A stretch of 63,941 bases of DNA, counting the filler, from Rhabdomonas costata (taxonomy: Eukaryota), in the NCBI GenBank assembly GCA_019059605.1. It is 51 parts of 51 records of this genome, joined end to end, with 100 filler letters (N's around TTAATTAATTAA, not from the genome) between each part and the next. Parts side by side here need not be neighbours in the genome. Positions count along the whole stretch, not along the records: positions 17,580 to 18,736 come from JAHMHO010025854.1; 50 more parts are not named here. One strand, 5' to 3'. The translations under genes were made by a program, and so were the position numbers. The notes under the pieces were generated by a model. The model was given only the letters and a program-made list of their open reading frames with translations, ran no database searches and was not told the origin of the DNA. Below, one piece after another: positions 1 through 63,941 of this stretch. Positions within the stretch are counted from its first letter, which is position 1; every line of letters begins with the position of its first letter.

Positions 1-718
1 TGTTGGTGTGTTTGGTTGTGGGGGCATTGCTGGGTTGCGTGTGGGCGTCGTTAACCCTTTCGTTAACCCCTTACTTCTTTTAATGCGATAGGGGATAGTA
101 ATTGCTATGTCTTTTTCTGGCATCCCAAATTCGACACTCCCTCTGTTAAACTTCGTTAAGAGCTTTCATCGGAGAACGGCCATCCCTCCTAGAAATGTTG
201 ACCGCCTTGTCCTGTGGCCGCCGGAAATGACACTCACCCGCCCTGTCGTTGCAGCTGGGGTCTTGGGCAGCTCCGCTGTGCTCCGCAGCCCAAGACATTC
301 TGGACCAGCAAAAATTGGCCATTAGTGGAGGTGTGGAAAAGTTCGCCACGTTCGTCGCGGACTGGCCTCCGGACCAAAAATAATTCTATCCCTTTTGCAA
401 TGAAATCGTTCCATCGTCATCCTCCTGCTGGGGCAAAAAGTCATGCCTTGTGTAGTGGTGGTGGGGTTCATCATACACCGGGTTTGCCAAATCCCTCTCA
501 GGGGTCATTCGGTACGCCTGCAGCAATATCCTAATACTAAACCTTATTAATAATGGGCAAAAATGTGAACCCAATGCGAGGTGTAATTTTCGAGCTTCAA
601 AACTTGCTGGGTTGAAAATTCTTCCTCCAGAATCCAAAAGACGATAGTGACGGGAAAAAGGCAAAAGCACGCAGAAAATGTTGATTTTGAACGCAAACGA
701 CAAATCTTCTTACTATCG

Positions 719-1144
719 GTTAACGCTATTTTAGTTAGAGAAGTACATAAAAGAATCAATTGGAGAGAAGCCACAGGAGAGGCGAGGAGGGAGAGAGAGA
801 GAGGAAGAGGGAGAGTGCCGCCAATGCGGAAGGGCCACCAGGGCAATCGCGAAGAATGAACCGTGTCACGGCAACGTGTGACCTTTCACTAAAACAGTGT
901 GACTCAGATCCCGCAGCTGGAGGCCGACATGGAGTTCCCTCCAGTGACGGGAGTGGTGACGTTTGACGTGTCCTTCGCTGATGCTCTGCCCACGCTTCGC
1001 AGCGAGCCTTCCGCCAGCGCACTGCAGGGCACGGAAAGCGTCCCACTGGAGCTTAACGCCACCGATGTGAACGGGGTATCGCGTGGCTTCTCTCCAATTG
1101 ATTCTTTTATGTACTTCTCTAACTAAAATTGCGTCAACAACCAC
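719..1144. repeat. Inverted repeat of about 55 bp (719-774 vs 1083-1138) ending at the contig terminus
   Basis: attttagttagagaagtacataaaagaatcaattggagagaagccac is reverse-complemented at 1083-1129; mismatches occur only at the outer end. Confidence 0.9.
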
Positions 1145-1244
1145 NNNNNNNNNNNNNNNNNNNNNNNNNNNNNNNNNNNNNNNNNNNNTTAATTAATTAA
1201 NNNNNNNNNNNNNNNNNNNNNNNNNNNNNNNNNNNNNNNNNNNN
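1145..1244. other. Artificial contig-joining spacer N44-TTAATTAATTAA-N44 (first of 50, recurring about every 1256 bp to 62786)
   Basis: Identical 100-bp spacer with stops in all six frames separates 51 contigs of about 1.15 kb. ORFs ending in X-runs/LIN are artefacts of it. Confidence 0.99.
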
Positions 1245-2983
1245 GGTTTTTTGTTTTCGCCGGTGCTGAGCTTGCGGCAAGAGTACCCCAGCCCCCATTT
1301 ACAAAGGGAGAGGAAGGGGCTGCAGGGAGCAGGATACCAGCCCGCAAAGCACGGGCCTCCTGCCAGCCTGCTTTTGAGAAGGGGAGGAAACCCGTGCGAA
1401 GACGGTCTCGTTGTCCGGGTCCACGCGGGCCACACCGAAGAACAAGGAGGGGGGGGGGCGGAAGGGAGCACCACTCTCCTAAGAAAAGTTCACTCCTCCC
1501 CCCGCCCAGCGCGCGTTGATACCACTGTAACGAGCAGCGGCGAGCTGCCTTGGGGCATGGGCAGATCGCACAAAGAATCAGGACTCATCGCTCACACGTC
1601 GAGAAGTTCCGTCTGACGACGGACGTCTGACGTTCCTGTTGCTTGCAACACGGTTCCCTGCATCAATTCTTCCTTTTTAACCCCTGTGTTCCAGCACTGT
1701 GCCGGTGCCCTACACCGATACCCTGCATTGTGTCACTTTGTTTGTTCCAAAAAAGAAAAATTTGTAAATAAAAAATTCAGCAATGAAGTGCATCTGTTCC
1801 AGAAACACACCAGACTCACTGACCCAGTACAGTCCCGAAAAGAGATGTTATCAACATTTTCCTAATTGTAATGAGTCCTACTGTCCAGGCCGACCTTTGA
1901 GAAAGTAATTTTATTAATGATTCCATTTGCATTGGTCATTTTTTGTGTACATTTTCATCTCTTCTTCTGAGAATAATTATTTTTCGAGAGCACCACGAAG
2001 AGGCCAACCCTACAAAGGGATCACCGGAGTGTGAAAGCTGGCATACTTGACACTGCCACCACCACCACCTCAAAGGAGAGGTCTCTTGTTTCGTCAGCAA
2101 AGAAAAGTGCTACCAAAAGGAAACAAAGGACTCAAGCTCCTGCCCTTTGAGTTTGTCAAAGAAGGAAACAAATAGTGCAGTAATTCCACAAAAAGCTGAA
2201 GAGGGCTAAGCCGAAGAAGGCCTGGGGTCTTTTTTATATACAGCAGGCCTCCCGAAACGCTGCATGGCCGGTCCTTGGGGTCAGGAGAGTCCCGACCTTT
2301 CACCCTCGGCCGGTGGTGGTGCCCCTTGGCGGCTCTTTTGTAACCGTTAAGCGCCACTTCTTGCCCCACGCAGCGGAGGGTTCACGACAGCACCTACAAC
2401 GNNNNNNNNNNNNNNNNNNNNNNNNNNNNNNNNNNNNNNNNNNNNTTAATTAATTAANNNNNNNNNNNNNNNNNNNNNNNNNNNNNNNNNNNNNNNNNNN
2501 NTGCCTGTTTTTCTGTGCTTTGTCTTTCCTGCTTCTGTATGGTGTTCTCCCCTTGCGTTGCCGTGGTGGTCTTTGGTCTTTTGTCGCTGCTTTGGAGCGA
2601 GACTTGCGGCTTTCCATATTTTTTGGCCCCGCCACGCGCCACCTTTTTATGCCATTTCCTGTGCCTCCGACCGCTTCCATCGGACCATGTGCCACACAAT
2701 TTGTTCCACCAACTTCCTCCAATCCAGTCTCTTGTTTCCTTCTTTTGACCGCGTGCCTCTCCTAGAAGTTTTCCTGTAGTTCCTCTCTTATATCCGTGTC
2801 TTTCCCATCTTAGAATTTGGTTTGTAAACAGCCTTTGTGTGCAGAATAACCCGTCATGATGCCTCGTTTTTCTCCGCGCACTTTGCACCCAGTGCGCTCA
2901 AATTGGTCCAAGACAAACTCTGCTAACACCTGTTGACGTGGTGGCTCTTTCCTTGCACGCTGAGCTGTGTTTTGGATCTTCTG

Positions 2984-3550
2984 CTACAAGGTGTCACACT
3001 CAAACTTGGCGCGAAGTTCTATTGCTAGAGTTGATTTCTCTTGTTCTTTGTGGAGCTTTTGGTGCTTTCTAGTGCTGTAGACAAATGTATTGATTATACC
3101 GGAAGATGCGCAAGAGAAGCAAGCCGAAGCGCATTTAAATGAAAAGAATACTGCGGAAATAGGATGCCATACGACAAATGTGGACATAAACGCAAGCAAC
3201 TTTCCATTTATATCAGCAATTTGGACATCAACCCACCTTAATTGTGGTCTACACATCCACTCTGAAAAATGGTAGTTTCAATTAGCATCCTCACTCTACA
3301 TGCAGGTCACAGTGCAAATAAAAACAAGCGATACTTAAATCTCTATTCCAGAGCCGTTTCTCACTCGTATCGTGGTATACAATTCAAAGCTTTACAGCAG
3401 CCTGAAATGAGTTTATCTTCTTCCAACGGTAGGAATAAATTACCTACTTGTCTTGTAATGTGCTGGAAAATGTAGCAAAATTGGTTGTACTGGTATGCAA
3501 TCAAATAAGATGAATGAAAGAAGCGCACGAAATTCAGTGCGCAAAACGCT
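2984..3550 (-). pseudogene. Possible decayed 7TM receptor (GCR1/cAMP-receptor-like) C-terminal part
   Basis: Hydrophobic stretch ending SSGIINTFVY resembles a TM7 GxxNxxVY motif; upstream frame is broken by stops. Weak. Confidence 0.2.
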
Positions 3551-4247
3551 TTTCTCGTCAAATCTAGGAATTTTGTTTTCCAGTCACTATCCTGTGTCAT
3601 ATGTGAGCATACAGCATCCGAGTTTCGAACAGGTGGTTCCGCACAAACAACCCCCCCNNNNNNNNNNNNNNNNNNNNNNNNNNNNNNNNNNNNNNNNNNN
3701 NTTAATTAATTAANNNNNNNNNNNNNNNNNNNNNNNNNNNNNNNNNNNNNNNNNNNNAAACCGTCTCCAATTCCACAAGCGGTGGTGGTCTCCTAGAGTC
3801 CTATTAGAAGGCCCTCTGCCAATATAAGTTAAAAAAACACAAGCGACACCAGGAATATTGTAGAGGCAGAGGCTCTCATTGCATCGGAACGCTGTGTGGG
3901 GGTGGGGGATGCTCCGTTTTGCAACCGGTCGAAAAGGTCACTATTTAGCGACGTTAAATATGCTGAAAAGCTGATGCATAAAACGCCCATCGTCTCGGCC
4001 AGTGAGAATCTGAGACTTGCACTTATGACTTCCGTCCCAACGACTCCCACTAAAACCAGGTGCCGCATTCTCTTCAGCTACGAAGTTTGAAAAACACCGA
4101 AATTCATTGCTACCACCCGAAGCCAAGGCATCCGTGACCTTAACTTGAATCCTGAATCCATGAGCTGTTTTCCATCCGACGGTAGCCGAAAGAAGCACCA
4201 TCCAACAGAACAAAGCGTACCATCGAGCTTGGCTGAGAATTCTTGTG

Positions 4248-4269
4248 CAGCAGCAGCAGCAGCAGCAGC
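4248..4269 (+). repeat. (CAG)7 microsatellite; (CA)n also at about 4406-4423
   Basis: Seen directly. Confidence 0.9.
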
Positions 4270-5036
4270 AAGAAATCCAAAAATGGAGGAAATCGGCATC
4301 CATGCGCAGCACAAGGAGCCTTGGGGTTAGCAAATCTTATATGATTGGAAGGAAATCTGAAGGGAAATCCCTTCAGTGGCTTGGCTTTCTGCCCTTCAAC
4401 GTAAAACACACACACACACACACTTCCCGGATCTCTCGGGAAGCTCAGAAACGCCTAGCCCAGGATGACTGGGCCGGGTGACTGCCGCTTGGGAAGACAA
4501 GCGAGAAGGCGCAGTGCGGTGCAATTTCAAAAAAGTGTCAGTCGCAGTGACGTCCAGAAACGACGTTTGAAGACGAGCGGGTTGCCAAAAGCAGCAGCTC
4601 TGCCTGCAGAAGTCTCTGCGCTGTGGGATGGGCAACCGGGACGGCTGCAATGAGAAGTCAAAGGTGCTTGTTCTCCTTTTCATTCCTCGGTGTGAAAATG
4701 TTGGCAGCTTAAGGTTCCGAAAAACTATGTGCGCGAAGAGGCGTGGCAATTGTTCCGGTACTCTTGAATCACTATATAACTGCCCTAATTATACAGGAAT
4801 TTCTTGGAGAGTGCGGTGTTACCAGCTGGAATCGCAGGTGTCCAGGTGTCCCGCCGATTATCCACAGAATCACGTGCACGTCGTCGCCCTCTCGCCCAAC
4901 TTCGCAAAAAAAACNNNNNNNNNNNNNNNNNNNNNNNNNNNNNNNNNNNNNNNNNNNNTTAATTAATTAANNNNNNNNNNNNNNNNNNNNNNNNNNNNNN
5001 NNNNNNNNNNNNNNGGGTTTTGGTTTTTACGAAGAA

Positions 5037-5621
5037 ATGTTTCGTTCCCTGACTTTTCGGCTTCACAAGGGCCCTCTTCATGGGGTAAAGGTTATTGAGA
5101 TGTCCGCAATCGGTCCAGCACCGTTCAGCGCAATGCTACTTTCTGACATGGGTGCGGACATCATCCGAGTGGACCGAAAGGTATTTTGCGATAGTTTGCT
5201 GGGAATACAGAGCTGTGCAAACAGAACTCTGCATTTTTGCATGACATACATAACTCTCCTCTTTTTTTTTTTTTCGTTTTTAGGGAGCGAAGAAGGGCCA
5301 GCTTGCCGAGACTATGAAGTTCAGCGACCGGTTTGACATTCTCAGCAGGGGACGGCGCTCGATTGCTGTGGACCTGAAATCGCCTGCAGGCTCTGAGATT
5401 GTGCGCAAGTTGATCGACCGCGCTGACGTCTTGCAAGTGTTTTGCTCCTTTTGCTTCCTCTGTGCCTTTATTGGTCGAAATTAGAATTCACCCGAGAAAA
5501 CCTAATTCAAAGCTTGTGATTCAAATGTGCACGTGACTGTCTTTTATCAGGAAGGATTTCGCCCTGGGGTTATGGAACGCCTTGGACTTGGTCCTGATGT
5601 TTGTTTGAAAAGGAATCCAAG
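5037..5621 (+). CDS. AMACR: Alpha-methylacyl-CoA racemase / CaiB-BaiF family III CoA-transferase, 5' part (exons 5037-5180, 5284-5436, 5551-5621)
   Basis: [36 protein letters not shown] / [25 protein letters not shown] / [16 protein letters not shown]; in-phase GT-AG introns. Confidence 0.93.
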
Positions 5622-7949
5622 GTCCTCTTGTGGGATTTCGGGGATTTCAGTCCGATTTAGTTTTGAGCAAAACAAACAAACAAACAAATGTGCACCGCAC
5701 GGCGAGGCATCACCCTGAAACCTGAAAAGTCCACGTGCAACCACAAACAACACACAAAGAACAAAATAAAGATAAGGAGAAAAACTAAACATTCGATCAA
5801 AACCGAATTTGGCCGAAAAATAATAATTGGTTGGACGAAGCCCCCAGCTGGTCCCCGCAATGGTGCCGATAGCGCAGGCCAGGCGAGTGCGGAAGGAGGG
5901 CGGCCGCTGCAGTCCATCGTCTTCATTTTCGTTGACGGCAAGCCGCGCGTTCCGCAGTTGAGGTTCGCCAGTGCTCTGCAGAGGAGCCGAGTTGCCCAGC
6001 CTGTCCATGTCAAAAGGCGCATTTTCCCGCGACCCATCTTGGAAAGCCTCTAGGTATGAGACGAGTGTTTCTTTTCCTTTCCTTTCCAGAAGTCGGATCG
6101 CGCTGAAGAGGATTCAATGAATACGCGGCGAGCGCTTGCGGAGCATTCTTTCTCCACACCCACCCCAACNNNNNNNNNNNNNNNNNNNNNNNNNNNNNNN
6201 NNNNNNNNNNNNNTTAATTAATTAANNNNNNNNNNNNNNNNNNNNNNNNNNNNNNNNNNNNNNNNNNNNGTGTTGGTGGGCTTCATCCTAGCGGCCTATG
6301 AGGCTCGAGGTGCCAAGCGCCCTTGAGGAGCGGGAAGGGGCTGCCCAAGCACCCGACAAAAACAAACTGTACAGTGGCTTAGCCTGGGTGCATGATACAA
6401 AGATGGAATGTTCAGGGCATGTCTATCGCGACAGGTCGCGAAAGGTGGATAGAAACAGAAATAGACATAAAGTACCCTGAGGGGACCAGGTAGGTGCATA
6501 TATTGTCCGTGTCATCTCAAAAGTCACAACTGACAAAAGCATGCACCAAAATCAGGCGTTTCGGACTGTGCTCAAGCAGGAGGTGAAAAATGGGTTCACG
6601 TCGGTTGTGCTTGTCCTTCAAGCTGGTTTTGGTTTTTCCATTGTCACTTCTAACTTTTGAGGACGGGGCCAGGTCACAGCGAATCGTTGCAGCTGAGTGC
6701 AAACTTTGAACAGTTCGAGCGCGCTGAACGAGCTCCACGAAATTAACCACACCGATCGTAAGCACGACGACCACACTAGCCAAGGCGCAGGAGTCCAAAC
6801 CCAGTTCCCTCACGGGTCGTGATATTCACACGCAGTGAGCTTTGACATCACAGTTATCAGCGGATGCAGTACACAACGTTTCACCGCTTCCGCTCAGATT
6901 GGGCCTTGGCTCTTTATCCATCCAAACTGAAAATCCAAATTCCAAACTGAAATTTGGGCCACCGCTGGACTGAGACTATTTTCGGCGACCCCACAAGCGA
7001 AGAAGCTTTTCTATTTTTTTGCAAGCAAACCCAACCTGAAAGCATGCACTCAAAGTGGTCATCACGCACATGACAGAGTCGGAAGGCCAAAAACCTTCCT
7101 TTGACATGCAAAAGCAGGGAGATGGGGATAGGAAACTCATAGACCACAAAGACATAGATGCACAGGGGAAAACCACCATCTCTTCGCCCCCCTCGAAACT
7201 CTTTTTCTGGTTACGTTCAGAGGGAGTAGGGGTCGAGCATCGTCCCCGGAAGGCCGTACATCTGCAGCAGCGGGGCGACGGGATGACGATACACCTGAGT
7301 TGAAAGAAATAAATCAATCACATAAACTCCCTGAACCCGAGAGTAGGAATTTGAACAATCAACTCGAAAACCGAAGCACTGGAGTCGACGCAGCGGTAGT
7401 TCCACCTTTGTCTCAGTGGTCGGCTTNNNNNNNNNNNNNNNNNNNNNNNNNNNNNNNNNNNNNNNNNNNNTTAATTAATTAANNNNNNNNNNNNNNNNNN
7501 NNNNNNNNNNNNNNNNNNNNNNNNNNGTTGGTGTGGTGATGAATGGCTAAGCGAAAGCATGTTTCCTGTTATATGGGAGGGCAGGGCCCACTTGATTTGG
7601 TTTGGTTTCGTCCTTCACCGAATAAAACCGTATATGCCGTATAACGGCGTAAAACCGAATGGTATATGGTTCCGCTTTTATCTTTTTACCTGCCGTTTGT
7701 TCCGCCAAACGGCTCCCCTCTCCGGTAAGACAGTGTCACCTCTGGCATCTGCTAGAATCAGCATGGTCCAGAACTCTGGGGGGCGGGTGGTGATACTGTC
7801 TGCACAACCGTCAGCTTCTGAGTGATTGGAAATGGAAACCGCTGGGCAAAGAGAACGCCAAGATATGTCATCAGAAAAACGTTGTTAATTGTCATAGAGA
7901 ATTTTGTTTCGGGAAGTGGGTTCGCACTTCAGTGGCTTTCCCTTTTCAG

Positions 7950-8592
7950 GAGCTTTGTGGAAAGCGACATCCGCCTCCTCAACCTCTCCCTCAGCAGCAA
8001 CGCGGTCAACGAGCTTAGCGAAGTTGACCACCTGGATAGGCTAAAACTGAGGGAAGTGATGCTCTCAAACAACCCCATCGGTGCGGCTGGACTCTTCATT
8101 TCTTCTCGGAGTATTTCGGTTGTGTCTTCTTTTCGTTTTGTTTGTGTGGGTTGTCATTACAGCACGGCGTGGTGACGAATACCACCGCTATGTGGTCAAG
8201 AAGCTGAGGACGATCGAGCTGCTGGACACTGTGCCCGTTAAGGAGTGGAGGAAGCAGCTTCTCCCTAAGCTTCCAGACCCTCGGGACTCTCAAATGACAA
8301 CAGAGGCCAACGGGGTAGTTTGCTTTTGCTCTTTTGTGCGCCTTTTGCCAATGCAGGAGAATAGCTCTTCCTTCCTATCTGTGCTTATGTTTCCTCCCGT
8401 TTTTGTGCTTTTCACAGGCGATGGTTTTTCAAATGTGCCGGATGTACTTCAAGTGCATTGACGAGAGGTACAAGTGCCAAGGTTTCAGAATGGGCCCTCC
8501 TCTATTTCTGTGTATTCTTTTTCTTGCACGTTTTGATCTTGCAGCAACTTTGACGCTGTTTTGGACGCCTACGACAACGAGGCGATGTTCAC
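7950..8592 (+). CDS. MEX67: mRNA export factor Mex67/NXF1-like, LRR to NTF2-like junction (exons 7950-8080, 8163-8314, 8418-8467, 8545-~8592)
   Basis: LNLSLSSNAVNELSEVDHLDRLKLREVMLSNNPI, LRRcap EYHRYVVKKLRTIELLD, then MVFQMCRMYFKCIDESNFDAVLDAYDNEAMF matching the NXF1 NTF2-like start (F..YY..YD....LLDAY). All introns are in phase. Confidence 0.8.
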
Positions 8593-10040
8593 GCAAGTCT
8601 CCGATTCCACCCGCAGCATTGTTTATCAGCATCCGCAGTCCAAAATGTATCATCAGAACCTGACGGCCAAATCCCACAACACCNNNNNNNNNNNNNNNNN
8701 NNNNNNNNNNNNNNNNNNNNNNNNNNNTTAATTAATTAANNNNNNNNNNNNNNNNNNNNNNNNNNNNNNNNNNNNNNNNNNNNTTTTGTTGGGCATCAGG
8801 ACGTTGGACAGCAGTATTTGCAACCCCGGCGCTATGTTCAAACGGAGCGTTGTGAAGTAAGTTGTTGTTTTACGTCAAATCGGCGGGATCATTTTTTTTA
8901 ATTGTTTTTTCTCGGTGCATGTGATTCCTCTATGCCCCTTTACCCTTCCGCAGGCATCTCTGCGAGTTTAAGTCAAGGGTAGTCCTCTCGTCGTGCTTTG
9001 TGTTTTCGTTCTTCCTCTTTGATTGGTTCTGTGTGCCTCGAGACTCAGCCCAAACCTGGTCCACTCGAGATGCACAGAATGGCTTGCAGAGCAATTTTCG
9101 GTAGGGCAAGGCCGCTGGTGTGTGCGGCTGCCCTGTACTCCAGCCGTGCTCCCGCAGGGTCCGGAGCCAAGGTGTCTCACTTTGACTGTTTTTCCATCTC
9201 GGAACCTGCCCTTGCCCTTTGCAGGCAAAAAGTCGAAGGGCAAAGGTCTCAAGTAATTCGTGTGTCCTCTTGACAAAATTGTTAGGATCCAACAGTCCTG
9301 ATCTTCTAGAAGAAAAGATATTCAGTACATTTACCCCAGTACGGGTCAGGGGCAATGGCAGAAAATGGGCATCCCCACGCAACCAATGTGTGTGGAGCCC
9401 GAGATCTGCTCCCCCATCAGAAGGAGGGGGGGGGGTGCATAGTTATTGACGCGCGGTGAGTTGCGTTCATATTTTTCTTGAAACTCAATCTGAGTCCTCT
9501 TTTCCACCTCTTCTCACCCCCGACCCTTTTTGTTCCTTACAGCGCTTAATCGCTTCATTTCTTCCTTGCAGGCCGGAGGTCCTTCTCAACTCAGCAAAGG
9601 TCTTTGTTCGAATTTGCCCCTTTTCTTCAACGGCGCTTGTTGTCGGAGCGACTGCTGCGTTGAGGAGGGTGACGGTCGCTCGGTCAGTTTGACCTTCTGA
9701 GGGTTGGATTCGATCCTGACACCGGCATCTTCACGTCTTGCTATTCGTTTGAATGAGAATGAAAGGGAGCAACACCAGGACACCTTACCCAACTAGCAAC
9801 GTGTTCCTGGGCACCCTTCGGTTTCCATCTACTCCACTGTGTAGCAAAATGGTTTGCTTCTTACTACGAGGGAGAAGCAGAATTTTTCAGACAGGGTGGA
9901 GGAGGCGGCGCGTGGGAGAATCGCTGCAGAAATTGGGCCTNNNNNNNNNNNNNNNNNNNNNNNNNNNNNNNNNNNNNNNNNNNNTTAATTAATTAANNNN
10001 NNNNNNNNNNNNNNNNNNNNNNNNNNNNNNNNNNNNNNNN

Positions 10041-10960
10041 GGTTTGTTGGGAAGATGCAGATCTGCCAGGTCTTCCGGGTGGACCGCGACAAGGGGTACA
10101 TCGACCTCAGCAAGAAGAAGGTGGAGTAGCTGGGATGGGGGTGGATGTTTGCCTGTGCGTTCCGTGGTTGTGGTAGTCGTGGTATCAAACATCAACCAGT
10201 AAGTTGGGCATTGTTTGGCCTCTTACGGTTTGACCTGATGAGGATAGATGGAAAAGGGGTCACCTTTTTTTGTGTGGTTCTGGTTGGTAAACAAGGGACT
10301 GAAAGTGACTGTTCATGACGCACTTCAACTTGGTGTCATGTGCAGGTTTGTTTACTGAAGACGTCTCCTTAGCTCTCTTGCTTCTCACTTGCGCGCTCGA
10401 GAATAACCGCCACTCGAAAAGAAGATGTCGGAGGAAACACAAAATCATCGACCCAGAAGTCAGAGAAGGTGAGCCGGTTCCCCGACAATCATCGGTCGAA
10501 GGGGCACCCTGGCTATCGGTGCGCCATGTCAGCTGGAAAACTCCGGGTGTAGTCGTGAAGTGCAAGGCGAGGGCGGATTTGAGTACTGAGATCCGCTTCA
10601 ACCAGTGGGCTAACCGCCAAACCCGAAAACCACCCCAGGCCTGCTTCGCCTTTGCCCTGGGAACAAAATACAGTTGCTGCTTGCTGCGCACAGGTGACCA
10701 ATGAGGACCTGCGACCCTGTGAGACGCGGTACAACAAGGCCAAGGACGTCCACAGCATCATGCAGCACGTCGCACGGGAGTGCCGGGTCACCCTGGAGAG
10801 TCTGTACTACAACTCCGCGTGGCCGCTGTACAGGAAGTACGGACACGCGTACGACGCCTTTGGCATGGCCTACTCCGAGCCCGAGAAGATCCTGGGGCCG
10901 CTGAACCTTCCCGCGGACATCTACGAGAAGCTGGTCACCACTATTCGCCACAGGCACAAG
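10041..10960 (+). CDS. EIF2S1: Translation initiation factor eIF2-alpha, internal exons (10041-10120, 10694-10960)
   Basis: QVFRVDRDKGYIDLSKKK|VTNEDLRPCETRYNKAKDVHSIMQHVA...AWPLYRKYGHAYDAF; phase-0 GT-AG intron. Confidence 0.96.
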
Positions 10961-11380
10961 GTGCTCGCCACAGCGGCTGGTCAGCAGTAGCGGAAACCTT
11001 GGTCCACCCAACTCCATTTGGTTCCTTTTGACTCGGGATGTGGTGATGTCCATCTCAGTTGTGTGATCTTGGAAGTGACCTTTCTTCAACCATCATTAGC
11101 GCTTCGTAAGACAATGGCATGATCCGCTTGGTATCTGTTGTGCCTGTTTTCAGGGATATCCTTCCCTCTTCCCTCTCTCTGCCCCCCCCCACACCCNNNN
11201 NNNNNNNNNNNNNNNNNNNNNNNNNNNNNNNNNNNNNNNNTTAATTAATTAANNNNNNNNNNNNNNNNNNNNNNNNNNNNNNNNNNNNNNNNNNNNGTTT
11301 TGTTTTTCCCGGACGCCCCCGGCACAGGTGCGGGATTGGGCTGCCTCTCCTGTTGGGTTTGTGATGGAGCCGCGGGGCAG

Positions 11381-12379
11381 TGTGCAGGAGGCCCGAATGG
11401 AGACCCACCCGTGGGCCGCCCCTGGGGAGTACCGGTCATGCCTGCTGGACGAGGTGAAGCCGGGGCGAGTTGTGGCGATGCTTCGGATGACCGCCGACCG
11501 GGCCACTCCAGTCTCCGCTACCCGAGTGATCCAGATCCACTCCTCCCAGGGTGCACTCTGTGTCATTGCACGCATGCACACACACACACACAGAGCTGGT
11601 GTGGCATTCCTCATCCAATTCAGATCTATAGAATTTCGTATTGATTTAGACCGTTAGGCAAGCGCTGGCCCACAGGCGAGCAACGGGCCTACCTTTGAGT
11701 CCTGGCCAAGGGAAGGTTCAGATATCGACTTTTAAGCAGACATAACGAAAGCTGCAAAGGAAGATTTAAAATAAATTCAGCTGGAGAGCAGCGAATATAA
11801 GGATCATTGTCCATGAGAAGGCAATTGTTTTTTCTTTTGCAAAGGCATCCAAATTTGCATACGGAGAAGAACCAACTGTAACATGCCCGCTGCGGGAGTG
11901 CCCGATCTCCATTCTACCCTACCGTATTATACAGGTGTCGCGGGCTGTCCCCTGCCTTCCTGCGTTGAGCTCCCTAGGAGTTGCGGTCGAAGTGTGGGTT
12001 TCTCTTCATCAAGGAGGTTTTGGACATCCCTGGTGTCGCCTGATGGCAGCTTTGCCCTCATTGCAGCGCATTTTTTGTGGTTTCACTTCGATTCTTTGTC
12101 GGTGAGATTTTCTCTGGCTCTCTATTTTGCCCACATGCAGCGCGCACCTCCCCTCAAGTGGTGGACCTCTCTGCGGACATTTCCACGGACGGGCTGTACA
12201 GCCTGTTCTTCTTCGACTGCAACTCGGGCACCAGCTACAGCTTTGAAGTGGATGTGTACCAGTACAACGTCGACGACTCGGGGCGCCGGATGTACCTCCC
12301 CGTGGGGAAGCAGCCGCTGGCGCAGCTCCACCTGCTCTTTGGAATGCTCTACGCGGGGTGCTCCGCGCTGTGGTTGAAG
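11381..12379 (+). CDS. GPR107/GPR108 (lung seven-transmembrane receptor family) lumenal domain and TM1 (exons ~11381-11550, 12141-12379)
   Basis: DGLYSLFFFDC..SFEVDVYQYN...YLPVGKQPLAQLHLLFGMLY; phase-1 intron joins the exons in frame. Confidence 0.8.
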
Positions 12380-12552
12380 GTTTGGGAAGACCCCACCCAC
12401 ACCATGGCTACCGCTGAAACACAAGCTTGGCTACGCCCCTTCCCAAAAACCCNNNNNNNNNNNNNNNNNNNNNNNNNNNNNNNNNNNNNNNNNNNNTTAA
12501 TTAATTAANNNNNNNNNNNNNNNNNNNNNNNNNNNNNNNNNNNNNNNNNNNN

Positions 12553-12766
12553 GGTGGTGTTTCTATGTGTTTCTCTGTGTGTGTGCGTGCGTGTATGTGC
12601 TGGTGTTTGTGCTTCTGCATGTGCGTGTTCTTTTGCGCGCATGAGTCAGATGATGTCATTGGGCTCAAGTTGTTGTTTCTATGTGTTTCTCTGTGTGTGT
12701 GTGTGTGTGCGTGCGTGTATGTGCTGGTGTTTGTGCTTCTGCATGTGCGTGTCTTTGTGTGCGTGC
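12553..12766 (+). repeat. Tandem duplication of a ~110-bp TG-rich unit (intronic)
   Basis: gtttctatgtgtttctctgtgtgtg...gtgctggtgtttgtgcttctgcatgtgcgtgt occurs twice. Confidence 0.85.
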
Positions 12767-12882
12767 GGCGGGCCCACTTGCTTCGGGATAAAAAATGTTC
12801 TTAAGGTTCTTGATGTGCCAACCAACAAGAAACAGACCAAATAGAATAGACCAACGCACACAGGCACAGGCCAGCAGCGCAC

Positions 12883-13514
12883 TTGTCTCGCGCCGTACGC
12901 GTTGAATGGTCTGCCCCCCAGTGCCGACAATGGCGGGAAACACAGCTCGGCTGGGCAGGGCCACCGCGGCGATCTTAGGTTTCATCTCCGCCAGAGCTTC
13001 GTCCACCATGCGGGAGGCCGCCGCCATGGCTTCGGGATTGCCCAGGATCTGGATCGTCCTGGACTGGCGGTCCGCGTGGAGCAGCGCGCATCCTTGAGCA
13101 AAAGAAAATGACCCCAATCCCACATGGGGTTCTCGACCCCGATACCAGAGTCTTCCTTAGAAGGGACTTTTCACTGGATATCCGGCGAGAATGAGCCTTC
13201 AGGCTCGATAATAGTCTGCATGTTCAATAGTAAGGCAGTAAAGCGTGTCCAAGCGCATTCATCTTTCCAAAAAGCGGAATCTGGAGCTCGATAAGATAAC
13301 ACCTCCTCCTGTTGCACAGACCCTGCCCCTCGCCGCCGTACTCCCCCAAAACCATGTGTTTTTTGCGCGGGTGGGACAAATGTGTGTGTGGTGCAAGAAG
13401 GAAGACAAGCCACACACACATACCGGAGGATGCACGGATCTTGTCCAGAAGGGTCTCAGCCGCCCCCTCGGCCCGCATCGCCAGTGCAGAGAAAAGAACT
13501 CCATCGAATTCCAC
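12883..13514 (-). CDS. Multi-KH-domain RNA-binding protein fragment (exons 13514-13424, 13092-12883)
   Basis: IQILGNPEAMAAASRMVDEAL...VFPAIVGTGGQTIQRVRRET with a KH GxxG loop; phase-1 GT-AG intron. Confidence 0.8.
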
Positions 13515-13809
13515 CTGCAGACATCAGCATGAAAGCACCACGATTTCACTTATTGGTATAAATCGCCGTATTTCCGTAAAAAAAAAATGTGGCGAAGAAA
13601 TCGAAGAAAAGATGGGCGACACTTCGAGACTTTTTTGAAAGACACCACCCTCCTGATATCCTCATCGGGTCTCTAGGTGGTACGTAGCATGGGTGCGTAG
13701 CGACCATGCNNNNNNNNNNNNNNNNNNNNNNNNNNNNNNNNNNNNNNNNNNNNTTAATTAATTAANNNNNNNNNNNNNNNNNNNNNNNNNNNNNNNNNNN
13801 NNNNNNNNN

Positions 13810-14460
13810 TTTTGTTGGTTTGTGCTGTGTTGGTTCTGGTGGGGGTGTGGTGTTTTTGTCTTTGCTCTTGGGGTGTGCGGTGATTGGTTTAGTGGGTCTG
13901 TAGCGTTGTTGGTGATCGTAGTTCTAGCGGCGTGTGTTCTTCTTACCTCTTGCTTCCACGGATGGTCTCTGGGTTCGGGGTTCAGGTTCGGGGTTTGGAC
14001 TTCTGTGTTCGAGGTTGGGTTTTTGTGTTCGCTTCTCTGGGTTTGCTTTCTGTGTCTGGGGTTTGGGTCTTGTGTTTGGACGTTGCGGGTTTCTCGGTGC
14101 CTTGGTTCGTGGGTGTGGTGTAGGGACAGATCTATGCGTGGGGTTGGAGTAGGGTTCCTGCGGCGGTTGGGGTGTAGTGATTCGGGTGGGTTCTGCAGTG
14201 TCTTGGGTTGTTGCAAGCTTTCTGTCTCCGTGAACTCTAGTTCCAGGTTCATGTCTCGTGTTCTCTTTCTGGGTTCTGTGTCACGCCTTCGTTGTTATCT
14301 TGGTCTCCTTGGCTACAATTGTTCCTGCTTCTTTGTCGGTTTGTGCTGTGTTGGTTCTGGTGGGGGTGTGGTGTTTTTGTCTTTGCTCTTGGGGTGTGCG
14401 GTGATTGGTTTCGGCCCTTCGGTTGCCTTGTTGTTTTGGGATGACGCGCAAGCGTAGAGT
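13810..14460. repeat. G/T-skewed repetitive region with an ~80-bp near-identical direct repeat (13810-13890, 14331-14411)
   Basis: Seen directly; 521-bp period; A is strongly depleted. Confidence 0.8.
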
Positions 14461-15066
14461 GGGTGGGTTGTCGGTCTTCGGTCCTATTGCCTTCGTTGTG
14501 TTACTGGTCTCATTCGGAATCGTTCTATGCTGGTACTGGGGACGAGAGCTGTGCTTTGGAGTCTTCGTGCAGTCCCGTACATTGAGTGGACTCCTTAACA
14601 CAAGCCTTTTTAGAGTAGGTCTTTTCTTCTACCACCACCGACCTTGTCCTGGATCCGGGGACCCTTATCTAGCTATCTTCACATCTCAGCTTAGTGGTAG
14701 TGCCGTATTGCGTCCTACGCTTTTTCTGGAGATCTGGTGCTCTGCATCAGAGGTCTTCGAGTTCCCTTGTTTGGGTGTTCCCCTTCGTTCGTTCTTCATT
14801 CTCGTTCACTGTTCGTTCTCTCTGCGTGGACACCCACTCTAGAGAAAGTTTGAAAAGAGAAAAGATCAGAAAATCATCAATGCAGACCGCCGGGTGGCGG
14901 GTGGGGCTCGAGGCAGGATACCCGCGCGGTTGTACTCAGCGGCCAGGGCGTCGCGGAACAAAAAAANNNNNNNNNNNNNNNNNNNNNNNNNNNNNNNNNN
15001 NNNNNNNNNNTTAATTAATTAANNNNNNNNNNNNNNNNNNNNNNNNNNNNNNNNNNNNNNNNNNNN

Positions 15067-16223
15067 GTGTGGTGGTGTTGGGTGTACTTCTCCGTCATCT
15101 CAGTCGTCTTCTCCACCTGCGCACAAAGCTCCTTTTCGGCACTGGCTCGCTCCCGCTGCGCTTCGTCACGCCGGGCCTCCATCTCCGCACACGCATCCAC
15201 AGTCTGCTGATTCTTATCACGATTGTCCTTCAGGGCTTGCTTTGTACTCTCCAGCTCTACGGCGCCTTGGTCATATCCTTCTTTCAAATCATCGTACATC
15301 TTCTTCATCGCCAGAGTCTTTTCCAACTGAACACTGAGATCATTATCCGCCTTGTGCTTCATGACCACTCCTTGGTCGTAGTCCGCTTTCATGGAATGAT
15401 ACTTTGTTTCCATCTCGCGCAGCTGCTGCTTCCGCTTCTCTTTCTCACCTTGCTCACTCTTCAGCAGATCGTCATAGTCTTGCTTCACATCAAGAGCTTG
15501 CTTCCACTGCCGCTGAACTGCTTCTGCGTTTTCATACCTTTCTTGCAAAGCCACGTCATACATCTCTTTCATCGCCTCGTACTTCCGAGGTGCTTCGGAC
15601 TCGGCACTGTCAATGGTGTCATTTGTGAAAACCGAGGCATGCTCACTGTGGGTCGGGCTGGAGGGGCGGAGGGATGAGCCCCCAGCCCTCTGCTGAAGCC
15701 CTCGCAACGAACCCTCGGTAAAAACCGTACTCAGACCATCAGCTTCCAAAAGTATCTCGCTTTGAAGGTGCTCGCTTCTTGGGGTGACCGGCAAGGAAGG
15801 ACTTCGCGTCACTCCCCTGTTATGCTGCGGAACGGCCCGATGGCGAAGGGTGTGAGCACGAAGGCGAGAAGCGGCTCGATAGCTGTGCTCGCTGGAGCCC
15901 GGGCTGATTTCCCGGCTCCCGTCACTGCGAACGGAGCAGCAATCACTTCGCGACGCAGGGCCGTACGAACCTGCGCACGTCGAAGGCTCATGGCTCGAAG
16001 GTCTCTGCCGATCCTTCTCCTCACATTCCAAGCTCGAGCACGGGGAGGGCCGACTGAGATTCGGGCCATCAGGATTCTGAGCAGGGCTCAAATGGTCATG
16101 GCTTTCCGTTGCTTTCGGATCTTTGTCGGCAAGCGGTGCAGCATCGCATACAGCCTTTTCCGAGATCGCTTCTTCCTTCGCAAGCGTGCCCTCCCCATGA
16201 TCATGCTCACATCCACAACAAAA
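15067..16223 (-). CDS. Large-exon fragment of a Ser-rich plus coiled-coil protein
   Basis: Frame is open across the whole contig; heptad-rich repeats KYEAMKEMYD / KYHSMKADYDQG / MKKMYDDLKEGYDQG. Confidence 0.8.
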
Positions 16224-16346
16224 NNNNNNNNNNNNNNNNNNNNNNNNNNNNNNNNNNNNNNNNNNNNTTAATTAATTAANNNNNNNNNNNNNNNNNNNNN
16301 NNNNNNNNNNNNNNNNNNNNNNNGTTGGGTTGGCTCATGCTGGCAG

Positions 16347-16543
16347 TGTTTGCAGACCCATTGGAGCGTCGGGTGCTCACTAGTTGCACTGACGGTGCTG
16401 TAAAGCTGTGGGACTTGTGTCGAGGCACTGAGCTCATTACTCTGAGACATAGCGATGCGGTGGGCTGCTGTGCGGTCAGCGGAAAGGTGGCTGCGAGCGG
16501 TGACAGGATCGGCACTGTGAGAACATGGCTGCTGCCCCCATGA
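16347..16543 (+). CDS. WD40-repeat protein, terminal exon
   Basis: VLTSCTDGAVKLWDL..LITLRHSDAVGCCAV..AASGDRIGTVRTW-stop. Confidence 0.8.
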
Positions 16544-17579
16544 CGTAATGCTGGCTTCCAGAACGGCTGCTCTCTTTTTTGTCTGGCTGACCCCCCCCCT
16601 CACGCGCACACTGTGGGAGTGCACGCAGATCCGCCTCAGCAAGCCCCCTCCACGTAAGTTCCCTCGCTATCCGCTTCGTCTTCTGCCCCGGTCTCTCATT
16701 GTTTTTTGTTTTCCACGATACGGCTTCGGTTTGTGCACGACCCCTACTCAGATGCCGGTGTGTTTCCCACCCCGATGCTCTTAACCCCTCTCCCGAGTTG
16801 AGGGCTGACGCCGCGGGAGGGGAGGGGAACTCATCCCCCGCACGCTGCGTTTTTTTCGTGGGTGGAGGGGAGCAGGAACCAGGCCGCTCAGAACCGCGCC
16901 CCAAACGCCTAAATGGGAATGGAAGCGATCCGAGCAGGTCAGTGCAAAGCATCGCTTTTGTGCTTTGGAGTGTGACGTCTACGCCGCCCCCCGCAGGGCC
17001 TGGACATATGGGGCCACTAGGGGGGGGGGGGGGAAGAGGTCTGCTCCTGCGCTCTTCCTTTTTGCTGTGCTTTTCTACAGCATACCGCCTCGTGATGTGG
17101 TGCGCCACGCCACAGCCAGCTGGGTACGCCCCGGCCCCCACCCCACTGCCCTTCGTGTTTTCCACACTTTCGGAGAAACTGAAGCAGTTCCCTTCCTTAA
17201 TCAAGAGGGGGGCGGGTCGCGTTCTATTTCACGTGAAAGGACCAGGTTGAGTTCGCCGAGAAGGAAAGCTTGAGGTAAGGGACACGGTGCACACTGGACC
17301 CTCGGCTATCCTACAGGACACCAGCCCCGGCCCCGGTTGCAGCTCCATTTTACCCTACGATTGGCTTTGTGGTTTCTTCTCTGGAAGTACTACCCCCCAC
17401 CCCACCACTCAAAAGCAGTTGCCCCTTCCCGTCTTTCCGTCTCTGCTGCTCATCCCCAACCCCCAGCACCAGTGACGCGNNNNNNNNNNNNNNNNNNNNN
17501 NNNNNNNNNNNNNNNNNNNNNNNTTAATTAATTAANNNNNNNNNNNNNNNNNNNNNNNNNNNNNNNNNNNNNNNNNNNN

Positions 17580-18088
17580 GGTGGTGGTGCTAAGAAGGCT
17601 TCCTGGAGAGCACTCTAAGCCGGTGTTCAGTCCTGAAGAAGAGGTGAAGTGAGACCCTCGTGTTTTTTAAGATGCATGTCACAGGCTGTTGGTAACGCCG
17701 TGCATGGATTTGTTCGCGTCCAAGAGGCACAACCAGTTGCCGAGGTATTTTGCGGCAGAGGAGGTGATGAGGCAGCGCTAGGCTGTAACGCATTCGCGTA
17801 TTAGTGGGGTCCAGATGTTTGCTTGTACGCAAATCCTCCGTGGAGTTTAATCAGTTGGTGCTGATGACGATTTGCAGAGATAAAGCGCGAGTGTTGTTAA
17901 TTAAGCCAAACTGGAAGGACGCACATTTGTTTCCTCTGCTGGAGGAAATTACAGTGCGGAAGTTGTTGAGAGGAGGTAAGCTTTATTTGCCAGAGAAGGG
18001 GGTGCTGAGACCCCCGCCAAGGTGGCCGACATTGTTTTTGTACGTGGTCGGTAAAGAAGTTGAGGGGTGGTGTAACAAGAGGATGTAA
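17580..18088 (+). mobile_element. Degenerate retroelement N6-adenine methyltransferase-like (DIRS MT-type) ORF
   Basis: Across frameshifts and stops: MDLFASKRHNQLPRYF...NAFAY*W..CLYANPPWSLI..VLMTICRDKARVLLIKPNW....FPLLEEI; NPPW at 17832-17843. Confidence 0.85.
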
Positions 18089-18128
18089 ATGGAGCTTGTG
18101 GAAGTTTGGATTGAGAAGTTACGGAGCC

Positions 18129-18578
18129 AGAGAGTGGGGATGTGCAGCAGAAGGATCTTCCAAAACCAGAGTTAAGTGGTAACCCGAGACCAAAACCACG
18201 AGGGAGCAAAAACCACAGCAAGAATTCCAACAGCCCCGACGACTCAATCCAACTCAACCCCTCAACCCAACCACACGCAACTAACCACCGAATGCTACCA
18301 TATTCCACAACCAATCGGGTGTCAGACGGCACGGCGGGCTCGGACCAATTACGTGGCTCTTGCGTCTTCCACGCGTATCCCTCTCGATCCTCTCACCTCC
18401 GTGGTCCCTCCAGACAAAGCTTCGCTTTGTGAGCGCTGTAAACTCACCTAGGTGAGGAGACTTTCTTTTTCCCGGGTTGGCCTCGCTTTCGCCGAGGGCA
18501 GGGTAGAGCCTGGACGCAACAACTCCTCGCAGCTGCCCAAGCCTGTGTACTCTTGGTCGATGAGTCTCGGTTGCAACA
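18129..18578 (+). mobile_element. Putative polypurine tract (18129-18140) and 3' LTR (18141-18578)
   Basis: AGAGAGTGGGGA is followed by TGTGCAGC...GTTGCAACA (TG...CA with imperfect inverted termini); no second copy in the window. Confidence 0.5.
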
Positions 18579-18616
18579 TGCTACTCCGTCACACCCTCTC
18601 GGTCGCTTCTAAAACT

Positions 18617-18726
18617 CCTTCGAAGGGGACTTAACCACCTTCGCTCCACAACCCGTCTTAATTCGCCAAACTCCCCGACCTCGCGCCTTGCCTCACCTCG
18701 AAGGGGACTTGACCGCCTTCGCTTCG
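18617..18726 (+). repeat. Two direct copies of a hairpin motif CGAAGGGGACTTRACCRCCTTCGCT
   Basis: Copies at about 18621-18645 and 18699-18723; CGAAGG/CCTTCG stems. Confidence 0.75.
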
Positions 18727-19282
18727 ACCCAAAACANNNNNNNNNNNNNNNNNNNNNNNNNNNNNNNNNNNNNNNNNNNNTTAATTAATTAANNNNNNNN
18801 NNNNNNNNNNNNNNNNNNNNNNNNNNNNNNNNNNNNTTTGTTGTGTTTTTATTTAATTGGCGTGATTGGGGGAGTGGGGGGGGGGGCTGAATTTCGTAAT
18901 TGGTTATGAATTGCCTGGAACATTCGCCGTCACTCAAATGGGCCACTGCGCTGCAAAGTGTTTACCTTCACCGAATTTGATATAATGGGACACCCAGTCG
19001 GCCAGCCCAAAGACGCATCCCTCCGCTCCCCACCCCTAATCCATTTGGCTCGCCTGTTTTTACCGTTTGTTTGTTATTTTGACTCAGTTTGGATGATTTG
19101 GAAGTGACAGCAACCCTCGATTGCTCTCCCTCCGTTTACTCAGGACCTTTTTTGCTTTCAGACATTTCGTGGGAGGCTTTCAGCCCCCCTTCCCTGCCCT
19201 CCCCACCCCATCCGCCTTCCAGTATTATAGCGTATCCTTCCTTGCTCACAAAGCATCGCACTGCAGGGAAGTGTCCAGAGCG

Positions 19283-19992
19283 ATGAAGGTGGAAGGGCAA
19301 CTGCAGGTTCGTTCTCTGCGCAGCGCAGCGCTGGACCCGCGGCGGGGGTACGCCGTGCTGTGGAGCAGGGGCTCGTCGTGCAAGGGCACCGTGGGCAGCC
19401 TGGTGCGGTGCTCTGAGGGTGTGGTGGAGTTTCCGACCATCCCGTCGGTCTTCACCTGCAACCTCAAAGCTAGTGGCCATGGAATGCCTCCGCGACCGCC
19501 TTCCTTCCTTCCTTTTTTCCTTTTGGGGGGGATGTTGTTGCGCTTCCAAACGTAACTGTGCAGTTTTTGGATTGAGTTCGGTTTTTTCGATGACTCACAG
19601 TCTTTTGGACCCCGTTTCTGTTGCACCAGCAATGGCTGAATGGTGAACAGTTTTCAGCGCCGGGCTGTTTTCAGCATTCTCAGGATTATTTTCAGGGTGG
19701 GAGATTGACATGCCTGGAACGGGCTTGAAATTGGGGAAACCGAAGCATGTTTTGACCCGACAAGGCAGTGTGGATTCATGTACGGGTGTTGGTCCTCTGG
19801 AGCCCTTTTCCCCTTTGTAGGACTGAAGTGGAAGGGAATGACCTTCACCCTGGTCGAGACCGACCGCAGGGGCGCTGTGAGGGGAGCACTGGGCACGCGG
19901 GAGTTCAACCTCAGCGAGCTGGCCGCCCCGCTGGTCCAGTGCACCACCACGGAGTCATCGACGACGCTGGAGCTGGCTGTTGTCCTCAATGT
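19283..19992 (+). CDS. N-terminal C2 (NT-C2, EEIG1/EHBP1-type) domain protein (exons 19283-~19472, 19821-contig end)
   Basis: YAVLWSRGSSCKG...GVVEF...FTCNL / KGMTFTLVE....ALGTREFNLSELA. Confidence 0.75.
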
Positions 19993-22623
19993 NNNNNNNN
20001 NNNNNNNNNNNNNNNNNNNNNNNNNNNNNNNNNNNNTTAATTAATTAANNNNNNNNNNNNNNNNNNNNNNNNNNNNNNNNNNNNNNNNNNNNGGTTTTGT
20101 GTTATATGGCCTGTGTGTTTGTGGTGACTTGAACTGACAAAATGTGACTTAACCACATGACACTCAGGCCCCGTTCCCTTTATTATTGCTGTGCTCTGCG
20201 ATTCTTTTTGAATCCATGGCGAATACGTTAAACGGTAAGTTTATGATAATGCGGTAAATGTTGTTGTGGAAGCACTCTGACGTAATATTGCCTTTTCCTT
20301 GAGCGAAGAAAGCGTGAGCACACGTTAATTTGCTACTCCGCAGAACAATTAAACTCTTCCGCGCTGCGCGCTTCTTTGCTTTCAGAGTTTCCTTGCTCTC
20401 TTGCGTTGGGGGACCTCCTGTGGAGCCTAGACTGCGAGTTCCTGACCTCGCAGCAGCAACTTTCCTTCGCAGAGGGCAGAACCCCCGCGGAAGGTTTTAT
20501 CGAAGGCCTTCTAAAACGTGGGAGCTCCAGTTTGCCTCTTCAGTTACCCTCTTCCAGCATTGTTGTCTTCGTCATTTCTTTTTATCATCCTTGTGTGATG
20601 GCGTTTCTGCTTGTGGTGCTCGCACACGACTGCAATGTCTGCGCACCCACCACTCTTTTAATTGACTGCTTCACGTCTCCGTAGCGAACGGAATGCCACC
20701 GTTCTTTTTGGTGTCAGCGAAAAGGGATCCGTCCTAGCAGTTCTGTGTGAGCAGGTTCTCGTTTCACTACGGCAGCGCCTGTTGTTGGTATTTCTGCGTT
20801 ATCTTTGTCCATAAGCGCAATCCAGTGAACCCACTTTGTGTTGACCTCGACCTTCTTTTTTTTTCAAGGAAACGATGATAGCTCATATATATTCACAAAC
20901 TTCCTGCCACTGTGACCCTACTCTGTCCGCTGGCACTTCAAGGAAGGTACCAATCCAAACTGGCAGCCTGCCTTTCCCACCGAAAGGGGACTGGCACCGG
21001 GATCTGCTCAGAGCGTGATTATTTTTTTTAGCGTTTTCCGTGTGTGTCCTACATGGCGATGTGTGTTCTGTTGACATACGACAGCTGCGGTGTGTGTGCC
21101 TTCCTTCCTTGGTCATCTTGACGGCGATGCGTACAGTGGCGCCTGTGGGAAACTCTTGGGTTCTGCTTTGTGTAATGGCAACTCCTGGATTGTCGTTGCA
21201 GGGACGACTGTAACCAGTATATGAAGCAATAGAAAATGGGTTCAGCGGNNNNNNNNNNNNNNNNNNNNNNNNNNNNNNNNNNNNNNNNNNNNTTAATTAA
21301 TTAANNNNNNNNNNNNNNNNNNNNNNNNNNNNNNNNNNNNNNNNNNNNTTTTCAAGCACGTGGGCACAAAGACGGAAAATCGAAAAACACTGAAAGCTCA
21401 GCAGGACCCGGAGTGAGACTTAAGACTCAGACTTCAGATGCTTGCGATTAGTGAAGTGCAAAAGTTGAATCCCCACAAAACCCGGCAATGTCAACACTGA
21501 AAGAGGCACTTCCGGCTTTTTGCTGCTTTGTCACGCTTGTGGCGTTAGATTCGGCCACGCCTATCTCCATCCATGTGTGCCTCAACAATGAGGAGAAGGC
21601 TACACGCGACCAATCTCCGACCCCTTCAGATCAAATTTCATATCCGTGGTGCGCTGAACACTTTTTTCATTTCATAAAACCTCTCTGTCTATAAATTTTC
21701 CTCGTTCTCTGAATGTTTTTGTTTTACGTTGGGAATCACACACACGAACACGCAAACCCCAGAATCAACCATAAAAATTCTACTTCAACGTAATGTGTTG
21801 TCTTACCCTGTCCACTATCCAGGCATTATCACCTCAGACAAAATTGGAGATCATGGTCATGCATAACCACCAAGCAGACAAGCGTGTAGGGTACAGCAGC
21901 AGCAGCCTTTGACAGTCACCACATCACTTCATAAACTCCCCGAATAAAGGAAGGAGAAAAGTGAAGAAGAAGGGTACCCCCTCCCCACCCCCTCTCATCA
22001 CACTTCACCCACAACCTTTCCTTCTGACTTTCGCTGAGTGAGTAAATGGGCATGAAAAAGCAAAGAACGATGAAAACGAAAACCACACCTCCATGAGCCT
22101 TCGTAATGGAACCCCACGTGTAATGTACCCAACTCTTCTGATCGTCCTCTCAAGCTGAGGAAGTCTGTATTACAGGCAACGAGCAGCTGCAACCCCAACC
22201 CCACACCGCACGGCAAGCAACATGGCAAAAAACATGAAACCACGGCAAGGTCAAGCGGATGAGCCAGCGAAAAAAAGTGCAAATCATACAAATAGGGCAG
22301 AATTGTCCATCCGATCGTCTGCATCCCTCAGAGCTTGCGCAAGTGGCGCGACCGACACTCAGAGGTTCGCATGATTTCGCAAATGGATGTCACTGACATG
22401 GGTAGGACATTGCCTTGTGGAAAAGTATCGGGGGGTTTAGGAAAACCTACCAACCTCCTTAACACCAGAAGCTGCTAGCAAACATAGCGAATTCACCACA
22501 CCCNNNNNNNNNNNNNNNNNNNNNNNNNNNNNNNNNNNNNNNNNNNNTTAATTAATTAANNNNNNNNNNNNNNNNNNNNNNNNNNNNNNNNNNNNNNNNN
22601 NNNGGGGGTGGGGGGGGTGGCAG

Positions 22624-23413
22624 ATTTTTGTCTCCTCGGACACCCACACGTTCTGCACGGGGCTGTCCCAGCCCGGGATGGAGACTCACCGAGAGGTCGC
22701 CAGCATGGAGCCCTCTTACAACCCCTTCCTGGCTTACTACCAGTCCAAGCTCGCAGGGGTCTGCGCGGCGATGGTGCTGGCAAAACAGTGGGTATGCGTA
22801 ACTGCATGCGGACGGCTGATCTCGCTCCCGTGGCTCTGCTCTGTTTGAGCCCGGTGGCCATGGGAGAACAGCCATGTACGGACATGCTTGTGTGAGGTGC
22901 TTTGGAGCCTCACTGCCCAGCAGCAGCAGCCCGCGAACCTTGGTTGGAGGGTGTGAGCACAGAGGGTAGTACACGGCGCGCGCCCCGCACCCTGAGGGGG
23001 GAATATGTTGAATAGCAAAACACCATCCGAGGGCAAGGGCAGGGCTAAGCTGCTCGGCTCTCCTCCCACACTCGATGCAGAGTTAAACCGCATTTTTCTT
23101 GCGGGGGGGGGCGCATCCAACAAGTGCGCAAAACCCTGTAATCACCTAATACGCGAATTCTTTGACCTTCTTGTCCCCCCTCCCCGCAGTCGCCTTTGCG
23201 TGTGGGTCTACCTTTCCCTCCCATTCCCTCCGCTCACGTGTATGTGGGCAGCCCGACGTGGTGGTGGCCGCCGTGCACCCCGGAGCGGTGCACACAACCA
23301 TCGCGGCGAAGACCCTGCCGTGGTACATCGGCGCCCTGGAGAAGCTGGGCACCAGCAAGCTGCTCCAGAAGACGGTCCCTGAGGGCGCGTCGTACGTCAC
23401 CCGGATCGCCGTG
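22624..23413 (+). CDS. Short-chain dehydrogenase/reductase (RDH/WWOX-like), exons 22624-22791 and 23252-23413
   Basis: IFVSSDTH...AYYQSKLA (YxxxK) | VAAVHPGAVHT...KTVPEGA; phase-0 GT-AG intron. Confidence 0.88.
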
Positions 23414-24569
23414 GTGTGTGCGTGTTCCCATTGGCTCCCCCTGTACACGCCATGCCATGGGTTACGAGAGGCCCTTGCACAAAAAGGGAGGCACAGAGCA
23501 GACAGACAAGAGGAAGCCATGTCAGCTGTCCTCATCGAATTTTTCCCATGATGGTGCGAAGCTCGGGGGGAAGGGGGGGAACCGACTCTTTCTTGGAACA
23601 TGTGTTAAGTAACCCCGTGAGTTTTCGGGGTGTAAGCCCTTAAAAAAGGATCGAAAGACCTCTAAGACCTCTATCTCCTGCGAGTTCAGAAGCGAGTGTT
23701 GGAAGGTCATTGAACAAGAAGAAATTTTTGAGAGAGGGAGAGTCAGGGAACCCACAAAANNNNNNNNNNNNNNNNNNNNNNNNNNNNNNNNNNNNNNNNN
23801 NNNTTAATTAATTAANNNNNNNNNNNNNNNNNNNNNNNNNNNNNNNNNNNNNNNNNNNNGGGTTGGTGTGGGCTGTGAGAGGGCATTCTTCGGAGTTTTG
23901 TGTAGGCTCCCTGAATTTTGGGCGTGAGGTGGGGGATTTCTGGGTGCAAGCGCAGACCTTCTGTCATATTGCACATTGAGCACGGAAGCGTTCAGCACTG
24001 TTTAAATAGTAACAGGTTCTTTGCGCACTTACGAGAAGCGCCGGTGTTCTGAGTTCATATTTGGGAGCATGGCGTCAAGGAAGGGCTGTTGCTGTCTCGA
24101 TCGCTTTCCTTTTCTGAGCGCGAGGGCCCGCACAAGGGTTAACGAAACCTGTGGCCTGCGACGTGGGAAATCTCCCAACCATTGCAGTCAGAGCCCTTCC
24201 CCCAACTTTTCCCCTCAACGTAACCCTCGCTGGTTCTGGACATGCTGATATGCCTTAAATGCCTCGGTGTTTGGGTCTTGCCGCGAGCAAGGGCGGCGGT
24301 GCTACGTGTGATGTTTGGGCATTGGGCATGGTCGTTAGTTTGGCTTGTGTGTGTGTGTGCCGTCAATTGGGTTTTGACCGCACAGAGCTACAACTGTATT
24401 GTAGTGAACAAAGGCATAACCTTTTGAGGCTGTTCCTTCGTTTTTCTGCCTGCCTCACCCAACCGCCCATCCGTCCTCTCCTGCAAAGGTGGGCTTTTGT
24501 TTTTGTTGTGTTGTTTGCGTAGTTGTTTTCTGGTTCACTTGTCCCCCTGTTGGTCCCTCTCCGAAGAAG

Positions 24570-24755
24570 ATGCCCAGCGGACAAGGCGTGGTCGCCATCT
24601 ATGATCCCAACGTGGGCACCTCGATGGTGCTGCAGTCCCAGCACACCGTGCAAGTGCAGCTCGACGACTTCCCCTTCGCGAAGGGGGGCTGCCGAGATGC
24701 CTTCCGGTGCCAAATCCTGGGAGGCAGCATCCCGGGACTGTGCTCCGGGACAATG
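24570..24755 (+). CDS. Alpha-kinase (eEF2K/MHCK family), first exon
   Basis: VQVQLDDFPFAKGGCRDAFRC matches the alpha-kinase subdomain I motif PFxxGxxRxxF. Confidence 0.7.
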
Positions 24756-24810
24756 GTGCAACCTCCGTTTTTTTGTGGGTGGCAGAGATGGGGGCATGTT
24801 CTCTTTCTTG

Positions 24811-25015
24811 TTTTGTCACTCGATGTGCGTGTTTGTTGTCGAAACCTTTGCCTTTGAAGTCCGGTTCACCGCGAAATTTGCGCCAACAACCCCCTCCCGT
24901 GGCATTGCCTTTGTGATGTATTGCCATAAATGCGAAAGGTGTATCGACTTAATGCCCAGCTTTTACCTTGTGCTTGAAGGGTAGCGACAACAAACACGCA
25001 CATCGAGTAACAAAA
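24811..25015. repeat. 31-bp inverted repeat (24811-24841 vs 24985-25015) ending at the contig terminus
   Basis: ttttgtcactcgatgtgcgtgtttgttgtcg / cgacaacaaacacgcacatcgagtaacaaaa. Confidence 0.9.
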
Positions 25016-26484
25016 NNNNNNNNNNNNNNNNNNNNNNNNNNNNNNNNNNNNNNNNNNNNTTAATTAATTAANNNNNNNNNNNNNNNNNNNNNNNNNNNNN
25101 NNNNNNNNNNNNNNNTTTGACTCACCATCTCGAGTGGGTCGGACACCCAAAACCGCGGTTTTCTTGGAATTAAATATCGAGAATCTTCAAACGTTCAAGT
25201 GATGTGACTTGGGCGCAGACTCAGACCACCATATGCTCCAGATGCGTTAAACTTTGAAAGCTCCGCCTCAGTTCCTTCTGCAGACAGAGCGCATGAACAA
25301 ACGTGTGACAATGACAGTGGTCGTGTGACATTAAGTGATCTTGTGTTTGTTGGAAACACGACGAGCTGGGCTGTTGCGGCTGGGACCCTCTGCCTTTGCC
25401 TTTTACCGGTGCTTTGTGCAATAGGGAATAGTGTGGGTGACAAACAATCTACGGGGGCAAAGCCGACGCAGGCCCGGGGTCTTTTCTATTACAGTGGGCC
25501 TTCCGAAAATGCGCAGCCGGTCCTTGCACACTCTCTGGTCTGTAAGTTTGGGGTCCACCGAAACACACTAATAATTCTGTTATACGGCCCGGTTCGCTTA
25601 AAAGTTCCCCGATTTTATCAGATGCTCACCAGCGGGAAGGATGTGTCGCCAAGGGGGAACCTTTCCTCTCTCCCTCTTATCCTCCATGCTTTCAGGTCAG
25701 CATCTGTGACGAAACTCAGGTAATCCTCCCTCCCTCCCTTCTCCAAATGTGAGCTACAGCACCGATAAACGGGCAGATGGTGTTGAGTCTACAGCACGTT
25801 CACGGTTTCCTGGGGGTTCATCTTAGGCTTCCACAATGCACAACGCCGAGGACAAGCTGATTGGGATGCTCGGATTCACACAATGGAAGAAGAGCAGGGT
25901 AACTCTGCATTTATAAAGCGGAGGGATAAGGTCTGTGGTGCGCAATGCAACGCCATTGTTCACACGCACAAGCATTTCACGAGGGAACGGGCACACCGGA
26001 GAAGTACAACAAGAAGAGAAATGAGCATACGAGGCCAAAACAGGCAGCAGATGGAGCGACAAATTGTCTCTCCGCGGAAGCGCATGGCCACACACAACAC
26101 CACAACAAAAGGGAGGGAGAGTGCACAAGGCGCGGGAGCACACAATCAGACTTGCAGTGTGCACAAGGGATCAAGGCTGATGCATGGCGGTGAAGTTGGT
26201 CCTTGTGAAGGAGAACTTTTCAGCATTCTGTACAAAACATGCTGCAAAGTTCTCCTTCACAAGGACCCACANNNNNNNNNNNNNNNNNNNNNNNNNNNNN
26301 NNNNNNNNNNNNNNNTTAATTAATTAANNNNNNNNNNNNNNNNNNNNNNNNNNNNNNNNNNNNNNNNNNNNGGTTTTTGTTGCACATCCTCACATAATTT
26401 CGTGCCGGGCTCGCCAACAACCGGGCGGTTGGTTGGGGGACGGTAGGTCTTTTTTTGGGGGCCCGAGTGTGTCTCTCGGAGCAG

Positions 26485-26769
26485 CCCGAGCCCTGGCAGC
26501 AGTGCACCGCGCCAGGGGTGGTGCCCGCGTTCGAGACGTACCTGCGTTTTGGCGCCCCCCATCGCGACCAGATGACCCAGGAACCTCCCCCGCTGTCCGC
26601 CACAGTGGAGTTCCCCGTGTCCGCGGAGGTGGCCGGGAACCACACCGGGGTGTGGGCCCACGTTGTGGTGCACGACTTGGGGGCCCCGGCGCACCCCAGC
26701 CACCCCGAGTTCAAGGAATCCGCGGTGCTGGGAAGGAGCATCCCGCTGATCGTCTACCGCCCAACAAAG
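26485..26769 (+). CDS. CLPTM1-family membrane protein, lumenal exon
   Basis: VEFPVSAEVAGNHTGVWAHVVVHDLGAPAHPSHPEFKESAVLGRSIPLIVYRP parallels the CLPTM1 pattern NGSLYAH.F..SG.P.DP..PEY.......YxP. Confidence 0.65.
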
Positions 26770-27639
26770 GCGCGCGTGCGCTTCTGGAATCTTTCCTTGT
26801 CTTCCTGCAAGGATGGGCTTCCGTTGTTCGGCGTTCCTCTCCCCTTTTTACTTTGCTGATTTGGGGCTGACTTTGCTGCAGGTCTCCCCTGTCGTGTGTT
26901 CTCTCTTGTTCTCGAGCAACCATAGGATGGACGAAGATCCTGGGTCCGCTGTTGCCCCTGGGGTAAAGCAGTTTGCACTTTCCTATTTTCTCTTTGCTGC
27001 TTTTCCTTCTCTAGACCTTTTTTTTATAGCTTTTGTGGCGTTTTTGTGGTGTGGCCTTTGCCTCATCATCGTTGCACCATAAGAGAGTACGACCGAGAAA
27101 AAAGGCATTGGACGCAACACAGTATCAACACTGAAACCAAATAGGTCGTGCCAAGAGCTTCCGTTCCGTTCAGTGATGTGGTGATTGTGTGCTAAGTGTG
27201 GCAAGAAGCGGCGCAAAAGGGACACAAAAGGCGCCACCACAGCCAACCGAGGTGGAAAGGTCAGGAAACCCTGATTCCTAAGGACCGGCTACGCAAAACC
27301 CACGCAAAACACCGCAGGCCTGCTTCTTTGCTTGGCCCTCTCTCATTCATCCGTGGCATATCGTGGAAGTGCTTCTCCAGGTTAAGCTGAACGTTTGACT
27401 TTGTGTGTTATCACACGTTGTGTGGTGAACGGCATGGAATGTTTGTTAGGTTAAGGCGCTGCGGCGGCTCTTGTCCAGCGTGAGCTCAGAAGACACTCTG
27501 GAGCGCGTGGTGGATGACCCCCCCAACNNNNNNNNNNNNNNNNNNNNNNNNNNNNNNNNNNNNNNNNNNNNTTAATTAATTAANNNNNNNNNNNNNNNNN
27601 NNNNNNNNNNNNNNNNNNNNNNNNNNNGAGCGCGGCTGG

Positions 27640-28102
27640 TGAACCCAATGACCCCCCCCCCATTTGCGTTGCATTTATGTCAAACGCATTATTGCTTTTC
27701 GGTGGGGATGACTGGGTTGGGTCGCGCGAAGCGCGGGTTGAGCACATGGTAAACACGTGCAACAACATTAACGCTGAAGTGACATGCACTTATTGGCGTT
27801 GCACATCCCCGGGAACAGAATTTTAGAGGGGGTCAGGTGGCGAAGCAATTACAGGGTGACAGCAAAGTGGGGGGGTCTGGCGGGCGGAGCTCCCAGCACC
27901 TTTCCCAGAGTTAGGTACATTAATTACAGCTCTTGGGGTTTGCTCGGTGGAATCTTTCAGCCTATTACGTCTTGGCTTAATTTATAATGACTATTTTTGC
28001 AACATGTCGACTAAATGTTCATTTTTCTCTCAAACGATCATTTATGTCAGTGCATAAATGCCTAGCATAAATGCAACGCAAATGGGGGGGCTATTGGGTG
28101 CA
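27640..28102. mobile_element. MITE-like element of about 460 bp with terminal inverted repeats and subterminal GCATAAATG repeats
   Basis: 25-bp perfect core cccccccatttgcgttgcatttatg (27655-27679 vs 28066-28090) with imperfect extension on both sides. Confidence 0.55.
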
Positions 28103-31100
28103 GCTGCCGAGGGCAACAATGCTCGTCAGTCATACGCACCCCCTTAGTCATAAACTCTCATTCACTTAATCACTTGCTCATGATCACGTCCAAGTTTGAT
28201 TTTTTCAAGCTGGGGGGGGGGCTTTAGCACCACGAGGAGAAATCGGGGTTTTTATTATTATGGTAAATTGTAATGAAGGGCTTGGGGTGTCAGGGAAGGG
28301 TGAGTTTGGAGTACATTGAATTGGCAAAAAGATGCATTCATACTGCCGCCGCTTGAGGACAGCGTCCTGAATAGAGCCACCCAGCGCAGCAGCGATCTGG
28401 TTCTTGAACTGCTCGCTCACAAGAACCAGCCCGTCTGAGAAAGAGAAAAAGAAAGCACCAGGGTCAAAATGTCTTCACAGTGCACACACGACAGTCCGCG
28501 AACAACAGGAAAGAAAGCACGTGAATTACATCGGTAACACCATCCAAACGAAGTTTCACGAAATGAACTTCCGAAGGCGTTCGATCCATCTTTTCGTGGG
28601 GTTGACGTAAGGATAAGAATGCAGCAGACATCTCGCCACTGCAAAAAGAAAAGAGAAAAACCTGTTGCATCTGCACAGATTGCAGCAACCGCTGCAAGTT
28701 CGTCCCCGTAGTATTCGTCCTGAAATGAGAAAGACCATACTTACTCCACCACTGACAGTCTATTTTCTAATACCCCCCACACNNNNNNNNNNNNNNNNNN
28801 NNNNNNNNNNNNNNNNNNNNNNNNNNTTAATTAATTAANNNNNNNNNNNNNNNNNNNNNNNNNNNNNNNNNNNNNNNNNNNNTGTGGGTGTGCTCATGCA
28901 ATGGTGTAGTGTGGTGTAGTGTTGTTCAACCTTCCCGTTGTGCGCAGGGTGCTGTCAACGGCTTCAAAAACCAGCACCCGCAAGAGCTTCCCTCCCTTCG
29001 GGGAATTGAGAATGCTCAACCGCGGAGAATTCGTTTCGTTTCGTTCGTTTTACGTAGGGTTGGGTTGTGTAGACATCTCCACCGTCTTCACCGGCTTTAC
29101 GGTAGCGCAACGGTCTCCCCAGGCATCGCCCCTATTGTTTATGTGCTCCCACGATCTGGAATTTCAGAAAATTTGAAGTGGATGAAGTGGGCGCGCAACA
29201 CTTCGCCTCTGTTCACTTTAATCAATGATCAAAAACACTTCTTTAGTGGGTGAACCTGGAAAAGTGTGCCTTACCCCCTGCTTCTAAAAGAACCTCTCCA
29301 AGGAGGAACCTGGCGGAGTACACCTAACCCATGCATAACAGCCGGCACTTTAAAACGGCGCTTCTGGTCAGTACACACCAGCCCAGGCTTGCCCCTCTAC
29401 ATACTGGCCTTCAGCTCGGACCCACATTTCGAGCACTTCGAAGGGGGCTCTCGGAGAACCCCATAACCTGCTAGCCACTCTCGGAGCTTTGTTTCGTCAC
29501 TGACATCATAAAGGGTCAACATGAAGCTTTAAAGAAAAAGGTTCACTGCTGAAGGAGTGCCAAATACAACCCCCCTTGGGTGAGGTTCACACTCTCAAGA
29601 GAAGACTTCGTGATAATCAACGATAGCCACCCCACCACTACCACTACCATCACCAAAAAACCTCAATTTGCACTGATTCACCATCAATACTTTACGGTTA
29701 ATGCCTTTCAGTCCCCCCTTCGTCACTTCTTTGTTGCCTTCCATTCTGTGTGGGTGGGTGTTTACGGCCATTGTGGCCGAGTCCCGTGTGTCTGCGTCGT
29801 TTTGATTGATGCCTGTCCTGCCTTTGCTCTGGAGTTGGGGTCGATCACCGACCTTTCGGCCGACCATGGGCAGAAAGAGTATACAGTGTGCAGTTAAGAG
29901 CTTTCCCTTCACTCACTTCCGTGTCCCCCTCCAGCAACTCCCGCTCGTTATGATGAATGGTGGCTCGTTGTGAGCTATGACTGGTGCCGGTCCTCTACCA
30001 GAACCATATTTTTTTTTGCTGTGCGCAACCCAACACCNNNNNNNNNNNNNNNNNNNNNNNNNNNNNNNNNNNNNNNNNNNNTTAATTAATTAANNNNNNN
30101 NNNNNNNNNNNNNNNNNNNNNNNNNNNNNNNNNNNNNTGTGGTGGTGTCCGTTTTGTGAATCCGGGTCCGGGGTTTGCCTGAGAGTCTGGCTCTTGTACT
30201 CGGTTACTTTTCTAGTAAGTAACCTCTAGGTAATGTTAAAAAGAGAGGGCGGTCGTCCCTGCATGAACGGCTCCCAATCTCTGACCCCACAATATCCGTC
30301 CGACGCCGCGGAGGAAACCGACGGCATATTCGCCCAAGTGCAAAACAATGCATCCCCCAGCGGGTATCGTGTGAGGTGGCACACAGGGCACAATAAATCA
30401 GATCACCTCTGAATGCTTATGCAACAGATAGATACAGGACGTTGAGTGAGCGCTACTAAGGGTACAAAAACTTATGCGGCCAACCTTTGGCCAGCACGAC
30501 CAAGTGGAGTGCTCCCAGCGTCCGCCTGGGGCTGCACCCATGGAGCGGGCGGGGTGTGGGAAAAGCGGTACAGACTCACAGAACTTTACAGATGGGACAT
30601 ATTTTTCCCCGATTATGTTTGCGTGGGGATCACAGCCAGCAGTCGGGACGGTGGACAGAAGTACCCAAACGTACGATTCCAGAATCCGATGGGCTGCATC
30701 ACATCCCCATTCTCTTCGAAAGTCAGGTGGCTTTCATCAAATGCGCATTTATACAACTTTATCGTAAGGCAACGACACCGTTTTCATAGGATGGAGTCTT
30801 GAGTGCGAAATCGGGGCAGGAAGTAGAGAATCCCAGACAAAATGAAGCCGCCCCCCTTGCTTCCGCGTCTCACCACATCCGCCGCGAATCCACGTGGCTT
30901 CGCAGCCTTTGGGGATCTGTGAGTGTCCTGTCTACATTTAGAGTCAAGGCGGCCTCCTTACCCAATTCCAGCACTGACCGCTCGATAGTGCATGTAGATT
31001 GAAGCCTGCAAAGCGGGCGAACGAAATAAATCACAAAAGGTGCATCCGCCTTCCACCACCGGTGTGGAGCGTGGCTAAGCGGTATGGGTATATTGGTGTA

Positions 31101-31393
31101 TGGGTATATTGGTATCGGCATTCATCACACCCTGCTAACAGTTTTCTCAGATCACACTTGCGCAATTTCGCATGCCCGTGTCACAATCATAACTCGTCGT
31201 CGAATAAGAGAACGTAATAAAGGAAATGAAACAAACAAATAAGAACGTTCGTAAAGAGAATGAAAGGGCAAGCGATCGATGCACACCACAACCNNNNNNN
31301 NNNNNNNNNNNNNNNNNNNNNNNNNNNNNNNNNNNNNTTAATTAATTAANNNNNNNNNNNNNNNNNNNNNNNNNNNNNNNNNNNNNNNNNNNN

Positions 31394-32468
31394 GACCGCG
31401 GTGGGGGTGCCACAGACGAGGGGGTACCGGGGTAGGCAGGGCTGGGGCATGGCGCGGATGGAGTGCCCGTGGGAGGCGTGGGAGGCATGACATCCCCCAC
31501 CGCGTGCACGGAGGGTTCCATGGAGAGTTGATTGCTACTGCCCGCAACCGCAACCGATTCGGAGGTGCTCGAGGCCTCGCCGGCATGCAAAGAAGACACA
31601 GCCGGGCGGGCGTGCGAGGACACGCTGCTGGAGACCTCCCCGTTTCCTGGGACAGACTCTGCTGTCCGCAGGCATGAGCTCGAAGGACTGCCTTGTTGTC
31701 TCTGCGGCACATGGTCAGCAGTGGAGGGCTCAGCACTGGCTTCTGAGGGGACTCCCAAGGGAGTGGGCCGCCGTATGGCGATAGAGGGCATCAGGGTTGG
31801 AGCATGGGAGGAAGCCGAGGCGGCCGGTGCGGACGGAGCGCCTCCATGACTCTGCTGAGGAGAGGGGGCCTGCGCCCCTTCCCAGGAGGCGCTGGAGAGC
31901 CTCCGCAGGTCGGCCTCCGTGAGTTGCGGGAAGAGGGTCAGCAGCACCGCGCTGCGCCCGCCGAAGCCACCGAAAAAAATCGCCCTTAGCGTAGTGGCTA
32001 CCACAAGCCATACGCGTGTCTCCAAACTGTGGTGGTCACGGTAGTTTAAATCCTGCAATTTCTTTTGGGCGTAAAGAACAGTAAAACCACAACCCTCTGA
32101 CTGACAACGGCTGGAGCTACTCGCCCCCCCAACCCGGAAAAGAAACGTGCAAAAGGTGAATGAGGTTGGGTGGAGTACGTGGAGAAACTACATCATCACA
32201 TGACAGGAACATAAAACCTGGGGCACGGTGACACGCCTCATCTCAAGGCGAACCTGGCTGCACGATAGAAAAAAGCAGATCCCAAACAATTGAGGTCAGG
32301 TAAAGGTAGATAAAAAACGGTGCAGCGGACAAGCAGGGAGCACAGGAGCATTGCGCACGTTAGGTTGCGGCCATAGACGGTGTCCTTCTCCAGGGTGCTC
32401 TCGAACCTTGCGCTGGCGGTGGCGCACTCCTCACTGCAGTAGTCGTTCAGAGCGTCCATCGACTGCAT
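31394..32468 (-). CDS. RPAP2/Rtr1-like protein fragment (exons 32468-32359, 31951-contig start)
   Basis: NDYCSEECATASARFESTL resembles the Rtr1 motif (F/Y)CSxxCxxASxxF; in-phase splice to a Pro/Ser-rich exon. Confidence 0.55.
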
Positions 32469-34205
32469 CTTTCCAAGCACAATTCGGAATTTCCCTGCGC
32501 CAAACCATATAGCAACAGTCGTGCGACTGAAGGGCAGTACAACCACCACNNNNNNNNNNNNNNNNNNNNNNNNNNNNNNNNNNNNNNNNNNNNTTAATTA
32601 ATTAANNNNNNNNNNNNNNNNNNNNNNNNNNNNNNNNNNNNNNNNNNNNGAGCCAGGGGAACGACTCCAGCGAGATTCGACTCCCTGTGGAAGCCTGTGT
32701 CTCCCTCCGATCAAAGACGAGGGGAGAGCAAAAAAAACAATGTACAAAGAACCTGAGCGCAAAGGTGAACAAAAAAGCAGGAGACTTGCCGGTTATATGC
32801 AAATGAAATGCAATTCTTGGGCTGGCAGAGTGGTGATATTGATGGCATTTCTGAAATTGTGGAAGAATGTCTGGCTTATCTCAACAGCGTGCCCAATCAG
32901 GTGCTTGTGGAGGGGAAGGGTAAACAACAAATTCAAGAAATTATCAGCCTGGAACCCATCATCCAATCGAATTGCAGATTCTTAGGTTCTGGGTGCAGGG
33001 GCTGCGGTGATTCGCAACAACGCACCAAGGCTGAAAACCGTCCAAAGAAAGTTTTAAGGAATTATCAGATTTTCAAAAAAGTGGATCCAAAAAACTACGC
33101 AAGCTCGTCAACTTCGCCAGCAGTCTTCACACGTTCCGGCACAAGATGCGCTACACCTCTGCTCAAGACTCTTTTCTTTTTGCATAAAAACTGAGGCTCC
33201 AGGGGTTGGTCAAAAAGGTGGTGATGGTAAGATGTGGTGATGGGCCGTTATTATATTTCATGCCGCAAAGGTAGTTTGGGGGGACGTCGCTGGAAATGCC
33301 AAGTCAAGGCAAGAGTTGAGGATGTTCAACGGAGGTCAGCGGACACAGAAGCTGAGTCCGAGGCACCCCACTTCACAAGGAAATACAGTAGTGCTGCCCA
33401 TTTCCCTGGCCACCTACCCCCACCCCCCAGCACAGCTCTCCCTCCTGCTCTCTCTATCTCGATGCTAAGTCTGCAAATGCGGCGTCAGCGATTTGAGGTT
33501 CTGCGTACGCGCCATAGCACACAGAACACACACACACACACACACACACAGTGGACATACAGTAGCGTTGTCTGTGTGTTTGTGTGTGGGGACACGAGCA
33601 CGCTTTTGCAACACATCTTGAGTTCTCTCTCTGTGTGGAGCCTCTTTTGTATCAGCAGGTGTGAAGAAAAGAGGCAGGGCCACACCCGCACCACCAGACT
33701 TTGGTGATGGGCAGGAGCTCAGATGCAGGCGTGGCAGCTCTCCACGTGCACATGAACTTGCGAGAAAGGCGCTAGGCGCGGCTCACGGACAGCCCCCAAC
33801 CACCCNNNNNNNNNNNNNNNNNNNNNNNNNNNNNNNNNNNNNNNNNNNNTTAATTAATTAANNNNNNNNNNNNNNNNNNNNNNNNNNNNNNNNNNNNNNN
33901 NNNNNTGTTGTTGGTTAATTCTTGCGGAAAACCAGGGTCAGAGGTTAGGAATTGCAGGTGATGAGCCCGGCATGATGGGCGATCTTCAAGAGGTGCAAAG
34001 GAAAAATTCGATTCCGGAAAGTACCAAGTAGCTCTGTGGCATGTCAGGATCGAATTGGCGAAGCAAAGGAAAGTGGATGGAAGGTAGGGAAGGTAGGTGC
34101 GGATGCCAAAAAAAATAAGCGCACACCACGAGGTCCCGAAACGAAACGAAGGGGTTTACAGTGTTCATTTTCGATTGTACCACCTACCATACCACCAAAT
34201 ATGAG

Positions 34206-34287
34206 CCCCAACCCGCTCTAGCTCGAGTTCTAGGTCAATATAAGGTCTCCGGTCCGGTCCGGAAGTGACCATGGCGCATGTCACCCA
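34206..34287. repeat. Dispersed ~80-bp repeat (other copies at 51972-52052 and, weaker and inverted, 53180-53209)
   Basis: Shared ccccaacc..ctcgagttct.aggt.aat..aggtctc.gg...tga.cat.gc...gtcaccca. Confidence 0.65.
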
Positions 34288-34370
34288 ACGAACAGGGCGA
34301 ATACTGCCCCACATTTCCGATTAGGCCCCCGACGAATGGTGAGGCCGCCTGAGAGGCTAGATAGGCTCAC

Positions 34371-35017
34371 CTGGTAGAACCCCGGAACAGCGACGAGAGA
34401 AAGAACTGAACAGCAGGATACAACAAGATACCGAAAAAAACCATGCCCATGGACTGCAAAGAAATTATGTTGATCAGCCAGTGCCACGAGCGCATCCGCG
34501 GAGACAGTTCGGGCACGAAGTGGTGGGTCGTCACCGCCCACTCAAACAGCGGTTCCTCCAGAGTCACAAAAACCACAACAGCGACAACTCCCACCAAGAA
34601 GATCAGCAGCCCCACAAATGCCCGCCGAGTGATGCACACCCAAATCAACGGAGACACAAAGGCATAGTTAGAAATGTAGCCCGCGTTGCGGTATCCCCCA
34701 CATAGGATGCTGAGGCAGGAGATGCCAAAGATCGGCATCGCGGTCACGATCCAGGTTGGGACGACCAGGGAATGGGTCTTGTAGTAGATCACGAACGCCA
34801 CAATGACGGGCTGCGAGCCGGCGAGGAAGTTCGTCAGGGAAGCCCACGGCATCCCGCTGATGAGGTAAAGCACGACGTTCACCATCGGGCCTCCGCACAG
34901 CAGGAAGAGCATGATCACCAGCAGTGCCCGTTTCTGCCGGACAACTTCCTCGGTATCGGCATCTTCAAGACCGATACTTACATATTTGGCAGACAAAGTG
35001 CGGCACGTATCCCACAT
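34371..35017 (-). CDS. Six-TM membrane anchor resembling those of bacterial class III adenylate/guanylate cyclases, first exon
   Basis: SIGLEDADTEEVVRQKRALL...LSILCGGYRNAG....AFVSPL...RRA...WHWLINII; ends at a canonical AG|GTGAG donor. Confidence 0.65.
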
Positions 35018-35208
35018 GGGTGAGTATGAAGAGGGAAGAAAAACTACGTTGACACCCAAAANNNNNNNNNNNNNNNNNNNNNNNNNNNNNNNNNNNNNNN
35101 NNNNNTTAATTAATTAANNNNNNNNNNNNNNNNNNNNNNNNNNNNNNNNNNNNNNNNNNNNTTCGCACCGGTATTTTTTCTCGCGACCGATCCCCCCGTC
35201 CTCCACAG

Positions 35209-35328
35209 GAGTACGTCAGACAAGCCCCCAACGACCCCATTGCGTCGGAGCTGCTGGGGATGTGTGAGAGGGCTTCGGAGGACGATCCCCCTGAATTCTT
35301 GTGGGTGTACGGCTGGGCCCACCCCTAG
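35209..35328 (+). CDS. Terminal exon, TPR-like helix (resembles the tail of class III cyclases)
   Basis: EYVRQAPNDPIASELLGMCERASEDDPPEFLW; polypyrimidine-CAG acceptor and in-frame stop. Confidence 0.35.
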   Translation, partial: EYVRQAPNDPIASELLGMCERASEDDPPEFLWVYGWAHP

Positions 35329-36417
35329 TGTGCGTCTGTGTGTGGTGTCACCCTCTTGCGAACCGGAAGCACATACTCTCCTGACCTCAGAGGGCTGACT
35401 CCTTGGGAGCCGCATACGTTGCGCTCTCCTGAGGGGCTACGCACGATGAGCTGCGCACGCACTCTCCTCTGTACATTGTTGCCTCGCCCCACTCCTTCAC
35501 ACGCTCACACGCACGGAGGAGGTGGGCTTTGTTGCCCCGTTTTTAATTGCATGGCTCGGACTCTTTAGTGCTTTTGAGCAGCATTGTGGTAAACGTGTTG
35601 TGATGTGGCTTCCCGGCGGGCAGGTTGCAGCGACGCACTGCACGGGATCGCGCTCCTGCGGTGCAGCCCTTTGGCTGATGTGCTTGGTTGCCCAGACCAG
35701 ATGCGGGTTTCTGTTCTGGAGTGTGCTGGTGCTGTTCGGTCGTCTCTCTCTGTCTGCACGTGTTGAGGATGCTGAGTATCGCTGTGTGCAGGCTGTACCC
35801 TGTGTGCTGTGCAGTGCCTCATGCGCCCATTTTTCTTTGTGGTGAACCTTGCTCGTGACCTCTGCGGAATCCCTGGTTTTCTTTATTTTTCGCTTCTGAC
35901 AGAAGTGTCAGCCTTCCTTGTCATTATTATCCCTCTTTGATGCTCCCCATGGCTATTCACTGTGCCTGTGCTCTTTGATCCGCAACACCAACTTTCCTTC
36001 TCATTCTGTACCCCGAGACATGCAGCTTGTCAAGTTTTAGGCTTGACGGTCTGTTGGATGTGCTTGCTTTGTTAATTGGTGTATGGGCGAAGCGCGTTTT
36101 TTGTCAAAGTGCTGCACAGTGGTAATTTCTTCACTGTCCTCACAAGGTAATTGTTTCCTGTGCGTAGTTTCCCTAGCCCTGCAATGGACAACCGCGTTCC
36201 TCCCGCACACTCTTTGAATGATTTCGTGTACTGTTCACTTTCGCAGCTTTTGGCAACCAGGAAGGGCGCCCTCTTTTACAATCGTCGAACGCGTTCCATA
36301 TCTCTCTCAACCAACCCNNNNNNNNNNNNNNNNNNNNNNNNNNNNNNNNNNNNNNNNNNNNTTAATTAATTAANNNNNNNNNNNNNNNNNNNNNNNNNNN
36401 NNNNNNNNNNNNNNNNN

Positions 36418-36545
36418 TTTTTGGGCAGCACCCTCTGCAACCCGAAGCCAGAGCCGGGCCGAAGCCGGAAACTCAGCAGAGGGTTTACGGTCCCGCTGCC
36501 CATCAGCTCGCGGTACGCTGCGGCGGTGCTCAGCATTGTACCCAT
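36418..36545 (-). CDS. Possible GNAT-like acetyltransferase fragment
   Basis: AAAYRELMGSGTVNPLLSFRLRPGSGFGLQRVLP resembles the Y......DP.L.F.L..GF....V.P motif. Confidence 0.3.
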
Positions 36546-37430
36546 TTCAGTTTCAATTTGTGTTTTACAACCCTCATGGACGAGCTGAGGGGAGGGAGCC
36601 ATGTGTGTCTGTGCTGTTGATTTAACGACGCGCGCAGTGGAGCACGGATTTGTGCCCACCACAGGCCTGCGTGTTTTTGTTGTTGGTTGTCCGCCTCTCG
36701 TTGGAGGGGGGGGGGCGAGGGCTTCATGACTTTGCCCCATTTTTTTTGCAGGAAAATGGAGGAGCAGGCTCCCCTGTGAATTCTCATGCTGAGGCCGGCA
36801 CGACCCCCACAAGATGCGACGCGTCTCTGCCGCAGGTTTTTTTCTTTCCTTTCTTTCTGTTCTCTTTCCTTGAAAGCCCAAAATGAAAGCCTTGCAGAGA
36901 GCGTATTTCCTAGTGCTCATTGTGCTCAGTGCTCTCCTTCAAATATATGTTTTCCTTCACTCCTCATCTATTCCCCACCTCTCCACCTCTCTTTACCCTC
37001 CCTTTCTCCCGATAGAGTGTTCTGTGTCCTCTGCTGTCAAAAAGGTGCCTCTTGGGCCGTTACCTGGGGAGGTCCCTGCCCCTGCTGGCCCTGTGAGGGG
37101 ACCGTCTTCCCAGCCGCTGGTACGCCATATGCATGCTTGGTGTGGGTTGCTGCAACAGCTTTTCATTTGGGGAAGAAGTGGAGGGGTTGGGTTGGGTGAA
37201 CGGGAGAGGCGGCAGCGATGGGAGAGCCCACCAGGGGGAAAATACTTGAGCCTGTGCTGAAGGACAGCGTTATGCGTGCCTGGTGTGTATGGAAAAGACC
37301 CCGTACCTGCTTCGAGCAGCTCTTCCCATTGCTTCATAATTCCCAATTCTTCCACTCTCCGCTGTTCGGTGTTGTACTTTGCACTTCGAATTGTTCAATA
37401 TTGCTGTACATGGAAATGCTGTTTGTGGTT

Positions 37431-37572
37431 TGTGTGTAAGTTCGCTTGAGCAAAGCATGCAAAGAGTTGTCGTTGACTCAATCCGCGAGTCAAATTTCTT
37501 TCCGAGAGGGATATTTGTGAAGGGGTACAATGTCTGAAGTATGCTTTGCTCAAGCGAACTTACACACACACC
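37431..37572. repeat. 28-bp inverted repeat ending at the contig terminus
   Basis: tgtgtgtaagttcgcttgagcaaagcat / atgctttgctcaagcgaacttacacaca. Confidence 0.9.
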
Positions 37573-37672
37573 NNNNNNNNNNNNNNNNNNNNNNNNNNNN
37601 NNNNNNNNNNNNNNNNTTAATTAATTAANNNNNNNNNNNNNNNNNNNNNNNNNNNNNNNNNNNNNNNNNNNN

Positions 37673-38828
37673 GGTCCGTGGGGTTCATGCTGCGTAGGGT
37701 CATGGTTGTCAGGAGTGTGGTGTTAGCGTCGTTACTGTTAGGTCCGTGGGGTTCAGCGTGTCATGGTCTGAGGGTTCGTGGTGTTATGCGTTGGGTTGTC
37801 GTGCTGTTGGCTGTCGTTGTGTGGGGTTCAGGGCTTCGTGTTGTTGGAGGGTGAGGGTCATGCGTTTGTGTCTCGAAGCGTAGTCTGGGGTTCTGTGCGA
37901 TGTCAAGCTGAGTCTGTGGGTCATGGTGTCACGATGTTGGGTTCTTGGGGCCATGGTTTTACGTCTCACGGTTTCAGGGTCTGTGTGTGTCGAAGGGTCT
38001 GTTGGTTGCTACTGCTGTGTACTACGGTTGTTGTGTTCTTGCTGGGTTCGTGTGACGTTGGGGTTCTTGCGTGTCAGGGTTTCGTGTCAGAGGGTCTGTG
38101 TGTCGGAGTCAGTGGGTTAGCGTGTCAATGTCAAGCTGAGTGTCATGGTGTGTTACGGTGTTGGTGTCAGAGGCTTCGTGGATTCTGGGGTGTGTGTGGA
38201 TTTTGGGACGTAGGGGTTTCTGTCTTCGTGTCTTGAGGTGTCGATGTCCTACGCTTCTACAGTGCTTGTGTGTGTCAGGGTGTCAGAGTGTGTTTCTTGC
38301 CTCTTGGGGTTGAAGGGTCGAAGGTTTCAACGTAGGGGGTATTTCGGGCAATGTCAAGCTGAGTTACAGGATGCATGCTTTCTACCAGCGTTGAGAATGC
38401 ATAGGGGTGTAAAGATGCCTCTATCGCAGATGCCTTTATGCTACTCCTTCTACGCATGGCTCCCTCGCTACGCTCAGACCCATGCTTCGAGACCCAGAGG
38501 CAAGATACCCGATGCATGACATCCTCGACTTGGGAACACTGGGGTTAAAGATGCCTCTAGGTGTAAAAATAATGCCTTGATGTCGGTCGTCACTCACTGC
38601 GTTCGTTCCTCCCTCCTAAATGCGTGGTTCCTTCGCTCCCCACCATAAGGTGGTAACCGGTTCTGTCTCTAAAGGTGGCTCTTGGTGTCAGGGGGTCCAT
38701 GGGTGCAGGAAGATGGGCTTAGGTGCACATCTATCCCGAGGTAATGGAGGTCTGGACCCCTCTACCCCAGGTGGCCTTCTTCTCCACCCACCGGGAGGGT
38801 AGGAGGGTCTTTAGGTGTAACAACCAAC
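37673..38828. repeat. G/T-skewed degenerate tandem repeat with an invariant 14-mer about every 225 bp, followed by a hairpin-rich region
   Basis: ATGTCAAGCTGAGT at 37900, 38128 and 38351; AAAGATGCCTCTA twice. Confidence 0.75.
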
Positions 38829-38928
38829 NNNNNNNNNNNNNNNNNNNNNNNNNNNNNNNNNNNNNNNNNNNNTTAATTAATTAANNNNNNNNNNNNNNNN
38901 NNNNNNNNNNNNNNNNNNNNNNNNNNNN

Positions 38929-39055
38929 TTTTGTGAAGAGATCTGCACACATCGCGAAGCTTCAGCTGTGACCAGGTGGGCAGGCACTCCAGAATATGGA
39001 AAAACGGGAGGTGAGGCAGGCGCTCCAGTCTAGTAGACATGCTCACGGCGGCCAT
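38929..39055 (-). CDS. F-box protein, N-terminus
   Basis: LERLPHLPFFHILECLPTWSQLKLRDVCRSLH fits the F-box consensus. Confidence 0.7.
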
Positions 39056-40274
39056 GATGTGGGAAGGACAGAAAGCAAAGCCAACGAAGAAAGACCGCTC
39101 CTCCTGAAATCATCAGCAAGGTGCAAGTCTGCACTGCACACTCCGTGTGTGATGAATGAAGAATATTCTCCTCTGAAAATGTCCATGGTGTGCTGTTGCG
39201 GATGGGTGTGCCTACCAGCCCTCTATGATTTGCCTTTTCCCAAATCAAGATGAAGCCTGAACACACGCGCCTAGGTAGTGCATAAATACATAAATGTGCT
39301 GATGCAAGCCCCTGCCCTGCCCGAAGGAGCAGCAACGCAAGGCACAAAATTGCATGAACTACAGAGGTCAAGCGTGGACGCAAACGATCCAGAAAATCCC
39401 AAAAGATCATCGTATAACAAGTAACCTCCAGAGGCCATTCGGATACGTCAATAGATCACCATGGAGAGGTGTCTTCAGTCATGGCGAGCCGGTCAACTCA
39501 ACTCCGAAGTAAAGATTTCACCTATGCTGTGATAAATTCTCCGTGTTCAGTGTCATTAAAATGCATTCCAACAGGCCTAGCCCCCTCCCCCCCAAAGTAG
39601 GTCTCGCAAAAACAAGCCAGGATTATGGACGGGTTGGTTGTTGCCACCCATTCTCAGCAGTATCGGTTGGTGTTCAAATCCTCTCGAATGAGAACTGCGA
39701 AGAGCGAGACAGCCCAGAGAGCCCAGAATGCTGAAGCACCTTCAGAATTTAACCATGTCACTGACCAACAGGATCAGGGTGCCATCATTGTTTGTTGTCA
39801 CCACCCCCCAGTCAAAGGTCAAACAAAATAATAGCTTAGAATATTATCAAAGAGCACACCCCACCGGGAATGACCGCGAGAGACGGTCCCTCGGGGAGAA
39901 AATCGGGCAAAATGTATAACTCATTCGAGCGCACAGCACGCAATCGCACACAAATACATAAAATGGCGGAAAGGCGAACTTGGAGCCACTCATATTGCTC
40001 ACCCAAAATGAAACAAAGGGCAACGAGAAAAATAATTAGAAGAGAGTAATATGTATACGGCAGTGCAAAGACGACCACAAAAAANNNNNNNNNNNNNNNN
40101 NNNNNNNNNNNNNNNNNNNNNNNNNNNNTTAATTAATTAANNNNNNNNNNNNNNNNNNNNNNNNNNNNNNNNNNNNNNNNNNNNGGTGTGGCCAGAAACC
40201 GCGGTTCTCGAAAAGTTGGAAAGGATAAAAAACCTTTTTGGGGTTTGAGGGTTTTGTCTATTGCTGGGCCCGAC

Positions 40275-41013
40275 TTTGCCGGACGAGTGGGACAAGTCAC
40301 AGCCGAATCGGCTGAGAAAATTGTCCTGAAGACCTGTAAAAAGACTCTTTGAGAATAGCATAGTGGCACTAAAAAGACACCTTCCTCTCATCCCGAGGTC
40401 AAGAACATTCCTGCTGTGTGGATGTGCGTACGGAAAAGCAGTTTATGGCAGCGGCGCATGCACGGGACGCACCAAGGACGAGGTAGAGAACTGTGCGGGA
40501 TACGAAGGAATGCTGCTCCTCGCTGTCGTATTCCTCCACGTACTTCTCCGGGGGAGGGAGTAAGGCCTGGAAAAGCACAACTCATTCCCAGCGTGCTCCA
40601 GGGAAAAAAAAGCAGCAAAACCAGAGCGTTTGAAGAAAGGTTCTAAATTGCCGTGCTCCAACCAACAAAACAGGTGGAATAGGATAGTGGACAGATGGTA
40701 TCCCTGATCTCTATTCTTTCGCAATTCGGCTGCCTTAGGTGACACCTATTGATATTGGAACAAAGCCTGATTCCTGAAACAAAAACTTGTCCCCTGAAAG
40801 CTGTACACGTTTGGCCATAACAAAGATGTGACAGCAAAGATGTAATGTGGGCAGCCAGAGAAAGAGAGAGAGAGGGACCAGCTGCTCCTCTGGGATGACG
40901 TTCGAAGGCACTTGAGGAGCTTCCCCACCACTCACCCGCTGCATCAGGTTGGCCCAGAAAGACACTTTTGGGGCCCTTGCCGACGGCTGCATCCTTCTCC
41001 GCGGTGCCGACAT
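40275..41013 (-). CDS. Hypothetical protein, first three exons (41013-40879, 40566-40473, 40333-~40275)
   Basis: In-phase GT-AG joins give MSAPRRR...EEQL|ALLPPPEKYVEEYDSEEQHSFVSRTVLYLVL|GLQDNFLSRFGCDL. Confidence 0.55.
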
Positions 41014-41597
41014 CGCGTGGTGGCGCTCAGAGAGATGTCGGCCGGGAAAAAGTCGAAGATCGAAAAGAAAGGGAGGAAAAGTATGAAAAGAAAGTCCGCT
41101 TGAAAGGGAATGACGTAGCCCACAGGGGGGTTGGTGACATTCTCTGAGGAACACAAATCTTGCTCGGAATCGTCCAGTTCTCTCGTTCTCTACTTTACTC
41201 GTCCAATCAGCCATCTTTGCCATGAGACTCAACGCAACACTTAGCACACAGGCCCACATCACCCCTTCATCCCTTTCTTCCCGTGTAAATCTGTTGCCTT
41301 TGTTGCCTTCACCCCCTTTTAAACCACACCACACCCAACANNNNNNNNNNNNNNNNNNNNNNNNNNNNNNNNNNNNNNNNNNNNTTAATTAATTAANNNN
41401 NNNNNNNNNNNNNNNNNNNNNNNNNNNNNNNNNNNNNNNNGGTGGGTTGGGTAAAAACCTTGCATTGGGCCTTATCGAAAACACCAACCGTTTTCCCGTC
41501 AGGACGGGTACCCATTCTTGTCCTCCCACTCAGTTTCTATACTGCCCTCACCGCTTTTTCACGTTTTGTGCAACTTTTCCGCTGCACCCCCACCCCG

Positions 41598-41877
41598 ATG
41601 GTGACGGTTTACTGTTTCGGGACAATTTTGGTACGCTGCTTTGTTGCTGTGGCTTTTGCAATGTGGGTGGCGGAGGGCTTGCCCGGAGGCGGCACCAGCC
41701 TGCACATCTCCTCCACTGCCCCGGTTGCCATTCTCCCGGAGTTCACCGGCCTGGCCAACAGCAGCACCTTCACCGTAGAATTTTGGTACAATGTTCGCCT
41801 TCTTGGGTGGGCTGCGCATCCCGTGGAGATGGTGACCGAAGACAACACGGAGCTCTTCAGTATTATGGTCTCTGAAG
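41598..41877 (+). CDS. Secreted or surface protein with LamG/concanavalin-like domain, first exon
   Basis: Signal-peptide-like N-terminus, then GGGTSL...SSTFTVEFW; AG|GT donor. Confidence 0.55.
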
Positions 41878-44527
41878 GTTTCACAGTCTGCTCTGACCCG
41901 TTGTCCCCTGCTTTTGATGGTGGGGTGATTTACCGCAGACTCAACGTTAATACAAAACCTCAACAAATGGCAATTTAGGAAAGCGTCATGTGCGGCAGGT
42001 CACACGGTCCACACTCAAGAATATTGATGTTGCAAAGAAAAAGACTCAAACGTGCCAGAACGAACGCCGAAACGCCCATAAAAAGCAATAACCACAGTGA
42101 AACGTAATAGGGTGGAAGTGGAGACTTGGCAAAGGCGACGAGGGATTGCAGCAGGTGGAAGGTGGTTCGGTCCAAGGTCCCAGCCTCGTTTACCTTCTCA
42201 ATGAGGAGACGCGGCTGCCCCCGCCTCCCTCTTCCTCCCCGTGTGGTGGTTGGAGAATAATGTGGTTTGCTTTGTCGTCTTGTTCGCGTTCCAACGCTTT
42301 CCAAGGTGCTTTAAGTTACAGGTTGTTTTCTTTCCACTCACCCCTCGAACCCCCGAAGCAAAGGCTGTGTCACCGTTCGGGCAACGAAGTGAAGGAAATG
42401 ACAGAGAGTCTCCGTGGGTGGCAAAGCTCACCTGCCCCTTTTGGAACAAAGCTGCGGTGGTGCTGCTCCACGCTTACACTGTCTTCACAACGATGGGGCA
42501 AAATCCCACCCAACCGCTCGGCACACCTCGGCTCACTTTTCTTTCCTTTTTTCTTTGACAGGCCTCTCAATTGCGTTCCCTGACGTACCCACAACCNNNN
42601 NNNNNNNNNNNNNNNNNNNNNNNNNNNNNNNNNNNNNNNNTTAATTAATTAANNNNNNNNNNNNNNNNNNNNNNNNNNNNNNNNNNNNNNNNNNNNTTCT
42701 TCTCATGCACCTTTGCTTTTCATTTCCAAGTTTTTACATACTCTTCTCCCCTCCCTCAATCCCGTATTTTCCTAATTCCGAAGTGAACGTGAAACCTGTG
42801 TGTTTGTGTTTTTGGTTTCCTTCTAACGCTTTTGTTTTGGAATTAGGGAAGAGAGGACTTTAAACTAAATTCCTACCGAAATTAGTGGAGTATTTTGTAA
42901 AGTAAGTAAGTATCAGTAAACCGGGCCCTGAGCCCAGTACGAGGTTCGGGAGACCGAGCCCTCTCAGTACCATTGGGGCACCACCAAATCACCCTTTCAC
43001 CACCATTTTCATGCCATCCTTATTCGCGTCCAAAGTCCCTTCGTGCCCCCTCGGGGTTTTTTGGATGGGCCATTGTAAAACTCATCAACTAAGCGTAAAA
43101 ACATGCCCTAGAGATGGAATTAAACATGAAGAGACCATTCTACGCAAAAATAAAACGCAAGATATCATTTCATAGGACCATCGTATGTAATCCTTTCTGC
43201 TATACTTTGATTAGCTACTGTCCATAGAGTTCTAATATCTACAAAATGTGTGAAAGATTATTATCCGCTCCGGAGTATGCTGCTTAAAAAACGCTTTGGT
43301 TTTATGCACACACATGTTCTCAAGTACCGTTAACTTCAGATTTACTACTTTTATATAAACTCTCAATTCATATCATTCATTAGAACAAATTTTTCCCAAC
43401 ACTAAAACAAAAGCAGTCATTTGCGCATTTTATCAGTGCAAATGAAACGATAATTTTTGTCGTTTCCACTGGCACGTGTATACTATAGGCATCACTTTTG
43501 CAGTGACCCTTTTTCTAGGGGACCCGGGCAAGCCTTCCTAACCCCCTGCAAGGCGAAATATCTTTTCCTATTGGACACAGCCAAGGCTTCCCAATTCCCT
43601 GCGAGAGAAATAAAAGCACACACCACTGGAAATGCCCGTCACGAATGTGCTCCATAAAAGTGAGGAAAGGGTCCTTTCCACACAAGTTGGCTCACCACTG
43701 GAATTCCTTTACATATCCAGGCAAGTGTCCGTCAGGAACACCCCCTTCGCCATGATCCAGTTCTTCAGTCTGCCCCTGGTTCCATCAATTCCATTGGTTG
43801 GCCCAGCATGTGCTCCGCACGAATCCCAGCACAGTCATGAGCCCACCCACCCNNNNNNNNNNNNNNNNNNNNNNNNNNNNNNNNNNNNNNNNNNNNTTAA
43901 TTAATTAANNNNNNNNNNNNNNNNNNNNNNNNNNNNNNNNNNNNNNNNNNNNTTTTGGGTGGGCCCTAAATGGGGTTGCTCGTTTGCCCCCCTTCCAAAT
44001 TCATTTAGCGAGTGTCTTGGTGGACTATAAATACAGAGGGATAAGTGTTTTTGGATGTTTTTTTGGATGAAAAATGTGTAAGAAGGCTGAAGCCTGAAAG
44101 ATGGTTTTTTTGAAGAGATGTGATGGGGGGTCGTGTTGGCGCCCTTGGATAGGGCGGCTCTTAATGACCTGCAAGCTCGTTTCTCTCTCGTGTTGTTGTT
44201 GTTTTTTTGCAAATATCCCGTCAGTCGTGCACAGCTAAATACTGTTCTTTTTGTACAACGGAAACGGTACTCATCGTCACTGTGGCTTGTCCGTGTCGTG
44301 CGCGCTTGTGTAGCCAGACCTTTCTTATCTTTCATTGTAACATCGCTCTTGAACAGCCTCAAGAATTCTCTATTCGAATTCCAGGGAAATGGCACCTGCC
44401 CGATCCATCTCCACCCCACCTCAGGGTTTACCATATTCACCATAAAGCATCATCGAGGCTCTCACTTGTTGTGCGGGCTTCCCTGCGTGGCATGTGTGGT
44501 AGTCTTCCACGCTGCTCATCTTTTCAG

Positions 44528-45068
44528 CACATCTACATGATGACCTTCGCGGGAGCCCAGGTTCCGATTCCCATCGAGCGCACTGAGACCACAGCGTATC
44601 TAGTGCGATTCAGCACCCTCTCAGCAACGCCTTCGTCTTTTCTGCATATTTTCGTCCTGGCACTGGAATGGGTCGAACCGATTGAATTCATTGGATTCCT
44701 GACGTTGTCAAAGTCACCTGGTGGTGTTTTGCTCAGCCAAAATCGGTTTTATTCTGCAGTAATCATTTTCTGCAAAAAAAAAAAAAACATCGCAGTGGCC
44801 CCGCACCCCAATTGCGTTCACCTATTACTGACCCATTTATTTCCTCTGGCTGAGTGCAGAGCTTTCACTTCAGTTCTGCATGCCCAAATGTGTTCCTTTT
44901 TCTGTCCAGGAGCGGATTCTCGCGCAGTTCATAACCGGAGCCGCTGCCGGCCCAGTGTTCCCGATGTCCTACGTCTGCCGCCTGCACCAGAAGCGCCGCT
45001 GCGGCTATGCGGAGCAGTGCGGCCACGTGCACATCTGCCGGGAGTTCTGGGGGCGGGCAGCGGCTCCG
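44528..45068 (+). CDS. CCCH zinc-finger protein fragment (exons 44528-44602, 44910-~45068)
   Basis: VCRLHQKRRCGYAEQCGHVH = C-x7-C-x5-C-x3-H, preceded by IPIERTETTAYL. Confidence 0.75.
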
Positions 45069-45516
45069 GTTATGAACTGCGCGAGAATCCGCTCCTGGAC
45101 AAAAAACCNNNNNNNNNNNNNNNNNNNNNNNNNNNNNNNNNNNNNNNNNNNNTTAATTAATTAANNNNNNNNNNNNNNNNNNNNNNNNNNNNNNNNNNNN
45201 NNNNNNNNTACAAGCGGGTTTGAGCGTGCTTCTGTGGTGCATGGTGTCGAGTGTTGGGTGCAGTGGGGTGCGCAACGAGAACCGCTTAAGTTTAGGTCTT
45301 AGAGGTAGAATTCGGTCAAAACAGGCTGACAGCAGTAAGACGGACACAACGGGAAAAGGAGAGGTCACCACGCACATGAAGAGACCCATGCGCAGGGACT
45401 AGGGCGTTTGAATTGGATAGGCGACAGCACAGGTACAGAACATTGAAATCGCACACAAAACAACAGATACTGCCATTTGGACGAGAAGCTATTTGTCCTC
45501 CTTCCACGGTTACAGC

Positions 45517-46057
45517 ACCTTCGTTGGGTTTTCTCGAAGGAGGACCCCGGAGAAGGCCCCCTCGCCTGCGGTGACGGTGGCTCCGAAGGTGTGGACGTCC
45601 TGGGGAAGGTACACCCACCGCGTGGGGCACGCCCAGAGCAGAGGGTGGATCCAATTCCCCACAAACCTGCGAACACGTGCCGAAAAATGCGAGATGGCCG
45701 TGACGGAAAGAGTCCTTGGGCAAATTACAATTTGTTGAAATCGGACTGAAGATATGTGCCCACAAAGCCCGAACAGTGTTGGAATTGAACTTCCCCATTT
45801 GGGGCACGATGTGACCTGGTCTGCATTGGTGGACATGACTGCAGTAACCCGCTGTGCAGTATTTGTATGTGTGTGGGTGTGCGCGCGCGTCCGTACGTGC
45901 GTACGAGAGTGGATTGCGGATAAGCTGAAAAGAGGGACCTGGTGGCCGGAGCGATGAGCTCGTCCCTCAGCTGCTGCAGGTCTCGCAGAACACGTTCCCG
46001 CTGTTCACGAGGAAGCCGATCGGGGTCGTACGCTTTGTCCCCTGCAGCGCCACTCAC
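45517..46057 (-). CDS. Hypothetical protein exons (boundaries approximate)
   Basis: GC3-rich blocks DKAYDPDRLPREQRERVLRDLQQLRDELI and PLLWACPTRWVYLPQDVHTFG with donor sites. Confidence 0.35.
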
Positions 46058-48013
46058 AGAAAGTTCCAGGCGAACGGGAGAGCGAAGGGAGTATGGAATG
46101 ATTTTTTTTTTAGATTGGAGGAGCACTGAGGGGACAGGACAGGTCAACTTGGATGAGACGGACCCTTCATGAGTCAAATCATAATATGCTTTCGTCCACC
46201 ACAGTGCAAGATTTAATCCTTTAATCCTACGATGTCTCCTCCAAATCACGGTGAAACAACACACGAGCGCTTCCCTGAATATCACCAACCACAATCAATC
46301 CGGTATTCGTGACCACCCACAATCACGGCACCACGCAGCTTAACCTCAGCCTCTCTTCCCCCAANNNNNNNNNNNNNNNNNNNNNNNNNNNNNNNNNNNN
46401 NNNNNNNNTTAATTAATTAANNNNNNNNNNNNNNNNNNNNNNNNNNNNNNNNNNNNNNNNNNNNGGGGTTGGGGTTGAGGTTGGTGGGGCTGGTGGCGAT
46501 CTTGCTGGGAGGGTGCAGGTTAATGGGTAGTGCGGTGTTAGGTTCATGGGTTCTGTTTCGGTCTCTGCGCCGTTCGTTTCGGGTTTCTGCCACCGAGTTC
46601 GGCGGAATACCTCCAGGACGCACTGCCCCAGGATCTCCATGTCGACTTGCCGTTCCCCAGTCTACCGTTCCGGCGCTTTTGTTCCAATGACCCTGAACCC
46701 CAAGAATTTGTGGTCAGTTTTCCGCCGCCGTCGGATTAAGCACCTAAACGGTGGATATTTGGTTCCCCAGCCGTGCCCACGTAACCAAAAAAACCGGAAG
46801 TTTCATTTATGCACCGGAAAAGCCGGGAAATTAGCATCAACGTGGGTCTACGGCTTTGTCGGCCCACCCTTCTGCCCGACCACTTCCCTGTCCCGGTGGG
46901 TTCACAGGACAGCGGGTTCACCCGCTTCCCAAACGCCTGAGACGGCGTTGGGCGCAGCCGGGGCACATATTGGGTTAAACAAAGTACCTGGCTTTGATTA
47001 CATTAAAGTCCTTACGCGGCGCCGGGCGGGGTCCTTTGCGACTTGGCTTTCTCCCCCTTCTGGTATGGCGGGCCATGATGGTGCGAGGGTGCGGGCGCTT
47101 AACTCCAAAACCCAACCCTCTCGGCAAATTGCCTGCGTGTAAGCCGCCCTTCTGCGTGGAGGGTGTGCTTTCGACTGCCTGATGCCTTTGCTTTACTTTG
47201 GCTTCGTCCCTTCTAACAAACCCCTTCTGTGGGTGTGGATGTGTCCTTTGGCCTTTCACAGCTTTCCCCTATTTCCGTTTTGTGTGAGAGCCAAGGCGAG
47301 CACAGCAACAGCCAAACAGTACGAATCAAGGCAGGTCTAGCCAAACACCGCACGAACTACGATACACAGCTCCACCGCCCAAACCTTCACAAAACCTCTT
47401 GCGCGGCACCCTACAAACTCAACCGCAACAACCAAACCCCCAAAAAAATGCAAAAAGAAAGATTTTAAACACACCACACTTCAACCATTGCGTTACGCAA
47501 TTATCAACTTCCTACTTCAACGCGTCGGGTCAAAAAGCCACAAAACACATCCAAAGCCCGTTTTGATCCTTCAACTTGATTCAATTCAAAGTAATCTTCT
47601 TAAAATCCCTACCACCACCCNNNNNNNNNNNNNNNNNNNNNNNNNNNNNNNNNNNNNNNNNNNNTTAATTAATTAANNNNNNNNNNNNNNNNNNNNNNNN
47701 NNNNNNNNNNNNNNNNNNNNGGTTTTTAAAGGCGGGCGTGTTTTGAGAAGCCTGAAAAGGACCTGCTTGGCGGGGTCCCAGGCCTGGGACTCAGGCATTC
47801 CCCACAGCGCCACTGCCAGGATGCAGGCGCCAATTGCTGTGGAGCGGGGAGGGACGGAAGAGCAGCCGTTCAAAGGAGGCAAAATATTTTCTGTAATGAC
47901 AACATCGTAAAAAAAATTAAAGAATTAAAAAGAATTAAAATTAAAATTAGCCGTGCGCTGGAAGGAAGGCCGCAGCTTGAGCTGATGGCCCCCTCGGAGA
48001 TTGCCTCCCGCAG

Positions 48014-48313
48014 TTGACCCCAGCGCGCCTCGTGCTTTGCTTGGACCTCTGCGTGATCACCCCCGCTGCGGCTCATGCCCACGGGGGGCTTCCTGATGAG
48101 TTCACCGTGACTGCGCTGGAGCTGGCCTGCCCGGGCTGCAGCTTTGGTGCGGTACTGCTGAGCTACGGCCTTCAGGGAGGGAGGGAGGTCAAGCTGCCTT
48201 CCTCCGCTGGAGCTGAGGCTGGGGCGACGGGTCAACCTCAGCGCTGGGAAGGCCGGGTGGGCTTCCGCTGGGAAGAGAATCAGCCTCTGATTCTTCTTCA
48301 GCCCCTTCCAGAG
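48014..48313 (+). CDS. Hypothetical protein exon
   Basis: GC3-rich open block bounded by CAG and AG|GT; the antisense frame is also open. Confidence 0.4.
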
Positions 48314-48984
48314 GTGTGCATGGGAATCCATGGGGATCCTTCCTGCTCAATTTCTGGAGCTGGTTCCACAAAAAAGAACAGCCGGCGGGATAATTTATCT
48401 TGTGCGGGTCATTGCACTGCACTATTGCACGGAATCTCTCACTTCGAGTTCTTTCCGCATAATCCTTCTACTTCTTCTACTTCTTTTGCTGCTTCGCATC
48501 TGTCTGTGGGTGTTTTATAACTTCCACCCGCGTATTTTTTATGGCATACCCCATCCTGGGGGACCCATATTATTACCCTGAGCACACCAACGAACTATAG
48601 CACGTTACACCGTGAACTCAGAAAATGTGCTTTTCCCGTAACGAAACGTGGTGTTGTGTAGGGTTTAGATACGAAGATAACGGGAAAATGTCCGTGTGTG
48701 TGTGTGTGTGTCTGTGTGTAGACTTTTTTTTTGCGCTTTTTTTTTGCGCGACGTAGTCGGCGTTTCAAGCCTCCGTAGGGCCTTCAAGCCCCAGGTTTGT
48801 GGCGGTGGGCTATCCGATGGAAAAATTCCGGGGCAAAAACTCGACAATTTTAATTTTTCGAACCTAACACCCCCCCNNNNNNNNNNNNNNNNNNNNNNNN
48901 NNNNNNNNNNNNNNNNNNNNTTAATTAATTAANNNNNNNNNNNNNNNNNNNNNNNNNNNNNNNNNNNNNNNNNNNNGGTTTTGG

Positions 48985-49519
48985 GTGGTAGCAGCACAGG
49001 CACGACCTGCTGCACATCCCATTCGGAAGCATCATAAAAGTGTGGCTGTTGGGATCGAAGACTTCGCAGCAGGAGAGTGCACTGCAATCGTCAGCGACCC
49101 CTCCAAAGATGTATGTTTCTCCACAACTGAGAGCAGCACGCGCTCACGGCAAATCCCATTGGCAAGCATCGTAAAAGTGTTACTGATCGGATCGAAGGCT
49201 TCGCAACTGGAAGGCGTTGTATGCTCGGGGCTCCCGCCACCAAGTATGTAAATTTTCCCACCAGATCACCAGATGAGACAGCACAGGGATCGAAGACTTC
49301 ACAGCTGGACAGGAAAGTATGGTCGGCAGCACCACCACCAAATTTTCCCACCGTGGGCTGCATCACAGGCACCATAACGCTTGCTGTCCATCGCTTGGGT
49401 AGCAAGCTGAAAGTGTTGCTCCTGGAATCGAAGACTTCGCAGCTGGAAAATGCAGCACTCCCACTCCCGTGAGAGGTCCCACCGAACATATAAACTGTGC
49501 CGCCATGGGTGACAGCACA
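48985..49519 (-). pseudogene. Kelch-repeat pseudogene (four repeats, frameshifts and deletions)
   Basis: VYMFGG..SSCEVFD / KIYILGG..SSCEAFDP / YIFGG..CCEVFDP spread across several frames; no introns. Confidence 0.85.
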
Positions 49520-51140
49520 CAGTTAGGTGCGTCTGTTGTGCACTTCGGCAGGAAGGCTGAAAAAGGTCATTTTGCTGTCAGATTGTCGCGGCTGATGTCA
49601 GAGGGAAAAAATACAGAAGAACATGCAGAAGAGCATAACTGGGGGGGGGAGAAAACAGATCAAAAACAACACTTGTAGCTTCGGTGGCCAAGATCGCAGA
49701 GTAGTAGTAAGGAACAGGCTGCTCACATGAGCGTTACCTGAAACCTTGTAAATACCAAACCATGTCATATATTCCAACCTTTACATACCAGCCCAGACCG
49801 AAAACTGAGGCCGCTTCACTCACCCACACATGCATCACGTTTTCCGGACCCCAATCCGGAATAAAATCTTTAAGGATAGCAGGAAAACGCTGCGTCAGGG
49901 TGGAACTCTCTCTTTCTCTTTCGCGATCTGCATATGCAGTCTTACGAAGAATATCAAAAACAAACACGTCAAGAAGTATTGCCCCTACCCCAGCCCTACC
50001 ACACCCACGGAGGAACGCACAGCTCTCTCCTGCTCGCACTTGCCGAAATGTGATCGAAAGGAACTCCAAAAAAGCCATATCGATAAATATCCGCACGTTC
50101 CATTCAAGATACATCAATGCCTCACACCAAAANNNNNNNNNNNNNNNNNNNNNNNNNNNNNNNNNNNNNNNNNNNNTTAATTAATTAANNNNNNNNNNNN
50201 NNNNNNNNNNNNNNNNNNNNNNNNNNNNNNNNGGGGTGGGGTGTGGCAAAAGGCATGAGCGAGATTCTTGTGGAGACGACGAAGCTGGACCGGAAGCAGA
50301 AGGAGTGCGTGGAAGCCATTTACAGCAATGGGTTGTCCATGCTGGCGCTGGTAAACGACATCCTGGGTGCGGACGTGCGCGTTTTTCTACTTCTGTGTCC
50401 GCTTTGAACAGAGCCTTTCTTGAGCCTTGCCCAAGTCTGCTTTCCACAGAGTGGTTTCTGCTTGTTTTCACTGAAAGACGTTCCTTGTTTTGGGGGCTGT
50501 GCTGTGTAAACCTGTGCTGTGTTAGGATTGAAACGCAACCACTGCAAAAACCAAACAGGGATGATTTGCAGGTCAAGGGCCACTAGATTGGCTGGATATG
50601 TGAGCAAAGCTAGTTGCTAATAAACCCGCTCTGAACGATGTGTGACAAGCTCGAGTTTTGTTTTGCACCCACACACACATACACGCACACAAGATAAGCG
50701 CGCAGATGTGCCACAATGGGGGGGGGGGTAGAAACCTGCCTAAACCAAAATCCGGACACTCAGGGAAGCGGAGGTAGGAAGGAAATCTGCCTGCCTACAT
50801 ACACAGGCGCGAATTCCTCGAATGTTGTGCAACATTTGGTGAAGGTTGGGCCCTGCTCATCGATCACGAGCGACAAATGGAATAATAGGAGGACTGAGCG
50901 GAAGCGAGGGGGCTCCCCCGCATTTATTTCAAAAAAAATGAAAACTTTTACTACATGTTGAGTTACCAGAATTCCCTCTTCTCAGGAGTGTTTTATCTTT
51001 TGGCCCAGGTCTTAAGGCTGAGCGAGAGGAGATGGAGAGGCGCTGCTCTGCCCATGCTGGCAACGTCTTGGGTTCAATTCCAAAAAGCTTTCAATACAAG
51101 CGTGTATACACAGTGTGGGGCTTCGGAGGACAGTTATACA

Positions 51141-51221
51141 GGAAGCAATGGTTCAGTGGCGAGCGTAGGTGTGCGGTGCTACACAGTTGTGGGTTCAAAT
51201 CCCAGTACACACTTTTTTTTT
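51141..51221 (+). ncRNA. tRNA-derived Pol III element (SINE head or pseudo-tRNA)
   Basis: A box TGGTTCAGTGG (51149), B box GGTTCAAATCC (51192) in a TGGG/CCCA stem, T9 tract; no acceptor stem. Confidence 0.5.
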
Positions 51222-52045
51222 GCCACCTCTGGCAGTGGAAACTGATGGTACATTCCAGAAAACTTGGCCCCCACGATAACACAGTCCAAGCAGGTGGGTT
51301 GACACAGAGTCCCTTCCAAGCTCCTCGAGAGAGACAACACGCGAAAGAGTATTAGACCCGTGCACTGGATTGGGGAAGCCCCCCCACCNNNNNNNNNNNN
51401 NNNNNNNNNNNNNNNNNNNNNNNNNNNNNNNNTTAATTAATTAANNNNNNNNNNNNNNNNNNNNNNNNNNNNNNNNNNNNNNNNNNNNGAGCCTCCTCAA
51501 GATGGCACGCCTCGCGTGGTGGGGGAGGCGAGGTGGACACAGCCACCGACACAGCAGGGCCCACCTGTGGTTGGAAGAGCGCCCCACCTCACTCGTCCAC
51601 TGACTGGAGATGGCCACAACCCAAAGAACGGCACCAAACCAACAGGCTAACACTCAGCTTAACAAGTGAAAAATCACAAAAGGGTGGTCCATAACGGAGC
51701 TCAGCGAGGAACCAAAATCGGGGTAGTGCACTACAAATCCACACCCCGCTACGCCAGCTCGTGCATTCATGCGTTCCCTTAAGGGAAAGAATCTTTAAGC
51801 AACGGTAACAGTTTTCGTAATGCGGTCCTGGGGTGTGCAAAAAGCAAAATTCGAGAGTGGTGATAGATAGACAGTGTGCAAAGGTCGAACGAGTACACAC
51901 CCCGTTTAACGTGCCATGACACGACGGAGTTGAGATGTAAGCTGCTCCTAAGACTCTACGAGGAGCACTACCCCCAACCGGTCAGTCCAACTCGAGTTCT
52001 GAGGTGAATGTTAGGTCTCGGGAACGGTTTGATCATTGCAATAGG

Positions 52046-52644
52046 TCACCCAGAAAATAAGATGACATTCTCTGGGACAATACGTGGACGATAGGCAGTT
52101 AGGTCCAAAGGCCGAGTGAGGAGGTCAGGAAGGTTACGAAGAGGGCAAATCCATTCTTCACCTGACCGCACTGACAGGCTCTGAATCTGTCCCTTAGAGC
52201 TTAGAGCGGGAAAGCGAGAAAAGGAGGGAACCTCCTCTTTCACGGGAATCCATGCAGCACCCCGCTGTTCCGGGGAATGTGCGTCATCATACGAGATTTC
52301 ACACAGGTTCCTCCGCAAGGGTGGTTCCGAACGAGTGGCCACGAGAGGCTTTGGCGGCCCCTGGGCCAACTCCGGGGGTGCAGGCACCTTCTCCGGGGGT
52401 TCAGCTACCTTCTCCGGGGGTCCCAGTAACTTGTCCTCGGGAGGATGCATAAGCGAGGAGCTGTGCCCAAAAACCACCCCGCTGCTGGCGCCGCTGAGGT
52501 GGTGGGGCCCGTCATCCTTGGACAGAACAGGGATTGTCCAAAGCCGGCTGGAGGGCTTGACGATCTCATACAGCTCCGCTGTGAGTGCACGGAAAGACTC
52601 GTTGACACCTACACTCCTTCCGGCTTCCGGACGCACAACCCACC
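52046..52644 (-). CDS. Hypothetical protein exon with PPEK repeats
   Basis: Open frame of about 200 codons; PPEDK/PPEKV/PPEKV/PPEL repeats. Confidence 0.5.
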
Positions 52645-52900
52645 NNNNNNNNNNNNNNNNNNNNNNNNNNNNNNNNNNNNNNNNNNNNTTAATTAATTAA
52701 NNNNNNNNNNNNNNNNNNNNNNNNNNNNNNNNNNNNNNNNNNNNTATGCCCTATAGCTGACAGCTTTTGTTTGCGGCGTCTTTGCGACGTTCTGTCCCTC
52801 TCAGCTTCGTCTGCAGTAGAATCTTCTGCTTGCCCGTCCGTCTTTTTTGGGGCAGCTTTTGCGGCAGGCAAGTCTGAAGAAGATGCACAAGGGTGCATAC

Positions 52901-52951
52901 CTGCAGGGCCCGGGCTTCAAACAACCGTTTCCCCCTTTCAATATCAGCCAT
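52901..52951 (-). CDS. CYC1: Mitochondrial cytochrome c, first exon (euglenozoan single-Cys type)
   Basis: MADIERGKRLFEARALQ|GTATG closely parallels the Euglena cytochrome c N-terminus GDAERGKKLFESRAAQ(CH), recalled from memory. Confidence 0.8.
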
Positions 52952-54727
52952 AGGCAAAAATGGGAAACACACAGAGTGTAAGCACGGAAATGACAGAACA
53001 GGAACGCTGCGGAAAAAGATGGATTAACGCACCGTAAACCACAAAATCAGATTCGGGGCAACAAGAAATAAGGTGTCAAAAACAATTCGCTTTATTCGCT
53101 CATCCAACCACACAGTCAAGACACAGAACTTCGACAAGAACGGCTCCAGTTACAGGTTACAGTGGTGGTAAAACCCGCGGATCAAGTTCCGGTCCGAGAC
53201 CACAACCTCGCGACCTGGCGTTATCCTTTTGCTATTCAACGGCAGTTAAGAGGTTGCAACTACACAATAAAAAACGGCTTTCTCTCCCACTCTCTTCAGA
53301 TCCAATTTTGAACGGCCCTATACAGACATCCTGTGGTTTACCAAAGCCCTGTATACCCCATGCTCTTGCGTTAAAGTTGTACAACGGCTACCAGATGGAG
53401 GATAGGTCCCTGGGGCACAGATCACAAATGGCTTTTCCAAACCTTCCGGGCCATTACCTAATCCACCGCTTCCTTCCTTCAACGCAGTGAACCCACGCAT
53501 CAGGACACATCGAACTAAACTGCCTGCAAAGCCCTAAACCACTGCACTGGATGACACGAACTAGAGCGCGGAAGCGAAGGAAGAGATTGACGATGTTCTA
53601 AGGTCCGCTGTCCCACGTTTCGGTGGGGTAACAAATGTCACCACAACAAAGAAAAAGAGGGAAGGAACATGGGCCTGGAGTCAAGCTACTCCAGAGCCGC
53701 GGGCTGAGTCCCATTGCACAGGTTCTGTAACATGCGGATCGACCGAAACTGCAAAGAAGAAGACGTACACGAGTCCAACAAGGGAGCCACGCGCAAAAAG
53801 CGTTCAAAATTTTCAAAATTTAACAAACTGTAATTGGCAAACCGCGGCAAAATTGGAAGGCTATAATGACAAAACCCACCAAACACTCCTAACACANNNN
53901 NNNNNNNNNNNNNNNNNNNNNNNNNNNNNNNNNNNNNNNNTTAATTAATTAANNNNNNNNNNNNNNNNNNNNNNNNNNNNNNNNNNNNNNNNNNNNGTGG
54001 GGGGGGGTCGCCTTCAGGGGAGGAGCTGCAGGAGCACTGGTCGTGCTACGGCCATCCCCCACACCAAAAGAGGAAAGAAAGGGGACCAGTGCTGTTGTGA
54101 GAGAGAAGAGCAAATGCTGACCGCGGAGCTGGCTGACCTTCAGCCTCGCAGTGATAAGGTGAACCAAGAATTGGCATGAACCCGTCTGCTTTTTTGTGGC
54201 ACACCAAAGGGGTAGGCGAGAGGCACAGGCACGAGGAGCAGCGAAAAGGGAATAACAGCAAATGCTCATGTGTAACCCATAAGAGAGATGAATCCCATCA
54301 CCTGACTGCTGGGGATGACTTGTCATCGGCGACAGCGCCCGGGGAGGTGCCAGAGGAGGAGGCGGTGATGGATGGGCCTGCTGCCCCAGTGCGCTTTGAA
54401 CTACCTGTCACCTGGAGGGGGAGAGTGCAGAAAAAAACACAGCAGGCCTTCTACTATCGGCGCGACCAGGGTGAGAAACCATTTGTGATTCCATCAACAT
54501 TTTTGTGCAGGTAACTGCGCTTGAGAATCAACAAACACACTTGCAAAGAGACCTCAGTTGGGACAGTTGGCCCAATAAAGTAAAACAAAGCCGCCCTATG
54601 TCCCTAAGTCAACGATGAAAGAAAAAGGTTCGTTGCCGTTGCTTTTAAATGGGGGGTGAGATTAATGGTACAAGCTTGTTGGAGTCTGCTGAGGTGCTTG
54701 GCTCACCCGCAGGAGCACTGCTCTGTG

Positions 54728-54970
54728 GTGTGCTGGACACATAGCGCGCTGGCTGTTGGCCGGATGGCTGGTTGGTGGTGACCACTATCGGTTGACGGGC
54801 GCGGAATAAACCTTTTGGAACGCACGGACTGCCGTGCGTCCCACATAAGTTGAACTCCCTTCTACCCATGCCGGGTCCCGGGTCTTTGCAATGCAGATAT
54901 CAATTCGAATGGCTACACGCGCTCCACCATAGCTAAAGCATCTGGAGGGGTTGCCGTGCCAGCACATCAT
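54728..54970 (-). repeat. Degenerate copy of the CCCH-finger repeat family
   Basis: 19-nt identity (54951-54969 vs 55519-55537) and ~75-bp similarity (54728-54802 vs 55837-55910) to the next, unrelated contig. Confidence 0.75.
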
Positions 54971-55120
54971 TCTGTGGTTGTGTTACTTCCATCTACCATC
55001 TTCCCCTCAATCTCCTCTTACTTGAGGCTGCCTGGATGACTCTTCCACCACGCGTCTGCAGGAACCTTCGATCCAGTGGTTTTCTTCTGCCCGCTAGCTC
55101 CCTCGCACGGAGCCACTATG

Positions 55121-55122
<2 letters not shown>

Positions 55123-55152
<30 letters not shown>
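55123..55152 (+). repeat. (TC)15 microsatellite at the contig end
   Basis: Seen directly. Confidence 0.95.
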
Positions 55153-55252
55153 NNNNNNNNNNNNNNNNNNNNNNNNNNNNNNNNNNNNNNNNNNNNTTAA
55201 TTAATTAANNNNNNNNNNNNNNNNNNNNNNNNNNNNNNNNNNNNNNNNNNNN

Positions 55253-55910
55253 GGGTGGGGGGTCAAATATGGAGTATCCACGGAGAACAGACAGCCGAGC
55301 AGGAGAAGCCGACGGCCGGAAAGGGATCCCCTAGACTCTCAGACGTGAAAGCCGCAGCCGAAAGAAGGTGCAAGACGAGCACGTGTGCCACAGGAGTGCG
55401 ATGCTGGCACGGGATAGCATGCAAGTTCCAACGGTGTCTCTTTGTGCACCCGAGGGAAGAGCACCTATAACGACAATGAACCGGGACCCGTGGGGCAGAA
55501 GGGAGGTTACCGGATTCGTGATGTGCTGGCACGGCAATCGTGTAGATACCGGTGCTGCACGTTCACCCATCCGAAAGAAAAGCTCCAAGGGGCGCTCCCG
55601 CGAGAAAAGGCCCCAACCCCCCAAGGAAGGAGTGTGGAGTTGCAGAGACCTGAGCAGCAATGGAGCAATGCAGGTAGCGGTTGGCAAAGAGCAGCTGCGC
55701 GACAATGGCCCGGGACCCGTGGGGCTGAAGGGAGGTTACCAGATGTGGAACGTTCGGCGGTGAGCCGGTTTCGGGTCCCCACGGCGCCGTTCGCTCCAAC
55801 GGCACCTCTCGCGAGTACCCGTGGCCAACAGCGCGTGCGCCCGTCAGTCCACAGCAGTCACCAACAACCAGTCAACCAGGCAACAGCCAGCGCGCCATGC
55901 GCCCAACACA
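55253..55910 (+). mobile_element. Decayed repeat encoding C-x5-C-x4-C-x3-H fingers, within a dynein intron
   Basis: CWHGIACKFQRCLFVH (55402-55449), frameshifted CWHGNR/CRYRCCTFTH, internal ~40-bp duplication; ends in (CA)n(CACT)n. Confidence 0.55.
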
Positions 55911-56103
55911 CACACACACATACACACACACACACTCACTCACTCACTCACTCACTCACTCATCAACCCCGACACATGCTTCAGGGTGGGAGGTGAACAG
56001 TCAGAAGACCACTTCCCATGCCATAACCTCGGCTCATCTCACGCGCTTATACAACAGACATACGTGCGCACCACATGCATGCGTACCACACCCCTGACCG
56101 CAG

Positions 56104-56300
56104 GTGTGGACCCGACGTCGCAGCTGCAGGGCCTGGCCGACCGAATGGGACGCAACCTCAAGTGCCTGGCGTTGGGGCAGGGACAGGCCCCGCAGGCCAC
56201 CCGGCTGATCGCCGAGCAGGCCAAGACGGGTGGTTGGGTCTTCCTTGCCAACTGCCACCTCATGCTGAGCTGGCTGCCCAAGCTGGAGAAGATCATCGAG
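56104..56300 (+). CDS. DNAH2: Axonemal dynein heavy chain AAA6 exon (inner-arm I1-beta/DNAH2-like)
   Basis: GVDPT...LALGQGQAPQA.RLI....GGWVFLANCHLMLSWLPKLEKIIE; the subtype call is less certain than the family call. Confidence 0.9.
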
Positions 56301-57928
56301 GCACACTCACCTATAACCGCAGACACATTTCCCTCTTCCTACCTTGCCTCGCCCTTTCACCTCAACTCTCCGCCGGACCCCGCTTCTCATTACCCACCAC
56401 CCCAAACACNNNNNNNNNNNNNNNNNNNNNNNNNNNNNNNNNNNNNNNNNNNNTTAATTAATTAANNNNNNNNNNNNNNNNNNNNNNNNNNNNNNNNNNN
56501 NNNNNNNNNTTCTCTCGCTGAAAGGGTGGTGTGTGTGTGTGTGTGCGTGCGTGCGTGCGGAATTTCCTCGCAAAAAAGATACAAACCATTGCTGGTCGCG
56601 TAAACCTGCAAAAGACGGTAGGGGGCACGAAAACATCGTCACTGCAAGCGTCCTGTCTTCGAGCAGCAAAGGCAACTTTCGCCAGGGCCACAGAGGGAGC
56701 GAAGGGAAAAGTTGCAGTCCAGCGGAAATGGCAGCTCGAGGTGCACACGGCAGCAACACAGCAATGTCAGGGATGGGTTCGAGGTGGGGGTGGGGTGCAC
56801 GAGACACATAAAGGACAGGTAAGCACGCACGAAAGCCCTCTGCCAGGAATAGTTACAGCGCCCACGCGCAGGCACACAGCGGTGTCATCGTGTGTGAGCG
56901 GCGAGGCCACGCGACGGCGGGAGGGCAGGATGGGAGGAGGGGGCTGCCTTACTCTTCTTCACAGTTCAGTGCGGAAACAAAAGAACGATCCGAAGAAGAG
57001 AAAGGGCGACTGGTGCGGATTCTCACAGAACCACTTCTTGTTTCCCTCCTATATCCTCTCTCGTATGTACAACTTCAGCGCAGGGCGAGGTCCGGGGCTC
57101 ACGCCAAGTAGTTGTACTTGCTCCTAATGCGACAGCGCGACAAAAAATGGAAAAAAATCTAAAGGGTACGAAGAGACAAGGGACAGATGTAAACGGAAGA
57201 TGAATCCCAGCCAAGTCACATATGGGGTTGTCGGAGCTACACAAAGGCCTTCTCCCTGACGTAATCCAATACAAAGAATGCCAATTGTATTGGGGGGGGG
57301 GTGGCGTTAAACGTTAATTGTTTAAAGGTGCTAAAGGTTTTTTTTGGATTTTTTTTTCAGATATTTGGAATTTTTGTTGCTGAGCTTTGACAAATGGAAC
57401 ATTCTTTTTATAGAGGCGAGCGACACGGCAGCAGGAGCGGTCCGCCACCCAGAAAATAATACAACGCCGCAATAAAGCCAAGTCTTTGAAGAGAAAAAGG
57501 GAAACGGAAAGGGACGGGCCGCATTCACTATGGTTGTATAGCAACAGCCAGAAGCAGTCCTGTCAAAAGCAGAGTGAGGCAGGGTGCCTGTTGGATGTGA
57601 TGCTAAGTGGCGGCGTTGTCGGTTTGCACAATGGGGTCACACATGGCGAGAGAAGTCAGATTCAGNNNNNNNNNNNNNNNNNNNNNNNNNNNNNNNNNNN
57701 NNNNNNNNNTTAATTAATTAANNNNNNNNNNNNNNNNNNNNNNNNNNNNNNNNNNNNNNNNNNNNGGTTTTGGGGGTAAGCATTTTTGTGCGCATCGGAA
57801 GGCGTTCACATCTTGTAAAAGTTTTGCAAAGCTTCTAAAGTTGCCACCCGGCTTCCCTTCCCAGCAGCCCGTTTCAATTCCATTCCAGAAGTTGTTCGTG
57901 GGGTGTCAAAGGCAGGAGGGGTGCGTAC

Positions 57929-58180
57929 CCCGTGTTGACCTCCAGGCGGGAGGCCCACTTGCTGCGCTGTGCCGCGGCGTACGCCCCGCTGCCGCATGGC
58001 CGTAGCCCAGAGTGCAGCTCCTCCTGCACTGCCAGCAGCCCCAGGGCCACGGTGCGGCACCCCAACTCGTGGGCGCACCGGTGCAGTGCCATTAATGGCT
58101 CCAGCACAGCCGCAGGGGGTCGCCGCAAGGCCAGATCGTTGGTTCCGGCCAGCAGCAGGACGGCGGTGTAGGGTTCTCCT
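57929..58180 (-). CDS. SGNH/GDSL hydrolase exon
   Basis: PYTAVLLLAGTNDLA (block III GxND)...LMALHRCAHELGCRTVAL. Confidence 0.82.
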
Positions 58181-58758
58181 CTGAGGAGGTGGGGGGAAGT
58201 CAGGTTAGGGTGAGGAGCGAAGGTTAGCAGACTGATGTTGAAATGAGCTTCGTGCTTAAGGCTGGGTGCATCCGCCTTAGGTTAGAGTAGGAGCTAGCTG
58301 TCAGCCAGAGGGTTCATCTGGATTGATGCTGTGGATGGGGGTGACGAGAGGCTTGAAGGGGCACCTGCAGAATCTGGAATAGTGGGATACGAACCTGATG
58401 AACAGTGTGCACCGACTTTGGTGTGAGTTACGGCACACCACGGTGGTGCCAGAACAGAGTGGAGAAAGTGGGAGACTTGAAACGCGGTTACCCTGAGGGT
58501 CAAGCCGCAATCGAAGAGGCGGTACGTGATGGCAACTCAAGAGCGATACCCACCCCCCCAAAGAACGCATGACAGGAGGTTACGGGGGCTGAAACTCGAC
58601 CCCCCCCCCGTATACCACGTGGTTCACACGTGTTCCAATAAATGGATATCAGGGTGCAGCAGGTAATGAAGTACCGGGGAACTTTCCCGCCCACACATTC
58701 CACCGCTTCGGCCGCGCCGCGGACTGGCCTCCACCAAAAAAAAATTCAGTCCCTTTTG

Positions 58759-58890
58759 TACGGCGATCTCCTGGGAACCGTTCATTGCCTTCGGTGGCAA
58801 TGAAGCCCAGAGATACTTCGTTGTATTAGAATCCCAAGGGACATGATGATGACCCAAGCACCCCGCCAGGGTCGAAACGCCAGTCACTCC
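58759..58890 (+). ncRNA. Structured RNA: long UUCG-capped hairpin plus degenerate minimal hammerhead-like motif
   Basis: TACGGCGA/TCGTTGTA, CTGGG/CCCAG and TTCATTGCC/GGCAATGAA stems; then aTGATGAT-GACCC..GGGTC-GAAAC-GCCA-GTC. Confidence 0.45.
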
Positions 58891-59075
58891 AGTAAGACAT
58901 CAGACCATCCAGCTGCTCAACNNNNNNNNNNNNNNNNNNNNNNNNNNNNNNNNNNNNNNNNNNNNTTAATTAATTAANNNNNNNNNNNNNNNNNNNNNNN
59001 NNNNNNNNNNNNNNNNNNNNNTGTTGGGGGGAGAGAAGGGAGGAGGTTGGACGAGGACGGGAGAAGTGCAACTGC

Positions 59076-60176
59076 TCAGCGGGGTTTGCTGAGTAAGGGG
59101 TTGGAGGGCGTGCTTATCTGCAGCATCACAAACAGCGTGCCAAAGCCGAAGACAATGCTGTGCTGAGCCGGCACGTTCACGGGGATCTTCGCAAGGTCGA
59201 TGGACTGAAATTTCAGAACGGAGTGGTCACCTCACGGAAGCGGCATATCGACGGAACCTCTCCGAGATGAGTTAGTTTTGCAGTTCTCGACTTCTGGAGC
59301 TAGTCCCTCGCTTCACAAAAGCAAACCTGAGATTTCTTCCTGCTCGGGTGTATGTAGGTTTCCGAGAATCTACCGGATCACGGAAGGAAACCTTTTGAAA
59401 TGCGAATGTCGTCATTATCACTGTTCATCTTTTCACAATCACCTTCACACAGCATCCAAGACGTGTCAAAAGAAGAGCCGCCGAGTAGGAAGCGGAGAAA
59501 GACTCCAATCTCCATACACATATCTCCATACACTCTTCGGCGCAGTGTGATCTGAGTTTTTTGGTTTATGCGCCCGCCCCCATTCATCGCAGTGGTCTCT
59601 TCCCATTTCTGGCGTCATTGTTGTGTTGTGTTTTTTCTGTGTTATCAGGAGCGGAAATACAGACCGCCTTGGCGGGTTCCTGACTTTGTCCGTTTATGTT
59701 ACCGGTACTTCGGTTCAACAAGCTCGCAGTGATTAAGGGCCGGAGGTGCAACGACCGACAGCGAGCTTTAATAAAGGAAGCCCCTGAAAAACCCTCCCTT
59801 CAGAATTTTCACGCAGACAAGGACAACGGGGAAGCTTCTTTTACTTAATCTTGCCTTTGCCGAAAAAAGAAAAGTCCCCCTCTCCAAACCATTAGCGCCA
59901 AGGCTGTGTTCCGCATCAATCCGACAGCCTCGAGCTCCAGCCGCAGCACCATCTCCGAGGGGGAGGTAGCCCCCTGAGGGAGGACCAGCTGCCAGCCTTC
60001 GCCCCAGCAGGCCCTAGCCGCTCCATCCCGGACGACGGCGGTGGTGCAGCCGGTGCGAATGGGCCGGGAGGAGGACCGTGGGCCCATCCGGAGGGCGACC
60101 CGAAAAGGGCGGCCGAGGTGACCGTGGATGTGCTCCGTGGCAAGAGAGACCTCAAGTGTGGAGATCTGAACCACTC
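59076..60176 (-). CDS. C2-domain protein, last two exons (contig end-59890, 59204-59076)
   Basis: PFRVALRMG...RTGCT...ACWGE..LRLELEAVGLMRNTALALM|SIDLAKIP....FGTLFVMLQI; phase-0 join and stop. Confidence 0.65.
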
Positions 60177-60352
60177 NNNNNNNNNNNNNNNNNNNNNNNN
60201 NNNNNNNNNNNNNNNNNNNNTTAATTAATTAANNNNNNNNNNNNNNNNNNNNNNNNNNNNNNNNNNNNNNNNNNNNCACAGGAACGTAACTTTTCTAGTT
60301 CCTTCTGAATTTTTGGCTATTTCGCGCCGGTGGTGACCGCGCGGGTGGCGTG

Positions 60353-61395
60353 ATGGCTGCCGCGCCCTGGCACCGGTACGTTCCCGTCCGGCAGCTGGGC
60401 CGGGGTTCCTTTGGGGACGTTTCGCTGTGTGATGGAGTCCCCTCTCATGGTGGGCATGAGGTCAGCGGGGGAGGGATGGTGGCTGCCCTCGCAATCATTT
60501 CAATCCTTTTGAAGACCGCAAGGCCTAGCGTTTCTCTTGGGGTCATTGGGCTGGTCGGAATCGCCGCTGTGCTGGTGTTTTTGGTCTGGTCTTATGCTCT
60601 TGCTTTGTTGTGTTTGTGGTCTTTTACGAATTTGTGTGCAATCCGAACAACTTTTCTACTCGTGATTCGCCGGGGGCGTGTATGTGTATGTGTGTGTGCG
60701 CGTTGAGATGGAGGGTGGAGCAACGTATAAGTACTCACTGCTGTAGATGGGGGCAAATACAGCAGTCACTATCGTCCTCGTCAAAGCCGTTGCACTTTGC
60801 ACTTCATCGCACATTTTTCCTCGGGTGAAAGTAGAAAAGCCTTCAGTCCCACAACACCCCGAGGCATAGGACAAACTCTCATTAGGGATTAGGGAACGAG
60901 CTGACCAATTCGTTCCTCAGCAGTGCTCTCTGTCCTCGGCTTTGTGATTGTGTCGAGGAATGATGTGTGTATGCATTTAGTGGATGTGGGTTGGGTCACA
61001 TTGTCCCGTGGGCGCAAGCGTAGGGCAGCCTATGACCCTTGCATCCTTTTTAGGGATCGTCTGAATCAGTTTCAAGATTTTCAAAGGAATGAGATGCAGC
61101 TGATAAGCGACGGGCGTAGGATTACCCCCATACCTCCATACCCACGTGCCACAGCACCACAGGACATCGCACGTGCACACGGTGGGTGGGTTGTGTGGTG
61201 GTTCATCCTCAATGCATTGCACCAGTAGTTTGTGTGGGAGTGCGTCTGACATTGCAGGGACAGTTTGCGGTGAAGAGGGCCGCGCTCAGCGGGCGGAGCT
61301 CGGTGCAGCAGGCCCAGGCCCTGGCCGAGGTGGACACCCTGGCGCTGCTCAGGCACCCCAACGTGGTCCGAATTATGGAATTCTTTCTGGATCGG
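60353..61395 (+). CDS. NEK/NIMA-like Ser/Thr kinase, first exons (60353-60460, 61258-61395)
   Basis: YVPVRQLGRGSFGDV | FAVKR...ALAEVDTLALLRHPNVVRIMEFF. Confidence 0.9.
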
Positions 61396-61802
61396 GTGTG
61401 GGTGCACGATGCACCACCCCCCACCCCCCCCNNNNNNNNNNNNNNNNNNNNNNNNNNNNNNNNNNNNNNNNNNNNTTAATTAATTAANNNNNNNNNNNNN
61501 NNNNNNNNNNNNNNNNNNNNNNNNNNNNNNNGTTGTGTTGGCTCTACTTCCTCTCCTGGTTTTTCCAAGAATGACAGTCTTGAGGGATTCGGAAAAACCA
61601 GGAGAGGAAGTAGAGCGAACACAACGTATGCATCACCCCATGCCTCCTTGAAAATCCACTCCGCTAAATCATCAGCACCGAGCAATGCTCACATTAACAT
61701 TAATGACAGGAGTGGAGGGAGACGGTCAAAGGACTGGGCTGTGTTGCATTCTCAGGGGACTCATTATGCGCGAGCGATTCTGAGGACGGCGTGGGTGGGA
61801 AC

Positions 61803-62015
61803 CTGGTTGTCTCCCAGCTTCAGCCTTTGGAGGGCTGGGCGCCCGCTCCGCAGCATGTCCCTCACCAAGCCACAGGTGTTGTCCCCGACGCGGTTGCCCA
61901 AGAGCTCCACCGCCCGCAGCCCGGGCAGTGCCGCGGTAATCAGGTGCAGTACCAGGGAGCCACGCTGGTCATCCAGCTCGCCAAAATTGTAGCTCAGGCT
62001 CTCCACCTCCCGAAG
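61803..62015 (-). CDS. RNI-like leucine-rich-repeat protein exon
   Basis: LRAVELLGNRVGDNTC..LQRLKLGDNQ; CAG acceptor and AG|GT donor. Confidence 0.75.
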
Positions 62016-63134
62016 CTGTGCGTGCGCAGGGACCGGTCCCGTAAGAAGATCACTGAAGTGCTGGCGGGCTGGTTACATGGTTTACCAGTAGCCTGGTACC
62101 GCAGCAGCGGGACCAGCGAGACGCAGACAGGAAAAGTCTAGAAAACTTGTCAAGGGATGCCGATGAACCTAAGAAACCGAGGCAACGAAGATGAGGGCGG
62201 GCACACTGCGCTGTAGGAGAGTGGACATAGATCAAAAGTGCAGCATTTGCTCAGAAAACAAAGTCTGAGCGAGAAAACAACACCCACTTCTGCAAGAAAC
62301 ACGCGCTGAGTGGTGAGAACTTGAAATCGAACTTGAATTGCTGGGAATGCTGCAGAGTCGGGGATCAGGGCTTACGAATCAGAAAGCATGAACGAGCACC
62401 ATCTGGCATCAAACGAAGGCACACGAAATTTTGGCTTTTGCTGTTTACAAATGCTCTACGTGTAACACTGCTATGTAAAACATGCCTGAACTCACTAGAT
62501 AATGCTACTTGCCGATTTGTGTTATGTTTTTCATCCTCCCTCTCAAATACAACGGCCTCCAAACGGAAGATGAACAACAGCGCGGGGGGGGGGGGGAAGG
62601 CGCAAACAGACCCTTTAACCGTATAAAAACCCTTGAATTCTATTCTCAACAGCACGTGGCGGTGGCCACACACCAGGGGGGCCATANNNNNNNNNNNNNN
62701 NNNNNNNNNNNNNNNNNNNNNNNNNNNNNNTTAATTAATTAANNNNNNNNNNNNNNNNNNNNNNNNNNNNNNNNNNNNNNNNNNNNGGGGGGTGTGAAAG
62801 TGCCCTGAGACTAAGTGGGCAAAGGGGGAACAGAGGAAGTTGTTCTGCAAAGTGCCAGGTGTACGGCGGAGCTGCCTGCAAAGGGTGAAGTATGGCTTGC
62901 AATGAGTACGCCTGGATTTTGCATGGGCGCGGAATGGGTGGGGTGTAGGAAAGGAGCGGAGTCTGAGTGTGTTAGCATGAAGAGCATTTGGAAAGTTCCT
63001 CGGAGGCTCTGGATCTTCTGGGTCGGTCCCTGCCAAGTGATTGTTCCGCTTTAGGGCCACAAGATGTGATCCCCAGTGGCAGAACCCATGCACCTCGATT
63101 CCCCCATGCCATTCTCTCTCTCTCTCGACTGCAG

Positions 63135-63605
63135 CCGCCCGGCGTGGCCATTTCGCAGCTGGCGCAGCAGAGGCCATGCGTGCAGGGCGGTGGAGCTCGC
63201 TGGTACTGTTTGCACGCCCGGGGCGTTGTGTGCGTGATTGTGAGTGGTGTGGGCAGGCAAGTGGGTGCACGGATGTCCTTGCTTTCTTCAACTGCATTTG
63301 TGGTGCACCGATCGACAGTGGCTGTGGTCGTGTTGTGGTTGCCTGCTGGTGCTTTGCTGTTGTGTGGGACTCTAAGTCCCTGAAGTGTGCGTCCATACTT
63401 TTTTGTTTCTAGTTGTGTTGTTGTTTTTCAAATTATTCTGTTTGAGATGCTGAGTTGGTGTGTGTCCACGTCTGTATACTTGCAAGCAATCTATCGCTGA
63501 CCCTTATCATACCCCCGATGTGTGGACGTGCGTCTCCCCAACAGCGGAGTCCCTCCTCTGCCCGTTGTGGAGCTGACCTGGGACCCGACCTGCGCTCTTT
63601 GCCAG
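63135..63605 (+). CDS. Hypothetical protein, two short exons (63135-63202, 63545-63605)
   Basis: Phase-compatible GT-AG join; no family recognised. Confidence 0.3.
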
Positions 63606-63941
63606 GTCCTTGCCAGATTCTTCCATGCCCTTTCACTGTCCGGCTCGAACACAATCACTACGAACACACAAGCGTACACACACAACACACCCCAGAGCAA
63701 CCGTAAGGTAAAAAAAGGCAGCACCAGGACTTCACCTAAGGCGAAGTCCCACCAAAATCATCATAATCGACGTGGACCTCTTGCATCTTTGGGGGGGGGG
63801 GGTCGTTAAAACCTCAGCACCACCCAACCCGTGAAACGTCACAAACCGATGCTCCCGCGCCGGCCGCGCCGAGAACTGGCCTCTGCGCCTTTGGGCTCCG
63901 CTCCTTGATACTGTCCCGTTTGTTTGCCAAAACCCAAAAAA

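Follow-up and report, generated by a model that had tools for sequence, protein, structure and literature searches.

A Rhabdomonas costata contig with two probable relics of a Ty3/gypsy retrotransposon family bearing a terminal Dam-like domain

Introduction

What kind of mobile element left an adenine-methyltransferase-like remnant next to a repeat-like TG...CA segment in an unplaced contig of the Rhabdomonas costata assembly GCA_019059605.1? Methyltransferase (MT) domains of this kind are found at the end of pol in DIRS1, which is described, in the part of the source available to us, as having contiguous reverse transcriptase (RT), RNase H (RH), and MT domains, a tyrosine recombinase, and inverted ends with internal complementary regions, and as lacking a target duplication (TSD) (PMC3266345). 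Related domains have also been described in LTR elements. Fernandez-Moreno et al. defined five lineages of DAM-LTR elements, which are Ty3/gypsy retrotransposons with a DIRS-derived, Dam-like domain containing an NPP triplet, and which occur at high copy number with many orphan remnants (bioRxiv 10.64898/2026.05.21.726589). The initial annotation of the present locus placed an LTR and its PPT directly behind the MT frame and proposed an integrase-type LTR family with a terminal Dam-like domain. Here, we address the identity of the element using the other copies of the family in the assembly.

Results

The locus and its methyltransferase remnant

The window, meaning the whole stretch of 63,941 nt that was analysed, is a concatenation of 51 unrelated contigs, each about 1.15 kb long, with N-TTAATTAATTAA-N linkers between them; elsewhere in it, an open frame at 10583-10990 (+) resembles what we take to be a piece of translation factor eIF2-alpha. 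The finding reported here fills one of the 51, an unplaced contig of 1.16 kb at 17580-18736, where a repeat search of the window returned only linker and simple repeats. Because contigs separated by N runs are not genomic neighbours, the structure of the element had to be obtained from other copies, and we searched the very fragmented assembly (97 Mb, 104,289 contigs) for these.

Alignment to open copies of the family identifies 17580-18075 (+) as the C-terminal end of pol, comprising the last part of a linker and a Dam-like N6-methyltransferase domain. The motifs first noted in a frameshifted ORF are all present, with DLFAS at 17707-17721 (+), NAF at 17787, and YANPPWSLI, including the NPP(W) catalytic-pocket motif, at 17826-17852 (+); they are spread over two frames, and the C-terminal part lies in a third. 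When the window copy is aligned with L002, an open copy, it shows 1-nt gaps near 17763, 17852, and 18064 and premature stops at 17650, 17668, and 17802. Judged by this alignment, it is dead and makes nothing. The MT frame of open copies ends in ...KEVEGVV-stop, which corresponds to the TAA at 18073-18075 in the window. A TAA does end at 18088, as the initial annotation recorded, but it was read as the end of the MT because the third 1-nt gap, near 18064, shifts the frame.

The following 85 nt (18076-18160, +) begin an internal stretch that, by comparison with other copies, extends 805 nt from the MT stop to the true PPT and the start of the 3′ LTR (measured in L006). These 85 nt hold a purine tract (18131-18140) and the ATG (18089) of a 97-codon frame that begins 14 nt past the MT stop (18089-18160 in the window; 431-721 in L007) and is open in L007. 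Searches with its 97-aa product gave no hit in the Atlas and none in the 22 homologues P0001-P0022. Further open stretches lie ahead of the PPT in L006.

The 438-bp segment behind the methyltransferase

The segment at 18141-18578 (+) had been proposed as an LTR on account of its TG...CA ends, its imperfect inverted termini, and the purine tract in front of it. The TG...CA segment and the tract are present where they were described, yet the first is not an LTR and the second is not a PPT. In a search of the assembly for copies, 40 contigs were scored among 310 candidates. Of these, 17 matched only the left part, with 11 stopping exactly at 18160 and none going beyond it, and 22 matched only the right part, with 21 beginning at 18316-18322 and all 22 extending past 18578; the one remaining was the contig at 17580-18736 itself. 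The segment is therefore not a repeat unit, since none of the other scored contigs spans it or ends at its limits. Moreover, the 10 fetched copies extending to 18160 all run on into internal sequence of the family, unlike the window. The supposed LTR is thus unlinked to the MT ORF elsewhere, an outcome that the initial annotation had itself named as counting against its proposal. In an ungapped alignment, the two ends of the segment agree at 4 of 12 positions. As for the purine tract AGAGTGGGGA (18131-18140), 9/10 positions are purines in the window, against 7/10 in nine of 10 family copies and 8/10 in the tenth, and the window contains, every 521 nt on average, one run with 9 of 10 purines and a TG behind it. 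The tract is therefore unconserved in the family, and such runs are common.

Matches to the family indicate instead that 18141-18578 is a patchwork composed of 20 nt of internal sequence, a 159-nt segment foreign to the family, and 259 nt of inverted true LTR. The foreign segment (18161-18319, no strand assigned) is A/C rich and is found only here and in L031. The inverted portion belongs to the 3′ 417 nt of the true LTR, which occupy 18320-18736 (-), opposite in orientation to the MT, and align at 87-89% identity with the 3′ portions of the L015 and L067 LTRs. The LTR end (...GTCTGACA, minus strand) sits at 18320, a boundary common to 21 of the 22 right-side matches.

In L031, the foreign segment is 92-94% identical and has both junctions. 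Window positions 18118-18366 correspond to L031:996-1239 as a 249-nt block of 94% identity with different flanks on either side, made up of 43 nt of internal sequence, the 159 foreign nt, and about 45 nt of inverted LTR end. Because L031 has both junctions at 94% identity, we regard it as a second copy. An ICR-like junction of the DIRS type was also considered for 18118-18366 and was set aside when the family proved to have direct LTRs and a TSD. The presence of this block in L031 could be cited, together with the TG...CA ends and the purine run, in favour of the local model, which takes 18131-18140 as the PPT and places the 3′ LTR at 18141-18578, immediately after the MT gene. However, L031 departs from the window at 18366, well short of 18578, the limits of the segment are neither spanned nor matched as ends in any copy, the 10 copies that pass 18160 carry family sequence, and the true LTR, PPT, PBS-like site, and TSD are located elsewhere, as described below. 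We give the local model almost no credence.

We also considered whether the three-part layout of the contig is an assembly or amplification chimera that corresponds to no genomic locus. The assembly is highly fragmented, and fold-back or circularly permuted joins, as in collapsed repeats or amplified DNA, are observed within the repeat copies L005, L011, L025, and L026. Three runs of one sample, probably the source of the assembly, contain assembled contigs that cover 17580-18736 in pieces. Among these, a separately assembled 224-nt contig (run X3) bridges the 18160/18161 junction with 0 mismatches and 116 and 108 nt on its two sides, whereas the run records listed reach across 18319/18320 by just 27 nt on one side. 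The second copy in L031 also speaks against a chimera, which we consider unlikely. The layout more likely arose by a genomic rearrangement in which foreign DNA received an LTR in reverse orientation and became joined to a truncated copy.

The LTRs, priming site, and leader

In other copies, the sequence 3′ of the MT is the reverse complement of the sequence beyond the right-hand repeat; therefore, the MT and the right-hand repeat belong to one family. In the sense of the MT, the true LTR extends from TGTCACGG to GTCTGACA, has TGTCAC...TGACA ends, and measures 1.1-1.3 kb (1139 nt in L015; 1303 nt, including an N gap, in L067). A purine tract with 11-12/14 purines ending in a G run stands right before the LTR start in 3/3 copies linked to internal sequence (L006, L015, L053), and the two LTR starts with unrelated flanks are preceded by only 6-7/14 purines and no PPT. 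Two further candidates for the LTR start downstream of the MT, TGTCAGAG and TGTCAGTG, were rejected because the sequence upstream of them is the same in all copies and contains no PPT.

At the 5′ end of the element, a PBS-like TGGTAGCAGAG, which we take to be the complement of initiator tRNA-Met, follows the LTR end after a 2-nt spacer at 19 loci, compared with 0 in the reversed control of the same assembly pattern search. Pattern searches of the assembly found no tRNA gene matching the site. The same LTR sequence is found in direct orientation at the two ends of the element, after the PPT in the three internal-linked copies and before the PBS and gag in the 19 loci, an arrangement that is reconstructed from overlapping copies, as none of the contigs holds both LTRs. 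A solo LTR in L067 (1615-2917), the only one with both ends (1/1), is flanked on both sides by the 5-bp sequence CTCAG, so that the TSD evidence comes from this single locus; the insertion lies about 0.8 kb behind a gene that presumably encodes a ubiquitin-ribosomal protein S27a-like product. Direct LTRs and a TSD, which the initial annotation had named as tests of an LTR element, are accordingly found in the family, in the form of a TG...CA LTR at both ends and the CTCAG duplication.

The 5′ leader behind the LTR end (L187, L188, L192, L195, L198, and others, all outside the window) is an array of 46-86-nt units. Each unit begins with a PBS-like (G/C)GTGGTAGCAG and ends in ...TGACA like the LTR. 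Two to seven junctions of LTR end plus PBS-like site are present in 15 of the 19 loci, with a few unit types arranged in mosaic order. We found no description of a tandem or multiple PBS leader in the literature searched.

Order of the element and the domains of pol

No contig of this assembly holds a whole element, and we tiled its order from copies covering LTR-PBS-leader-gag (L014, L193, L184), protease-RT (L130, L132, L153), RNase H-integrase-SH3-linker-MT (L172, L165, L174, L160, L109, L032, and the window), and MT-PPT-LTR (L006, L015, L067). Neighbouring tiles overlap in 12 of 14 pairs, with gaps at the gag-protease and RT-RNase H joins. The untiled blocks are tied in by rearranged, deletion-type copies, in which gag stands beside the MT (L012), the end of the protease is joined to the linker (L117, L126), or protease occurs with LTR (L139), and by P0004, on which the RT-RNase H join depends. 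This 1763-aa protein from another sample has the order protease-RT-RH-integrase-SH3 with the MT last, at residues 1606-1763, and the family RT is 53% identical to it. Pfam matches on the tiles comprise Ty3_capsid (weak, E 7e-4), Asp_protease_2, RVT_1, RT_RNaseH, rve, and SH3_Tf2-1, and the best relatives of the family RT among solved structures in the PDB are Ty3 RT (E 6e-41 and 4e-40). The SH3, linker, and MT share one frame across overlapping open stretches, which sum to an acidic linker of about 400 residues.

The same fusion of MT to an integrase-type pol is observed in P0001, P0002, and P0004, and 7 of the 22 longer homologues from outside the assembly carry SH3_Tf2-1 and/or rve. An unrooted MT tree, built without named references, places the copies of this genome, the SH3/rve proteins, and two unannotated proteins on one side of a branch with 100/99 support, and 13 proteins, mostly annotated as RT or Dam, on the other; we presume the latter to be of DIRS type, their recombinases being unseen. 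With rve and SH3 upstream, an MT that is last in pol, an RT nearest to that of Ty3, and MTs that group with integrase-bearing proteins, the proposal of an integrase-type LTR family with a terminal Dam-like domain is borne out, although the evidence first offered for it, the purine tract and 18141-18578, turned out to be neither PPT nor LTR.

We weighed these data against an ordinary DIRS1-type element, with RT-RNase H-MT, a tyrosine recombinase, and inverted ends. Such an element would account for an MT domain of the kind found in DIRS1 (PMC3266345) and for the 13 more distant homologues, which lack rve/SH3 and are 34-47% identical. In this family, however, integrase, SH3, and linker stand between RNase H and MT; no intact RNase H adjoins the MT, and RNase H is found near it only in internally deleted copies (L040, L071, L172, L176). 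The family also has an aspartic protease, direct LTRs, a PPT, a PBS-like site, and a TSD, and inverted ends of the DIRS type were not found. When the presumed DIRS-type pol P0013 was used as the query, RT matches were limited to 25-31% identity. No tyrosine recombinase was detected in 113 frames flanking the MT on 15 longer contigs, and a search for PF00589 across the assembly gave 2 matches among 7 candidates, a lower bound in view of the fragmentation, neither of which is on an MT contig. Those two contigs (L073, L074) are short and carry bacterial-looking integrases, possibly from contamination. Because the gypsy features were found positively, the recombinase negatives are not needed for the Ty3/gypsy reading. 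A DIRS1-type element is very improbable, and these sequence features mark the family as a genuine LTR element of the Ty3/gypsy type, with an rve integrase, not a recombinase, upstream of its MT.

In sister MT subfamilies (L059-L062, L065), which are 55-65% identical, a separate long ORF follows the MT and is itself followed by a purine run and a TGTAACGG start. This ORF had no convincing Pfam match, and its interpretation as gag was rejected because it precedes the PPT-like tract and LTR start.

Selection on the MT domain and its possible activity

An MT protein search of the assembly gave at least 151 matches (150 contigs scored among 514 candidates), which fall into several subfamilies down to about 40% identity. 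Similarity to Pfam Dam (PF05869) is below threshold in the open copy L002 (E 0.006, 16.7 bits; cutoff 28.1); PF05869 is carried by 6 of the 22 longer homologues, and Dam is assigned to 11% of the members of the Atlas look-alike cluster of the MT. Among 11 open copies, N66, P68, and W69 are invariant and P67 is nearly so. Between subfamilies, pN is 0.17-0.28 compared with a pS of 0.65-0.90, and in the 2 pairs (of 14 compared between subfamilies) whose dS was unsaturated, dN/dS is about 0.13-0.14. These values suggest that, in the active life of the elements, purifying selection acted on their MT domain.

Structure prediction was less informative. The AlphaFold model built from the 11 copies is poor (pLDDT 56.5), and Foldseek gave no match to it at an E of ≤0.001, the best, nonsignificant rows being RNA adenine methyltransferases; a VIA fold search reached a best Z of 4.9. 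The one hit in a PDB profile search, to a repeat protein, was spurious.

From the NPPW motif and the purifying selection, we infer that the MT probably had methylase activity. Alternatively, the domain could be a nucleic-acid-binding or structural tail of the integrase, or could act on RNA, rather than being an active DNA methylase. Consistent with this alternative, the best Foldseek rows, though nonsignificant, name RNA enzymes, eukaryotic DAMs are missing an N-terminal region that prokaryotic Dam has, and DAMs expressed in E. coli produced no gain in 6mA; conversely, DAM-LTR insertions carry more 6mA in three species (bioRxiv 10.64898/2026.05.21.726589, in the portion available to us). NPPW and DLFAS are, in addition, kept across subfamilies despite near-saturated silent sites. 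We consider this alternative possible but somewhat doubtful.

Discussion

Taken as a whole, the contig is very probably best explained as two relics of one Ty3/gypsy LTR-retrotransposon family with a terminal MT. By alignment, the first relic is the mutated MT-coding end of pol; the second, lying 159 nt beyond it, derives from the 3′ end of an oppositely oriented LTR.

Ty3/gypsy elements replicate by tRNA-primed reverse transcription and DDE integration, and this element would have copied itself in the same manner. As part of pol, the MT would be packaged in the particle and would there meet the replication intermediate. It would add N6-methyladenine to the RNA:DNA or cDNA intermediate of the element that encodes it, and 6mA would give new insertions a transcription-permissive mark. 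Self-marking by a packaged MT follows the model of the DAM-LTR preprint, which proposes 6mA on the element's own intermediates (bioRxiv 10.64898/2026.05.21.726589), and by analogy we put its chances in this family at roughly even.

The appeal of such an element is that a gypsy retrotransposon might itself lay down the DNA mark that activates it. The interest added by this locus is modest because the design is already in the preprint and the window copy is dead. What the locus does add is structural evidence, namely, the LTR limits, PPT, PBS-like site, and TSD of one integrase-type, MT-bearing family; the accessible part of the preprint's text contains nothing on the PBS or target sites (bioRxiv 10.64898/2026.05.21.726589). 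It further adds a sign that the MT was under purifying selection, along with a leader of repeated PBS-like units that may merit attention of its own. A bolder interpretation, that the family is a further independent DAM-LTR lineage with an MT active on its own cDNA and a leader that serves as a functional priming array, strikes us as decidedly unlikely; if it were true, reverse transcription could start, and integrase-ready ends could form, at several positions in the leader (up to seven units).

Among known systems, the family resembles yeast Ty3 (Metaviridae type) in its LTR-PBS-gag-PR-RT-RH-IN-PPT-LTR order (with a PBS-like site at the PBS position), its 5-bp TSD, and its RT, for which Ty3 is nearest. 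Unlike Ty3, it adds an MT, about 800 nt between the pol stop and the PPT, and a repeated PBS-like leader. With DIRS1, as described in the part of the source consulted, it shares a homologous MT at the end of pol, but in the data searched it has neither the recombinase nor the inverted ends (PMC3266345). Some retrotransposons have captured cytosine methyltransferases (5mC DNMTs) and therefore also carry a DNA methyltransferase as cargo, according to the part of that work available (PMC5890265), whereas the domain here is of the NPP type and adenine methyltransferase-like; the pieces of this family that were scanned contain no chromodomain or cytosine methyltransferase. The closest likeness is to DAM-LTR elements, under which name the combination of a gypsy element with an adenine methyltransferase is already published in a 2026 preprint, as far as its available text extends (bioRxiv 10.64898/2026.05.21.726589). 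Both are gypsy elements with a Dam-like domain containing an NPP triplet inside pol, and both are present in many copies and have left many remnants; set against the preprint's text, the present family is distinguished by ending its pol with the MT, which follows SH3 and a long acidic linker.
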